Origin: Catajapyx aquilonaris
Lineage: Eukaryota
Reading direction: 5' to 3'
Assembly (NCBI GenBank): GCA_000934665.2
Contig: KZ538196.1
Span: forward strand, 1-64,000
DNA: 64,000 nucleotides
The notes under the pieces were generated by a model that was not told the DNA's origin, did not search any database, and saw only the letters and a list, made by a program, of their open reading frames with translations. The translations under genes were made by a program, and so were the position numbers. The stretch's first letter is position 1. Each line of letters opens with the position of its first letter. Shown in pieces: positions 1 through 64,000 of this stretch.

Positions 1-3000
1 CACTGGCAAGCAAGAAGCCCTTGCATCTGGCCACACTGTCGGTCATGTTGGTCTCGACACTATCGCCATCTGTGCATGACTTTACGATGACGATTCTTAC
101 GAGAGAGGAAAAAAAAAAAATCAGAAATTTTGGGGCTCAAAAAAGTGCAGTTTCGGACGTTTCCTTCAGTCAGCGGACATAAGGCATTAATGTGCCAAGT
201 TTCAGTACTCTCAGTAGTCCAGCAGTGGGCTACGTAGCCCTGACATACAGACAATTTATTATGTAAGATTATTTCTCATTAACACGGCAGGGTTTTCCCC
301 AATTTCCCCACCATATACATCATAACATACATTGTAGTTGTGGCAGAATCATACTGTCAAATTCATCCGGCTGTTTACATGCTGCAAATTAATTTCGCCA
401 TAATTGATACGGATTGTCGAACCATTGTGACACCCCCTTCATCACGTGATCAAACCCCAATGTAAACACTGTTTTAAACACATGGCCGGTTCTAAAAAAA
501 ATTCCCAAAACGTTACAAACCTCTAGGGGGGAGAAAAAAAAATTGTGTGAGAGAGAGAACAATCCCAGGAAAAGTCATCCATCACCCTGCGAAACGTTTC
601 CAACGGCGTCCAAAAACCTACTTTAGGGGGGCCAAAGAAACCAGTCACCCACCCCCTCTTGTCCTGTCCAAGACGACCCCCGCTGGCAAACAGCCGTCGT
701 AAAGCCCCCCCTTCTTCTTCTCTCGGGGGGTCAAGGTGGGCTATGGAGGGGGGGGGGGATCTCTTTTCCGTTCGTTTTCTCCCTTCAAAACCAGGGATCC
801 TTTTTAACTTTGAGGGCTTTCTCAAATCCCCCTCAAAACCAACCACCAACAATATAAAAAAAAATTACTGAACACGCAAAATTCGCAATATCACAAAATC
901 GGAACAATGCACATCGAATTATTACGTCCCTTTGTGAAGCTTTCACTCTAAAATTAATTTGCAAACTAATTAATATCACAGCTGTCAATATCCTCATTTT
1001 TTTAAAAATTATAACTAGTTGTACAACCAATCCGCATTGCGAAGGCCGAGCGTTTGAATTGGGCGGAACTCATCTAACCAAACCCACAGCTCCCATTGTC
1101 TACACTTATGCCACCCTTTCAAAAAAAAAAAAAAAAAGTGTCATAAAAAAATTTCTGTGCATACCGCCCACATATATATGCTGCATATATGAAGTCTAGT
1201 CACGGGTTGGAAAATGGACGCGCCCACAAATCAGGGTTGCCAGATTCCTAATTACACCTAGCTTGCTTTTTTGACTCGTTCAAAAAAAACTGTCTTGACC
1301 CCAAGTCCATATTTGCAGAGTGAAATCAAGGGGTCGGAGGGACTGCTGGGGAAGGATGCGGGTTTGCACTGATTTCCTTAGAAGCGTCGGAGCCGTTTGT
1401 GGACACACTGAATCAAGGAAGTTTGCACAAAAAAATTCGGTCCATTACACTACCTAAATAAGTGCAATCCATTTTCATTGGACGTTTACCAAATATTTTT
1501 AACAGTGTGGCACTGCTGGCATGCCAGGCAGCGTGAAAGTAGGCTACACTAAAGGCATCAATCTGCTAAATGCATCAACCTCATCGCAAAAGTTTTTTTT
1601 TGCAAGGTCGGCTCCCCACATGTTGGCTCGATAATCTTATCTCTTACCAAGTGTAAAAATTCCGCAATCGCAACCGGCGGAAAAGGCGCAATAGCCGTTC
1701 CCCTCCAATCAATCAAAGTTTATAAGCAGCTTTTGCACAAATTCCTTGTCACTCTTCCAAATAGTAGAGGAAAAAATATATAGAAAAATCCAACCCCCGC
1801 AGTTGATCGAACCGCTAATTAAATATCGGGGCAGGTTATGGGGGCTTATCAAATGGCAATATCATGTCTCACAAGTTTCGCCAAATTGGAGAGCCAGGTC
1901 ACGTTTTTGCAGGAAAAGCTACCTGTCATTTTTCCTCCAAGTGTACACACGCTCCTTTTTTAAAAAAAAAAAAAAATGTAGAAATGTCCAGCCCCCCCCC
2001 CCTTTTTTTTACCTACTGGCTCCTGACAGTCTGAAAGAAGTGGCAGCACATATTTGGACCCCACCAAAAAATGTCCCCGGGGGCTGTCTCCTTGGCAGCC
2101 CTTCACACAACCGTCTGCCAAGTACACCTCCCCTTAAGTAAAAATATGTCGCATGTCCCACATACGAAGAAACGCGCACCTTTTCTTTTATAAATGTCAC
2201 GCACGATTTGTCCGGTCAAGTCCATTCATGCTACTACTCCCCCCTCGAAATCCGATCCCCTCTATTGGCAACCCTGCTTTTTTTTCTTCTTTTCCTTTCC
2301 TCACTTGAAGGAGAGTCTCTTCTGGGCTCTGCCAAGATAATGACTCGTACCCAGGGCTTATCTCGGCTGGAAACCGGCCCCTCCCCGTCTCCCCTCCAGC
2401 CCTGAGATAAGCAGCTTCACACGGTTGCCACTTATGGCCCACCCTTTTTTTTTTCGGGGAGAGAGAGAGCCCCTAGCCATGTCATCCGGAGTTATATTGA
2501 AGTTGGCATCACTGGGGAATGCCTGACAGGTAGTGCCGGGTGTGTAAACCTGGGGCGACTTCTTGGGGTGATTTGTGGTATGCCACGAGGGGGTCTTCAA
2601 GGACTGAGAAAGCTACCATCATAGTAAAAAAAAAACGAACGCGCCTTATTTCCAACACTACAGGATTGGCAACACTGGCATCGACTGTAGTGTCGCTCTT
2701 CCGGCAACTCCGTGAACTAATTGCTGTCAGCTTTATTTCCATTGGGGGGGTCGTTCTCTCTCCCTTGGCAGCCATCTCTTTTGACACGGTCACTTGTTCA
2801 AAAGCAGTGGTCACCCGTCCGCATTCCACAAATCCAGACACAAGTGTCAGACACGGTTTTTCCATGGGGTTTTTCCCCCTGCGGAAATCTCGGCAGGGGG
2901 TCAACCCTAGGGGTAAAGGAGGGGTCGAAACTGGTGACCACCACCAACCCACCAGTCCAAAAGGCAGGTGCTGTGAACCTCACCCCCACGAAAAAAGGCC

Positions 3001-5489
3001 CACCCCTGAAGGGAAATATGTTTGAAAAAAAAAAACTTGCGGTCTAATGAGACTCCAGGCCTCCATCTTTTACAGCCATCACACACACATACAGGTTGCT
3101 CCGGTAATAAAGTCATTCGTGTGAGGAATGAGGCATTTCATGCTTAACGGGGGCGGCTTGTCCTGCCAAAATGGGTGATTCTGGACGTCAAAAACCATTG
3201 TGCGAACAGCCCAACGACAAAAGACATTGGGTTGAAAATTCGACACTTTTTTTTATCCTTCAAATCGCCCTAGTTTGTGAGATGCTGGGAGGTCTTCCCC
3301 TAGCCATCTTTTCTCCTTCTCTGGCTCCTTTTGCTTGGACAGAGAGTAAACAGAAGCCACATGGCGTTAGGGTAAACCGTGGGGCTCAGAACCCCTCTCA
3401 CAAGCCTGGGCCCCCTTTTTGAAACGACAAAAAAAAAAAATGTTGTGCTAGGTCACCAGCCGTGCCCAATTGTTACGCACAAAAGTTACGGTCGTTTCCG
3501 CAAATGCCTAGCATGCAAAGGTGTGCTCTGCATTAATTGAAAAATAATTACGGGGTATATGACATGTCCCAAAAAAACGGTAGGATTCGCCTGTTGACCA
3601 TGAGACACGCCTTTGCTGACAGCTAACAATGTGATGGACAAAAATGTACAGCTTGTCCCGGCTCACATGGGGGGCTCCGTATCTGCCAAAAGTGTTGACC
3701 TTTTCCCTCGTGACACTTCCCAAATCGGATGAGTCTTCCACACAAAAATTCCCTCCGTGGCAAATCCGAGTGTCGCCCAGATTTTCTGTAATCTTTCCAC
3801 CAAATCTGGTGGGTTCGTGGGTAAGGGGGTAAGGTCGACAGCTTTCAATCAGTGACGTTTCCCCCCCTCCCAATATTACCCATAAATCCTTCAGGAGCTC
3901 TTGGAGTGCGCTTATTGCAGGAGACAATAAAGAAGGGGCTGGAAATGGCTGTGGTGCCAGATGTGACAGGTTCAGTGAACCAAACCCAGGTGATAATGAA
4001 TTGTGGGGATGACAAAGCCGGCTAAAGGCGACAGGAGAAAAAAATTATGCGACCAACATTCCGCCATGGCAACAATTGAGTGCGTATTACCCGGCAATGT
4101 TAATTTTGCATAACTTACACGGGGGTGGTGGCTCTTCAATTTGCACGGTAGTAAGCCATTCTGCTGGTTAGTGGTCACGCGTCGTAAAAATTTCAAAGCA
4201 GTCTGTGCAACACTTTATATGCAAATGGCCACTTATCCCACCTGTCCTTTTTGCAGGACACTGCCCCCTTCTCGGTTATAACTGCACGTGAAAAAATATT
4301 GGGCGCCATGTTGGGGCCAAAAAATTTCTTTTGCGAAACTTTATACTTTATCGTCCAAATAACACGACGCTGACCTCACGTCGCATAAAAAAACACATTT
4401 TCCAACATTACATCGTAATATTTCATAACGCCGTACTGTACCTATCATAAATCACGAAATGGCCCTACCTGGAATGTAAGTGCCATCTGTAATAATGACG
4501 AGCAATTTTCTGTCAATTGCAACAATACCATGGGATGAATAAGGTATTGGGAACCCTCCCGAAGAAAAAAAATAATTTAATCGCGGAATTTTTGTTACTT
4601 GTAGTTGATGGCCCGTTAGATGGTTCAGTCTGATATTGCCCCATACCTGTCTGAGGAAATAGGTTGGCCTCCATCATAGGCGCGCCTTATCACATGACAG
4701 GGCTGCCACTTTTCTCTCCCACGTCAGATCGCCTTCCCCCCCAAAAAAGTGGCCAACTTGCCCCCCCCCCCCATGCTTTTTTTTCCACATCCCTCCAAAA
4801 AATGCGATAACCTCTTCCAAAATTGACAGAAAATATTTTGTGGCAGTGACACATACTGCCAACACACCATGAAAAATGTGTGACTTCGGCCCCAGACACG
4901 TGCCAGATAGCGGGAGATGCAGTAATTTTGGGAGAAAATTTTTGTGGAGGGGGGGAAAAAGGAAGGAAGCACATTTGAAATCCATTAGGTTCCGATTGAG
5001 ATAAAGCCAAAGTGGCGTCTAGACCAGACCGGCGCCTGCTTGGTTCTCCAGAGAAAGAGAGAGAGAGAGAGAAAAAAATTTCCCTCACAGAAAATAATAA
5101 GAAGCGATTGCATGCACGCGAAACTTAACCCCGCAAAACCTTCCCCCCCAAAAATAAATATTTTTCTGACAGATTTTACTCCAAAGTTCTGTAACTGCTT
5201 TGGACTGCCACCCTCCGGTACTAATATAAGAGTGGGGGTTATTTCTGGGGGCGGTAAACGGTTCGCCCTCAGGGCTTGTCAACAACCTTTGACCTCCCTT
5301 AAGACGATAATTGACTTCACTAAGAGACTGTCCATGATGGCCGGCCCATCCTGACCTAGCTTGTCGGCGCCGTTTGTCGCCCCAACCGAAACTGGTCGTA
5401 TCCGGACTAAGTGAGGAAATCCTCCGGAAGTCTGTGATGTAACTGGGGGCCCAGCAGGAGATTTGAGAGATGAGTATTGTTGCACTTAC

Positions 5490-5596
5490 CATGGAGACGG
5501 GGATGGGCCCTGCGGTACCGTTGGCGTAGTGGTACGGCGCCACCAGGTAGCCCATGTTGAGGGCGGCCGGGTGCGGCACTGGCTCCACCGGTTTGC
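5490..5596 (-). CDS. pan: TCF/pangolin coding exon 3, (S)KPVEPVPHPAALNMGYLVAPYHYANGTAGPIPVSM
   Basis: Acceptor ...tatccttAG and donor GTAAGT. 107 nt, phase 1->0, matching the phase-1 end of exon 2. The Pro/Tyr-rich 'MGYLVAPY.Y.NG' segment is typical of arthropod TCF N-termini. Downstream exons (HMG box) are not in the window. Confidence 0.85.
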
Positions 5597-5617
5597 CTAA
5601 GGATACAGGAGAAGACA

Positions 5618-6410
5618 GGTCAAATCAGGGTTCAAATCAAGGATCAAACAGAAGTTCAAATTTAGCCCCAAAAGAAAGGTCCAAATATGGACTCAAATGT
5701 CGAATAAAACGCACTGGTTCAAAGGATCACAAGTTGACTTAAATCTAGGCTCAAATACTGGTTTCAAAATTTATCACATTAAGGTTCAAATATTCGTTCA
5801 AAAATCATCAAATTGAGGTTCAAATACTGGTTCAGAGATAGGTTCAAAAAATGATTGAAAAACTGGCTCAAATGTCGAGTAAAATACTGGCTCAAATGTT
5901 GAGTGAAACACGGGTACAAACGATTCAAAACTGGCTCACATCAAGGTTCAAAAAAATACTGGTTCAAAATTATCAAATTTAGGTTCAAAAAATACTGGTT
6001 CAAAATGATCAAACTTAGGTTCAAAAATACTGGTTCAAAATGATCAAATTTAGGTTCAAAAATTATTGAAATACTTGGGCTCAAATGTTGAGTAAAACAC
6101 TGGTCAAAAGGATCCCAGACTTACTCAAATCAAGGCTCAAATACTGGTTCAAAAATGATCAAATTGTGGTTCAAATACGATGGTTTAAAAAATGATCAAA
6201 TTGATGTTCAAATACTGGTTCAAAAAAGGATCAAATTGTGGTTCAAATACTGGTTTTAAAAAGGATCAAATTGTGGTTCAAATACTGGTTTTAAAAAGGA
6301 TCAAATTGAGGTTCAAATACTGGCTAAAATTGTATTTCAAATAATGCTTCAAATGCTGACTAAAATTGCGTTCAAATACCAACTAAAATTGTGTTCAAAT
6401 AAAGGTTCTA
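5618..6410. repeat. Degenerate minisatellite (~33-35 bp, consensus about GGTTCAAATACTGGTTCAAAAATGATCAAATT) in TCF intron 2
   Basis: Many reiterated ggttcaaa / atactgg / gatcaaatt blocks, most regular at about 6140-6320. Confidence 0.9.
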
Positions 6411-7332
6411 ATAGAGCTCCAAATAAAGTGTAAGATAATGCTTCATACAGTACCGGTAGCTCTTTTAATGCTTCAAGTGTACGTTCAAATGCGAACTAAA
6501 AGTTTCAACTACTGCTACTGGTTCGAAATATCAATAGTTTCAAGCAATACATCTCAAAATTGGTTCGAGTTTAAATATTTGGTGAAACAGGTATAAATAT
6601 CTGACGAAAGTTTCGCACACAAATTAGGCCGACCATTTCAAGACCGCCACGCCGGTACATTGATGATACATGTGCTGTACTGGTCATGTGTGACATGAAA
6701 GCACGTGTTCTGCGACATGTCCACGCATATTTTTGTTGTTGGCTTCTGTCCAGTGACACATCCCCCGACGACGAACCACGTCTAGTTTCATTCGGTTCCG
6801 TATAAAATGTGACCGCGTATTGTTCACAAGCGTGGTCCGGGTCAGCCTGCAACGTTGTCCGCCTTCAATGAGCGTGTAACGAGGCTCGCAAAGTGTCTTT
6901 TGCGGCGAGTAATGTTTACGCATTGGGGTCAGGGTCGGCTACAATAATTATGGCCGTGTTTACGATGCCGACCAATGCAAGTCAATGATGCGGGCAGACT
7001 TCTAGGGCCGCGTTTTATCTGGCGTACACAAAGTGCTCATGCCCAAGATAATGTTCTCTGATGAAATAAGTCGTATCCGCAACCAAAAAATCAGGGAGAG
7101 GATTTGAAGCTGGCAAAAGGCTCAAAAACCCATGAGGTCACTCAAGGGTCGTTATTGTTCAGAGAGGCCTGGGCACTTGAAATTCCCCCCCAACCCTCCT
7201 GTGTCCTTCTTTTCTTTCTTTCTTTTTTTTACCCCCGCCTTCCTGCAAACAAGGCGGCCCTAAAATGGGGCTGGTCTTTTCTCCGGGTTTGAACCCTTGA
7301 TGGATTATAATAATGAGGAGGGTCATACTTAC

Positions 7333-7414
7333 TGAAGACTGGCGATGGGTCAGTCCGCGCGGATGATTTACTTGTTGCATAGCTCTGGCTGGCGATGCTC
7401 TGAGGGCTCTTGTC
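7333..7414 (-). CDS. pan: TCF/pangolin coding exon 2, DKSPQSIASQSYATSKSSARTDPSPVF
   Basis: Acceptor ccccctacAG and donor GTAAGT. 82 nt, phase 0->1; bridges exon 1 (phase 0) and exon 3 (phase 1) exactly. Confidence 0.85.
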
Positions 7415-9249
7415 CTGTAGGGGGGATAAAGTCATGAAATGCTGGAGTGAACAATTCTTATATTATCATACTAACTAATCCACTTATTCCCTCCGTCTGC
7501 TTATATGTCCGTCACCTAGGTAGTAGTTAGCAGTTTTCACTTTCCCCGTTCAATATGAGACAACATTTATCCACGTGCTGGTGGGCTTTGTCCGCGAGGT
7601 GACTCAACACCAACGTGCATGTAGTACTACTTTCCCCCTGAGAGTAGCAGTAGTGTGCAGAGGCTGTGCGCCAACTGGTAGGGGCCTATGTACTACGTCC
7701 ACGTTGAGAGATGGGCCAAGCAGTGTTGCCAAAATTTGGCTACTAGTTTAGTATCATTCAGCACTAGCTGTATGAATTAGCATGTAAACAACTGTGCATT
7801 GCATAGATGTTATTTGTTATGACATATATTTTTTTACATTTGTCATGTCCCAAGTGGCAAATAAAAGTGAACATTGAACTTGGGCCAAGTGCTCTGACCG
7901 ATGTTACTGCATAACAATCAAACTGCTTGGAGGCAAAAGGGCTCATACGTTATCAGGTAGTGTGGCGGGAATGTAAAAAAAAAATATATTATGCATGACC
8001 AGGTACAGTAATGGCAAACTTCACCGTCCCATCACGAATCGCCGGGGCTGCCGTTTTAATCCATTGGTGTTTGCCCATCTGTGGATTCAGATTAAATGAG
8101 GCGAACTGCAATGCGTAATAATGACAGTGCGGTGCAGGACTAATGTGATCACAAATTGTTGTTCGTTATAGTTATTATTATCCCGGGGATGACTCGACTG
8201 TCACCGATGTTTTGTATGACCCCGACTTACAACCCGAAATTGTTGGCAGCAACAACAATTATTAACAAGTATACTTGGCCGCAGAAATATGGAATTAATA
8301 AGAGTAATTACTTGCATGAATTATTATAGCGTGAGTATACAGACTGATGTTTGCACTGTAAGCTTACAGTTGAATTGCACAAAGTGTCGCACTTTTATCT
8401 TTCGTATCGCAAACAAGCGGCCCTTGATATGTTCAGTAACCCTAAAATGAAACATTATATCTGTCGCGCTATGTGTAAAAATGTCTATCAAGCTATGCTG
8501 CCATTTATAGACTTTAAACTAGCATAAAAAAACCCCGATGGCTTCCATGAACTGGTCACAGGACACGGGCAACAATGAACCTTCGCAATTGCGAGCTCAC
8601 AATGCAGCAATAACAATCCTGTGTACGTGTTGAGCACGCAGATGGCATTCAACAATAAACCTCTGGTGACATGCCGTAAACCAGGTGCAACAATAAACCA
8701 CTGTTATCTGAACTGCTGTATTACAATAATAGAACCAATGAGTTAAAATTATTCCCAAGAGGTATTGACAAACTGTTAAAACCTTTAAAAAAGCATTGTT
8801 GAAATTGTACTTGCAACGTTTCAAAAAATAATTTTGTTGTATAGCAATATTGCCTGAACAATATCACATATTACACAGATGTTAAATGTATTGCACTATA
8901 AAATTATAAGATTAAAAGATTGTACTGAGATTGCACCAACAATGCTGATTATTGCTTTCTGGATTTAGGTAGGGTTGCAAATATAATTTGGCTAAACTAA
9001 TAAAGGTAGTGGATTATGCCAACAAATTTTAATATTTGGCAACAATTTGCGTAGCAGTTATTTGTGTTGTTGTCCGTTACTTGTCTGGCCTACAACAATG
9101 TAACAAGCAGTACTGGAATTTGAATTGTTGTAAACTCTCGATGGTTCACACTGTTCAGTTGCTAACTGTTTACCACAGCAATAAATTACAAGAGAAGCAA
9201 CAATCTCTTCAAACTAACTGCTAGAGTAATTCTTCTCATAAACTGTGGG

Positions 9250-9808
9250 GGTTCACACGGGCGTCGTTGTCTTTCGTCTCTGGAGTGGTCCAAACCCAAT
9301 CTCGGTCGCTACCCAGTATTACCAACCGACAAAATAATATTGGGTTTCATTCGGCAACCTGAGTTGGCAACTGGCAACCAAAACAGTGCGAACAACCTCA
9401 ACAACAAAAGCAAGTGTGAACCCAGCTTTCAACAACAACCGGGGACAGAAAGCACAACCACCGTGTGAACTAGCTTACTAGAAACCGGCAACCCACCCAA
9501 ACGACCAAAGACACGACAATCGTTTAGTGTCGTCTTCCTTTGTGTCTTTCATCGTTTTGAGTGTCCTGCCGGTTTATAGTCGGTTTATAGGCAACCCACC
9601 TAAACGCCCAAAGACAAAGACAACCAGTGTGAACCCAACCTACTAGAAACAGAGCCCAAACGACCAAAGACGCAAAAGACAACAACCACCGTGTGAACCC
9701 AGCTTCCTAGAAACCGGAAAACGATCAAAGATGCAAAAGACAACAACCACCGTGTTTCCTAGAAACCGGCAGCCCACCGAAACGACCCAAAGACATCCCG
9801 TGTGAACC
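9250..9808. mobile_element. Non-autonomous DNA element (possibly Harbinger-like) with internally amplified ends
   Basis: Inverted ends GGTTCACACGGG (9250) and CCCGTGTGAACC (9797-9808). Internal direct copies of GTGTGAAC at about 9414, 9463, 9627 and 9691, plus repeated aaacgaccaaagac units. Confidence 0.55.
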
Positions 9809-9880
9809 TTCCCCGGTCCATCCACAAACACACACACACTCACACATTAACAGTCTTTGTCTTGGTTAATTTTTTTTTAC

Positions 9881-10036
9881 CTCCTCGGACTCGGTGATAA
9901 GCCCGAGCTTATCCTCCTTAAGGTTGTCCGAGGCCCTCTTCTCCTCCTCCCCTTCGTCTTTGAAGACCTTGACCTCGTCCGTGCTGCCCAGGTCATCTCC
10001 TCCGCCGCTGCCGCCGCCAGAGTTCACATGCGGCAT
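9881..10036 (-). CDS. pan: TCF/LEF (pangolin) coding exon 1, beta-catenin/Armadillo-binding domain
   Basis: [52 protein letters not shown] is the diagnostic TCF N-terminus. Ends at a GT donor, phase 0. Confidence 0.96.
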
Positions 10037-10650
10037 GCTGGGTACCGCCACCGCCACCACAAAACACCAATAACACTCTCACACTTGTTGTGCACTACTC
10101 ATTGCTACAGCGGCCCCCTCTTCTGTTGTGACTTGGAGGGCAGCAACACCACCACGGACGGCGGCGCTGTTGTTGTTGTATAGAGAGTGCAGCAGCCCCC
10201 AAGCCAAAGCAGGCCCGCTCTGGCTCTCTCTTCGGAGCGAACCGCCTCTTCTCGCCGGGCTCTCTCTCTCTAGCCGCTCTAGCTGCGCTCCTACCAACCG
10301 CCCCAACCGCCCCCCATCGGCTGGCTGGCGCTCCAAAGGCCGACGCCCAATCAGCGCCTGGCTGGGCTTTGATGTCGCTCCCCTCCCTCACTCCCTCACC
10401 CCCCCTCAGAGGAGAGGAAATGGGGTGGCTGGGTGGAAAAGGGAACCCCCCTCCACCAGCCAGCCACTCTTTTTCCAACAACCACCCTCTACTACCCCTA
10501 GCTCTCTTCCATGCCAGGCGAAGTCGCCCACCACCTACGGCTCCCTCTGTACACGACCCATTCCCGCCATTTACTGAGGGAGCCAGGGGGACCAACACTC
10601 TCTTTTTTAGGTGGGTCAAGTGTGCACGTGTGGCAGGTGCGAACACTGTA
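10037..10650 (-). promoter_or_regulatory. TCF 5' UTR / promoter region
   Basis: GC/CpG-rich stretch directly upstream of the ATG with (GA)n tracts, a CCAAT motif at about 10347 and a CTTTGATG TCF-type site at 10367-10374. The TSS cannot be placed. Confidence 0.5.
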
Positions 10651-10831
10651 CATTCAGGGGGTGTACGAGTTACGATAAGTGTAGCGATGAGGGTAGGGCC
10701 ATGATCTTCAAGTTACGACAACTGTGGCGCTGAGGGTTAGGGCAAGATCTTGTTGGTATGACTCAAATCACGATAAGTAGACCCCCCAAAATCTTGGTGT
10801 CAAATCACGATAAGTGTAGCGCAGGGCCTAA

Positions 10832-11133
10832 TTTGGATGGTGTTATGCAATAATGGGTCAACCCACACATTTGGATGGTGTTAAGCAATAATGGGTCAAC
10901 CCACACATTTGGATGGTGATATGCAATAATGGGTCAACCCACACATTTGGATAGTGTTATGCAATAATGGGTCAACCCACACATTTGGATGGTGTTAAGC
11001 AATAATGGGTCAACCCACACATTTGGATGGTGTTATGCAATAATGGGTCAACCCACACATTTGGATGGTGGTATGCAATAATGGGTCAACCCACACATTT
11101 GGATGGTGATATGCAATAATGGGTCAACCCACA
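10832..11133. repeat. 38-bp tandem repeat, 8 copies (TTTGGATGGTGTTATGCAATAATGGGTCAACCCACACA)
   Basis: Units start at 10832, 10870, 10908, 10946, 10984, 11022, 11060 and 11098, with only 0-2 substitutions each. Confidence 0.97.
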
Positions 11134-11345
11134 AAAAAATGTCAAAACTGAGTTAAGCCCAGGAACATACACCCAAATGATACTACTTCATTATGTTGAA
11201 ATCAAGGTTGCGAAATCTGCATACTTCTGCCATAAACGACCGAAAAGAACACTGAATTAATTTCGTAGGTATGACCTTCAAAGCCCGTTTTATCTCAAAA
11301 CTGGTCTCATGTGGGTTGACTCATTATTGCACAACAGCGTCCAAG
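11098..11345. mobile_element. MITE whose left terminal inverted repeat is the unit of the 38-bp array
   Basis: gtgggttgactcattattgcacaacagcgtccaa (about 11311-11344) is a near-exact reverse complement of the repeat unit. The whole structure is flanked by ggccta...taggcc and nested in a host repeat carrying recurring GATAAGTGTAGC motifs (about 10670-11590). Confidence 0.7.
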
Positions 11346-13045
11346 TAGGCCCAAAATATTGGTGTCAAGTGACGATAAGTGTAGCGCAGGGGCTAATTTT
11401 GTGCGGTCCGAATTAAGTAGAGTGCAGTTGCTCCGATTTCTGCAAATTCTCCAAAATAGGGCTCATTTTTCAGCCCTTTTCCAAATTTTCGAGCATGGGG
11501 AGGTTTTGGAACACAATTTTTTTATGGCTTATACATTAGGGCTAATGAATACCCCCAATATCTTTCAAGTCATGATAAGTGTAGCTCTAAAGGCATGGCT
11601 TTTTGGGGGGGTCTTCTTAAGGTTATACAGTTAAACCCTGCTAACGTCAAGGGACCGCGGAAAAGAGTCTGTTATATCCGGATTCAACTGTATTTAAATT
11701 GAGTGTAGCCAAGGCGATAAAAGTGCCGGAGGGTGTATCAGCTATACATATGAAAGAAGGTTTAAATAAAATTGTCAGGTTGTGAAAACAGAGTAAGTAG
11801 AAATCTCGGAGCAAAAAAGACAAGCTTATCTCGCATTAGCAAAATGTAATCTGGAAGCGCATAAGTGTAAAAATGACCACATCGTTACTTGTATGACTCA
11901 GTTGCTGTGACTTACTCTCATTATCAGCACAGCCGAATGATTATTTACAACAACACAAGTGCGAGTTTTCATTGCTTACGTTCATTTTTTTGAAGTGTAT
12001 GCCACAAACCCATTATCAGCATTAATGTAATATCCATCAATACATTACCGGTAATTACATATAATTATAATGGAAAGTCTCAATAATTAGTTTAGTCGGA
12101 CCGTAACAAATAGCTTTAAAAATATTCAAATTCTTTTACCCGTAATTAATTTACATAGATCAATAATTGTGAAATTTTTCCGCCAAATCTGCATTAAATC
12201 AGCCCAGTGTACTTCGCATATTTCTTCAACAATAGTTCATGTACGCAGCAATGCAATTAATTGAAGACATGCTCAGTACAACGTGAAATCGAGTAGATTA
12301 TAATTATAACAGTTTTAAGCCAAATTAAGCTATTAGCTGCCAAATTTTCTCAACATGATTGTGCTCGGGATATTTATGTGCAAACAGTAAGTAACCTGAA
12401 CATATCCACAATTATTTCAACAATTTAACGTGTGCTCCAGTCTAAAACTAGCCTGGTATAATAAACGACTTCTATAGTTTTAACCTTTAAAACGAGTCAT
12501 AAATCCTCGCTACAAAATTTGCTGTATAACCGTGCAGAAAAGCTGTCGTCGCAATTGCACCTTATCATTACAGATAATAACACTACCCGCNNNNNNNNNN
12601 NNCCCCCCCCCCCCCAGCTTGTTTCTCCACAAGTATTTTATCCTAAATATCAAGCAACCATTCCTGCTATAGCCGTCATGCTGGTTGCCACCTTACCAGG
12701 AAAAACTCCTCTAGTTAAATTTTTTATGGATGAAATTAACGACGCTTATTTATCCTTACAGTATATCGAAATTAAATGGATACAGATGACGCTATTATAA
12801 TGCAAACCTGGAAACTTGTTTGGATTGTAAATATGCACTTCTACACACTTTTTTCTCTCCCTTTTATTCCCCCCATTGAGGTGATTCAAACACTTTCTGT
12901 TTTTTTGATGGAACCGGCGCCATTTTACTGTCCGAGAGAGAAAAAAGACGGCGACAAAAAATAATAAAGGACCAAAAAAAAATGTCCTTTGATCAACACG
13001 TGACTTTGACAAAATCGATCTCATTTGTGACACAACCGGTCCCTC

Positions 13046-13450
13046 TTTTGAGACTTTTTCTAATCGGAAAAAAATCTTATTCAATGTCTATGTCCGTCTG
13101 TGGACATGTATCAGGGCCTAAACCGCAAGAGATAGCGACAAACGGTTTTCGGATTCGGATTCAGCTGATCCTAAATAAGTGTCATGGCCAACTTTTTGTG
13201 ACCGGCCACTTCCGGGTTTCCGGGTTCACTCCATCCGCCAAGGTCAAATCTACATACGAGTAACCGTATCAATTGGGTTCCTTGTATTGGGTAAGTATTG
13301 GGTAAGTATTGGGTTGTATTGGGTTGTATTGGGAATGAGAAATGATACTGTTGCCCTCTAGAATATCGTATCGTATCGAGTTTGTCAGCCTAATTTCTCG
13401 CTACCCAATGAGAAAAAAAGTCTACTCGAATTATGCTCGAGTAATTTGCC
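13046..13450 (+). mobile_element. Helentron-associated (HINE/DINE-1-like) non-autonomous element, copy 1
   Basis: 5' AGACTTTTT subterminal repeat with a nearby inverted copy, a gtcc/gtct microsatellite remnant, and a 3' AAAAAGTCT followed by a short hairpin (ctcga...tcgag). Core shared with 26275-26622 and 44628-44918. Confidence 0.7.
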
Positions 13451-15383
13451 AATCTGGTTTCAAAAAAATGGCGTTTTCTCCCGTAGTCATAGAATCGCAT
13501 ATTCATTCCTAAACGAAAGGATTAGCTAAATCCACATTTTCAAATATTCAGTAAGTTCCACTATCCAGCATGAATTGTCCTGAAGTCGATTTTTTTGGGG
13601 ATTATGCTTATCCATGTTCAGATCATAAAAACCTCTTTATTAATAGGAAGAGAGATACGGTTGATCTACCGGAAAAATTATTGGCAGGTTTTATTCATAT
13701 TATTCATAAGGGCTGGTTTAGGTTTTTGTGATGAAAATGGCCCCCTCTGGTCATGTCTAGACTAGTATAGCTAAGCGGCTCGTGGCCCCGTGAAATGCCT
13801 CATTATTTGGAGGGGGTAACTCGCATTACATGGGTGCTTTGCATCACGTCATTTGTTAACGATAGTTTGTACTTGTAATTTTAAAGTTTGCAGCTTGTAC
13901 GTTTCAAATTATGTATGCTCCAAAAAAAAATATTTTGGACAAAACTGCACTTTTTAAAGGTGAAGGATTTATGCAAAAACGGTATAGATAACAACTATCA
14001 TTGTATTGGCGATAAAATACACGCTATTCCACACAACGCAAATTAAATTCACACTATTTCCAATCACCTCTGATAATTATGATGACACCAGAGGCAATCG
14101 GCAAAACGACACTTCAAAAATAAACTGATATCAGCATGGAAATCAATTATTGACATGTAATGCGCTGTACATATCCAGTGCAGTTACTGTTTGATATTAA
14201 ATAACATTAAAACAGCTGGTTAAATGTAACTAAGCGTGACGCATTCGAGTGTACACAGCACCTTAAACATTGAAATAATTGGCAATGTCAAATCCTTATT
14301 GAAAAAATCAGTCACTGTTTCAACATTTTAAAAAGAAGCTCAAACGAGTTTTTTTTTTGTACCAATCGACATGTCTTGTTGATTAGACTACCGTGAGTAA
14401 CGTTCAAAAAAAACGGTTGACAAGATAGCCACTTTTTTATTTTCAAAAAAAAAGCAACTTGGAAGGCGTCTGAAGGTAATTAACACAACCTGCTCGGATA
14501 GGTGGACGCTAATTGCAACTGCAGCCATTTATCTTGATGCTAATAAATTATCCTTGCGCCCAGGTAATTACATTCCAATTACGTCACAAAATTGTAATCT
14601 CTCGGCTTAGCTCCAAAAATTCATTCATCAAGTTCCCTCCCCCTCCCCCTCTCTCTACTTCCATAGCACCAACAAGAAACTTCTCTTGGGCTGTTCGGGG
14701 AGTTCCCCTTTTAATTCTGATCAATGTTTTAACATGCCTCGCAAAAAAAACGGGGCAGAAAAAAAAATCCTTTCATCCAACATGTTATAACTCCAGGGTG
14801 TTCTGCAATTTAAATATCTGCCTCCGCGGCTCCTTTGATGTCTGCCGGCCTTCCCTTTCTGTGCCCTTATATGGAAAACGAGCACACTTTGGAATGCAAA
14901 AGCGGTACTGGAGCGCTCTATTGGTACTGAAAATTGGGTAATGACAAAAAGTACGTAAATGAATCTTAGTCCTTCCAATAAAGCATGTATGAAAGTTCTA
15001 AATTGGCCTCCGAAATAATGAGGAAACGCAATATGAGTGGAGTAACAGTATTAAACGTGAGAGGGAGAGAAAAGAGCCAGAAGGGGAAAATGGTGGGTGG
15101 AGGGGGTTGGAAAAGACAATGCAAGGGATGCGCAGAATCCATGGACACTGTGTGTTTTTTTTCCTGCTGTGTGTACCAGTGTACCGGCATCCTGTTTTGC
15201 AGGTTGTCCTGTCAGGGCGTTGAGTTTTCAGAAATAAATTGGGGGATGATGAATTTTCAACCGAGTTATATATATATAGGGTGAGGTGAGTTATTCAACC
15301 TTCTGTTATAGTACCAGTCACTTCTTGTACAGTCGTTATTTTTCACTCTCAATTAAATCGAGTTATTTTCAGTTGGTGATGTA

Positions 15384-15545
15384 CAGTGTTGCACATAAAT
15401 CGAGGCCTACTGCTAGCGACATTTTCCGAAGCGGCAGAAGAAGGAATCGTAGATAAGGATACTGCAAGCCGGGCGAGCAAGATTCCTTCTTCTGTCGCTT
15501 CGGAAAATGTCGCTGGCAGTATGCCTCGATTTATGTCCAACATTG
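15384..15545. mobile_element. 162-bp hairpin MITE (Tc1/mariner-type, TA target), copy 1
   Basis: TA|CAGTG...CATTG|TA with near-perfect inverted arms of about 65 bp; homologous to 17089-17250. Confidence 0.85.
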
Positions 15546-15747
15546 TACTGGTGATTTGATGTGTTGTTTCAATGAATGCGACACGATTTTTGAACATATT
15601 TTATTTATGAATCGCGCTTAATTGCTGATTCGCCATTTTTTCGTAGAGCAAATGACATTTTAAAGATATTTACATGTAATTAACGCAAAAAAAAATCGCT
15701 CGTCCGGAAATTATTTCAGTGCCGATGAATATTTAAGCAATTCAAGG

Positions 15748-15838
15748 AACCTAACCTAACCTAACCTAACCTAACCTAACCTAACCTAACCTACCCTAAC
15801 CCTACCCTAACCTAACCCTAACCTAACCTAACCTAACC
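15748..15838 (-). repeat. Interstitial telomere-like array (TTAGG)n with TTAGGG variants
   Basis: (CCTAA)n on the plus strand, about 17 units, with some CCCTAA/CCCTA variants. Confidence 0.9.
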
Positions 15839-17088
15839 CATGGAACACTCAAGTTGAGCCGAATAGTAAGTTAATTTGACAATTTAGTATTATCTCTCAA
15901 AATCAACTGCAAAAAATATTGTGATAAATATTGATAGGCAGTTGTACTCGAAATCATTGAATGTGCAAAACTCACTGTTCAGATAATTTTTTTTGCGATT
16001 TTTGCTCCCATCATTGGGTTGGTTTGTATCACAAGATAAACTAGGGCCCGATTCGTAAATTAACACATAAATGACATCCCAGTTTTTTAAGTGGAAAAAA
16101 ACCTTGTTTATACCCATCTCCCTGTTGCCGAATCCTTTTTCCTGTTTGCTCCTCTCAGCCTGTGTTTTCAAGCTGCCTTTCTCACGTCGGCAGGTAATAA
16201 AAATCTCCTAAAACACAAACCACAATCCCACCTGAGACAGAAAATTAACCCCTCTCCACAACCTCCCCCCACCCCCCCTTTTACGATCGCACATTTCTTT
16301 TTCTTCCACACCACCTTATAAACCCCCCCCCAAAAGAAAAACTAGACCAGCTGGCTAATTGCGTTTCTTTTTTAACAAATAAAGGGGGAGAAACAATACT
16401 CTTGTTTGAAAAAAGAAGTTGAGGATTGTTGAGGAGTCTCGAAGGGCAATCTTCGCCTTTCTGACACCAACCCCCCTCCTTATTTTTTTTTTTTTTTTTT
16501 TTGGGGGGGGGGGGGGGGGGGGAGGACCTCCAAAATCCACCTGTGCTTTTTCAACCAAACCCCGACTGGGCCACTCCAAAAAGTCCTCTAGGCGCTCCAA
16601 TTAGCTAACGAGCCTAGTCTAAACAAGGCAGGTTGAATATGCCGTCGAGTGATGAACCGACCTTTTCCAATAAATTCGGGCATAAAAGTCGGTCCCACGA
16701 GACTTATTAACATGAGAAATTACTATAATTTTCGCCTTTAATAGATAGCTACCCTCCAAGTGTGATTGTTTTTTTTCCTGTCAGTAACGGGGGCTGGGGG
16801 GGGGGGGGGTTGACTGTAATTAAATTCGTCATCTTTCTGACAGGTCACAAGAAAGGTAGGTGCTACCATCTGTCGCCAGCATATGAATTCACAAATTGCA
16901 AAAAATTAAATCAACATAATTACATTATGAAAATTTCTAAATGAATAAACCATGTACAATATTAATTTACTGTGTATATTTTCTCGATTTTATTTATTTG
17001 TATCTATATTTTATATATTGTATTTATATTTATTTATATTTATTAAAAATAAAAATTTAGAAAATATAAACTGCGAATTACTCTTGTA

Positions 17089-17250
17089 CAGTGCTGACCA
17101 ATAATCGAGGCAACGACTAGCGACATTTTTCCGAAGCGGCAGAAGAAGGAATCGAAGATAAGCATGCTACAAGCCGGGCGAGCCAGATTCCTTCTTCTGC
17201 CGCTTCGGAAAAATGTCGCTAGTCGTTGCCTCGATTATTGGCCAGCATTG
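17089..17250. mobile_element. 162-bp hairpin MITE, copy 2
   Basis: TA|CAGTG...CATTG|TA; same spacer (…aagccgggcgagc…) as copy 1. Confidence 0.85.
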
Positions 17251-17666
17251 TACAGCTGGTTCATTCATCAGAAATTTTCATAACGGCATATGTTGATTGA
17301 TCGATAGATATAAATATAAACATATTTAAATTTGTCGAAGTACGTAAAAATTGAATTAAGATAAATTCGTTTATAAAATTGTTCATTAATATAAAATAAA
17401 ACATTAATATTTACTATTTATTGTTCATATTTTCTATAGATTTTGTTATTTGTCCATATTTTTTGTTCGTATTTATTGTGTTTATTGTACGTAACATTTT
17501 CTATCCGTGCAATGTACAGAAATTGCTCACTGACGTCCCTGTAATAATTGTTTTCGTCGTTAAAGGCCATTGTTGCCAATGTCAGCTGCGATATTCCTAC
17601 CCTAACTTGAAAGGGTTGAATAAACTCAAAAAGTGATTTTAGAGATAATTTCCCCCCCCCCCCCTC

Positions 17667-17908
17667 NNNNNNNNNNNNNNNNNNNNNNNNNNNNNNNNNN
17701 NNNNNNNNNNNNNNNNNNNNNNNNNNNNNNNNNNNNNNNNNNNNNNNNNNNNNNNNNNNNNNNNNNNNNNNNNNNNNNNNNNNNNNNNNNNNNNNNNNNN
17801 NNNNNNNNNNNNNNNNNNNNNNNNNNNNNNNNNNNNNNNNNNNNNNNNNNNNNNNNNNNNNNNNNNNNNNNNNNNNNNNNNNNNNNNNNNNNNNNNNNNN
17901 NNNNNNNN
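17667..17908. other. Assembly gap (242 N) between poly-C and poly-G runs
   Basis: N run. Smaller gaps at 12591-12602, 26859-26863 and 55960 also abut G/C homopolymers. Confidence 0.99.
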
Positions 17909-18206
17909 GGGGGGGGGGGGGGGGGATGCCTTTTTTTCCCACTGATCGCAGATAAACGACACTCTGCGGATGGCATGGCCTGCTCTTCTAGATTATTTAT
18001 CATCGGAACAGGACCGGTCTAGGAGATAGATACACGCACTATTTTTATCCGAACCGCTAGTACTGATGAAATTAGCATATAGCTGTTCCACGGTAACCTG
18101 GACAAACAAACAAACTTGGACTTTTATATATGTTTGTTTTGAGTATGTCGATTAATCATTAATGGCTGGTTTGTCGTTGGGTAGAAGACATTGTACGTAC
18201 AATCAC

Positions 18207-18303
18207 TGGGTTGAATTTTCGTCCTACTGCTAATCAGTGTTGGCAGTGGTCGCCTACTGCTAAGTTAGCAGTAACTGTAACAGCGAGACGAAAATTCAAC
18301 CCA
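18207..18303. mobile_element. ~97-bp MITE; related copy at about 34108-34232
   Basis: 17-bp TIR TGGGTTGAATTTTCGTC / GACGAAAATTCAACCCA. The internal ctactgctaagttagcagtaact motif recurs at about 34185-34218. Confidence 0.7.
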
Positions 18304-21300
18304 TTATCTGTATGGGAGTGTAAATTTATCACTTATTTCCCACCATATGAGGTTGCAACATGGGTATACTGGCAGTGACACATAGTGATCAATATAAGGC
18401 AGGCAGATTATACATTTCCTGGCAAATTGCAAAAGCCCAGTGCTCCTCCCCAGGCATGGTGCTGCTGCTATCCGACCAGTCAAAACCCGAAAAGACAACC
18501 GGATCCTGATCAAAGGACACTTCCGCCGCGGACATTTCCTGAGGCTCGAAGGTCTTTGTTTCTGACACCCAAACTCCCCACCCACCCCCACTCTGGAAGT
18601 CACCCCCCATCCCATTCCCCCCATTTGCTCTAATCGCAGAGACCTCCTGGGGGCAGGGTTCATGGAATAGAGAAAGAACCTCATCCAATATCAACCCCCC
18701 CTCTCAGTCTAGTATAGTGCTGAAACCCAGGGTTCACTTGGTTGGAAAATGGGGGATGGATCGGCCAGGCGGAAGAAAATCGCTATAACAAAATTGTACT
18801 GTGCAGCAGCAGGTCCTCAGAGGAAACACCCAAGGGGTGATAATCTCATCTAGTTTGTGCGCTCATCCCCTCTCACTTTTTTTAAAGTATCATTTTAGAG
18901 CAGGGGGAGAATTACCAGCCACATGTCCTCTCGAAGAAAAAAAAAAGGTGTACGCAACTATCAGAACTCTAGCAAGGTGATGGTTAGGGTAAGGAATATT
19001 TTCCCTTCAATTGTTGGTTGCATAGCCACAGGATATGTTGGCAGAGGGGGAAGAAAATCTTTAAAACTCTGGCTTCTATGATATTGAAATCCTTCGTTGT
19101 TTCGATATTGTCACCGCGACACTTTCGATTGGCCCCCTGCACACAACAAACAGTGTCCTTTTGTTGACACTGTTTACTCATATTGTTGAGATCATTTCCA
19201 TCATGGAAACTTTGGAAAGTTCTGAAGTGCATTCTAGGATGCCCTTTGACTAGATAGATGTGGGACGGCAATTAACAATATGTCCTCCACCACCGAAAGC
19301 CGCAGGCCTAGAAAAAAGCGAGCGAAGCGAGCGACTTTCTTGGCCTGCGTCCTATAGAAAAATGTGAGCCTAGCGAGGTCTTTTCGATAGTTTTAAAATA
19401 AAGTCTGTTTGTCCAGGTTGAGTCATCAGCTAAGTTCATGTATAGTACCACTACCCTTCGCACGATCCTGAGAGTGGCAATAGTATGCAGAGAGTGAGGA
19501 TATTGCACTACATCAGCAGTTTTGCCAAGTTTTAGAGAACTAAATCGTTAGTACTCGTATTTTGGAAAGTACTCGTATGTGTATTAATTCGTGTATATTA
19601 ATAACAATAAATGTGGACTTGCAGGAATGTCTGAAATAGTTGTCAGAGTGTCGACCACAATCCAAGGTGAATTATCCTTGAAGGTCAGTCCCCCACCCTT
19701 GTAATATGTATGGTCTTCGTGTCATCATCAGCAATTATTGGAGTCAAGTCTACCTAATAATTATCTACACATTGTCCCAGTCCAAGACCTTTTATTATTT
19801 TATAACGTTAAATGGGATCATAAAAGGCAAAAAGTGACCCAATGCGTCACAAAGAGAAGCCATCAAGATTATTTGTTACCTAAATGAATAGCCTCCAAAG
19901 ACCTGACTCCCCCAACAATGGAGGCGGGGGAGATGTTATGGATTGTTGACTCCGGAAAACAAGTTTGAAGAGCCGCAGAAATCACGACAAGCGGATCCGT
20001 TTTATTAATATGATTTCAAGTGATGAATTTTTTTGTCCTGTTTCTCCCCTTAAAGTATAGCGTCCAATAATTTAAGTGAAATTACTCTTTAAAGTTAAGT
20101 ACACTCACTTGACTTAATCAGCATTCAATTTGAAGATATGGGTAAGTCTACTGTGTGAATGACAATGCAATTCATTTGAATTGAATTAAATCCGCAATTA
20201 CTTAAAGATTAGATAAATTTAGAGAATTTATGTCTGATGACTTAATAAACAGAAACCGACTCAAATTGACCTCATTTTTCAAAGGAAATCTAGAAACTGT
20301 AGCTAAATAAAACATTTAAAATAATGCTAAAATAAATTAAAATAAAACAACTATACAACTTATAACAAATACCACCCTAGGTGACTTCTTGTTGACCCCA
20401 TGTATTTATACATCCCGAGTCACTGATTCAACCCACACAAAAAAAAGGTGAGCAAGCAAACGTATAATTAAGGTTGAAACCGTGAGGGACATACAACCTG
20501 GTCTTTTGTGTGCCACCCAAGTGGCAATCCGGTAACCGCCGGTAGTATTTTCACCCACGGATTCTCTCTCTTTCTCCACTCCATATTTTTATGGCCTCCA
20601 CCTGGGCGATATTGTCTCCCCTTAACTACCTCTAGCTCATTACTAGCATCATAATTGAAGGGGGGGGGGGGCGCTCAGATCCAATTTGACTGGTTTCCGT
20701 CAGGTGAGATATCGACTTCCCTTTTCTTCGAGAGAGTTTGGTTATAGCTTTCGTTTTTTGAACAAAAAGACTTCTGCAATCTCCATAATAATTGTCTCCA
20801 TTAGTCTTTCTGTGGACTTATGCACTTCTTGGGCTTCTGAAGCTTTTAAGGTCAGACGCTTGCTGGCGCTGGGATTGCCCTTATGTGCCGACATCTGTTG
20901 CGGAGGTTTGGGACTGGCTGATCATCATTTGTGACCTTGGTGACTTGGTGATTATTATACCGGCCGGTGTGTGCAACATACAGCAAAATTTACTGACAAA
21001 ATTGTAATCAAGATTAACCACAATAACTTGGCGCCGGTTGCACCATTCACGTCAGATATAACATGGATTTAATGTTTATTCACAGAAGTTGACAACAGTG
21101 ATATAACAAATGGTCGCACCTCTTAATATAACTTAATGACGAAAAATTTACTTAGAGTTTTACTTATGATAATCCCTCGTTACAGAGCGGTGCTCATGGG
21201 GGATAATAACTGTAGATAGATAATAAGAAACAATAACTGTTGGTTAGATTTTATTTGCTTTTAGCTGTTTTAAATTAAATAGCAATATTTTACAAGTTTC

Positions 21301-22392
21301 AACTCATCACATTTGCCAGCATTGCGTGTTATTAATGTTATTAATCATATTAATTGTGTCATTAATTAGGCTCATCAGTTGTCAACATAATTTTTATTTT
21401 ATTTTATTTTATTTATTTTACCCCGTTGGGCTTCAGTTGTCAATATAATAAGATTAATAACAAAGGCAAGCACGTTTTTTTTAAAAAAAAAGTGGTTTAT
21501 TTTAGTTGCAATGAGTTCTTATCGAGGTTATTATTTAATATAAGAATAACCAACAGAACTGATTATGACAATCACTAGTAACGAGTCGCTAAATGTAGAT
21601 GACATAATCAGCATTAATTTTAGTTAGTTAAATTCTGGGCAAATCGTCCAAATGGAGTGGTTCAACTCGACCTAAGAAGCACCACTTCAATTATTTTTAT
21701 CAATATCAATGAGTAACCAGATATCACAAATAATATAACTGCTGAACTCATTTTATTACCTATTATTGTAATTATTTATAATTTTATTAGAAATGCATGC
21801 CTAAAAACCGTATGACTGTGAGCAAGTGGAAATGGTGTGAAGTGACGATTTGTTCTGCCTAGCAACCACGTTAAAGCGATGCAATCATACCCTTTCATCC
21901 AAAATGCTACTTTAATTGTTGTAAATTTAAAGTTATTAAAAACTGATTGCTGGAGTATAATCCACTTGCAAGTGGACTGTTGGCAACCCTGTATTTTGGA
22001 CACCCTGATTTTCTGAAATGTGCAAAACTTTCCCCCTTCCCAAGTTTGCAAGAAGGCCGCTTTTCGAGGGAGAGGATGGGTCACGTTCACATACACACAC
22101 ACACACACACACAAGCTTCCACCCCCATCGTAATCATCGTCATGGTTAATTTGGCTCCTTATTATTCTCAGAGACTAAAGTTAACGCAATTAAATTCTCG
22201 CCAGCAGACCATCAGTTCCTCCCCCCCCCCCTCCCTTTCCAACCTGCAATTTTTTTTGCACAACTTTACCACACAAAAAAACATCAAATTTGCGCTCATA
22301 AATGTGGAATGTTTATTGCTTCATTTTGGGATAATAATCAAGGGCTATGTTAAGTGCATATTGGTCCCACAGTATATAGTTTACCAGGGGGT

Positions 22393-22436
22393 TTATTTCT
22401 TGTACTGATGGCTCTCGGTACCACCTCTGCCGTAAC
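22393..22436 (-). CDS. CRIP: CRIP exon 3, (G)YGRGGTESHQYKK*
   Basis: Acceptor cttttatccgcAG, phase 1. Encodes the conserved CRIP glycine-rich tail G[FY]GRGG.ESH. TAA stop at 22393-22395. Confidence 0.93.
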
Positions 22437-22454
22437 CTGCGGATAAAAAGAGGA

Positions 22455-23230
22455 CATTCATTTATTATTTGCCGGTATTTATTTTTATTACATTTATTAC
22501 TTTTAGTACTTATAATATATTTATATATATTTTTATTACTGTTATTACTTATAATTTAGTTTAAATATTTTTATTACTTTTAGTATTTATTATTCATTTC
22601 TTTATATTCTCTGCATTTTTATTACTTTTAGTATTTATTATTCATTTCTTTATATTCTCTATATTTTTATTACTGTTAATATTTATTACTTTTATTACTG
22701 TTAATATTTATTATTAAATTCTTTATATTTAATAATTATTAATTTCTTTATATTAAATAATAATAATCAATTTCTTTATAGTAATAATAATTATCAATTT
22801 CTTTATATTAATAGTTATTATTAAATTCTTTATATTTAATAATAATTATTAATTTCTTTATATTAAATCAGTAATAATAATTATTAATGTCTTTATATTA
22901 ATAGTTATTATTAATTTCTTTACATTAGTTATTATTAATTTCTTTACATTAGTTATTATTAATTTCTTTATATTAATAGTTATTATTAATTTCTTTACAT
23001 TAGTTATTATTCTTTTATTACTTTTAGTATTTATTATTCTTTTATTACTTTTATTACTTTTAGTATTTATTATTCTTTTATTACTTTTATTACTTTTAGT
23101 ATTTCTACTATTTTATTACTTTTAGTATTTCTACTATTTTATTACTTTTATTACTTTTAGTATTTCTACTATTTTATTACTTTTATAACTTTTAGTATTT
23201 CTACTATTTTATTACCTTTATGCTTTGTTA
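22455..23230. repeat. Extremely AT-rich low-complexity minisatellite in CRIP intron 2
   Basis: Reiterated ttttattacttttagtatt and attattaatttctttatatta units. Confidence 0.9.
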
Positions 23231-24783
23231 TTTCTGGTACCGTATTTTTTTAGTTTTATGAATATATTTATTAATATATCCTTGTATAACACAAGTAAAC
23301 ATTAGTACAAGTGTCCTATATATAGGACGCGATGTTCGTAGGATTAAACCGAGTTTCACTTTTAAAGTTACACAACCTTTGTGAATACGACCATTTGTGA
23401 CGTCATTTTTAAACGTCGCTGTTTAAATCCAACTCTTTCTGAATCGCACGCGTGCCTTAAAATGGCGATCTTGCTTTACTGCCTTCGCCATTATTTTTTG
23501 GCGAAAAGGAGCTAGCCTACGGTCCCCTCCGAGGGAAAATAAGGAGCCTGGTAATGACTCGTACCCCGCGAGACTCCTGAGGCTATATTAAAAGGGGTAA
23601 TTATCGCCTCTCAGCCGTCTGCAGGCCCCGCAAATGGGCCGCGATAATCACAGTTATTTTCTCCACCCCCTCCTCACACCCTTCCCGAGACCTTTCCACA
23701 CAACTCCTGAGGGATAACAAGGGGGTTGGGGGGGAAGGGAAACAGAGTTGCCCAAGAAAAGGGGACTCATTAATGTCCACTTTTTTTTTATCAACCTTGC
23801 TAAAAATCACTACCGCGGTCAATTTTGCACCTCACATGTTGTTTTTTTTGTGCAAAGATGGCGGCGCCAAATTTTCCCGCCGGCCAATTCGTGCAGAAAT
23901 TTTGGAGTGGCATCGATTTTTGCACACATCAAAGGAAAAAGGTTGAACGCTTCGCTATACAAAGTGCGTCGGTATGATCCAACCCTCACATGAAAAAAAA
24001 AATGAAAAAAAAATGTAGCCTCCCCCCTCCCTCCCCCCAATTAGGATGGCCACCCCCCACCCTAGCCTCCATCGTTGGATCAGAAGGTTATAGGTATTTT
24101 TGCTGTAATTAGCGCACGGAATTTCACTCGTCGGAAATGCAAGTTCCTTCGTTAGAGGCACGGGTATAGTTTGGTATAGGGGGAGGCTGGAAATACAAAA
24201 TATATAGGCCAGGTCAACATCAAAGAGTTTGCAACTGTTGGAGCCAGAATTATATTTTTTTGGAGGGGGAGGGGCAACAAGCATTGAACTTTTTTTTGTA
24301 ATGTGCAAAGCTGATTCGCGACTGACCATTTCTGCGTGCAAAATCAAAAAAAAAAGAAGAGAGGACGATGTACGGAAATTAATAAAAATTAGATGCGATT
24401 TGCTGGAATTGGACTGTTGGATTTTTTTTGCGTCAAATTAGTAGGCGAGATACGCATGCGCGAGCGGACAGTACGCGCATGCGCAGAACGCCTTTTATCT
24501 TTGGAAATTACCTTTTCTTATACGATCGGCGATCGGATGAAATGAGCGCCATATTTGTATTTTTTCTGATCTCATTAAATTTAATTTTAATTTTTAAAGT
24601 AATACCTCCTGCAGTTCTACGCATGCGCATATTTTATCCTCTTTAAAGTATGCGCATGCTCAGAACTCCGCTTCTCTTTGGAAACATGGCCTGTTCTTAT
24701 GATTTGAGGGAAAGAGTGCCATATTTGATGCTCTGATATAATTAAATTTACTTTTTTAATTATTAAATTTTTATAGTTAATAC

Positions 24784-24936
24784 CTCCTGGCCCGAACATG
24801 GCGCCGTAACATGGCACGTTACAATAGGGCTTCCCTTCGTGCTCAGCATGGCTTCCAGGTGTCAAGGTCTTGTTACACTTCTCGCACTTGAGACAGGCCG
24901 CGTGCCAGTCCTTTCCCAGCGAGGTCTTCCTTTCAG
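24784..24936 (-). CDS. CRIP: CRIP exon 2, LIM domain body
   Basis: (A)[50 protein letters not shown]. 153 nt, phase 1->1, with ttttgtAG acceptor and GT donor. Confidence 0.96.
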
Positions 24937-26274
24937 CTACAAAATAAACAAACATAATAAGCTACATACAATCTGGACAATTAAAATGTATTAATTAAAA
25001 TTAAGCCAAAAACACTAGGAAAATATGACATATTAATACAATTTTTTTTCAGTAGAAGTTGATACAACTGCTCATATGCAGTCACTTATCACATTACGTA
25101 ACTGTATCTAACAGGATATATGCGGCGGCGCCTATTTTAAGTGTTAGTCACGTGTAATCATCACAAAAAAACCAACCCTACATCATCTCTTATCACATAT
25201 TACACACTTTACTCTGACAGTTGAAATTTCTCACGCGATCCATTACGTAACCTTCCACTTTCGCCTTAAAAAAATACGAACAAAATTTTTATAACCACTC
25301 CCCCCCCCCCAAAAAAAAATTTCTTATTGTTTCCATCATTTACCCCAAAGGCAACTTCTGGTGTTTATGACGTCCTTTTTTCCCCTAGCTCTTGTTAGAC
25401 TTTTTTTTTTTGGGGGGGGGGGGTCCTAATTATTACCCCCACTCGATCCGGTTGCTAATTAAGTCCCGATGACACAATGCTCTTTTCATCATTCGTTTCG
25501 ACCCAGGACTGTCTTGAATTCGCTCGCAAAAAAAAACGCCTCCGGACAGTAAAAAAGTTGTCCCCCAAACTGTCCCTTCAACAATGCACCATTGTGCAAT
25601 TTTTTTGCACATTTTTTTCGGCAAAAAAACAGGGTATGATATGATGCAGATTATGCAGACAGGTGCAAAGTCCTGATTTTCAAGTGATTGATAGGACGGA
25701 TCAGCATGTAATAGTTGGCCTTATTTCCAACACTTTTTAAAGTCAGATAAAAAAACTTGAGGTGTGATAAAACAGGACCGATTTGGCAACCGAGGATTAG
25801 CACCTAGCGAGGCCACCTGTACAAAAAAAAAGGTTCCTCCGCAGGTGGAATTTCACCTGGGTCCTACCAACCTTTCAAAGTTTACGAGGCCTGTTTGGGT
25901 TGGGCAGCCTGTACTTGGGTTAATGAATTTCCGGCGAAAAACCCCGCACTTATCTGAAGAAAAATAGGAGGCCACCACCCACTTCCGGTTCATCCCAATA
26001 GTACCGCCCACTACAGTACTACTTCCGTAATCCAATAGCTATTTTGAGGAGTAAGCAGTGGGAATCGTATAACCTGCTGTCAATCAACGTCACTTATTCA
26101 TAGTACGGTATAGCACAATATCAGCAATGTACGGCCAAATAGTGTATACAAATTTATTGCGACTTGCTTAGCAATGACGGTTGAACTTACCTCAAACATG
26201 GATACTCACTTCACATGTGAACGACTTGCAATAATGTCATCAAGAACAAGTGACGCGAATAATAAACCAGATTG

Positions 26275-26622
26275 TCAAATAACGCGAGCGCGTGATTCGA
26301 GTATACTTTTTCTCAATGGGCATCCGACACGATGCGATTTTAAATTGGACAGCAATGGCAGAATGTTGTCAGTCTCATTTATCGCTGCCAAGTAACCCAG
26401 TGAAACTAAATCATATGGTGTAGACTTGACCTTGGCGGGAAGAACGAACCCGGAAATAACCGGAAGTGGAAGCCACCGGAAATTGGCCATGAAACCTATT
26501 TAGGGTCCACTGAATCCGAATCCGAAAACTGTTTGTCGATATTTCTTGCGGTTTAGGCCCTGATACCTGTCCACGGACAGACAGACAGAACCGGTCTATT
26601 TTTGAGGAGAAAAAGTCTAAAA
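26275..26622 (-). mobile_element. HINE/DINE-1-like element, copy 2 (CRIP intron 1)
   Basis: Reverse complement of the 13046-13450 core (ccggaagtgg...gtttaggccctgatacctgtccacggacag), with a (gaca)n tract and AAAAAGTCT end. Confidence 0.7.
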
Positions 26623-26737
26623 TTGCAATAAAATCTGTAAAATAACAATAAAAACTAAATAGAACAGCATTAAACACATAATAAACCGACTATGTAACAA
26701 ATAAGTAAGCGAAAAGAGGCTGCATTATTGTTTAAAA

Positions 26738-26890
26738 TCTATAATATTATAATCCTCAGTTGTATGACCGAGGCTTCTGATTGGCTCGTCGTATTATGTT
26801 TGCACGACGCTTCCGATTGGCCCCAGTTATGCGCATGCGCTTTGGGGGGGGGGGGGGGNNNNNTATTCAGCGCCTCTGGTGGGTGGAAGG
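26738..26890 (+). mobile_element. Helitron-like 5' segment; second copy at 42097-42240
   Basis: Begins A|TCTAT...AATCCT. Shares tgaccgag..tctgattgg..cgacgcttcc.attgg..gcgca.gcgc..G-run..cgcctctggtgggtgg with the 42.1-kb copy. Confidence 0.55.
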
Positions 26891-27772
26891 CGGAACTAGC
26901 ATTGTTCAAAATTAGTGACTTCACTACTAAGATATGTCTCCAACATTGGATGACGTCAGGTCTTTCAGTCACTGGACATATAAGGATTTGAATTGACTAA
27001 AAAGGTGTATGGAAACATTAAGAGTAATGAACACACGTTACATGTTGACAGCAGAAACCATCAATAATTCGCAAATATCAAGGCAATAAATCACGCATTA
27101 CGACTATTCAATTAACCGGTTACATTGCAAGCTATATACCGATTTGGACGCAAAAAAAATGAGGTCTTTGCTCAAGGATGAACAAACCCATTCATGAATC
27201 CACTTAGCCTACTTATACACATGTTTTTTTACGTGCATATTCTCTCTCGTCTAACCACACAAAAACCGGCTTTCAACCCGCCCTTAAAACTGTTCCAAAA
27301 ATGTGAACAACCTCATCTCTGTGTGGGTAAAGTATGTGCTCTGAGAGAAGGTGACCTCTCCCACCCACTTGACCTTTTTCTCTCTATCCAACCCGACCGC
27401 TGCGGTTGTGTGTTTTTTTTTCCTTTTCATAACCGTGATCTAACTCTACTGCCTTTTACGTCAGTTTTTCCAAGCTGCGATTATTCACGACGGAAGCCGC
27501 ACCTTTTTTTCTCTTTCTCTTTACATGCACTTACATCAGGTAATGACCAGTGTGAGGCTTTGAAGCGACTCAGGAAAAGTTGTAAGGTCACGTAATACCT
27601 TTTTCCAACTAAACGGCACACACGCTTCCCAACCGACCAAAATCTTTAAATTATAATTATATTATAAAGTGTAAAGCATGTTTGTTACAGTTACGGTTAG
27701 TTATGTTGATGTGTAATTAACAGTTACTGTATGTCAGATAACACTTTCTAAATGCAACATCTTTCGTATCAT

Positions 27773-27819
<47 letters not shown>

Positions 27820-27829
27820 ATAGTAGTAG
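27773..27829. repeat. (TAG)n microsatellite
   Basis: About 19 near-perfect units. Confidence 0.95.
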
Positions 27830-28584
27830 TGCTAAAAATGATTTTTGGAAAATATTTAAAAAAAACAAAAAAAATATTGAAAGCCTTGCACATTATTGCC
27901 AATAATTATTGGCAATAATTATTAGCAATAATGTGCAAGGCTTTCAATACTTGATGCTTGTATTTATTCAATATCAATTATTGATACATTTTTTGATTGT
28001 TTTAATAGTTTACGAGTATATAACTAATTGAGGACATTGATGTAAAGGGGGGCGTAATCCACTAAGATAATTAGAAACAATTTAGTCATGAGAGAAACAT
28101 GATGAATATTTGGAGAAAGACTAGAACATTTCCAACATTTTTCTATAATCGTTAATTATTATTCCCATTTATCTCGAGATAACTGTGGGTTACGCCCCCC
28201 ATTTCTTTCCACTGAAAGTTATGTGCGGAACTTTTGTTATGTAACACTTTCGAATACCGACGTCTTGCATGCCATAAGCGTCGCAATTATTACTAATGGA
28301 CCGGCTTTATGCGCAACACATTGCTGAAACTGACCGTAAGTGATGACATCACCGGTTAATTAGTAATCATAGTTTAATACTGGTTATGACGTCATCTGAT
28401 CTTCAAATACACAGCAATATCCTTAATTTGTTTTAACGAAACAATTAAATGATTGTAATTATTACACTTGACTCGCAGTAGATGTGACTCTGATCGGTTT
28501 TCTTCATTTAGATTTGACATTAAGTTAAATATTGACTTTAAGTACGATACATCCGGTTGATAAGTAAACCCAATTTAAACTCAC

Positions 28585-28624
28585 CGAAGTAGACGGGCTT
28601 ATCGCACTTGGGACAGTTGGGCAT
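28585..28624 (-). CDS. CRIP: CRIP (cysteine-rich intestinal protein-like, single LIM) exon 1, MPNCPKCDKPVYF
   Basis: ATG in an ACC-ATG context, supplying the first CxxC of the LIM domain; donor GTGAGT, phase 1. The three exons total 40+153+44 = 237 nt, i.e. 78 aa plus stop. Confidence 0.95.
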
Positions 28625-29011
28625 GGTGACAGGTGGTTTTTATCCTGGAGCCAAACTTAGGCAACAATGTTCTAGCTTCGAATACGTGTGCTCGACTGCA
28701 GCTCCACTCAACCAACGACTTGTCTGATATAACCAGCCAGAGCTCTCTAGGGGAAGTAGGCGTGTTACAAACCACACACACACACGCTGACACACTCAAC
28801 AAAAAAAAATTGGTGTGTGTTGGGTTGCATATGATCCCAGGAGGAATAGACTTTTGCTTCTGGATGAGTCCTGGTGGAAGGGTGTTGCTATAAATAGTGG
28901 CGGAGACAAATGCAGCAGGGGATGCTTTTTTCGGGATCGTGCTTTTGCCAGTCTGAATAAGGGAGAGGTTCAGGAAGGACAACATTTTTTGAGGGGGTGA
29001 AGCTGCAAACA
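28625..29011. promoter_or_regulatory. Putative bidirectional promoter for CRIP (-) and the PDZ gene (+), with a MEF2/TATA site
   Basis: Divergent ATGs only 387 bp apart. CTATAAATAG at 28888-28897 matches the MEF2 consensus CTA(A/T)4TAG and contains TATAAATA. Confidence 0.7.
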
Positions 29012-29119
29012 ATGGCCAAGATGTTGTGCATATTGTTGCAGAGGAGTCACGACACAATTCCGTGGGGGATCAGGATCACTGGTGGAGTGGACTTCAGGGC
29101 GCCTATCACCATTCAGAAG
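29012..29119 (+). CDS. Zasp/PDLIM-type PDZ protein, first exon A (PDZ N-half)
   Basis: MAKMLCILLQRSHDTIPWGIRITGGVDFRAPITIQK carries the 'PWGfRl.GG.DF..P.ti.k' signature of ALP/Enigma/Zasp PDZ domains. Donor GTCAGT, phase 0. Confidence 0.9.
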
Positions 29120-30545
29120 GTCAGTTTACGACTATGTGACAGGAGGTACCATAAGCCTCACATAGATGGCCACTCTCAGGGTCGTGCAAGAAAATTCTAC
29201 ACCAAAAACGTAACTTATAAACAAACGTGTTTGGGCACAGGCAACTAAGGCCATAAAGCTAGGAGAAAACAGGCGAATCCCAAGAAAACTACGCGAGCAC
29301 GGAGAGAACCAAATCTGAACTTGAGCGACCTAGTGTCCTGTCAAATCAATGTCTTGAACATTGTTGTCTAATAGGATGCTACGTGTTGACAAGTGACGGG
29401 CCAGATAAGCCCTAAACGTTGTTGGCAATTTCCTGTGTAAAATGCAGCATTGGGAAAACCCCCCTTTCCTTTTTGGCTTGAAAGGTGGTTTGGCAGAAAC
29501 TCCCTTGTTATTTTAAGACAACTGCACTTTCACGTGCTAATGATGCAACCGCAACCCGCTGTCCTTACCATTGTTACACATGGCAACAATAAATCCAGTT
29601 GGCGATCTGCCGGGAATTCAGACACCTCGTTTAACTCTATCACACACGTACGATTCAAAAACAGTGGCTTAAAAATTAATTAGTAGAGAGGGTCTATAAT
29701 AGCTTTAAAATCGTGCGATTTTATTTCTGCTAATTTTCTAGTCGAGGTTTAAAATGTTTAGGAATCTAACTGTAGAATCTACAGTTATTAAACCTCCAGT
29801 TTGAAAAAAAAAAAAAAAACTCGCTTCGCTCGTTTTAAACTGTTTTAAACATCGATTCTGCCAGAGGAATCTTCTGATACATTTTGTTGATCGCTTTTTC
29901 GCCAAAAATAAGTTAACTGCCTCCTGCCATTGGGTGTGTTAGGCCACGTGACACGGAGTTTATCTTTCAAGTAACACTCCCTCCAACTGTGAGCAAACAA
30001 ACTTTCCAAACCATCACAGTCGTCCTATTTTACTTGGGAATTACCCTGCAGTCATACTGCAACTAAAACTGGCTGCTGATAACCACTCTATTATTGGCTT
30101 TTGTCTTAACTTGCCAGACCTGGTTAATCAACATCTGGAAAATCCCTGCCTGCTGATATCAGCTGACATTCCCGTCATATCAACTTTGCTACGGGGCGTG
30201 ATGGCAACGCCGTCTGTTGCCATGGTCCTAAAGTGTATCTGAAAGCTTCAAAGCTGCTCGCCATCTCCCGGTCGTTCCAAACAACAGCTGGACTACAGGG
30301 TGTGCCAATAATTCGGCAGATATTAGCAAGCATATGGCCATATGGGGTTTAAAAAATTTTCTCTCTCTAATAATTATGATCAGTATGTAATGCAACAGTG
30401 TACCACGTCGTTTAATAGTCCAGCTCAATCAAATTGCAATTGCGTGCACAAATTGTACATCCCGGAAGGAACAGTCCATTCAATTATTTTCGCATCCGGA
30501 CATTACGCAACCAGTGTTGGCAGCCTCGTTTTTTCTCTCTCTCAG

Positions 30546-30829
30546 GTGACGCATGGCAGCCTGGCATCTCAACACCTGAGTCCAGGAGATGTGATAGTCA
30601 GCATCCAAGGGCTGGACACTAGTCTTCTATACCACATGGAGGCCAGCGATCTGATCCGGGAAGCGGGGAACTCCCTAGAGCTGACCGTCTGGAAGCGATC
30701 GTCCAATCCGAGCTCAGAGTGTCCGTCATCCAATGGGTCCTGCACGATGAGCCCTGCCATTGGGAAGGACTTCTGGCCTGATCGATTCTGGCCAGCCAAC
30801 TGCACATCGCCGCTTCCGGATTATCATAT
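30546..30829 (+). CDS. PDZ C-half plus Ser/Pro linker
   Basis: VTHGSLASQHLSPGDVIVSIQGLDTSLLYHMEASDLIREAGNSLELTV... Acceptor ctctctcAG, donor GTAAGT, phase 0->2. Confidence 0.9.
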
Positions 30830-31254
30830 GTAAGTGGGATGCTGGGGAATGGACCCGGGACTAATCGATTCTTCATATTACACTACAATAAGCCTCCATG
30901 TTGTCAAATTGGACGGAAAAAAGAGGGATAACTTATGACAATTAGTATATTTCCGCATTGAGAGGAGGGCTGGCCTTCGGTGGCCTTCACGTGTCTATCT
31001 GTGACCATAAATTTTCATCGCATAAAGGCGCAATGGTTTGTTTGTTTGTTTGTTTGTTTGTTTAATTATTTGTCTGCCTGCCTCTTTGTGAACCCATTGC
31101 TACAATTTCCGGACTGTCCAAATAGTGCCATTCCCATCGCATAGATGGCGCATCATCTCTCTCAGCACACTCCTCTCCTGCTACTGTCAGGGTCATGACG
31201 GGGAAAGTGGTACTATCACCTCGGACAAACAAATGGAAACATAACCGATTTTAC

Positions 31255-31305
<51 letters not shown>

Positions 31306-31365
31306 TTTGTTTGCTTGCTTGCTTGTTCATTCATTCATTTATTTATTTATGTATGTATTTATTTA

Positions 31366-31550
31366 CTAGCAGTATCACCCGTTCTTCGCCCAGGAATTGA
31401 ATAATATATTGAAAAATTATAGAAGTTGCCATGGTAATACCCCGTTGCCATGGGCACCCGTTGCTGTGGCAGCAGAATAGGGCTGTAGAGGGGAAGGGAA
31501 ATGGGACATACCGACAGACTTTCCTTTCTATGCAGCCTATACAGTATATG
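31366..31550 (-). mobile_element. Short non-autonomous Helitron, inverted relative to 32651-32830
   Basis: On the minus strand it ends with a GC hairpin followed by ...actgCTAG|T. It sits next to a (TTTA)n tract at about 31251-31365. Confidence 0.7.
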
Positions 31551-32086
31551 TTTTTTTTAAAAATAATTTACTTATTTACTGAGCGAAGTATTACGGTAAT
31601 TTACTTTCGTAAATTATTGCGTCCAATTTGGACTTAGCGGCTTGACAACAAAGAGGAGGTTGCCACTAGTTTGCACCCACATTTTTTCCCCCCCCGAACT
31701 TTTTGGGTTGATACCAAAAAGCGTGGGTTTTGACCCCCGTGCATGCCATTCCGATCGGGAAAATTTACAACAATCGGACGAGTCCTTGAGGATAATAAGT
31801 AAGAGAGCCCCAGCCGGGGCCAACAATGTATTTTGTTCCAAAAATTTTAAAAACAATGTCACCCTCTCGCTCGGATCAAAAACAACCCGGGTGAAGGTTA
31901 AACTGTCAGGGCATTAATTCCGGATCTCTCTGGCCCTGGTTCATCTAAATTTAACCCACTCTAATTTTACCCATGTGACGAGATCATCATCAAGAAAAAG
32001 TGATGCCAGTGCTGCCAACCCACGCGGTCAACAATGGCCGAGGTCAGTTCCCCCCCTTTGTCATTTTTATTTTCTTTTTCAACAAG

Positions 32087-32264
32087 TGGGGTGGGTGACA
32101 GTGACCAATTATTTTGGGGAGGGGGTCGGAGGAATGAGGGTACACCGCACCCCCGGCATCCGGAAAAAGCAGCTAAAGATCTTCCTCTGAAAATACACGT
32201 GGTTCGGCGACACAGTTTGGCGCTGGACCGGCAAATTGCAAGTGGAGACAACAACGGCTCTTGA
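32087..32264 (+). CDS. Candidate alternative terminal exon for a short PDZ-only isoform
   Basis: Long polypyrimidine tract plus an AAG acceptor. Phase 2 joins the PDZ exon in frame (GVGDSDQLFW...RRHSL...NNGS*); AATAAA at about 32607-32630. No recognisable homology. Confidence 0.35.
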
Positions 32265-32650
32265 TTATTCAAGCCCCAGGACTTGGCCTGGGAACACACT
32301 CAAAATGTGCTCTGGTTTTGTCCGAATCATTATTTACGAAGACACTATGCGGACATGTTGTGAAGCGGACATATTTTTAGGTCCTTGAGCACAATTCATG
32401 GCTTCCGGGTGACATAACCAAATTTAAAAAAAGAAAAACTCCGTACCTTTAAAAAAAACAACTTATGGGCTGACAGCATGTAATGCACTTCCGGAGTTGC
32501 GCAATTTCTGACTTTAGAATGTCATATGCAGATATTCAAAGAGGATGTCCAGGATGCCTTTTAATTTGACAAATGTACAGTACAAAATGTACGTTAAATA
32601 TATGAAATAAATAAGCCCATAACGAATAAATCGTGTAAAATAAATAACAA

Positions 32651-32830
32651 CACATACTATGCTGTATGTAAAAGGGAAAGTTTGTCGGTTTGTCCCATTC
32701 CCCTTCCCCTACCGCCTTCTCTGACCATAGCAACCGGTGACCATGGCAACGGACCGGGTGTCCATAGCAACAGTGTTACAGTAGCAACGGGATTCTTCAA
32801 TTCCCGTGCGAAGAACGGGTATACTGCTAG
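32651..32830 (+). mobile_element. Short non-autonomous Helitron
   Basis: 3' hairpin CCCGTGCGAAGAACGGG followed by tatactgCTAG|T; 5' aaagggaaagtttgtcggtttgtccc. A third remnant lies at about 32990-33104. Confidence 0.75.
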
Positions 32831-33136
32831 TAATACAAATAAATTAATCTAAATTATTATAGCATAATATAATAGAAAGTATAATGTCAGTAAATAAATA
32901 TAAATATAGTGTAACATAATATTTATAAATGTATAAAAAGGCATCTTTTATACGATAAATTACGATATACGATTATTACGATAAAATATAAGCAATGTTT
33001 GTTTGTTTGTCCAGGTTTGATTATTATCATGGCAACCTGTTTCCATTGGTATCAACGTATTGTTGTTAGAAACATGCGGTGCGAAGAACGTGCTCCGCTG
33101 CTAATAATTTTTTTAAAAAACCACTGAAAGAAAATA

Positions 33137-33240
33137 CAGGGTGACCCTAAAGTCTAGACACATAATAGGTAAATAGGCATTGTTGGTTGCCAGTATGTTG
33201 TCAGCCAACCTGTGTGTCCATATACTTTAGGGTCACCTTG
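33137..33240. mobile_element. 104-bp mariner-type MITE
   Basis: TA|CAGGGTGACCCTAAAGT ... ACTTTAGGGTCACCTTG|TA. Confidence 0.8.
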
Positions 33241-33924
33241 TAGATACAAATGTTGTCTTTAACAATTTTTTTTTTCTGTCCAAGGAATCGCAATATCCGC
33301 ATAAAGGTTTAGCAGACAAACAATCAAGCTCCAGAAGTGGTCAGCACTTCTCTTTATGACCCACTGCCAGAATTGAAGTGTGTATTTGCGGCACCTTTAG
33401 TGACCCGGTCCTCTGGCTGGATGTGACCCACTTTCTGAGGCCACTTTAGTCCCCTCTTTCGAAGGCGAACCTTTCGACACCTTCCCTGCATCGAGTCTTG
33501 AGATGAGGGTGATTTATAGGCGCCGGCGCCACGGGCCATCCCTCCTGGCCACATCCCAAAATCGTGTCCCTTGGCACCCACCCACCCAACCACCCACCTA
33601 CCTACCCAGTGTGCATCGGATCACCAAAAATAAACCTGAGGTCTGCCTCTGCCTTCCTTCCTTCCTTCCTTCCAAACACCGAACCGGAGGAGAATCCAGA
33701 GGACCTCCGTTGACGACACACACACGCAGAGAAAAACCCTCCGAAGAAAGAAGTCAGTGGTGGTGGAGGGGGTTTAAGTGGGGGGCAAACAGCCAGGAGG
33801 TGAAGGACAGGTCAAGTTGGGTCGCGCGCGTGTGTGTGTGTGTCTAAAGCCCTCCGACCAGTCACCTCTGACCTGCTGACCTCACACAAAAAAACCAGCA
33901 GATAAAAAAAGTGTGTATGTGACC

Positions 33925-33953
33925 ATGAGCAACGAAGGAACCGCGCCATGGAG
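33925..33953 (+). CDS. Alternative first coding exon B, MSNEGTAPW(R)
   Basis: ACC-ATG start and strong donor AG|GTGAGT. Phase 2 matches the common exon at 43128; preceded by a GC-rich promoter-like region at about 33500-33900. Confidence 0.7.
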
Positions 33954-35344
33954 GTGAGTACATACTGTTCAAACGGGACAGGTTTGGGTAGGGTGGGACA
34001 CTTTCAATGACATGATTCGTACACCTCTAAAAATTTGAGTTAAAATATTCCCAACTGTAAGAATTCGTGAAAAAAAGTCACTAATTTTCGCTAAAAAAAC
34101 AACAACATTGGGTGGAATTTTCGTTGCACTGCTAGTTACTGCTAAATTAGCAGTAGTCCTACCAATGCACGAAGCTGGTAGGCCTACTGCTAAGTTACTG
34201 CTAAGTTAGCAGTAACTAGCAGTGGAAAATTCTTTGCACGAAAATGACTGAAATTGAGTTAATTTCAACTCAAATATTTTTCGAGTGTACACATAATTAT
34301 ATTGTGACAAACTCGTACATCAGGCGAATGAACCGCGTTATAGAGCCAATTTTCTCCAACTATTTAACGAGAAGTTAAGAGCTAACTGCAGTTTCGTGAT
34401 ATGGCATTTAAACTGCTATTAGCTTCTAAAAGAAACGTCATAATATGAGTTACATTTTCCAGTTTTAAGAATTTTTGAGCAAAAAAGATGAGTGAATTTC
34501 AATTTAAATTATTTCATCCACATGCTTATAGTTTTAATGTTATTTAAAGTGAAAGTGACTGTGAGTAAATTTTCATTCATATATTTTTTTGGGTGTACAC
34601 ATGCGCGACAAACTTGTACTTGGTATATTAAGCGAATTAACTGCGTTTATATAGGGTCAATTTTTTCCAACCATTTAACAACAGTTAAGAGCTAACTGCA
34701 ATTTTCTGATTTGGCACTTAAACTGCTATCAGCTTCTAACGGTCAGTTAAAATTGTTGAGAAATATCAGTGATTTTTTTTTCCTTCCAATTATTGTGTAG
34801 GATAGGGTTTCGTCCCATATTATGCTTTTATCGAACAATGTAAAAGCGTCATATCTGTGCATCATTCTTGGCTCAAGCCCCCTATATTGTTCACTGACAC
34901 AACACCTGTCGTCCATGGAACACCCCCACGAAAAATTCTTTTTTGGCCCGCAACAAACTCTTCAAAGGTCACAACAACTAAAACTTCCAGACAAAATCTC
35001 ACGGTTCCCAAGTCCTTGTCACCATTCCGACCGGCAACTCGACAACAACGAAAAAAAAAAAGAGGAAAGAAATAACGAAACCTCCGATGCCATACATGGA
35101 TATCAGGCCGACATCAAGGTCTCTACAATGTTTTTCTGATCCTTATACCACAGGGTGGTGCACTGTCTAACAATAACCGTACATTAATAAATAATAAATT
35201 ATTATTATATAAATATAACATATATAATATAATATAATAATATATTATTTAATTATAAATAACCATACATAAGTGTGGAATAGTAGCCCATAAAATAATG
35301 TAATATTCGATATCACAATTTAAATATGAATATGAATATAAATA

Positions 35345-35551
35345 CAGGGTGGTCCAAGTTCAAGTGTCGTTTTATAACGGCGATTAATAGCAGTGATTTT
35401 GCGATGACGTAGCAGCGACGCGTAAAATCTCCCACGTCGGCGCATCTTCGGCGCAATCGAAGTGGGCAATTTTACACGTCGCTGCTACGTCATCGCTAAG
35501 CGCTTCTATTAATCGCCGTTATAAAACGACACTTGAACTTGGACCACCCTG
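35345..35551. mobile_element. 207-bp mariner-type hairpin MITE
   Basis: TA|CAGGGTGGTCCAAGTTCAAGTGTCGTTTTATAACGGCGATTAATAG ... perfect inverted copy ...CACCCTG|TA. Confidence 0.9.
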
Positions 35552-36452
35552 TATAATGAAAATATATTATAACATGTAATAACTGTGATGCTGTTTGGTA
35601 CATTTTGGGGGAGCTTAGGCAACTAAGACACCGACAGTTTCAAGTGAATGGCGCTTTCATCTCTGGTTGGGCTTTTAATCTATTTCTCTCCGCTATTGTT
35701 GGACTATGGACATAGCCTGTTGTCTATATCCACTGTCTATGGCAGCGGTTTTGCGCGTGCGAAACGTGGGCGTAGAACATGGGCCGCCTGGAGGAATCCG
35801 TCCAGACGTACTAAGGATAGAACCGGTGAATCACTCCCTATTTTTTTTTTCTTCTTTCTTCTTTTCTTCGGTCTTGTTTCCTGGCCCAAGTCATCTGTCC
35901 TCGTTAGCTCGGAGACTAGGTATTCAGGCCACAGCCATTCACTTCTGAGACACCTTGTTCTCCTTCGCGAAAATTATCGACACCTTTACGACGAGATGCG
36001 GTTGTTGGAAGAAAAAAAATTATGCGAACATCCAAACCGCATAGACCGCATCCGTTGGCCTTCGCGAAAAAAAATGTGCGCGAATTTTTCGCACTGATTC
36101 ACCCCCTCGTGGTTATGCAATTTATTTTGCACACGCCTACGTACATAGAGGGTCAGTAGAGGGTTGCTTACTTTATTTTGTTAATTCCTTACATGGCGGA
36201 GATGCCTGGAGGTGACGTGTGGGTATTGAGTCTATGAAGGCGACGAAGCGATGACGTAGCGGAAGATTGTGCCAGAGACTATTCTCGGGGGCGGAACTAA
36301 CAATAGTTTAGGGGAGGGCTTTGTAATCAGTCATGTCGTAAGTGCAGGGGGGACATTAACAGCTGCACTTCCACTTACAAGTCAGTCTAATGCACTTTTG
36401 TTTCGAAGAAAAAGTGATCGGCAAGACTTATTTAGAAATGTGGGTTGGCGTC

Positions 36453-36494
<42 letters not shown>
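36453..36494. repeat. (GAT)n microsatellite
   Basis: About 14 perfect units. Confidence 0.95.
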
Positions 36495-39400
36495 ATGTTC
36501 ATCAACTGGTTCATAAAAGTTATCCTTATAATTTAATTATAGAAAATATGAGTTGGGATTATCCCCTTACAGTATATTTAAATGAGCATTTTATGTGCAA
36601 AATATTTTTCATAATATTTAAAATGCTCATTTTAATTGCTTTAAGGGCATAATCACAACGCATATTTTCTATAATTAAGTTATAATGGTAACTTGTACAT
36701 CGAATACATGCTGCAAAAGCCTGCAGTTACGTTCTTGTTGCATCTAGTTAAAAATCAAGCTAATTTTAATTATTTAAAATGCATCTTAGAAATCAAGCTA
36801 ATTTTAATTATTAAAAATGCATCTTACAAATGAATCTAATTTTAATTATTAAAATGGACCTTAAAATCAAGTTAATTTTAATAATTTAAATTAGCTTGAT
36901 TTGTAAGATACACAAAATGGTTTTTGCAGCACGTTTGATATAAGTTACCATTATAATTTAATTGTAGAAAATATGAGCTGGAATTATTGCCCTTAAGACG
37001 GCTTAGAGTAATTAAAATAAGCATTTTATATGTGCATTTTAATATGACAATTAGCTTGATTTTGAAGATGCAACAGGCTTTTGCAGCAACATATTTTTTT
37101 TACCACTAGGAGTTGAACTAACTTCAAAACAATTTTTAGAACCATGTCTCAAATATTGATTTTTAATCGATATAAAATTCAGAAATATTTGCATATCCGG
37201 CCTGTTTTGCAAAAAAAAATTGTGCAAAAAATGAAAAGCGGTGCAGCAGCAGACAGTTCGTTTCTTGACCCCGCAAAGAGTGTGTACATGTGCCGCGCGT
37301 ATATCTCAGTTCAGGAAAAGAGGAGAGAGGCCAGTGGCTTCTAGCAGTTTGGCCCACCCCAAAAAATTGGTGGTTCCAAGGGGCTTTTTAGACTGGGTGC
37401 TGGCTGGCTGGCCGTGTGAACCGGTTTAAATTTGGCCACCGACTCTGGCCATGGTCCAACTTCAGCATCTTCTTTTTTTTTGGCCAACCATTTTCTTTTC
37501 CTCCTGAGGTCCCAGGCCGCTTGATTCTAAAAGCGGAAACTTAACTCTCATCAGGAAGAAGTACACTCTGATGCTATATGCCTTTAGTGCCGCGTAATGT
37601 GCTCTTTGTTATACGACTGGGGGAGCCTTTTGCTATTGGGACTCATCCCAAACCCATGGCCAAATGGTTTTTGACTCCTGAGTATAAATAGGGGTCATAG
37701 ACTTCTGCTTTTTGCAAAAAAAAAAAGGGATGCAGTCAACTCCCAAATTGGTTGCTTCCGCAATTTTCTTTGCAGAGATCCGGTCCATGTGGTAAAGAAC
37801 AAAAAAAAATTAATCACATATATGCACATTTAGCTGGGTGATGCATCGTTGAACCTTGCACTTTCTGCACTATAAATATGAGTGAACTGTAATGCCCAGT
37901 AACGTCACGCTTGGCCATAACAGGTCTTTTCCATAAACATGCTCAAATGGGGCGTGTCTGACGTCAACATACAAGACAAGCAATCACCGCCTACACTCTG
38001 CACAAAAAATACCTATGGATATTTTAATGAATATTCTTTGATTAGTGAACAGCTAGCACATTTGGGAAATTAATTTTTCAACAGTTGTTGGATTACAAGT
38101 TACGTCAAGTGCCAATAATCTGGAATATTTGCTAATTTTTGCAATGGAAATATTTAACGATTTAGCATTTCAGTAGTTTTATTCATAATTTTTGCACAAT
38201 AATATTGAAGGGTCTGAGATTTTTTTAAAAAAACAGCCAAGCCCACCTTCGGGGGGTCTAATACAAATACGTGCAGAAATTATCTATTTTAATGTAATTG
38301 GGTATTAAATTGCGCATTTCCGTATGTAGCTAAGCTGTGGCAACATGTGGACGTAAAAATTGTCAATATTGTACCAATTAAAATTAAGTAATCAGGTCAT
38401 TTTACTACCAGTTTTTCCAAGTGGACTTGGCTGTTTTAAATCTCATACCTATGAATTTATTCATAGTGTGTTACTGTACTTGACAAGATTTTTATTACGA
38501 TTATGCAGGATTATTATATGAATTACAACTCGGACTTGAGACGTGGACTTAGCACCGGATTTAAGAAGTTGTTAACCCCTCGATGTGTTTGGATGGTGAA
38601 GAGTGTTATGCTCGTGTAATTTCGTGCTGACAGGACCGTGTTTACAAATCAGCTGATTTATCATCACTTCCTTGGAGTGATTGATAACATGCACATGCCT
38701 GAGAGAGAAAACCAGTGCTAATATTATTACACACATGTTCCTACTTGTACTGTAAAAAATAATTATTGCACCCGCGGTAAATCACATTTTGTGGAAACGC
38801 TCAGGAAACCGAGTTGACATTACAGCCCGGTATTATTTTTCCCTCCTCATGTGTTTTTGGATAGGTTTGGGAAAACGTTCAGGGATGCAGAGCGAGGTCG
38901 GTTCAACAGAGGCCAAAAGCCTGGCCTTGTTACATTATTGGACAAGTGTAGGTGGGCCGGCTCACAAGCACAAAAAAAAAGAAAGAAGTAAAAAAGGTGT
39001 GGGCTGCTGGAAAGATCTAGTATTCGAATAACCCGTGTGACTTAAAGGGAAGTCAAAGACATTTTTTAATTATTTATATACACGTAAAAAAAAGGAGCAA
39101 AGTGTGGCCTAGGGTTGGATACACTTGGTGTATAATTCAGATCTAAACTGCCAGCTGGCCACGTGACAACAAGGGCCCGATTTTTTTAAAAAGGAAGTTC
39201 TCCGGAAAAATTTGTGACTTCTCACATTGTAAATTTCAGAAATTCGCACATTTCATCGTAATGAGGATCCAAATTGGCAAAGTTTGTATGAATTTTGCAG
39301 GGAAATTGATTGTTGCACAGCCCCACAATAGCTGATTTTTTAAAGACTTCTTAATTAGCACAGTTGATTAGACTTGGGGCATTCCAGTGTTGTCGACTCA

Positions 39401-39681
39401 TAGAAAAGCATGTCTCTTTTGGCTTACACGTGCTGAGGATATGCTGACATGACCTCACGAGTTGGTCATTCTCCTTGGAGGCCTCCGGTAATCGCTGCGC
39501 ACACACATAGGCAACGCTGGCCATGAAAAAAAAAACTCTTCCATCTCTCTCTAAGCTAAAGAGAGGGTGGGCTCAGTCTACCTCTTTGCTTCAAGCTGGC
39601 AGGGTTGTAACCACGTGTTATTCAGCACAACAATACATATAGCCAGTATAGGAAGTGATGTGAAGTGTCCAGTGTCCAACC

Positions 39682-39854
39682 ATGACTAGTAAGGAGGTGG
39701 ACCCGAATGACCCCCAGGTCAAAAAACTGGTGTACAATATGTACAGAGGCATGCTGGTCAATTACAATGACAGGGCTAATGACATTGTTGCGCAATTGCC
39801 GGCCGGAATGGTCAAAGAGGACCAAGGGATTTACAAGCAGCTGGAGAGCATTGT
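39682..39854 (+). CDS. Alternative first coding exon C, MTSKEVDPNDPQVKKLVYNMYRGMLVNYNDRANDIVAQLPAGMVKEDQGIYKQLESI(V)
   Basis: ACC-ATG start, 57 open codons with helical-looking sequence, donor GTGAGT, phase 2 compatible with 43128. This frame is not listed in the ORF track. Confidence 0.8.
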
Positions 39855-42096
39855 GTGAGTATATCAAGGGCATCGTTTTTTTTTGGAGGTCACTAGAATG
39901 ACCCACATGCCCAATCGACACACTAAAGTGATTTGTGCTCGGGACAGGTTTTTACACATATATTTGTGATGCATATATTTGCTAGGAAAAAAGCATACAC
40001 CTACAGCTAACTCTGAATCATCGTGAGTGACGTAACTTGTTCGTATCGATATTGCTCATTGTTTGCATTGCAACAAACAGCTGGCTCTATCCTGCTTAGT
40101 TAGTGACACCCCTAAGAGTATAACCTTCAATTGAAGGTCTGGTATCCGTGCAAGTCGTGATTACATACGGCTTAAGTTCTATCCATCAGTAATGACCATA
40201 ATTGCGATCATGTCTCGAGCGTGTCTGGACATTACAGCAAGATCATATCGCACATAAACACTAAAGAGGTGCTTATTTATCAACAGTTTTGTATTAATTT
40301 TTGTATTAGTTGTATTAAGTTGTAAAAGTTGCTATTACGCTAATACTACACTAGGTTGTTTATATCCACAACTATAGTGAACCCATTGCGAAAAATTTGG
40401 CGAAACCTAAAATAATCAGTATGACAGTGACAATCAAACGACTTTAATGAGATGACCCCCTCCGATTTACCACGAAGTACTAATCTTCACTCATAGATGG
40501 CGCACACTCATGTCAGATTGTGCGAGAGATGGCGATACTATCAGGTCGGACAAACATCCGACGGAGAGAATAAGCCTATTAGGAGACAGATTTTAAGGTC
40601 TGCATAAAGGAGGCTTAGCTTTCAATAAATGGACTGTCCTTACTAATTAGTCCGATAGAAATGCAATTTATAGCATAGCTGATTAATACAATAGTAGCCA
40701 ATACGTGTGAGAACTATTAAAATCAGCTTAGTGCTGTTATTTCTCCTGCAATTGCGGACATTTCAATTGCATCCTGCCTAAACTGTACGTGTCAACCTAG
40801 CAAATCCTAATTACTCATTACCCTCCTTTCTAATGAGCTGTCCCATTGAGAATAAATCTCGGTCAGACCCCCTCCATATGTTACTCATCGGTTGTTTTTT
40901 TCATCCTCGTAACCGCGTTGTTCCTTAGAAAGCGAAAGGTGTACCTTATCTTTCTTCTTTCCTCGAACGGTACATTACGTGCAAACAAGTGTGTTGACCC
41001 ACATTTCGCAAATGTTTAACAAACAAGACGTGCAATTGGCAGTGTTTGGCACATCTACCATGCCTGCAAGTACTCCGACCCTAAAATACCGTCTCAGTGT
41101 AACTACCAAAAAAAGAAATAAAAAGAAAAGAGAAGTAAGTTAAAGGGAACAATGGTTGGCGTTTGGCAACCCAGATGCACGTGCCAATCCAAGCAGACCA
41201 CTCGGCTCATTATTATTACGTGTGTATTGCTGCTGTACTTGAGTCAAAGGAATTCCTGGTTGCATATACTGCTGTGTACACACTGGAACGTCTCAAAGGG
41301 AAGGCCCCCACGTTGCGGAATCTGAAGGTTAGCCCGGAATGCCCGAATTCCGAGGCGGTGACGGGAGGTCGACTTTTTTTTTAAAAACAAAAAAAATATA
41401 GAGCTAAAAAGGTGTGTGGTCAGACCTTCACATGTGTTTTTGTCATCACGAAGGAATTTTTAGGGCCAAGGAACATTACTTTAAAATTTAGGATTAATCG
41501 CATATTTAAGCTGGTTTAGGGAATATCCTAGATGTGTGGCATTACATGCAGGATATTCCCTATACCGACATATTTACTGTACAACGATCCAATTCAGGTG
41601 AACCTGATTTTTCTTGGACTTCATAGGCTTACCCTTTATTAAAATTATATCATAAATATTATCATAATGTATTAAGTGTTTATCACAGTTAAAAATACAT
41701 GGTGGGCTGTTTTTACATTAATTTCGTCCCAATATTACGTTTTATAACTATCATGTTTTTTTTGCATGTATAGGCCTGTATGTTTTTATAAAGTGTATTT
41801 TCTATTTATTTCATTTTATATGCATTTTATATGATATATTCTCTCTTTTAGACCTACACATATTTAGGTATTATAAGTTGACTGTTATATATTTATTTTG
41901 TGTATGATTTAATTTCTGTTATTACAAAATCCTATTATTTTATTGCTATTACTGTACATTTTAAAATACACATGTATGGCCACATTATATACCAAACTGT
42001 TAAAATAGGGTTTAATTATTTTTATTAGTTTATATTAATTAGCGTATATAATATACTGTATTTGGTACGAGTAGACCCTATTAATTTAATTATACA

Positions 42097-42240
42097 TCTA
42101 TGACATTAAAATCCTATACATTGTGTGACCGAGTCCTCTGATTGGTCCGCCGCATATTGTTATCGCGACGCTTCCCATTGGCTCCCGTTCTGCGCAGGCG
42201 CAATGGGGGGGTGTACGGAACGCCTCTGGTGGGTGGGAGG
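42097..42240 (+). mobile_element. Helitron-like 5' segment, homologous to 26738-26890
   Basis: A|TCTATGACATTAAAATCC start and shared internal motifs. Confidence 0.55.
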
Positions 42241-43127
42241 AGAAACTGTTCATTCATTCGTTTGCTTGTTTATTTATATCACTTACCACAACTTTCAATG
42301 CGAAAGCAGACTTTCAACTTCATCAACTGCATATTACAACGTGCCCTCTGCGCACTCCCAGCAACTTACGTTAGCAGAACGCAATAACGACCGGAAAATG
42401 AGTTCCTGTTTTGAATTTCGCCATACACAAAAAAAACAACAACACACACGTTAATTATCCCGACCAGTCTCTGTACGACCAAATGGTGCGGAACATATGC
42501 GCTTCACACAGATTTATTATGCAGTATACCGGTACGCACTTTAAAAAAAAACAACACTGGCCAAAGTGCATTCCCTCACTATCGCTGGCCTGCTCAGAAA
42601 GGAATTCCTGAGCCTTAATTATTGGGACAAGAATTTCATTACCGGCAATCCCCCTGGTGTTTAGTGAGATGGTGATTACCACCCGATAGTTGAGGCATCC
42701 TGCCGAATGACACTCGAAAAAAAAATGTGTGTTTGGAATTTTTTCCGTTTTTTTGTGTGTGTATGTGTTCCGGACCTTGAAAGTGAGTTTTTGGGGACAG
42801 GAATCCAACAACTTGTTTTTATTTCTGGATAGACCAAACAACAACTCCCAATATATTGATGTATAAAAATTGCGAGCAAAACAAGGGGGGGTCTTGCAAA
42901 TTTTCACGTCAAAAAAGCCTTGACCTTGGCCAATCCGTTTTGACTAGTTTACCCAAGAAGGAAACTTGACCACTCAAGGCAACGATGCCTGTACAACGAA
43001 GGACGATCTGATCGTGTCTGGTCTTCTGGGGAGGTTAACTTAACCTTGAACCTTGGCTCCCTTTTCGAGAGAGAGGCTGCTCGATTGAGGCCACTTCCGA
43101 CATGATTTGCTTTTTATTTGTTCGCAG

Positions 43128-43216
43128 ACGCCAAAACAACCAGGTTTCTGGAGGTGGAAGTCCGGCAACACCGCCATCAGCGCCATCGGAGCCGTTTGCG
43201 CCTGCGTCGAGTCCAG
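43128..43216 (+). CDS. PDZ/ZM-like gene, first common exon (RQNNQVSGGGSPATPPSAPSEPFAPASSP)
   Basis: ttcgcAG / GTAAAG; 89 nt, phase 2->1. Confidence 0.85.
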
Positions 43217-43329
43217 GTAAAGTACCGTGCGCAGTAGGCCTACCGTGCGCAGTACCGTGCGCAAATAAGATGCCCAAAAGAGTTTGCGACAAATAATGTG
43301 ATCACATTTGACCTTTGACCTGCTTACAG

Positions 43330-43424
43330 ATGGAGGTGCAGGATCCCCACCTGCTTGTCCACCACCACCGCCTCCTCCGCCTCCACCACCAGCGAACATG
43401 CCGTCGTTGAGAATCTCATCAGAA
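43330..43424 (+). CDS. Polyproline exon (DGGAGSPPACPPPPPPPPPPANMPSLRISSE)
   Basis: cttacAG / GTGAGT; 95 nt, phase 1->0. Confidence 0.85.
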
Positions 43425-43480
43425 GTGAGTATATGTTCACATGGCCTTCGTTTGGGTTGTTACGGTGCCTGTCGTTTCAG

Positions 43481-44619
43481 ATTAACCAGCCGCGTTTGTC
43501 ACCCGGTATGCCACCGCCGGCCATCCAAAACGCGATGCTGACCAAAGACAAGAAGCCGTTTACGTACACACCAGGCGGAATTGACCTCTCAGAAATTAGG
43601 AGTCCACGTATGCAGAAGCGGATATCACGCAATGCGATGAGTGAAGGAGTCTGCAACGATGTGCGTCCTGCCGCGCCCGCTGCGTCCCAGCCGCTTCCGC
43701 CGCAAGCAATGGCGGCCATGCAGCCTCAGATTGCGGTGCCGGTATTTCCACAGGGTGTGCCAGTACTACCACCACCACCGCCGCCACCACCGCCTGTACA
43801 ACGACCACCGTCACCACCGCCAGCACCCAAGATGACACCGCCGACAATGCCGACATCACCACGTCCGGTGTTACCCACACCAACAATGCCGCCGCCACCA
43901 CGTCCAGTACCGACAACACCGACAACGACAATGCCGCCGCCACCACGTCCGGTACCAACATCACCGACATCACCGACCACGTTCAAGAACGAACCTGGCT
44001 CCATCTACGTGCCTCCAGTCGTCGGTACGCGTCCGGAAAGCCACGCTGTTGGTGCCATCTTCATCCCGCTGATACCAGAGGACCAACAGCAGCCGACAAC
44101 ACCGCAGTCGCCGTACCCGAACCTGAACAAGACGCCGATGCCCTGGATGAACTCCCAGCAGCGGAAGGTCACTCCTCCTGCTCAGCCTCAACAGGCGCCA
44201 CCGTGGGTGCACCAGCAGCAGGACAGTCCTCCGTGGTCAGGGCAGCAGCAGCAGCAGCCTCCGTGGGTGGGCAACCAGAGGGCACCGGCACAGCAGCAGC
44301 AGGCCAGGGTCATACCGGTACAGAGAGAGGAGAAAGGACAGCAGGGCTCAGGGTCGCAGCAGGGCAGGATCATACCCATACAGGTGGAAGGCCGCAGTCC
44401 GCCAGTGACCACCGGCAGGCCTGGAGGTCAGCAGCAACAGCAGCAGAGACCTGCTGGAAAAGACATGCCGTCCTCAGGTGGAGAGAGGATCATACCCATC
44501 CAGGTCGAAGGTCAGGACAGTCCAAAGACGCCGCAATGGCAGCAACAGCAGCAACAAAGATGGCCTCAGCAACAGGGGTCAAACTCGCCTGGAGCTGACG
44601 TCGCCACTGGAATGAACAA
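43481..44619 (+). CDS. Large Pro/Gln-rich exon with KKPFTYTPGGIDLSEIRSPRMQKRI motif and IPIQVE repeats
   Basis: tttcAG / GTGAGT; 1139 nt, phase 0->2; lies inside ORF 43355-44623. Confidence 0.92.
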
Positions 44620-44627
44620 GTGAGTAG

Positions 44628-44918
44628 ACTCACACGCGTGATTCGAGTAGACTTTTTCTCAGTGTCTAGGAAATTCAAATTGGACACCAATGACCTAGAA
44701 TGTCTAATTTCTCGTTGGGCCATGTTATGTAAGAAAAATAATTTATGAATCATGTAGGCGAATCGAGTGGACCCGGAAAACCGGAAGTGGCCGGTCACCG
44801 GAAGTTGGCCATGGCACCTCCACTGAATCAGAATCCGAAAACCGTTTGCGGTTTAGGCCCTGATACCTGTCCACGGACAGAGTCGTTCTAAAAGACTTTT
44901 TAATGAGGAAAAGTCTGA
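44628..44918 (-). mobile_element. HINE/DINE-1-like element, copy 3, filling most of a short intron
   Basis: gcgtgattcgagtagacttttt ... ccggaagtggccggtcac ... gtttaggccctgatacctgtccacggacag ... agacttttt/aaagtct. Confidence 0.7.
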
Positions 44919-44956
44919 TAATTGTTGTAACTTGAATTTAATTAAATTGTCTGCAG

Positions 44957-45057
44957 CCTCAACATGCGGGACAACAATGGTGGTCCAAAGAGAGGGCCTG
45001 TGGACCCGATCCAGTCACGATCCTTCCGGATTCTCCAGCAGTTTACAGATGCAGATG
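44957..45057 (+). CDS. Exon with IQSRSFRILQ motif
   Basis: ctgcAG / GTAAGA; 101 nt, phase 2->1; LNMRDNNGGPKRGPVDPIQSRSFRILQQFTDAD. Confidence 0.88.
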
Positions 45058-45116
45058 GTAAGACCTCTCAATTACCTTCACTTACATCGGAATAATTGCA
45101 TTTACCCATTGCTCAG

Positions 45117-45236
45117 AACCTGCGGGTGCAAGGACTGCCGGAAACAACTCGGTTCCATCCAGGCCTTACCACACCTTACCAAAGATGCCAATGACCGAAG
45201 ATGACCGCAAACTAATGAACATGTTCAGAGCTCAAG
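45117..45236 (+). CDS. Symmetric exon (EPAGARTAGNNSVPSRPYHTLPKMPMTEDDRKLMNMFRAQ)
   Basis: gctcAG / GTAAAT; 120 nt, phase 1->1. Confidence 0.85.
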
Positions 45237-45993
45237 GTAAATATGTGCACATACTATGTACTTAGACCATGAATATGGTCAGTCCTACTAAACACATTTT
45301 AAATGTCACTAGGTGATTTTTTTACGAGCTAAACCGAGGGCGCACCCACACTCGCGCGCTCCATTGTTATGAAAACAGCGTTGCCAGATCTACTCCCCAG
45401 GGGGCCAAATTAACACTCGGAACCTTCCATAGGCTTGGCAACGTCGCAAACATCGGCCATTTTGCTTCTCCCCCAAACGTAGCGTTGGAAATAAGTGCAG
45501 TGCTTAATTAAAAGTACACACACTGTACAGAGAGCTTACCAGATGCCATTGATAATTCCAACCGTGCAAACTGCGCGAACATTGGTGTGCACTCGGTTGT
45601 GTTCGTACTGTACAAAAATTAACTCTTATCGGAACTGATGTGGTTGGCCACAATTTTCTTCCATGGTACCGGTACTCAACCTATATTAATATATTACCAG
45701 CTAATATTTTTGCAGATAGCATCTTTTTGGTAGCAGCTTAAAAGGGAAAATATTTAACGCGTTATATGTTTCAATTTTTGAAAGTTCAGCCTGACGTCAT
45801 TGCCAGTATGGTGACATGATTATTAATGACGTCACTCCGAAATTTAAAGTATCGGAATATAGTATACTTGGCAGACTGTATGCAGTACCTTGTATTGGTT
45901 ACAGTTCACATTCGACCTTGTATCCAATTGCTCACAATGGCCGTCAACCCCCCCTTTTTTGGCTGATTACTATTAATGTCCCTCAAGTTTCAG

Positions 45994-46080
45994 AGGACTT
46001 GTCCAATCAGGGCGAAGAAAACCTGCTGTACAGAGGAGGTCACATCCCATCCAAAGTCTTTCGGATACTCGACGAAAGCG
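45994..46080 (+). CDS. Symmetric exon with YRGGHIPSKVFRIL motif
   Basis: tttcAG / GTATAA (weak donor); 87 nt, phase 1->1. Confidence 0.75.
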
Positions 46081-46313
46081 GTATAATGATATTTAAACAA
46101 AATTAATTACCCTTCATCTCTCTTTATATAGGCTTTCAATCTACCCGGGGTCTCACAAGTTCTTTCTGCTTCTTATCGTACAGTATGTTCCAATTGAGGG
46201 TTGTGCAAGCTGCTTAATTAAGCAGTTGCTAAATGTTAGCTACATATGAAATGGGTCAAAAATTTGGCTAAATTTCAATTCAAACCCAGAGTAACCTAAT
46301 AAGCTAATATTTA

Positions 46314-46385
46314 TTTAGTTATTTATTTATTTAATTAATTATTTATTATGAAACCCCTTTCGAGGGCTTTACCCTTTTTGGGGGA
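46314..46385 (-). mobile_element. 5'-truncated retroposon end (72 bp) with 17-bp target-site duplication
   Basis: TAATAAGCTAATATTTA occurs at 46297-46313 and 46386-46402. The insert has a stem-loop and a (TAAA)n tail on the minus strand. Confidence 0.7.
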
Positions 46386-46688
46386 TAATAAGCTAATATT
46401 TAAATAGCCCTTGAGAGTAATATTAGCTAAATATTTGATGTATAAAATGAATGGGTCAACAATTGGGCCAAAAATTAATTTAAATTAAAAATTGGTAAAC
46501 CTGATATTGCAAGTAATATTTCAAAATAGCTACTGCTTTTTATAAACAGCTTATGTGGCAAAATTCTCATTTGGATCACTTTGTACCCTCCAAAAAAATT
46601 GGTGATGGGCATATTTTAACATGCTTTTTTTCTCTCTCTTTCTCTGCTTTTTTTTCGTTTTATTTTTTTATTTTTTTAAAATTGTTAG

Positions 46689-46808
46689 TTGATGAAGGTT
46701 CCTACCTGCATTCTGAAGTGGACCCCCGCTATCGAGGTCCCAACATCCCCTCTCGAGCCTTTCGCGTACTACAAACCATGACCGATACTGCTGGCAATGA
46801 CCTAGATG
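46689..46808 (+). CDS. Symmetric exon with DPRYRGPNIPSRAFRVLQ motif
   Basis: ttgttAG / GTATTA; 120 nt, phase 1->1. Confidence 0.88.
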
Positions 46809-47399
46809 GTATTATTACTTGAGGACAAGCTCTTGCCTCTTGATTGCGTTTGTATGGCTTTTGAATTGCATGTGGTCGTGACTGTGCTTGATTCTATAAA
46901 GGTCGTTTGGAATGTATAGAAGAAGAAAAAAAAGCTTGTGACTTTTCAATGCTATAAATGGAGACGACTTATCTTTCATTGTCAGATTCGTAGAATCACA
47001 TGTAGAACTGGCTTGTGTGCCTCTGTTTGTCCGGAGTAACCACCAAGGTGCATGTAGTGCCACTACTCCTCGCACGACCCTGAAAGTGGCAGCAGTGTGC
47101 AGATAGGGAGTATGCGCCATCTGTGTCAGGAACATGGTATATGAAGACAGTCCGGCAGTTTGCAAAATTTTGGCAACTAGTATGACATAATCCATCTAAA
47201 GACTACTCTAAAAATTATAGGCATACTCAAGTTGGTGGTAGCTACCTACTAACAGCATGTGATCGTGCATTGTTGTTGTGTCTGCACTAGATATTTCCAT
47301 CAGAAGTGTGAACAATGTATCGTCAGTTTTATTGTGCAGACATGTTTAAAATTATTATATTTTAATCATTTTTAACGTCCACTTTAATGTTTCTTACAG

Positions 47400-47459
47400 T
47401 ACCTAGAGGCGCAGCGATGCAGCAGTCTACACAACGAAGCGCGGCGGGCAACCAGCGAG
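47400..47459 (+). CDS. Symmetric linker exon (VPRGAAMQQSTQRSAAGNQR)
   Basis: cttacAG / GTGAGT; 60 nt, phase 1->1; a GC-rich island in an AT-rich intron. Confidence 0.8.
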
Positions 47460-47904
47460 GTGAGTACAGATGGTGACCTTTGACCTCTTCTAGGTTGAAC
47501 GGTGTGTGATTCAGGCTAGTAAGTAATTTATTTTAATTAACAAAATTTGTAATCAATTTTCATAACGTGTTACAGCAATATTATGGACTATAATAATTAT
47601 GACAAGAACAATAATTATGTCGTAATAATAATGATAATACTATGCAATGAAAAAAAAGTAAAGGAAGTAATGATAATAAAGAACAAACATTATTAATTTA
47701 AAAAAATAAAATATCATAAATAATTGATTAGTAGGCTATGTGTAAGTAAGCAAAAGTAGTGCATACCATGTAATAAAATAGTGTAATCACATAATATGGA
47801 ATAATATTGTAAATAAGAATTAATAATTCCAGTGTAACCGTTACAAATTGTTAGCACTTGATCTAATTGCAATGATCGATTAATTAATTTCCACAAATTT
47901 GCAG

Positions 47905-48036
47905 AGAGCCAGCAGCAGATGTACGTTCACCCGTCTCAGCAACAGCAGATGCCTGAACCGAAGAAGTACACGGGAAGCAGCATTCCCTCTCGCTCCTTCA
48001 GGATGCTGCAAGCCATGACCCCTCAAGAAGACTGTG
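47905..48036 (+). CDS. Symmetric exon with EPKKYTGSSIPSRSFRMLQAMT motif
   Basis: tttgcAG / GTAGGT; 132 nt, phase 1->1. Confidence 0.9.
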
Positions 48037-49345
48037 GTAGGTTGACTCTCTCAAGCGAGACAAACTTGTAGTGGTCAAACCCACTTTTTTAAATAGTGAC
48101 TTAATGATATTTCCAAGCCTGCAATAATTGAATCAGGAGAGTCATACTTTTTTTGATTTACACAAGATGGTGCACTTTTAAGTTGAGGTGGAAAGATTGT
48201 CAAGGTTTGTTCATTCCAGCAACCAGCTTTGAAGTGAAGCAACAGCCATGGCAATAATATTAGTGATGGCATCTGATTTTTGCTTTTTAAAAATAATTAG
48301 TGATTGAGCTGGGTTAAACAATCTGTCAATTTGTTCACCACTTTTCAACTGTGCACCACCAGTGTACACTAAAAATTTAGTGAATTTCATATAGGCCAAA
48401 TTAAGGCAAAATCTCAGATTAAGTGTGTTTACATTACACAAAATCTGAGATTTAAACTTGAGCTGATGTAACCAGGCCTAAAGGGTTTTGCTGTGGAAAA
48501 AAATGAACCTGCATATTGCAAGTTATGACTCATTAATGTGCGGTTAGCATAATTTTAATATTTTAGCTGCACAGAAATTCAATTTTTCCACCGCAACCTT
48601 CTGTTAAATATGAATCGGTAACTAACATATTGTGCATCGGAGGTAAGGTTATATTTTGCAAAAGTTTGTTTAAAAAAAATTGTTTATCATGCCTTTTATT
48701 ATTTTTTTTAATGTTAATTTTTTTTTCACCTCATTCTGACAATAATGTGTGCTGTGCTCAGATGCCATTATTCTTCTTAGCTGTTGACCCAAATTAACCA
48801 GTTTCACGATTGGTTCCCGCCCCCCCGCAACCTACAAGTTTTTTTTTTTTTTCAAAAGAAATTTTTCAAAAAAAAATTAAATAATTATTGAAAAGCGATT
48901 GGACAGCTTTGGAGATATTATTATAATTATTATAACTCCGGGTAGACTGTGTTCCAGTTATTGAGGTGTCCGTTTCAGTTATCAAAATTTTTCACACCGA
49001 CATACTGTAAAAATAAGCAGCTACTTTTAACAGTTATTTTCAGTGGATATAAGCTATCAGCTTTGACTATGAAGTTTAGTAAATTATTTTATTGAGGTTG
49101 TCAATTTCTGTCGAGGTTTTGCAAACTAATAGTCAATATCTGAAGATTAATTTCTCAGAATTTTTTCCTAATATTAGCCGCTAATATTTTTTTGCAATCA
49201 TCTGATCAAAAGTAACTGCTTAATAACAAGCAGCTTAATTGCGAAAAAAATCGCTAACTGAAACAAGACTTCAATTGGGAGCAAATGGGATAATTAAGAC
49301 TGTCGTCATGATTTGCCAGGGCCATTTGCACTGCACTCCTGGAAG

Positions 49346-50011
49346 CGAACCCGGACCGGAACCGGTTCACTATTTCGAAAAATGCAGTGTTTGCCAGATT
49401 GTTGGTCATCTGATAAAAACAAAAGAGTTTGTTGGCACCAATTGGTGTCGACAGAATTTTTGTTAATTTTTTTTATGAGCGCAACCGAGTGCGCAACACA
49501 GTTCGCGCAAATTGTTACTTGAGGTGGTAATAATATGGCCGACTTTTGCGACGTTGCCAAGGCTTTGGAAGGAACGAACGGGTGAATGTATTTGGCATCT
49601 GGGGAGTAACTGTGGCAACGTTGTTGTCAGAACAATGGAGCTGCGCGAGTGTGGGTACGCACTCGGTTGCGCTCGTAAAAAAAATTCATATATCGCAAAA
49701 GTCGCGGGGGCGAATATGCCGGGGGCTAAAAGTCCGGGGGCGAAACGGCGGGGGCTAAAAGTCCGAGACCCCAAAAGTCGGCCATATTGTTACCCCCTCA
49801 AGAGTAGCGTTGGAAACAAGTGCACCGCTTATTTACCAGCGTACCCACATTGCCAGATATCATTGATAATTCCAACCACGAAAGTTGCGCGAACTGTGTT
49901 GCGCACTTGGTTGCACTGTTTTTTTTTTTTTAATCATCTATTGGTTGTCAACAATTTTTGATTGGCAACATCCTGCTTGGCAAATAGTGAACCGGTTCCG
50001 GTCCGGGTTCG
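49346..50011. mobile_element. ~670-bp foldback/composite DNA element
   Basis: Perfect 30-bp inverted ends CGAACCCGGACCGGAACCGGTTCACTATTT. Inner inverted repeats at about 49479 and 49885-49915; an inner segment is homologous to about 45480-45600. Confidence 0.8.
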
Positions 50012-50144
50012 GTTTTCATCTGGTGCCGTGTGAATGACCCTGCTGAAGTGTGTGTAGAGAGGAAAATATTATTATCTTAGGCTGTAAGAAGTGACCGACC
50101 GACCAACTTGTCCATATCTTTGCCCGGTCTCTTGTCTCTTGTAG

Positions 50145-52492
50145 AAACGATGCGTTCAGAAACGCTGGACAAGGGCAAAGACACACAGCAAACAGAGAAC
50201 GCGCACGAGCAGTTTGAGTCCATACCGGTACCGGTATCCCATTTGCGGGGCCAATGTGACAGTCTCCCCTCCACCTACGGACCACCATCCCATCAGACCC
50301 TGGGTTACGACGATTTCGTATGGGACCCGTACCTGTACTACCCTTATTTCGACTACTGGTACCCTCCTCCTTCCCATGCCCAGCAGCCGCAGGTACAGCA
50401 GGTACCGAACCGGCAGCAGCAGCAGCGACGCTCGTTCATTCCTTCCAAATCCTTCCGCTACCTGCAAATGATGTACGACAATTTCCACGACTACTGTGAT
50501 TTTTTCCCGGACGAATCCGGCGGGTGGTACGGCGATTGGTATGGGTACGACGGAAACGGAGGGTACGACGAAGACTGGGGGGTGTCGGTCGAGGTGGCCG
50601 ACGTACCCAAGGATTACAGGCCGGATGTGCCACCGGAAGAGTTCAGGGCTGATAGTCGACAGGAGGTCAGCGACGTACCACCGTCTGAACCACCGAGTGT
50701 ACCGGCAACCGAGTCCAGTGAGGTGAGTGAGTCGGAGCAGGACTGTAGTGTGCTGGAGACGTCCGACGAGGGACACAGCTGCGTCGAAGGTGTCGTTGAA
50801 GAACCGTCGTCGATCAGCGACGATGCGACCATACGGGCTGTGAAATCCGTGCACGATCTGCGAAACGACGAGTTGACGATCCGTACTGACGACTCATCGT
50901 CGACATCAGGATCAGACGGAGAGGATGATGACGAAGGGGACGAATCGGATAGTACCGAGAGCAACAACGACGATGCGGACGATCAGAAGAAGTACGCTGT
51001 TGACGAACCGCGCGACGATGCTGAGAGTGTCGAATGCGGCGACGAATGGCAGTTTGTCCGTTCCCAATGTTGTAGGCACCGTGGGGCCGTACCACGACAG
51101 CTCAGCGTCATCTACGAAGAGTCAGAGCACTCAGCCGTCAGCGACACTGACAGCGGACGTGCCAAGAAGCCGTCTCTTCGTCAGCCGAGCCGTCCAGTCA
51201 GCGCCGCAATCGACGAGTGCGACGAAGACGAAGCAAGGACCGAACACGATTCGGACACCACTGTCGAAAACCACTCGACAATGGAAAGCGACAGTTCGGC
51301 CACACTAGCCAGCGGAAACAGAGAGAGCGACGATGACGGCAGCGATGTCGACGAGGACTCGACCGTCACTGTCCGACTCCCGTTGCGACTACAGTTCAGC
51401 AAATCCGCTGACGAATCCGACGTCGCCACTTTAATAGTCGGAAACAGCAAGATCGAAGTGGACAAGTCGGACAAAGGGTCGGACTCGGAGACCAAGACAT
51501 TCCAAGTGGAGGCATCGTCGGTGACGTCGGCTCTTGAAGCTGCAGTGTCCCTAGCGACGAAGCACCAGGATGAGATGACCGCCGACGAATCGTCAGTGAA
51601 CAACGACGAAGAATCCGATGATGATGACAGCAGCTCGGACGAAACTGATAGTGAGAACAAAGAACCGATTGCCAACCAGGGTGCGTCAGGCAAGATCGAC
51701 AACGTCATGAACGACCTGAGTGTCGAAGCTGCCAAAAAGGATGAGAAAAAGCCAAAGTTTCATGACCTAGCTTTAGAGGCACTTTTGTGGCACTTCAAAC
51801 GGTACTTACAGGAGAATTTAGGTAGCGAGGATGACTCTGGTGTGGCGGATATGAGTCGACAGTTGTCTGACGTTGAAACTGAGGACACAGAGGCTGATAA
51901 GCGGAAATGTCAACGAGCTAAGACGCACTCTAGATTGTTTGAACTTCTACAGGAAGAGTGTAAGCAACCGGAAGAATTAGTGCAGGTCATACAGGAGGTC
52001 ATTGATGAACCGAAACCAGATGACCGAATTGAGGACCTGAGACGTCGTAGGACATTGCTGAATCTACCAGTTGGTCCGGCTGCTGAAACGCCCGGATCAA
52101 GCGGGATTGTCACACCGTCGTTGGCGTCCCCGACGTCTCCAACAACCCGTGAGAAACTGATAGCCGAACTGATACAAGAACTACAACGACGCACATGCAC
52201 CAAATCGGCTCCTCCACTGCGAGACGTCTTCCAGTGGATGCAAGACGAGTTGGCTCAGGGAGACACCACTGCCAATAACAACAATACATACGAGTACGAC
52301 ACATACTACCAACCAGACACGTACCAGCGTGTCAGGTGTCCAAAATGGGTCGCAAGATGCCCACGCACAACCACTGCCAAATGTACAAATAACGAAACGA
52401 AGGTAGCACCAACTGACCCATCCCAATCAACCCAACAACCTAACAATAAACCCGAGGACTCCAACACCAACAACAATACCTCATCTTCTTGA
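50145..52492 (+). CDS. Alternative terminal exon L: ~780-aa acidic, Ser/Asp/Glu-rich, probably disordered tail
   Basis: cttgtAG acceptor in phase 1, in frame with ORF 50108-52492. Contains a further IPSKSFRYLQ motif, which ties it to the upstream gene. Confidence 0.88.
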
Positions 52493-53852
52493 TGGAGGGG
52501 AGCACGATACCCCCCTCAAAAAAAAACAACACTTGATTGGCCAGTTTTCAAGTCGAGAGATCCTCTGCTGGGTCTTCTTTTCCTCGGAAGGTACAGAGAT
52601 TAGGCATTTACCCTCCCCCCCCAAAAAAGTGGTCTTTTTAATTAATTATTTTTTTTGGTTGTTTAATTAGTGTGGAGTGCTATTTTGACTATAATCGAAC
52701 GATACCCTTCTCCAACTTTTTTGGTTAGATTTATTTTTTTTAAAGTAAGAAAAAAAAAATTAGGCGCAATCTCTCTGGAGTAAACTCCACCTTTTCCCAC
52801 ACGACACCGGTCAAATGCTGTGTGTTTTTTATTTATTTTATTTAATACAGTATAATAATTAATAAATGAAAAAAAGTGACAGCTACCACACACGTGATGG
52901 TAACACACATTCCACACGTTTCAAATTTACGCACATAAGGGCCTACATAGCTGTCCAATGCGAAAGGGCCATCAAACGCAAAATAAATAAATAATAATAA
53001 TTGTTGATTTTGATTCCGCAACATTAATTAACCGAACTATATGTAGATTGCAGTTGGAATGAACAAACTCATATTTTGTGTATTACAATGGGGTGCAGTT
53101 TGCTTCAAAGAGATTTTCTAGCAGTTTACCTCTCTTTTTTGGTTTTTTTTGTTCATTTTTTTTGGACTAGCCTGTGTGCTATGGCGTGTGCCTCACCTTT
53201 TTTTTTGACAGTTGGGGATATCAAAGTGCAAATTTTCGCCCAAAAATTTTTGTGTTGTCGCGAACCTCCGTGTACGAGGACGACTTCTTTGCAAAATAAA
53301 TAAATAAACACATTCCACACTATACACTATGCAGTAGTTTAGAGCACTCACAGGCCCGTTCACCTTTGATGTCCTCAAACTTTCTGCAAACTTTTGGCTT
53401 TACTGCTCGCACCTTTGTTTTATATTGGCAAAGGTATTGGCCCCAAAAAATGGCAACCATTTTGGTTCCAATACCAGGCATGATACTTTGCTCATTTTTT
53501 GGCTAGTTAGCGACAAGTGGTCGGCTTTTTTTCACGTATATAGACACACCGAAGCACGTCACACTAAGTAGATAGAGATACGTAACACTAACGGCATGCA
53601 AAGCGTATTTATTATTATATGAAGGTATATTATGCAAATTTTTATTAGCAAATGCCAATTCATTCCTCAAATTATGTGGTGTCCTACATTTTTATATGTT
53701 GTGCTGTCCTGCAGGGTTATGTAATTTTGGACCAAAGTCACCCTAATTCACCTAACGTAACCCTGTACCGACCGTGTGACATGACCTGGGAAGGTCAAGG
53801 CAGGTCATGTGCAGCGCAAAATGCAAATTCAGGAACCAATTTTGAACGGCCC

Positions 53853-54310
53853 TGCAAAGTTGCGAGGGGCGTGGCCTAATGTTGCAAGCAGCTTGTCCTA
53901 CAAATTGCCGGAGGCGTGGCTTAATAGCAAGTTGCGGGAGGCGCGGCCTAAAGTTGCAAGGGGTGTTGCCTGAAAGTTGCAGGAGGCGTGGCTTGATAGT
54001 CAAGTTGCGACAGGCGTGTCTTAAAAGTTGCAAGGGGTGTTTCATGCAAGTTGTAGGAGGCGTGATCTGCAAGTTGCGGAAGGCGTGGCCTAAAATTGCA
54101 AGGGGTGTTGCCTGAAAGTTGCAGGAGGCATGGTCTACTGGCAAGTTGCAAGTGACGTGTCCTACAAATTGCAGGAGGCGTGGCTTGATAGTCAAGTTGC
54201 GAGAGGCGTGGCCTAAAGTTGCAAGGAGTGTTTCCTGCAAGTTGTAGGAGGCGTGATCTGCAAGTTGCGGAAGGCGTGGCCTGCAAGTTGCGAGAGACCT
54301 GTTAGCAAGT
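53853..54310. repeat. Degenerate minisatellite (about 22-23 bp, AAGTTGC..GAGGCGTGGC)
   Basis: About 20 reiterated aagttgc/aaattgc units with a higher-order duplication. Confidence 0.9.
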
Positions 54311-54806
54311 TTGCTAGAGTCGTTCAAAATTGGTATGAATTTTTGCATTGCGCTGCATGTGATGTTGAGAAGTCTTTTCTTATGGTTTTGTCACATGGAA
54401 AGCAAGGGAAAAAACATAAATCATAACTTACCTCTTGTTGGTCTCGCCCCCACCTATGGTTCGTGGGATGTGATACTTTGCAGGTGGACTTCGCTGGGGC
54501 AACTTCGGTAGTCCCAAGTTACACAATCCTGCAAGACAAGCCAGAATTGCAGGGATGTGAATTTGGGATAGGCAGCTACACTTGTTACAGTGAGCTTATG
54601 CATGACAACTTTATCAAACAAAAATTTATAATGTACTTTACAATATAATCTAGAAAGGACACATGGCAGGGCTTATGTTGCGACGTCACAAGGCCCAGCT
54701 TTATTTTCCAGTCAATTAAAAATTTGTCAGCAAAAATTGCATGATTTTAATGCACAATGTTCTATCAGGGTTGACACTAATTTTTGTTCTTTTGCTATTT
54801 TTGCAG

Positions 54807-54829
54807 GACCCGGCGAATCGGATATGTGA
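54807..54829 (+). CDS. Alternative terminal exon S: (G)PGESDM* followed by a ~0.8-kb 3' UTR
   Basis: Long polypyrimidine tract plus ttgcAG, phase 1. TGA at 54827-54829, then a T-rich UTR with AATAAA at 55651. Confidence 0.8.
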
Positions 54830-56470
54830 AATACCAAACTTTGTAGCTCTGAAGGAAGGAGCGGGGAAGTTTTTACTTTTGGTTTAATTTTCGTAGAGGA
54901 GTTGTACGGATTTCAAATTTTTATTTTCGCGATACACAAGGAAGCAAAAAAATTTTTTGGATGGTATTTCCTTCCCTCGAGTTGTCTGGCGTTTTTCTTT
55001 GAACGCTTTTCCTTCAACTATTGCCAACATTAGCAATAGTAGTTGGTTTAGTTTTGGCTTCGATGTTGCAAGAGCATTTGGCGAATTCTTTTGTTATTTC
55101 TCTTTCTATTTGTTACCGCAGAGTGCTATGTAGAGTTTTTTGCACTAGTTTTTATTGGGTAAAATTGTACTTTTGCTATTATTTATACGTTTGTTATAAT
55201 TTAATAAGAAATATCAGTATGTTTGTTACATTTGTTTGTAAGGACAAAGTTTTGACGAATTTTTATTGGCACCGCGACGATTTTTTAACGAAATGAATTT
55301 ATCGGACGGAAGTGATATGGAGCAGATATTTCTTGTTGGCAACATTTTTTTTGACTTAGTGTTGTACTGAGATTTTTTAAAAAATAAGCAAACTAACCAA
55401 TCTTTAAAAAAAAATCATAATTTATAACACAGTCCCGTTTTGTATAGTACTCAAACATTTTAACTCTAGTTACTTTGTTGCTTGAAGGATAGACCTCTCT
55501 CCAGATGAATTAAAAGCCTCTCTATAATGTATTAATTACTTTGATTACATTGATACAAATGTGCTGAATGCTAAGAAGCAACAGAAACACATTTTGTGAG
55601 TAATTACAGCACATTTTTTTTGTACTTGTTCACTGTGATTGTGACAACGTAATAAACATCAGAGAGTGAAACGGTGCTTTTCATTCACATTGTTTGCTCC
55701 CACTGTACCTTACTCATCGTACCATCAATCACGGAATAAAAATATGAAAAAAGTAATTAATTCCAGTTAATTCCGGATAAGTTGGGTCCAACGTAATTTT
55801 CAGTGTTACAGACCCAAGAGGAAAAACCCAAGGTGAGACATTTACATATTTTCCGGACCATACCTATAATACTGGGCATCACCGCGAGGACCGAGGTCAA
55901 CAAGAGGATACGTCAGCGAACTAATGACGTCAATTCGCGAGGAGGGGGGGGGGGGGGAANATAATCTCGCCACATTTGTATGATAAGATTCTGATCCCAA
56001 ACGAGCAATGAGATTTCCTTGCTATTTCCTGCACAATAATTACGTATTACAGGTTGTGCAGTACTACAAGATAGTCAACCTTGACATTACAGGAATATGC
56101 AGCAAAAACTGGTTTCTTGCTAAGTGACCCTGAAATAATGGCACTTATGCTGACAATTGACGAATTATGATGTGCATCAACCTGTAGTACAAACACCAAA
56201 AGAGATGCCGTATTGTCCGTCCCCAATTTATCACTGTCAAACTGTAGATCAGCAATGAATGTTGCAATATATTGCTCATGAAGAAATGCATTGCGTCCCC
56301 TCTTTTTCCTGGAAGAGATGGAGATTAGCCAGTATCCATTTATTCCTGGCCTTCACGTATCGGATCAGCAAGAAAAGCAAACACTGAGTATCAACTGGTG
56401 TGTTTTCCGAGCTATATCATGTTTAAACGGTAGCAGGAAAGAGGAAACAAAATGCCCCTCGATTGAGAAT

Positions 56471-56895
56471 CAGCAAAATTACACAATGGCCACTTCATAA
56501 AAATTTCGCAAAATTTAATGACCTACCAAGAACTGAATACTAAATGTAATCAATTATTGTGAATTAAATTAATTGAACATTAAACGTTCAGGAATAATTA
56601 CCATTTGAGTTGGTCCTTCAGAGACTGGAGGATCAAGTACTATTTTGATTAATTATTAAATTATTGCATTATTAATATTACTAGCAAATTCGCAAATTCA
56701 CCTCTTTATAAGGCATTGAGAAGCAGCAAAATTGCACAATGTTCACTTCATAAAAATTCCGCGAAATTTAAAGACCCACCAAGAACCGAATATTAATGCA
56801 ATCAGTTGGGAATAAAATAATTATTAATTGAAAATGGTTCATGCGGAATTATTACCATTTGAGTACTCTTCAGAGACTATTTTTGATTAATTAAA
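56471..56895. repeat. Degenerate tandem duplication (period about 253 bp)
   Basis: cagcaaaatt.cacaatg..cacttcataaaaatt...accaagaac.gaata...ttaccatttgagt...ttcagagact occurs at 56471 and at 56724. Confidence 0.85.
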
Positions 56896-57299
56896 TATTT
56901 ACATTTTATTACTGTTTTATTGAATTTTATTCATATTACACGAATATTTAGCAATAACAAATTCGAAAATATTTACAGTGGTCGGTAGGCCCTACATTTT
57001 ATTATCATTAACATGAACTTATTAAATATTTTCATTTACATCGTGTCATATTTTATTAATATTAAGTTATGGATCTAATTTTGGATATAATTATTTAAGC
57101 CATTCTTCTAATATATAATCCACTGCAAATTTTCTCTCAGAAAACTCGACTAATTTCATTACGAAGTATACAGTCAAAAATGACTCAAAATTTTTACTCG
57201 ATTTTGCAATTATTATGATTCAACCATATTCTCAATTTCCATCCAATCATCACCAGTTACTTTGAATACACGTGCCGTTCAGTTCACACACGACTAATT

Positions 57300-58530
57300 T
57301 ATCAACCAAGAAGTTACGCAACTCACGACGTATTATTCTCGGGGTTTCCGACACCAAACCCTCATTACGTCACGGATAAGTGGCCCTAAAATTATATACA
57401 GTATATATAAAAAAGCGGGAATGCCAGCAATAAGATATCACATTTTGAAATCTCAAATTGGTATGACTCAGCATGCGGGGGAGTTAGTAAAAATTTGGAT
57501 CATGATCCTGGTGTAAAATCCCAGCAGCCTAGGAAACAGGTTCAGATGTGAAAGAGAAAGGAAAAAAAAACACATGTTGTATAGAAAGCGAAGACGATAG
57601 CGATGCTTTTCAGCTAGGGGAAATCCCTATCACGTGTGTGTATGTGTGCGACGTTGTCATGTATGTAGCCGGACGTTAGAAGTACAATCCAGGTTAGATT
57701 GCGAATAATAAAAAAAAGGTCAGTGTCTTGATATGACGCACACTATTTCGGAGCCGTCAAGTGGAGGCTATTTAAAAATAGTTGGTTTTTTTTGGTGCAT
57801 CGTATGGGGAAAATCCCCCTAAATTAAATTTTCCTTTCACTGTTGACGTTATATGCAAATAAACCGTTCCTAGAAATCAAATTAAAAATAAATTCACTCA
57901 ATTTTCCTGGACCAAAAAAAATGTTCATCATGGTCACATTATTTTACATACTTTTCTCTTAATGAAATCCAATCCAAAAAATTTGTTCAATTTTCCTGTT
58001 TATTTTTATTCCCCTCCAAATATTTTCCTCATGGCCACATTTTGCATACCTTTCCGTGAATGAAATGTGTACACACACCCTTCCTATAAAACTAGTCTAC
58101 ACAAATAAAATTCGCATGACCTTGCCTTCCTTCCCACTTCCATGTGTAATGCAAAAGAAAAAAAGTACACTAGGCAACATTGCATGGGTTTTCCCTGTAT
58201 GTCGTGTTCCTAATGGCTGGCCTTATCCCGCCACAAAAAAAAATCGAGGCAGTCATACACAAGCAGCAAGCAACCCAGAAGGATACCACAATCGCAGCTG
58301 ACTCGACACCCCAGGTTTTCCATCCGGAAGGGAAAATAGGGGAAATTTTTTTAAGAAGAAATTGTGGGGGTGAAGGGGTTGTGGGGGGTGGATATATTTT
58401 TTTCTTTAAAAAAACGAGTGCATATAAAGTGGGTCCAACTTGTTAACTTTTGTGTTGTGTTGTGCGCGGGTGGATTTGCAACAGGTGGATATGTGTTGAT
58501 TGATTATTTTTTTTTTGGAGAGACTTCATC
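57300..58530 (+). promoter_or_regulatory. Relish upstream region with clustered kB and other immune/stress motifs
   Basis: kB-like sites GGGGAAATCCC 57617, GGGGAAAATCCCC 57806 and GGGTTTTCCC 58186. Also TTACGCAA 57314, TTACGTCA 57365, TGACTCAGCA 57464, ATGCAAAT 57853, TTCCTAGAA 57867, and TATA-like elements at 57404 and about 58423. Confidence 0.65.
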
Positions 58531-58651
58531 ATGAACACTTTGTCGCCTCCGAGTGCTGGAAGATCATCCAGAAGTAGTTCACCATCGGACATGAGTAGCT
58601 CAGCCAGTCCGTACCAGTACACCCAACTTGCAACGTCGCCTTATTACTTTG
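58531..58651 (+). CDS. Rel: Relish first coding exon (Ser/Pro-rich N-terminus)
   Basis: MNTLSPPSAGRSSRSSSPSDMSSSASPYQYTQLATSPYYF; donor G|GTATGA, phase 1, matching the RHD exon. Confidence 0.7.
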
Positions 58652-60066
58652 GTATGACATCCAGTGGTTCAGTGGTTGCCAAAAAATATTATGGATTCAT
58701 TTTTATTATACGCAGATGAAGCTCGCAAGATATGAGATCATATGTTGCTTAATTCATTGCGAAACTTGTGCATCATCATGCAAATCGCGAATTTATTAAT
58801 TATTAATTAATTACTTAAGGTTTATCATACGTGTGACTACCAATGTCATAATTAGACGTAGGCCACTGACGAGATTTACTGTGCAGTATATAGGCCTACT
58901 GTGTAAGTGCAAATTACTAATTGAAATGATGCGGCTGAAATTTTCGCCAAAATATGCAATTTTAAATTCTGCAAGTACTCTAATGAACTTTAATGTGTAA
59001 GTTTCATCGAATAGAAAGCGTGTGATTTAAATATTGGGGAGTGTGACACACTTTGGATTCAGGACAATAAGGATGCTTCTTTGGGGGCTTCATATCAGTG
59101 CGTACTTACAAGTAAATCGCAGATATTACTGCGAATAGTTCAGTTGGATCGTTTTCATAAAAACGGCACGATTTTGCAGACTTATGACGCTTCACGGGCG
59201 TGACGTTTTAATGACGTCTGTTCGGTGGGCCCCGGGGGGGAAAAATGGGAGAAGAAGTCAGCACACTCGATAAACTCGTGAAGTATACTGTGCAGGGAGA
59301 GAAAAAATAATAATTGGGTACGGGGATTTTACGAAATAAATAATAGCATTAATAATAAAAAAATCGACATGCGTCACTATATGCGCGGCTTGAATATTAC
59401 TGCAAGTACTGACTGTACAGTAAGTGTTATTTCGCTCATACAACCGGAACAGCAAACAACAACCGGAGTTGGCTAGTAGCCTAATAAATACGCACATTAA
59501 ATATATTCATTTTTATTAGTAGTTAATAAAAAATGTGGTGCATGTATTATAATATTTATTAGCATTTACTGCTGATTTTTTTTACCGTTTTGTTCATTTT
59601 GAAATAAATATGGTACATCATGGCTCAGTAATAATGTATATATTTTTGCAAGTCTATTCAGTTGCAGTAAAATTAAACGTAACAACTCCGAATAGCAGTT
59701 TCAGATTGAGAAGAAAAGTTATTGTTATTTATCAGCAATATAATTTTGGCATCAAATTCGGTATGGAGAGTGTATGTAGCAATCAATTGTAACATTATAA
59801 TGAGAGCAATAACATATAGCCTCTACTCTGCCTACTATTAGACATAATGACGACACTTTTAATTGCTCAAAGTTATTTCACATATAACTTAATATCTGCC
59901 ACATATTAGAGCATAATTATTATTTTGACATCAACATAATATCAATATTTATATTATAATACTATAAATTATAATAATGAACATGATAATTAAAATAGCG
60001 ATTAATATGCTAATTAATATAATATTCTAAGTTATAACAATGAACATGCTAATTAATATAACATTA

Positions 60067-60356
60067 CACCGAAGCAGTTTGGTGGAGTGGCTATAGGGTC
60101 CGACTGCTAATCGGGAGGTCCTGGGTTCGAGCCCCGGGGCCGGCAACTCTAACCGTGGTTTTCTGTGGTTTCCCACGGTCCCTCCAGGAGAATTCCGGAG
60201 TTGTTTCCTAATTTAATAGGCCGCAGCCGCCTCCTTCCTTCCCTATCCTATCCCAAAAAAAGCAAAGTAAAAATGTACGCAAGAGTTCCAGACAAAACAA
60301 AAATCCCCCCTAAAGAGCCGAAAAAGGCTGATAACGGGGTAAGATATTATATTATT
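60067..60356 (+). mobile_element. tRNA-derived SINE with 15-bp target-site duplication in Relish intron 1
   Basis: A box TGGTGGAGTGG, B box GGTTCGAGCC, a body (ggttttctgtggtttccc...ctccaggagaattccgg...taggccgcagccgcctccttcc), an (ATT)n tail, and TSD ATTAATATAACATTA at 60052-60066 and 60357-60371. Confidence 0.9.
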
Positions 60357-61329
60357 ATTAATATAACATTATAAATTATAATAATTAGTAATGTGCTAAT
60401 TTATATAATATTATAGTATAATAAAGTTGTATTAATTGAGTACCGGTAATTTATGAAAATCTACTGATTATAAGCGTGAAGACAACAACAAATCAGTGCA
60501 GTAAAAAAACCGTAACTTCCTTGCGCTGCGCTGAGCTGAAAATTGGCCCACGTATACCAAACAAGGCCCATAATAATAAACGAGCGCATGTTTATTCTCT
60601 CTGATCCGCGCTATAAACCAGCAAACTGGCCACAAAGTTCAACGCCCTTCAAAAATGACGCCGCGCAATGCAAATTATGTTACTTTTGGCAAGACAAGAT
60701 AACAAACCGGGGGCCGGAGGGATTGGAGCGCCAGCGCCGGAAATCACTTGTTATATATCCTCTCTTTTTCCTGGAACCGCTACCGCGTATGTCCAATCGT
60801 GATCCGCGTTATTTCCAATCCCGCCCAGTTATTTCCAACCTCACTCGCTACATGCCATTGATGCGGCCGAGTCCAGACAACGCACTGGAATCCCGTGGTT
60901 GTCCGGACCCTTCAGTACACACGGCATCTATTCTCAGCAAGATGGCCGCCAATTCGGGGACTTCCCCTTGACGCCCCTTCTGCTTTTCCCCCCTTCGTTA
61001 CTTTTTATCCCCACCTTTCCCCTCCCTCCCGTGAAACCCTCGGGACTTCCCCAGTGCATCACGTCCACCAACCAACCGCACCACAAAAACACGGCCAACA
61101 CCCTAGACGCCTCTCAGTTTGGGACAAAAGGCAGCCAAATTAGGGGGACGAAAAAGTGTTGGTGACGTCACACTGGGACAAAATACTCGCTAGTTTTAAT
61201 TATGCTCGGTAAAGGTGAGTTCATTGCACGCTCTAAAGTGTATGACCTCGAAATTTGGGGATGGTTAACTTGCATTAGATAGAAGAAAGTGCCCTAATTG
61301 AAAATCATTCCGCTTTGGCCCGCATTAAC

Positions 61330-62160
61330 TAACTTGTATTGGTAACTTAACAGCTGGTTAAGTTGACAGCTAGTTAAATTGACAGTCACTTAAGTAAACA
61401 GCTGGTTAACTTGACTGTCGGTTAACCTGCTGTTTACTTAAACCGAATATCAACTGAACCGTCGGTTAACTTACCCACTTAACCAGCCACCAATAGTAAT
61501 GCGAAGTATTTAACTGACTGTTTGCTTAACTGTCAACTTAACCAGCTGTAAACTTAACCACATAACAAACTGTTAACATAAGTAAACGGCTGGTTAGGTC
61601 AGCATTCAGATAAGTAACTTGGCATTAGATGACGGCTAATGGAAAATCATATAACTTGCATTGGTAACTTAACAACTGGTTTAGTTGTAGGTCCACTAAG
61701 TAAACAGCTGGTTAAGTTGGCAGTTAAGTGAACAGCTGGTTAAGTTGGCAGTTAAGTGAACAGCTGGTGTTAAGTTGACAGTTAAGTGAACAGCCAGTTA
61801 AGTTGACAGTTAAGTGAACAGCCGGTTAAGTGGGTAGTTAAGGGAACAGCTGGTTAAGTTGGTAGTTACGTGAACAACTGGTTAAGTTGGCAGTTAAGTG
61901 AACAGCCGGTTAAGTTGGCAGTTAAGTGAACAGCCGGTTAAGTTGGCAGTTAAGTGAACAGCCGGTTAAGTTGACAGTTAAGTGAACAACTTGTTAAGTA
62001 GACAGTTAAGTGAACAGCTGGTTAAGTTGGCAGTTACGTGAACAACTGGTTTTAAGTTGGCAGTGAAGTGAACAGCTGGTTAAGTTGGCAGTTAAGTGAA
62101 CAGCTGGTTAAGTTGATGGCTGGTTAAATCAACTTGGGCATTGATGGCTGGTTAAGTGAA
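61330..62160. repeat. 28-bp minisatellite (CAGCTGGTTAAGTTGGCAGTTAAGTGAA) with degenerate and inverted flanking copies
   Basis: About 14 regular units at about 61704-62110. Confidence 0.95.
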
Positions 62161-62257
62161 TCCGGAAGTAAACCTGTTTGTTAGTCATTGGATTTTCTGG
62201 TTGATCATACCTTTTGTTTGTGGTGGGTCGTTAGTAATTTATTAATTGTAATTGCAG

Positions 62258-62412
62258 GCTCGCCCATAGACCCAACCAGACCTTACCTGGAGATGCTGGA
62301 TGAGCCGCAAGAGAAGTTTAGGTTCAGGTACAGGTCTGAAATGACCGGTACTCATGGCTGCCTCTTAGCGGACGGATCGGAGAAGGACAGGAAAAAATAC
62401 CCGACTGTTCGA
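62258..62412 (+). CDS. Rel: Relish RHD exon (PYLEMLDEPQEKFRFRYRSEMTGTHGCL...YPTVR)
   Basis: RFRYxSEM.GTHG is the Relish-type recognition loop (Ser where Dorsal/Rel have Cys). ttgcAG/GTAAGT; 155 nt, phase 1->0. Confidence 0.95.
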
Positions 62413-62569
62413 GTAAGTAGAGTTGACTTCTATAAATTTTATGACTGTTTCATGAACATGCGAAGTCATTTTCACGTAATTTTGATGATCAGTTAACATG
62501 GGATGCCGTACCATCTAATTATCCGGCCTTGTTCTGAGGTTCGTTAACACAATGTTATGATTTTTGCAG

Positions 62570-63029
62570 CTGAACAACTACAGAGGGAACGCTTGCGTCC
62601 GTGTCACCCTCTGCACTGCTGAGGGCCACCTTCATCCGCATCAACTGGAGCAGAAACCGGTCACCGACAAGGATGGAAACCCTGTCGATTGCCCCATAGA
62701 AATGGTGGTTAATGAGTCTAACGACTATACTGCCATCTTCCAAGGCATGTGCGTGATACATACGCCTCGTAAAAGACAGATGAAGGACGAGTTCGAAGCC
62801 AAGTTGAGGCAGTATCGGCTAGAGAGGAAGCAGTGGAATGCACCGGGATCTCCACAAGCAAAGCTGACCCTTCAAGAGACGGATGAAGTTCACCAGGACG
62901 CAGACAAAATCATAAAAGAGGCTGATGTAAACAACAGGGTCCACCTAATGTTTGAAGCCTTTTCAGACGAGAGTGGCAGCCGTGTTTCGCTGTGCAAGCC
63001 ACTCTTTTCTAGAGCTGTATTCAACCTGA
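62570..63029 (+). CDS. Rel: Relish RHD exon
   Basis: LNNYRGNACVRVTL...HPHQL...FQGMCVIHT...VHLMFEAF...PLFSRAVFNL; 460 nt, phase 0->1. Confidence 0.95.
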
Positions 63030-63331
63030 GTACGTATTTTTTGGAGGTCACGGATAATTAAAATCGTGGTTATTAGGCCATTCTCACAGATTGATAAATT
63101 GCTGTTGCTGGCATTACATGGCTATTTGTTGCCTGTCACTTCACTTGTAACGAAATGTATGTTGTAAAAGTATTGAGGTCACTTTTTTCTCTCTTCGCAT
63201 ATGAAGGAAAGACGCACTTGGATGCATACTTATGCAACGGTTTTCCCCGATTTTTATTAGGAAAGAGTCGATACTCTGATTCACCTGCTGTAGCTTCCAC
63301 AGCTTGTGACTAATTTACGCTTATTTTTCAG

Positions 63332-63436
63332 AGAGCGTGCAGACTTCCGAGCTCAAGATTGTCTACCTGAGTAGAACAACCGGGAAATGTACTGGAGACG
63401 ATGAGATTTGCATACTGGTAGAAAAAGTTAACAAAA
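63332..63436 (+). CDS. Rel: Relish IPT exon (KSVQTSELKIVYLSRTTGKCTGDDEICILVEKVNK)
   Basis: ttttcAG/GTAAGT; 105 nt, phase 1->1. Confidence 0.93.
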
Positions 63437-63524
63437 GTAAGTTGAATTTTGAGCGTCTCCAGCAGTACCAGTTCACTTCATGTTGCCGTTGTTTGACGTG
63501 TCTCTTTGCTTTTTTTTTTTGTAG

Positions 63525-63633
63525 AAGACATAAAGGTGAGATTCTTCGAGGAAGAGAACGGAGAGGAAGTCTGGCAGGCGGAAGGGAATTTCACGCAGTT
63601 GGGCGTACACCACCAGTACGCCATAGTCTTCAG
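63525..63633 (+). CDS. Rel: Relish IPT exon (KDIKVRFFEE...VHHQYAIVFR)
   Basis: ttgtAG/GTATGC; 109 nt, phase 1->2. Confidence 0.93.
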
Positions 63634-63785
63634 GTATGCACTTTTAAGTTTACAACCACAGATAATTCGCTGCAAAACCTTTTGTAAATTAACTTTTGGT
63701 GTTTGGCATTTTTACGAGGTTGTAACAATAGTTCAAAACTTGTTGTTTGCGGATGCAAAAGTTGAACAAGCTTTTGGTTTTGTAG

Positions 63786-63904
63786 GACACCGCCATACCA
63801 TGACAGAAATCTGACGGTGGAAAAGGCCGTGTTGATGCAGTTGTATCGGCCGAGTGACAAGGCTACCAGTGAAGGGAAGGAGTTTAGGTACCTGCCTGGA
63901 GACC
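63786..63904 (+). CDS. Rel: Relish IPT exon (TPPYHDRNL...LYRPSD...EFRYLP); gene continues beyond the window
   Basis: ttgtAG/GTAAGT; 119 nt, phase 2->1. Confidence 0.93.
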
Positions 63905-64000
63905 GTAAGTACTTCATGAAGAGTAGAAGCGTAAGTCATGAGTAAGAAGGCATGTCATCAAGTCAGCTTCAAGCGAGCATGTGTAAGAGAGCGTACAAAT

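What the first reader, a model, noticed from the sequence alone, without database searches (positions are those of the whole stretch)
54807..54829. Terminal micro-exon ends in GESDM*, an alpha-actinin-like PDZ ligand, in a gene that encodes a Zasp-type PDZ
Seen: the short last exon adds only GPGESDM-stop. Known: vertebrate alpha-actinins end in GESDL, a class-I motif (x-S/T-x-hydrophobic) bound by ALP/Enigma/ZASP PDZ domains. Inference: the locus can encode both the reader (PDZ, via promoter A) and a mimic ligand (via last exon S). This would allow head-to-tail autoinhibition, self-polymerisation, or PDZ-less decoy isoforms that compete with alpha-actinin for Zasp proteins. The long tail removes the ligand. 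With the promoter and cassette choices, this would be a combinatorial Z-disc switch; it is the best candidate here for an undescribed system.
Basis: partly seen in the sequence, partly recalled or inferred. Interest (0 to 1): 0.75.

Follow-up and report, generated by a model that had tools for sequence, protein, structure and literature searches.

The report
Conserved actinin-like tail, splice-switchable
An unstudied arthropod gene that looks like a muscle scaffold ends in a short, conserved docking tail resembling that of alpha-actinin, which a large optional exon removes; the tail most likely docks onto the Zasp muscle proteins rather than onto the gene's own optional docking domain, but binding has not been measured.

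Summary
Intron-skipping contigs of one run join 48036 to 54807, giving GPGESDM-stop. Two corrections: the exon is about 860 nt (23 coding), and it is the shared last exon; the long exon (50145-52590) is a stop-containing cassette spliced onto it. The tail is conserved: 61 of 66 relatives with a short tail end in [ST][DE][LMFY], and this genome's own alpha-actinin ends GESDL. The PDZ is Zasp52-like, shares an intron position with this genome's Zasp52-like gene and keeps the key binding residues. But self-binding is unlikely to be what conserves the tail: only 14 of 319 relatives carry the PDZ, and hemipteran copies lack the key Arg (17 of 17) and mostly the His (17 of 18) while keeping the tail. 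Best reading: a switchable ligand for Zasp52-type PDZs in trans, working like FATZ/myotilin tails. Binding, muscle localisation and the PDZ-to-core splice in this species are inferred, not shown; a structure prediction gave only weak support (0.37, best control 0.01). Look-ups found no earlier scan note on this gene.

The parts
54807..54829 (+). Coding part of the shared last exon: (G)PGESDM-stop, class I PDZ-binding-type tail
54830..55666 (+). 3' UTR of the last exon; AATAAA at 55651, contig ends at 55666
50145..52590 (+). Long cassette exon L: 782 acidic residues, stop at 52490-52492, donor at 52590 spliced to 54807; removes the tail; has blocks conserved in termite and mayfly proteins
47905..48036 (+). 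Exon E11, last IPSRSFRMLQ repeat; donor chooses between L and the last exon
47400..47459 (+). Exon E10 (60 nt)
46689..46808 (+). Exon E9, IPSRAFRVLQ repeat
45994..46080 (+). Candidate cassette exon E8 (87 nt, frame-neutral, IPSKVFRIL repeat); skipped in the X1 contig, inclusion not seen
45117..45236 (+). Exon E7
44957..45057 (+). Exon E6, QSRSFRILQ repeat; weak match to DUF4749 positions 65-85, below cut-off
43481..44619 (+). Exon E5: conserved KDKKPFTYTPGG core, Pro/Gln-rich region with IPV/IPI motifs
43330..43424 (+). Exon E4
43128..43216 (+). Exon E3, common entry exon for the three 5' ends (phase 2)
39682..39854 (+). Predicted 5' end C (coding part), like N-termini of named relatives P0232 and P0121; predicted, splice not seen
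33925..33953 (+). Predicted 5' end B (coding part, PDZ-less), like the N-terminus of P0001; outside the stretch on which reads were laid
30546..30829 (+). PDZ exon A2 (second part of the PDZ, with the helix-B histidine)
29012..29119 (+). PDZ exon A1 (coding part; PWGIRITGG binding loop)

Best explanation
The last exon supplies a free C-terminal class I PDZ-binding motif (S/T-D-hydrophobic) to the short forms of an uncharacterised, mostly disordered arthropod scaffold. Shown: the splice, the frame, the conservation, and that including exon L replaces the tail by a 782-residue acidic region. Inferred: the tail docks in trans into the groove of a Zasp52-type (possibly also Zasp66-type) PDZ, the last residue in the PWGF loop, Ser(-2) against the helix-B His and the acidic residues near the strand-B Arg, and so recruits the scaffold to Z-discs or muscle attachments in the way FATZ and myotilin tails bind Enigma-family PDZs; including L switches this docking off. 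The gene's own PDZ came from a Zasp52-like gene, is optional, and is decayed or missing in most lineages, so it is not what keeps the tail conserved.
For: Splice joints. 61 of 66 short-tail proteins end in the motif, 17 distinct 7-residue tails, named records from Hemiptera, Hymenoptera and Diptera; position -2 is always S/T and -1 always D/E; two lepidopteran relatives that lack the last repeat still end FTDL. Own alpha-actinin ends GESDL. The genome has a Zasp52-like gene with PWGFRL and the helix-B His. PDZ in only 14 of 319 core-containing proteins, all named ones hemipteran; Arg22 absent in 17 of 17 and His absent in 17 of 18 relatives' PDZs, and R22T abolishes actinin binding in Zasp52 (PMC5081203). 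Precedent: FATZ binds Enigma PDZs by its C-terminal motif (PMC8163081); fly Z-disc protein CG1674 also ends S-D-F as read from a published primer. Prediction with a beetle Zasp PDZ and a relative's 30-residue tail: weak support, 0.37 against best control 0.01; mark reached by 51 of 78 solved and 2 of 108 mismatched pairs, but at 0.60 or under by only 5 of 78 solved and all 4 mismatches that passed; run agreement at least 40%, partner pLDDT at least 41; peptides are untested and like complexes are solved, so it may be from memory.
Against: No binding, localisation or tissue data. Position 0 is Y in 21 and F in 10 of the 61 tails, which is not the usual L/V/I of class I ligands (own knowledge). 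5 of 66 short tails lack the motif. Zasp52-actinin binding is called non-canonical and needs an extension, so likeness to GESDL need not mean the same site. The counts include isoforms and close kin and are not independent; absence of a PDZ in records is partly a matter of annotation, and one search scored only 8000 candidates. In this species the own PDZ keeps P18, W19, R22, G25, G26 and the His, so it may well bind.
Confidence: 0.6

Rival explanations
1. One reading: the tail binds the gene's own PDZ, closing PDZ-bearing short forms head to tail or chaining them, with promoter and exon L choice as switches. It could hold in this lineage in addition to trans binding.
For: The window's PDZ keeps all five residues tested as needed in Zasp52 and the helix-B His. 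The A1+A2+core+last-exon frame is open, 756 residues. PDZ and tail stand in one predicted chain in P0205, P0235 and P0138.
Against: Tail kept where no PDZ is recorded (305 of 319 core-containing proteins lack it, many of them fragments) and where Arg22 and the His are lost. [quoted passage not shown] The A2>E3 splice was not observed in this species.
Confidence: 0.13
2. The tail is a real C-terminal ligand, but for another reader: a non-Zasp PDZ protein, or a non-PDZ domain that binds acidic C-termini.
For: Conservation shows selection on the free end, not the partner. Position 0 tolerates L, M, F, Y and differs by order. G-P at -6/-5 is as conserved as the last three residues, which actinin (LYGESDL) does not share.
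Against: Four of the last five residues equal those of the species' own actinin; the gene carries a Zasp-derived PDZ and DUF4749-like repeats, which point to the Zasp setting.
Confidence: 0.2
3. The seven residues are only a by-product of a shared 3' UTR exon; exon L is the regulated part and the tail has no binding role.
For: The exon is mainly UTR and is shared by both forms; 5 of 66 short tails differ.
Against: Constraint at -2, -1 and 0 across named orders, substitutions staying within S/T, D/E and hydrophobic classes, with a variable position at -7; chance 0.4%.
Confidence: 0.07

Closest known systems
FATZ/myozenin/calsarcin and myotilin C-terminal motifs that bind Enigma-family PDZs (von Nandelstadh 2009, seen only as cited in PMC8163081)
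   Same: Disordered scaffold with a short acidic, hydrophobic-ended tail; proposed same reader family.
   Different: Their motif is class III (acidic at -2; consensus recalled); this one has S/T at -2. No calsarcin match in 21 family members. Here a cassette exon removes the tail.
Alpha-actinin C-terminus (GESDL) and the ZASP/Zasp52 PDZ (PDB 1rgw; PMC5081203)
   Same: GESD identical at -4 to -1 in this genome and in human ACTN1/2; PDZ profile hits ZASP/Cypher best, E 1.7e-15.
   Different: The tail sits on a disordered chain, not EF-hands; last residue M/L/F/Y; Zasp52-actinin binding needs an extended PDZ.
Drosophila Zasp52, Zasp66, Zasp67 (Alp/Enigma family)
   Same: Zasp-type N-terminal PDZ with the same intron position (QK|V, phase 0) as this genome's Zasp52-like gene; weak DUF4749 matches in 10 of 21 members; LIM-less like Zasp66/67.
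   Different: No ZM core motif and no LIM; PDZ optional and absent from most records; own conserved core and long acidic cassette.
Drosophila CG1674 (synaptopodin-2-like Z-disc protein; PMC11753949)
   Same: Its cloned reading frame ends S-D-F (primer read), the same motif class.
   Different: Not this gene: different C-terminus from the Drosophila relatives (GPGQSDL) and a calsarcin domain that this family did not match.
Uncharacterised orthologue records: D. simulans XP_039154329.1, D. willistoni GK14832, Anopheles gambiae AGAP008812, Cinara cedri VVC36787.1
   Same: Same core, repeats, short and long tails.
   Different: Only automatic names; the D. melanogaster gene name was not established (CG44085 is a recalled, unverified candidate).

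Membership tests
Class I PDZ ligands | C-terminal S/T-X-hydrophobic (definition in PMC9751615) | tested here: met
   S-D-M at the end of the spliced short form; 61 of 66 relatives
Class I PDZ ligands | Measured binding that needs the free C-terminus | not testable with these tools
   Only a weak structure prediction with relatives' sequences
Zasp PDZ domain proteins (Katzemich 2013; Liao 2016) | N-terminal PDZ with PWGFRLxGG motif; P18, W19, R22, G25, G26 needed for actinin binding | tested here: met
   Window reads PWGIRITGG: the five tested residues are kept, F and L are I; Pfam PDZ over cut-off. Not met in relatives: Arg22 absent in 17 of 17
Zasp PDZ domain proteins | PDZ exons are part of this gene's transcript | tested here: inconclusive
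   Frame open and phase fits; joined in predicted hemipteran proteins; no read evidence here, 303 nt 5' of E3 in the X1 contig lie outside the laid stretch
Alp/Enigma (PDLIM) family | Zasp-like (ZM) motif | tested here: not met
   ZM core pattern absent from window 28001-56000 and from 318 of 319 family proteins; genome search with PF15936 rang at 4 other places, not here; only weak matches to its C-terminal part
Alp/Enigma (PDLIM) family | LIM domain(s) (absent in Zasp66/67) | tested here: not met
   0 of 319 by pattern; none by Pfam in 21 members
FATZ/myotilin class III motif | Acidic residue at position -2 (class III definition in PMC9751615; the five-residue consensus is recalled) | tested here: not met
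   -2 is S or T in all 61 motif-bearing tails
FATZ / synaptopodin / CG1674 | Calsarcin domain | tested here: not met
   No PF05556 match in 21 members or in the window exons scanned
Z-disc proteins | Localisation at the Z-disc in muscle | not testable with these tools
   No tissue or imaging data; inferred from the PDZ type and tail

The most novel reading that the evidence does not exclude
An undescribed fourth Zasp-derived gene of arthropods that carries both a Zasp-type PDZ and an actinin-mimic ligand: promoter choice and one stop-bearing cassette set whether a molecule is reader, ligand, both or neither; ligand-only forms compete with alpha-actinin for Zasp PDZs to tune Z-disc assembly, and in lineages with an intact PDZ the protein can also close on itself or chain, while its IPV/IPI motifs bring small heat-shock proteins.
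Probability: 0.15. Interest if true: 0.75.

Novelty: new variant of a known kind. Interest (0 to 1): 0.45.

Why it matters
Insect Z-disc work centres on Zasp52/66/67 and alpha-actinin, and the papers read here name no insect tail ligand of Zasp PDZs. A conserved, uncharacterised gene with an actinin-like tail that a conserved cassette exon switches off gives a direct test in Drosophila (delete one codon, force or block the cassette) of whether Zasp PDZs use the canonical groove for partners other than actinin. It also shows a PDZ that was duplicated from a Zasp52-like gene and then decayed or vanished while the ligand stayed. The principle (Z-disc scaffold tails that bind Enigma PDZs; splicing that removes a PDZ ligand) is known, which limits the surprise.

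Tried and rejected
Run search: no RNA holder listed; one run of unrecorded kind. Parts without cover in X1 (exons C1, E8, the E11>L joint not listed among joints) are not used as evidence. Identification as CG1674: rejected. CG43897 (Z-disc per PMC12898291 passages) and CG44085 (one passing mention) were recalled candidates for the fly name; neither was verified. In the complex prediction, the control that kept only the leafhopper copy of the gene's own PDZ with the tail scored 0.00; this is no support, not evidence against binding, and it is not the window's PDZ, which lies in two exons and was not modelled. Calsarcin search of the own genome rang nowhere, controls included, so it says nothing. 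ESM Atlas gave only unnamed arthropod clusters. The E6 repeat matched no PDB chain and a repeat profile of 200 sequences did not match the beetle Zasp protein. Paper searches for AGAP008812, DUF4749 (7 listed, none on this gene by title or abstract start), Zasp terms and six motif or accession terms (0 papers) found no description of the gene; subscription papers are missing from the library, von Nandelstadh 2009 is not held, and supplements (for example the Zasp52 interactor table of 10.1101/2022.10.11.511783) were not seen. Earlier scan notes: none near, none by sequence, seven unrelated by words.

Full report
Observation. The 23 bases at 54807-54829 follow a clean acceptor and, entered in phase 1 from the donor at 48036, read GPGESDM-stop. 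One public run, X1, of unrecorded kind, has contigs that skip GT..AG introns along the gene. A second joint, 52590>54807 (depth 14.7, 31 letters), shows that the long exon splices onto the same exon. So the exon is the shared last exon, about 860 nt to a poly(A) signal at 55651 and a contig end at 55666, and the long exon L is a cassette with its own stop 98 nt before its donor. Of 16 candidate acceptors in 48037-56000 and 143 on the + strand of the window, only this one gives the motif in phase 1.

Gene. Three predicted 5' ends (A with a PDZ in two exons, B and C without) all end in phase 2 and fit E3; all 12 combinations with E8 and L are open, 635 to 1560 residues. B and C resemble N-termini of relatives. 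None of the three 5' splices was seen in reads: A and B lay outside the laid stretch, and 303 nt at the contig's 5' end are unplaced. The core (KDKKPFTYTPGG) finds a family of uncharacterised insect proteins and an Artemia protein. Repeats of the type SRSFRMLQ match DUF4749 weakly, in 10 of 21 members at E up to 0.1. Exon L has conserved blocks (E 3e-17 to a termite and 1e-19 to a mayfly protein, pairwise), so the long form is a protein form, not noise.

Conservation of the tail. Of 343 proteins fetched lack the last repeat (mostly fragments) and were set aside, 97 have a long tail and 66 a short one. 61 of 66 end in [ST][DE][LMFYIV], against 2 of 97 long and 3 of 180 others; composition predicts 0.4%. 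The five exceptions are three tails of one mosquito-like kind (one named Anopheles) and two like the named Orussus record. The set holds isoforms and close kin; there are 17 distinct 7-residue tails. Named records: Hemiptera ESEY, ESEF, ESDF; Hymenoptera TDY; Diptera QSDL, ETDF, VSDL; two moth proteins end FTDL after a different last repeat. The genome's own alpha-actinin ends LYGESDL, as do human ACTN1 and ACTN2 chains in the PDB.

The PDZ. Exon A2 passes the Pfam PDZ cut-off; a profile of the family's PDZ hits ZASP/Cypher best. The intron falls at QK|V, phase 0, as in this genome's Zasp52-like gene on contig C678, which suggests duplication from it (inference). The window's copy keeps P18, W19, R22, G25, G26, each needed for actinin binding in Zasp52 (PMC5081203, passages and section 14), and the helix-B His that reads S/T at -2 (role from own knowledge). 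Relatives differ: 14 of 319 core-containing proteins have the PDZ, all named ones hemipteran; a PDZ-profile search among longer proteins returned no named holometabolan member of this family, though only 8000 candidates were scored; Arg22 is absent in 17 of 17 and the His in 17 of 18 scored copies, one more not being matched by my pattern, aphids being over-represented and several fragments assigned by PDZ likeness alone. The tail is kept in these same lineages. This decoupling is the main argument against self-binding as the conserved function.

Mechanism. Best reading (0.6): the tail binds Zasp52-type PDZs in trans and exon L switches it off. A three-chain prediction (beetle Zasp PDZ, leafhopper family PDZ, 30-residue tail of relative P0018) gave weak support: 0.37, best of three controls 0.01; the mark was reached by 51 of 78 solved and 2 of 108 mismatched pairs, but at 0.60 or under by only 5 of 78 solved and all 4 mismatches that passed; agreement at least 40%, partner pLDDT at least 41; peptides are outside the calibration and like complexes are solved. 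It barely moves the odds. Rivals: another reader (0.2), self-binding (0.13), no function (0.07). Against my reading: no binding or tissue data, Y or F at position 0 in 31 of 61 tails, and the non-canonical nature of Zasp52-actinin binding.

Comparison. It would work like FATZ and myotilin tails, which bind Enigma PDZs (PMC8163081, passages), but it is not class III and has no calsarcin match. It is a Zasp-PDZ protein by motif in this species, but not an Alp/Enigma member: no ZM core, no LIM. It is not CG1674, whose frame ends NLPYSDF by the primer in PMC11753949 (passages). Papers seen: PMC3591300 (passages, section 10), PMC9751615, PMC6910826, PMC12898291, PMC11911433, PMC10262806, 10.1101/2022.10.11.511783 (passages only); no supplements. 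Ten searches found no description of this gene or tail; the library lacks most subscription papers and the fly gene name is not established, so this is weak evidence of novelty.

Verdict. Real, spliced, conserved and switchable; probably a new variant of a known kind of Z-disc docking tail. Interest 0.45; the bolder reader-plus-mimic switch has about 0.15 probability and would merit 0.75.

Noticed in passing
window 43481-44619 (E5): Five IPV/IPI-type motifs (e.g. RIIPIQVE twice); 147 of 163 family proteins have two or more before the last repeat. BAG3 binds HSPB8 by IPV motifs (PMC10262806), so small heat-shock protein binding is a candidate; no chance control was run.
   Followed up: partly
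window 54354, 54599, 54738: Three TGCATG (Rbfox-type, label recalled) sites within 453 nt before the last-exon acceptor; 16 on the + strand in 64 kb, post hoc Poisson p about 2e-4. Possible control of the L/last-exon choice.
   Followed up: partly
window 52492-52590: The stop of exon L lies 98 nt before the last exon junction, a layout that could invite nonsense-mediated decay; the joint is nevertheless present in X1 contigs.
   Followed up: no
window 45994-46080: Frame-neutral candidate cassette with an extra, diverged IPSKVFRIL repeat, skipped in X1: repeat number may be tuned by splicing.
   Followed up: partly
G000:C678:24577-28928 (L006, L007, L012): Zasp52-like gene of the same genome, with PWGFRL, helix-B His and a DUF4749/ZM exon; three further DUF4749 matches on C15428, C2044, C3759.
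   Followed up: partly
window 9869-10078 (-), 24770-24940 (-), 62188-63811 (+): Neighbours: TCF/pangolin-like first exon (CTNNB1-binding), a LIM exon of a CRIP-like gene head to head with the PDZ 5' end, and a Rel-family gene.
   Followed up: partly
window 53851-54291: Tandem repeat (period 23/72) in the intron between exon L and the last exon.
   Followed up: no
proteins P0217, P0223: Diverged relatives (one named from a moth) that end directly after a QSRSFKYLQWITGTED repeat with no PDZ-type tail; possibly a paralogue.
   Followed up: no
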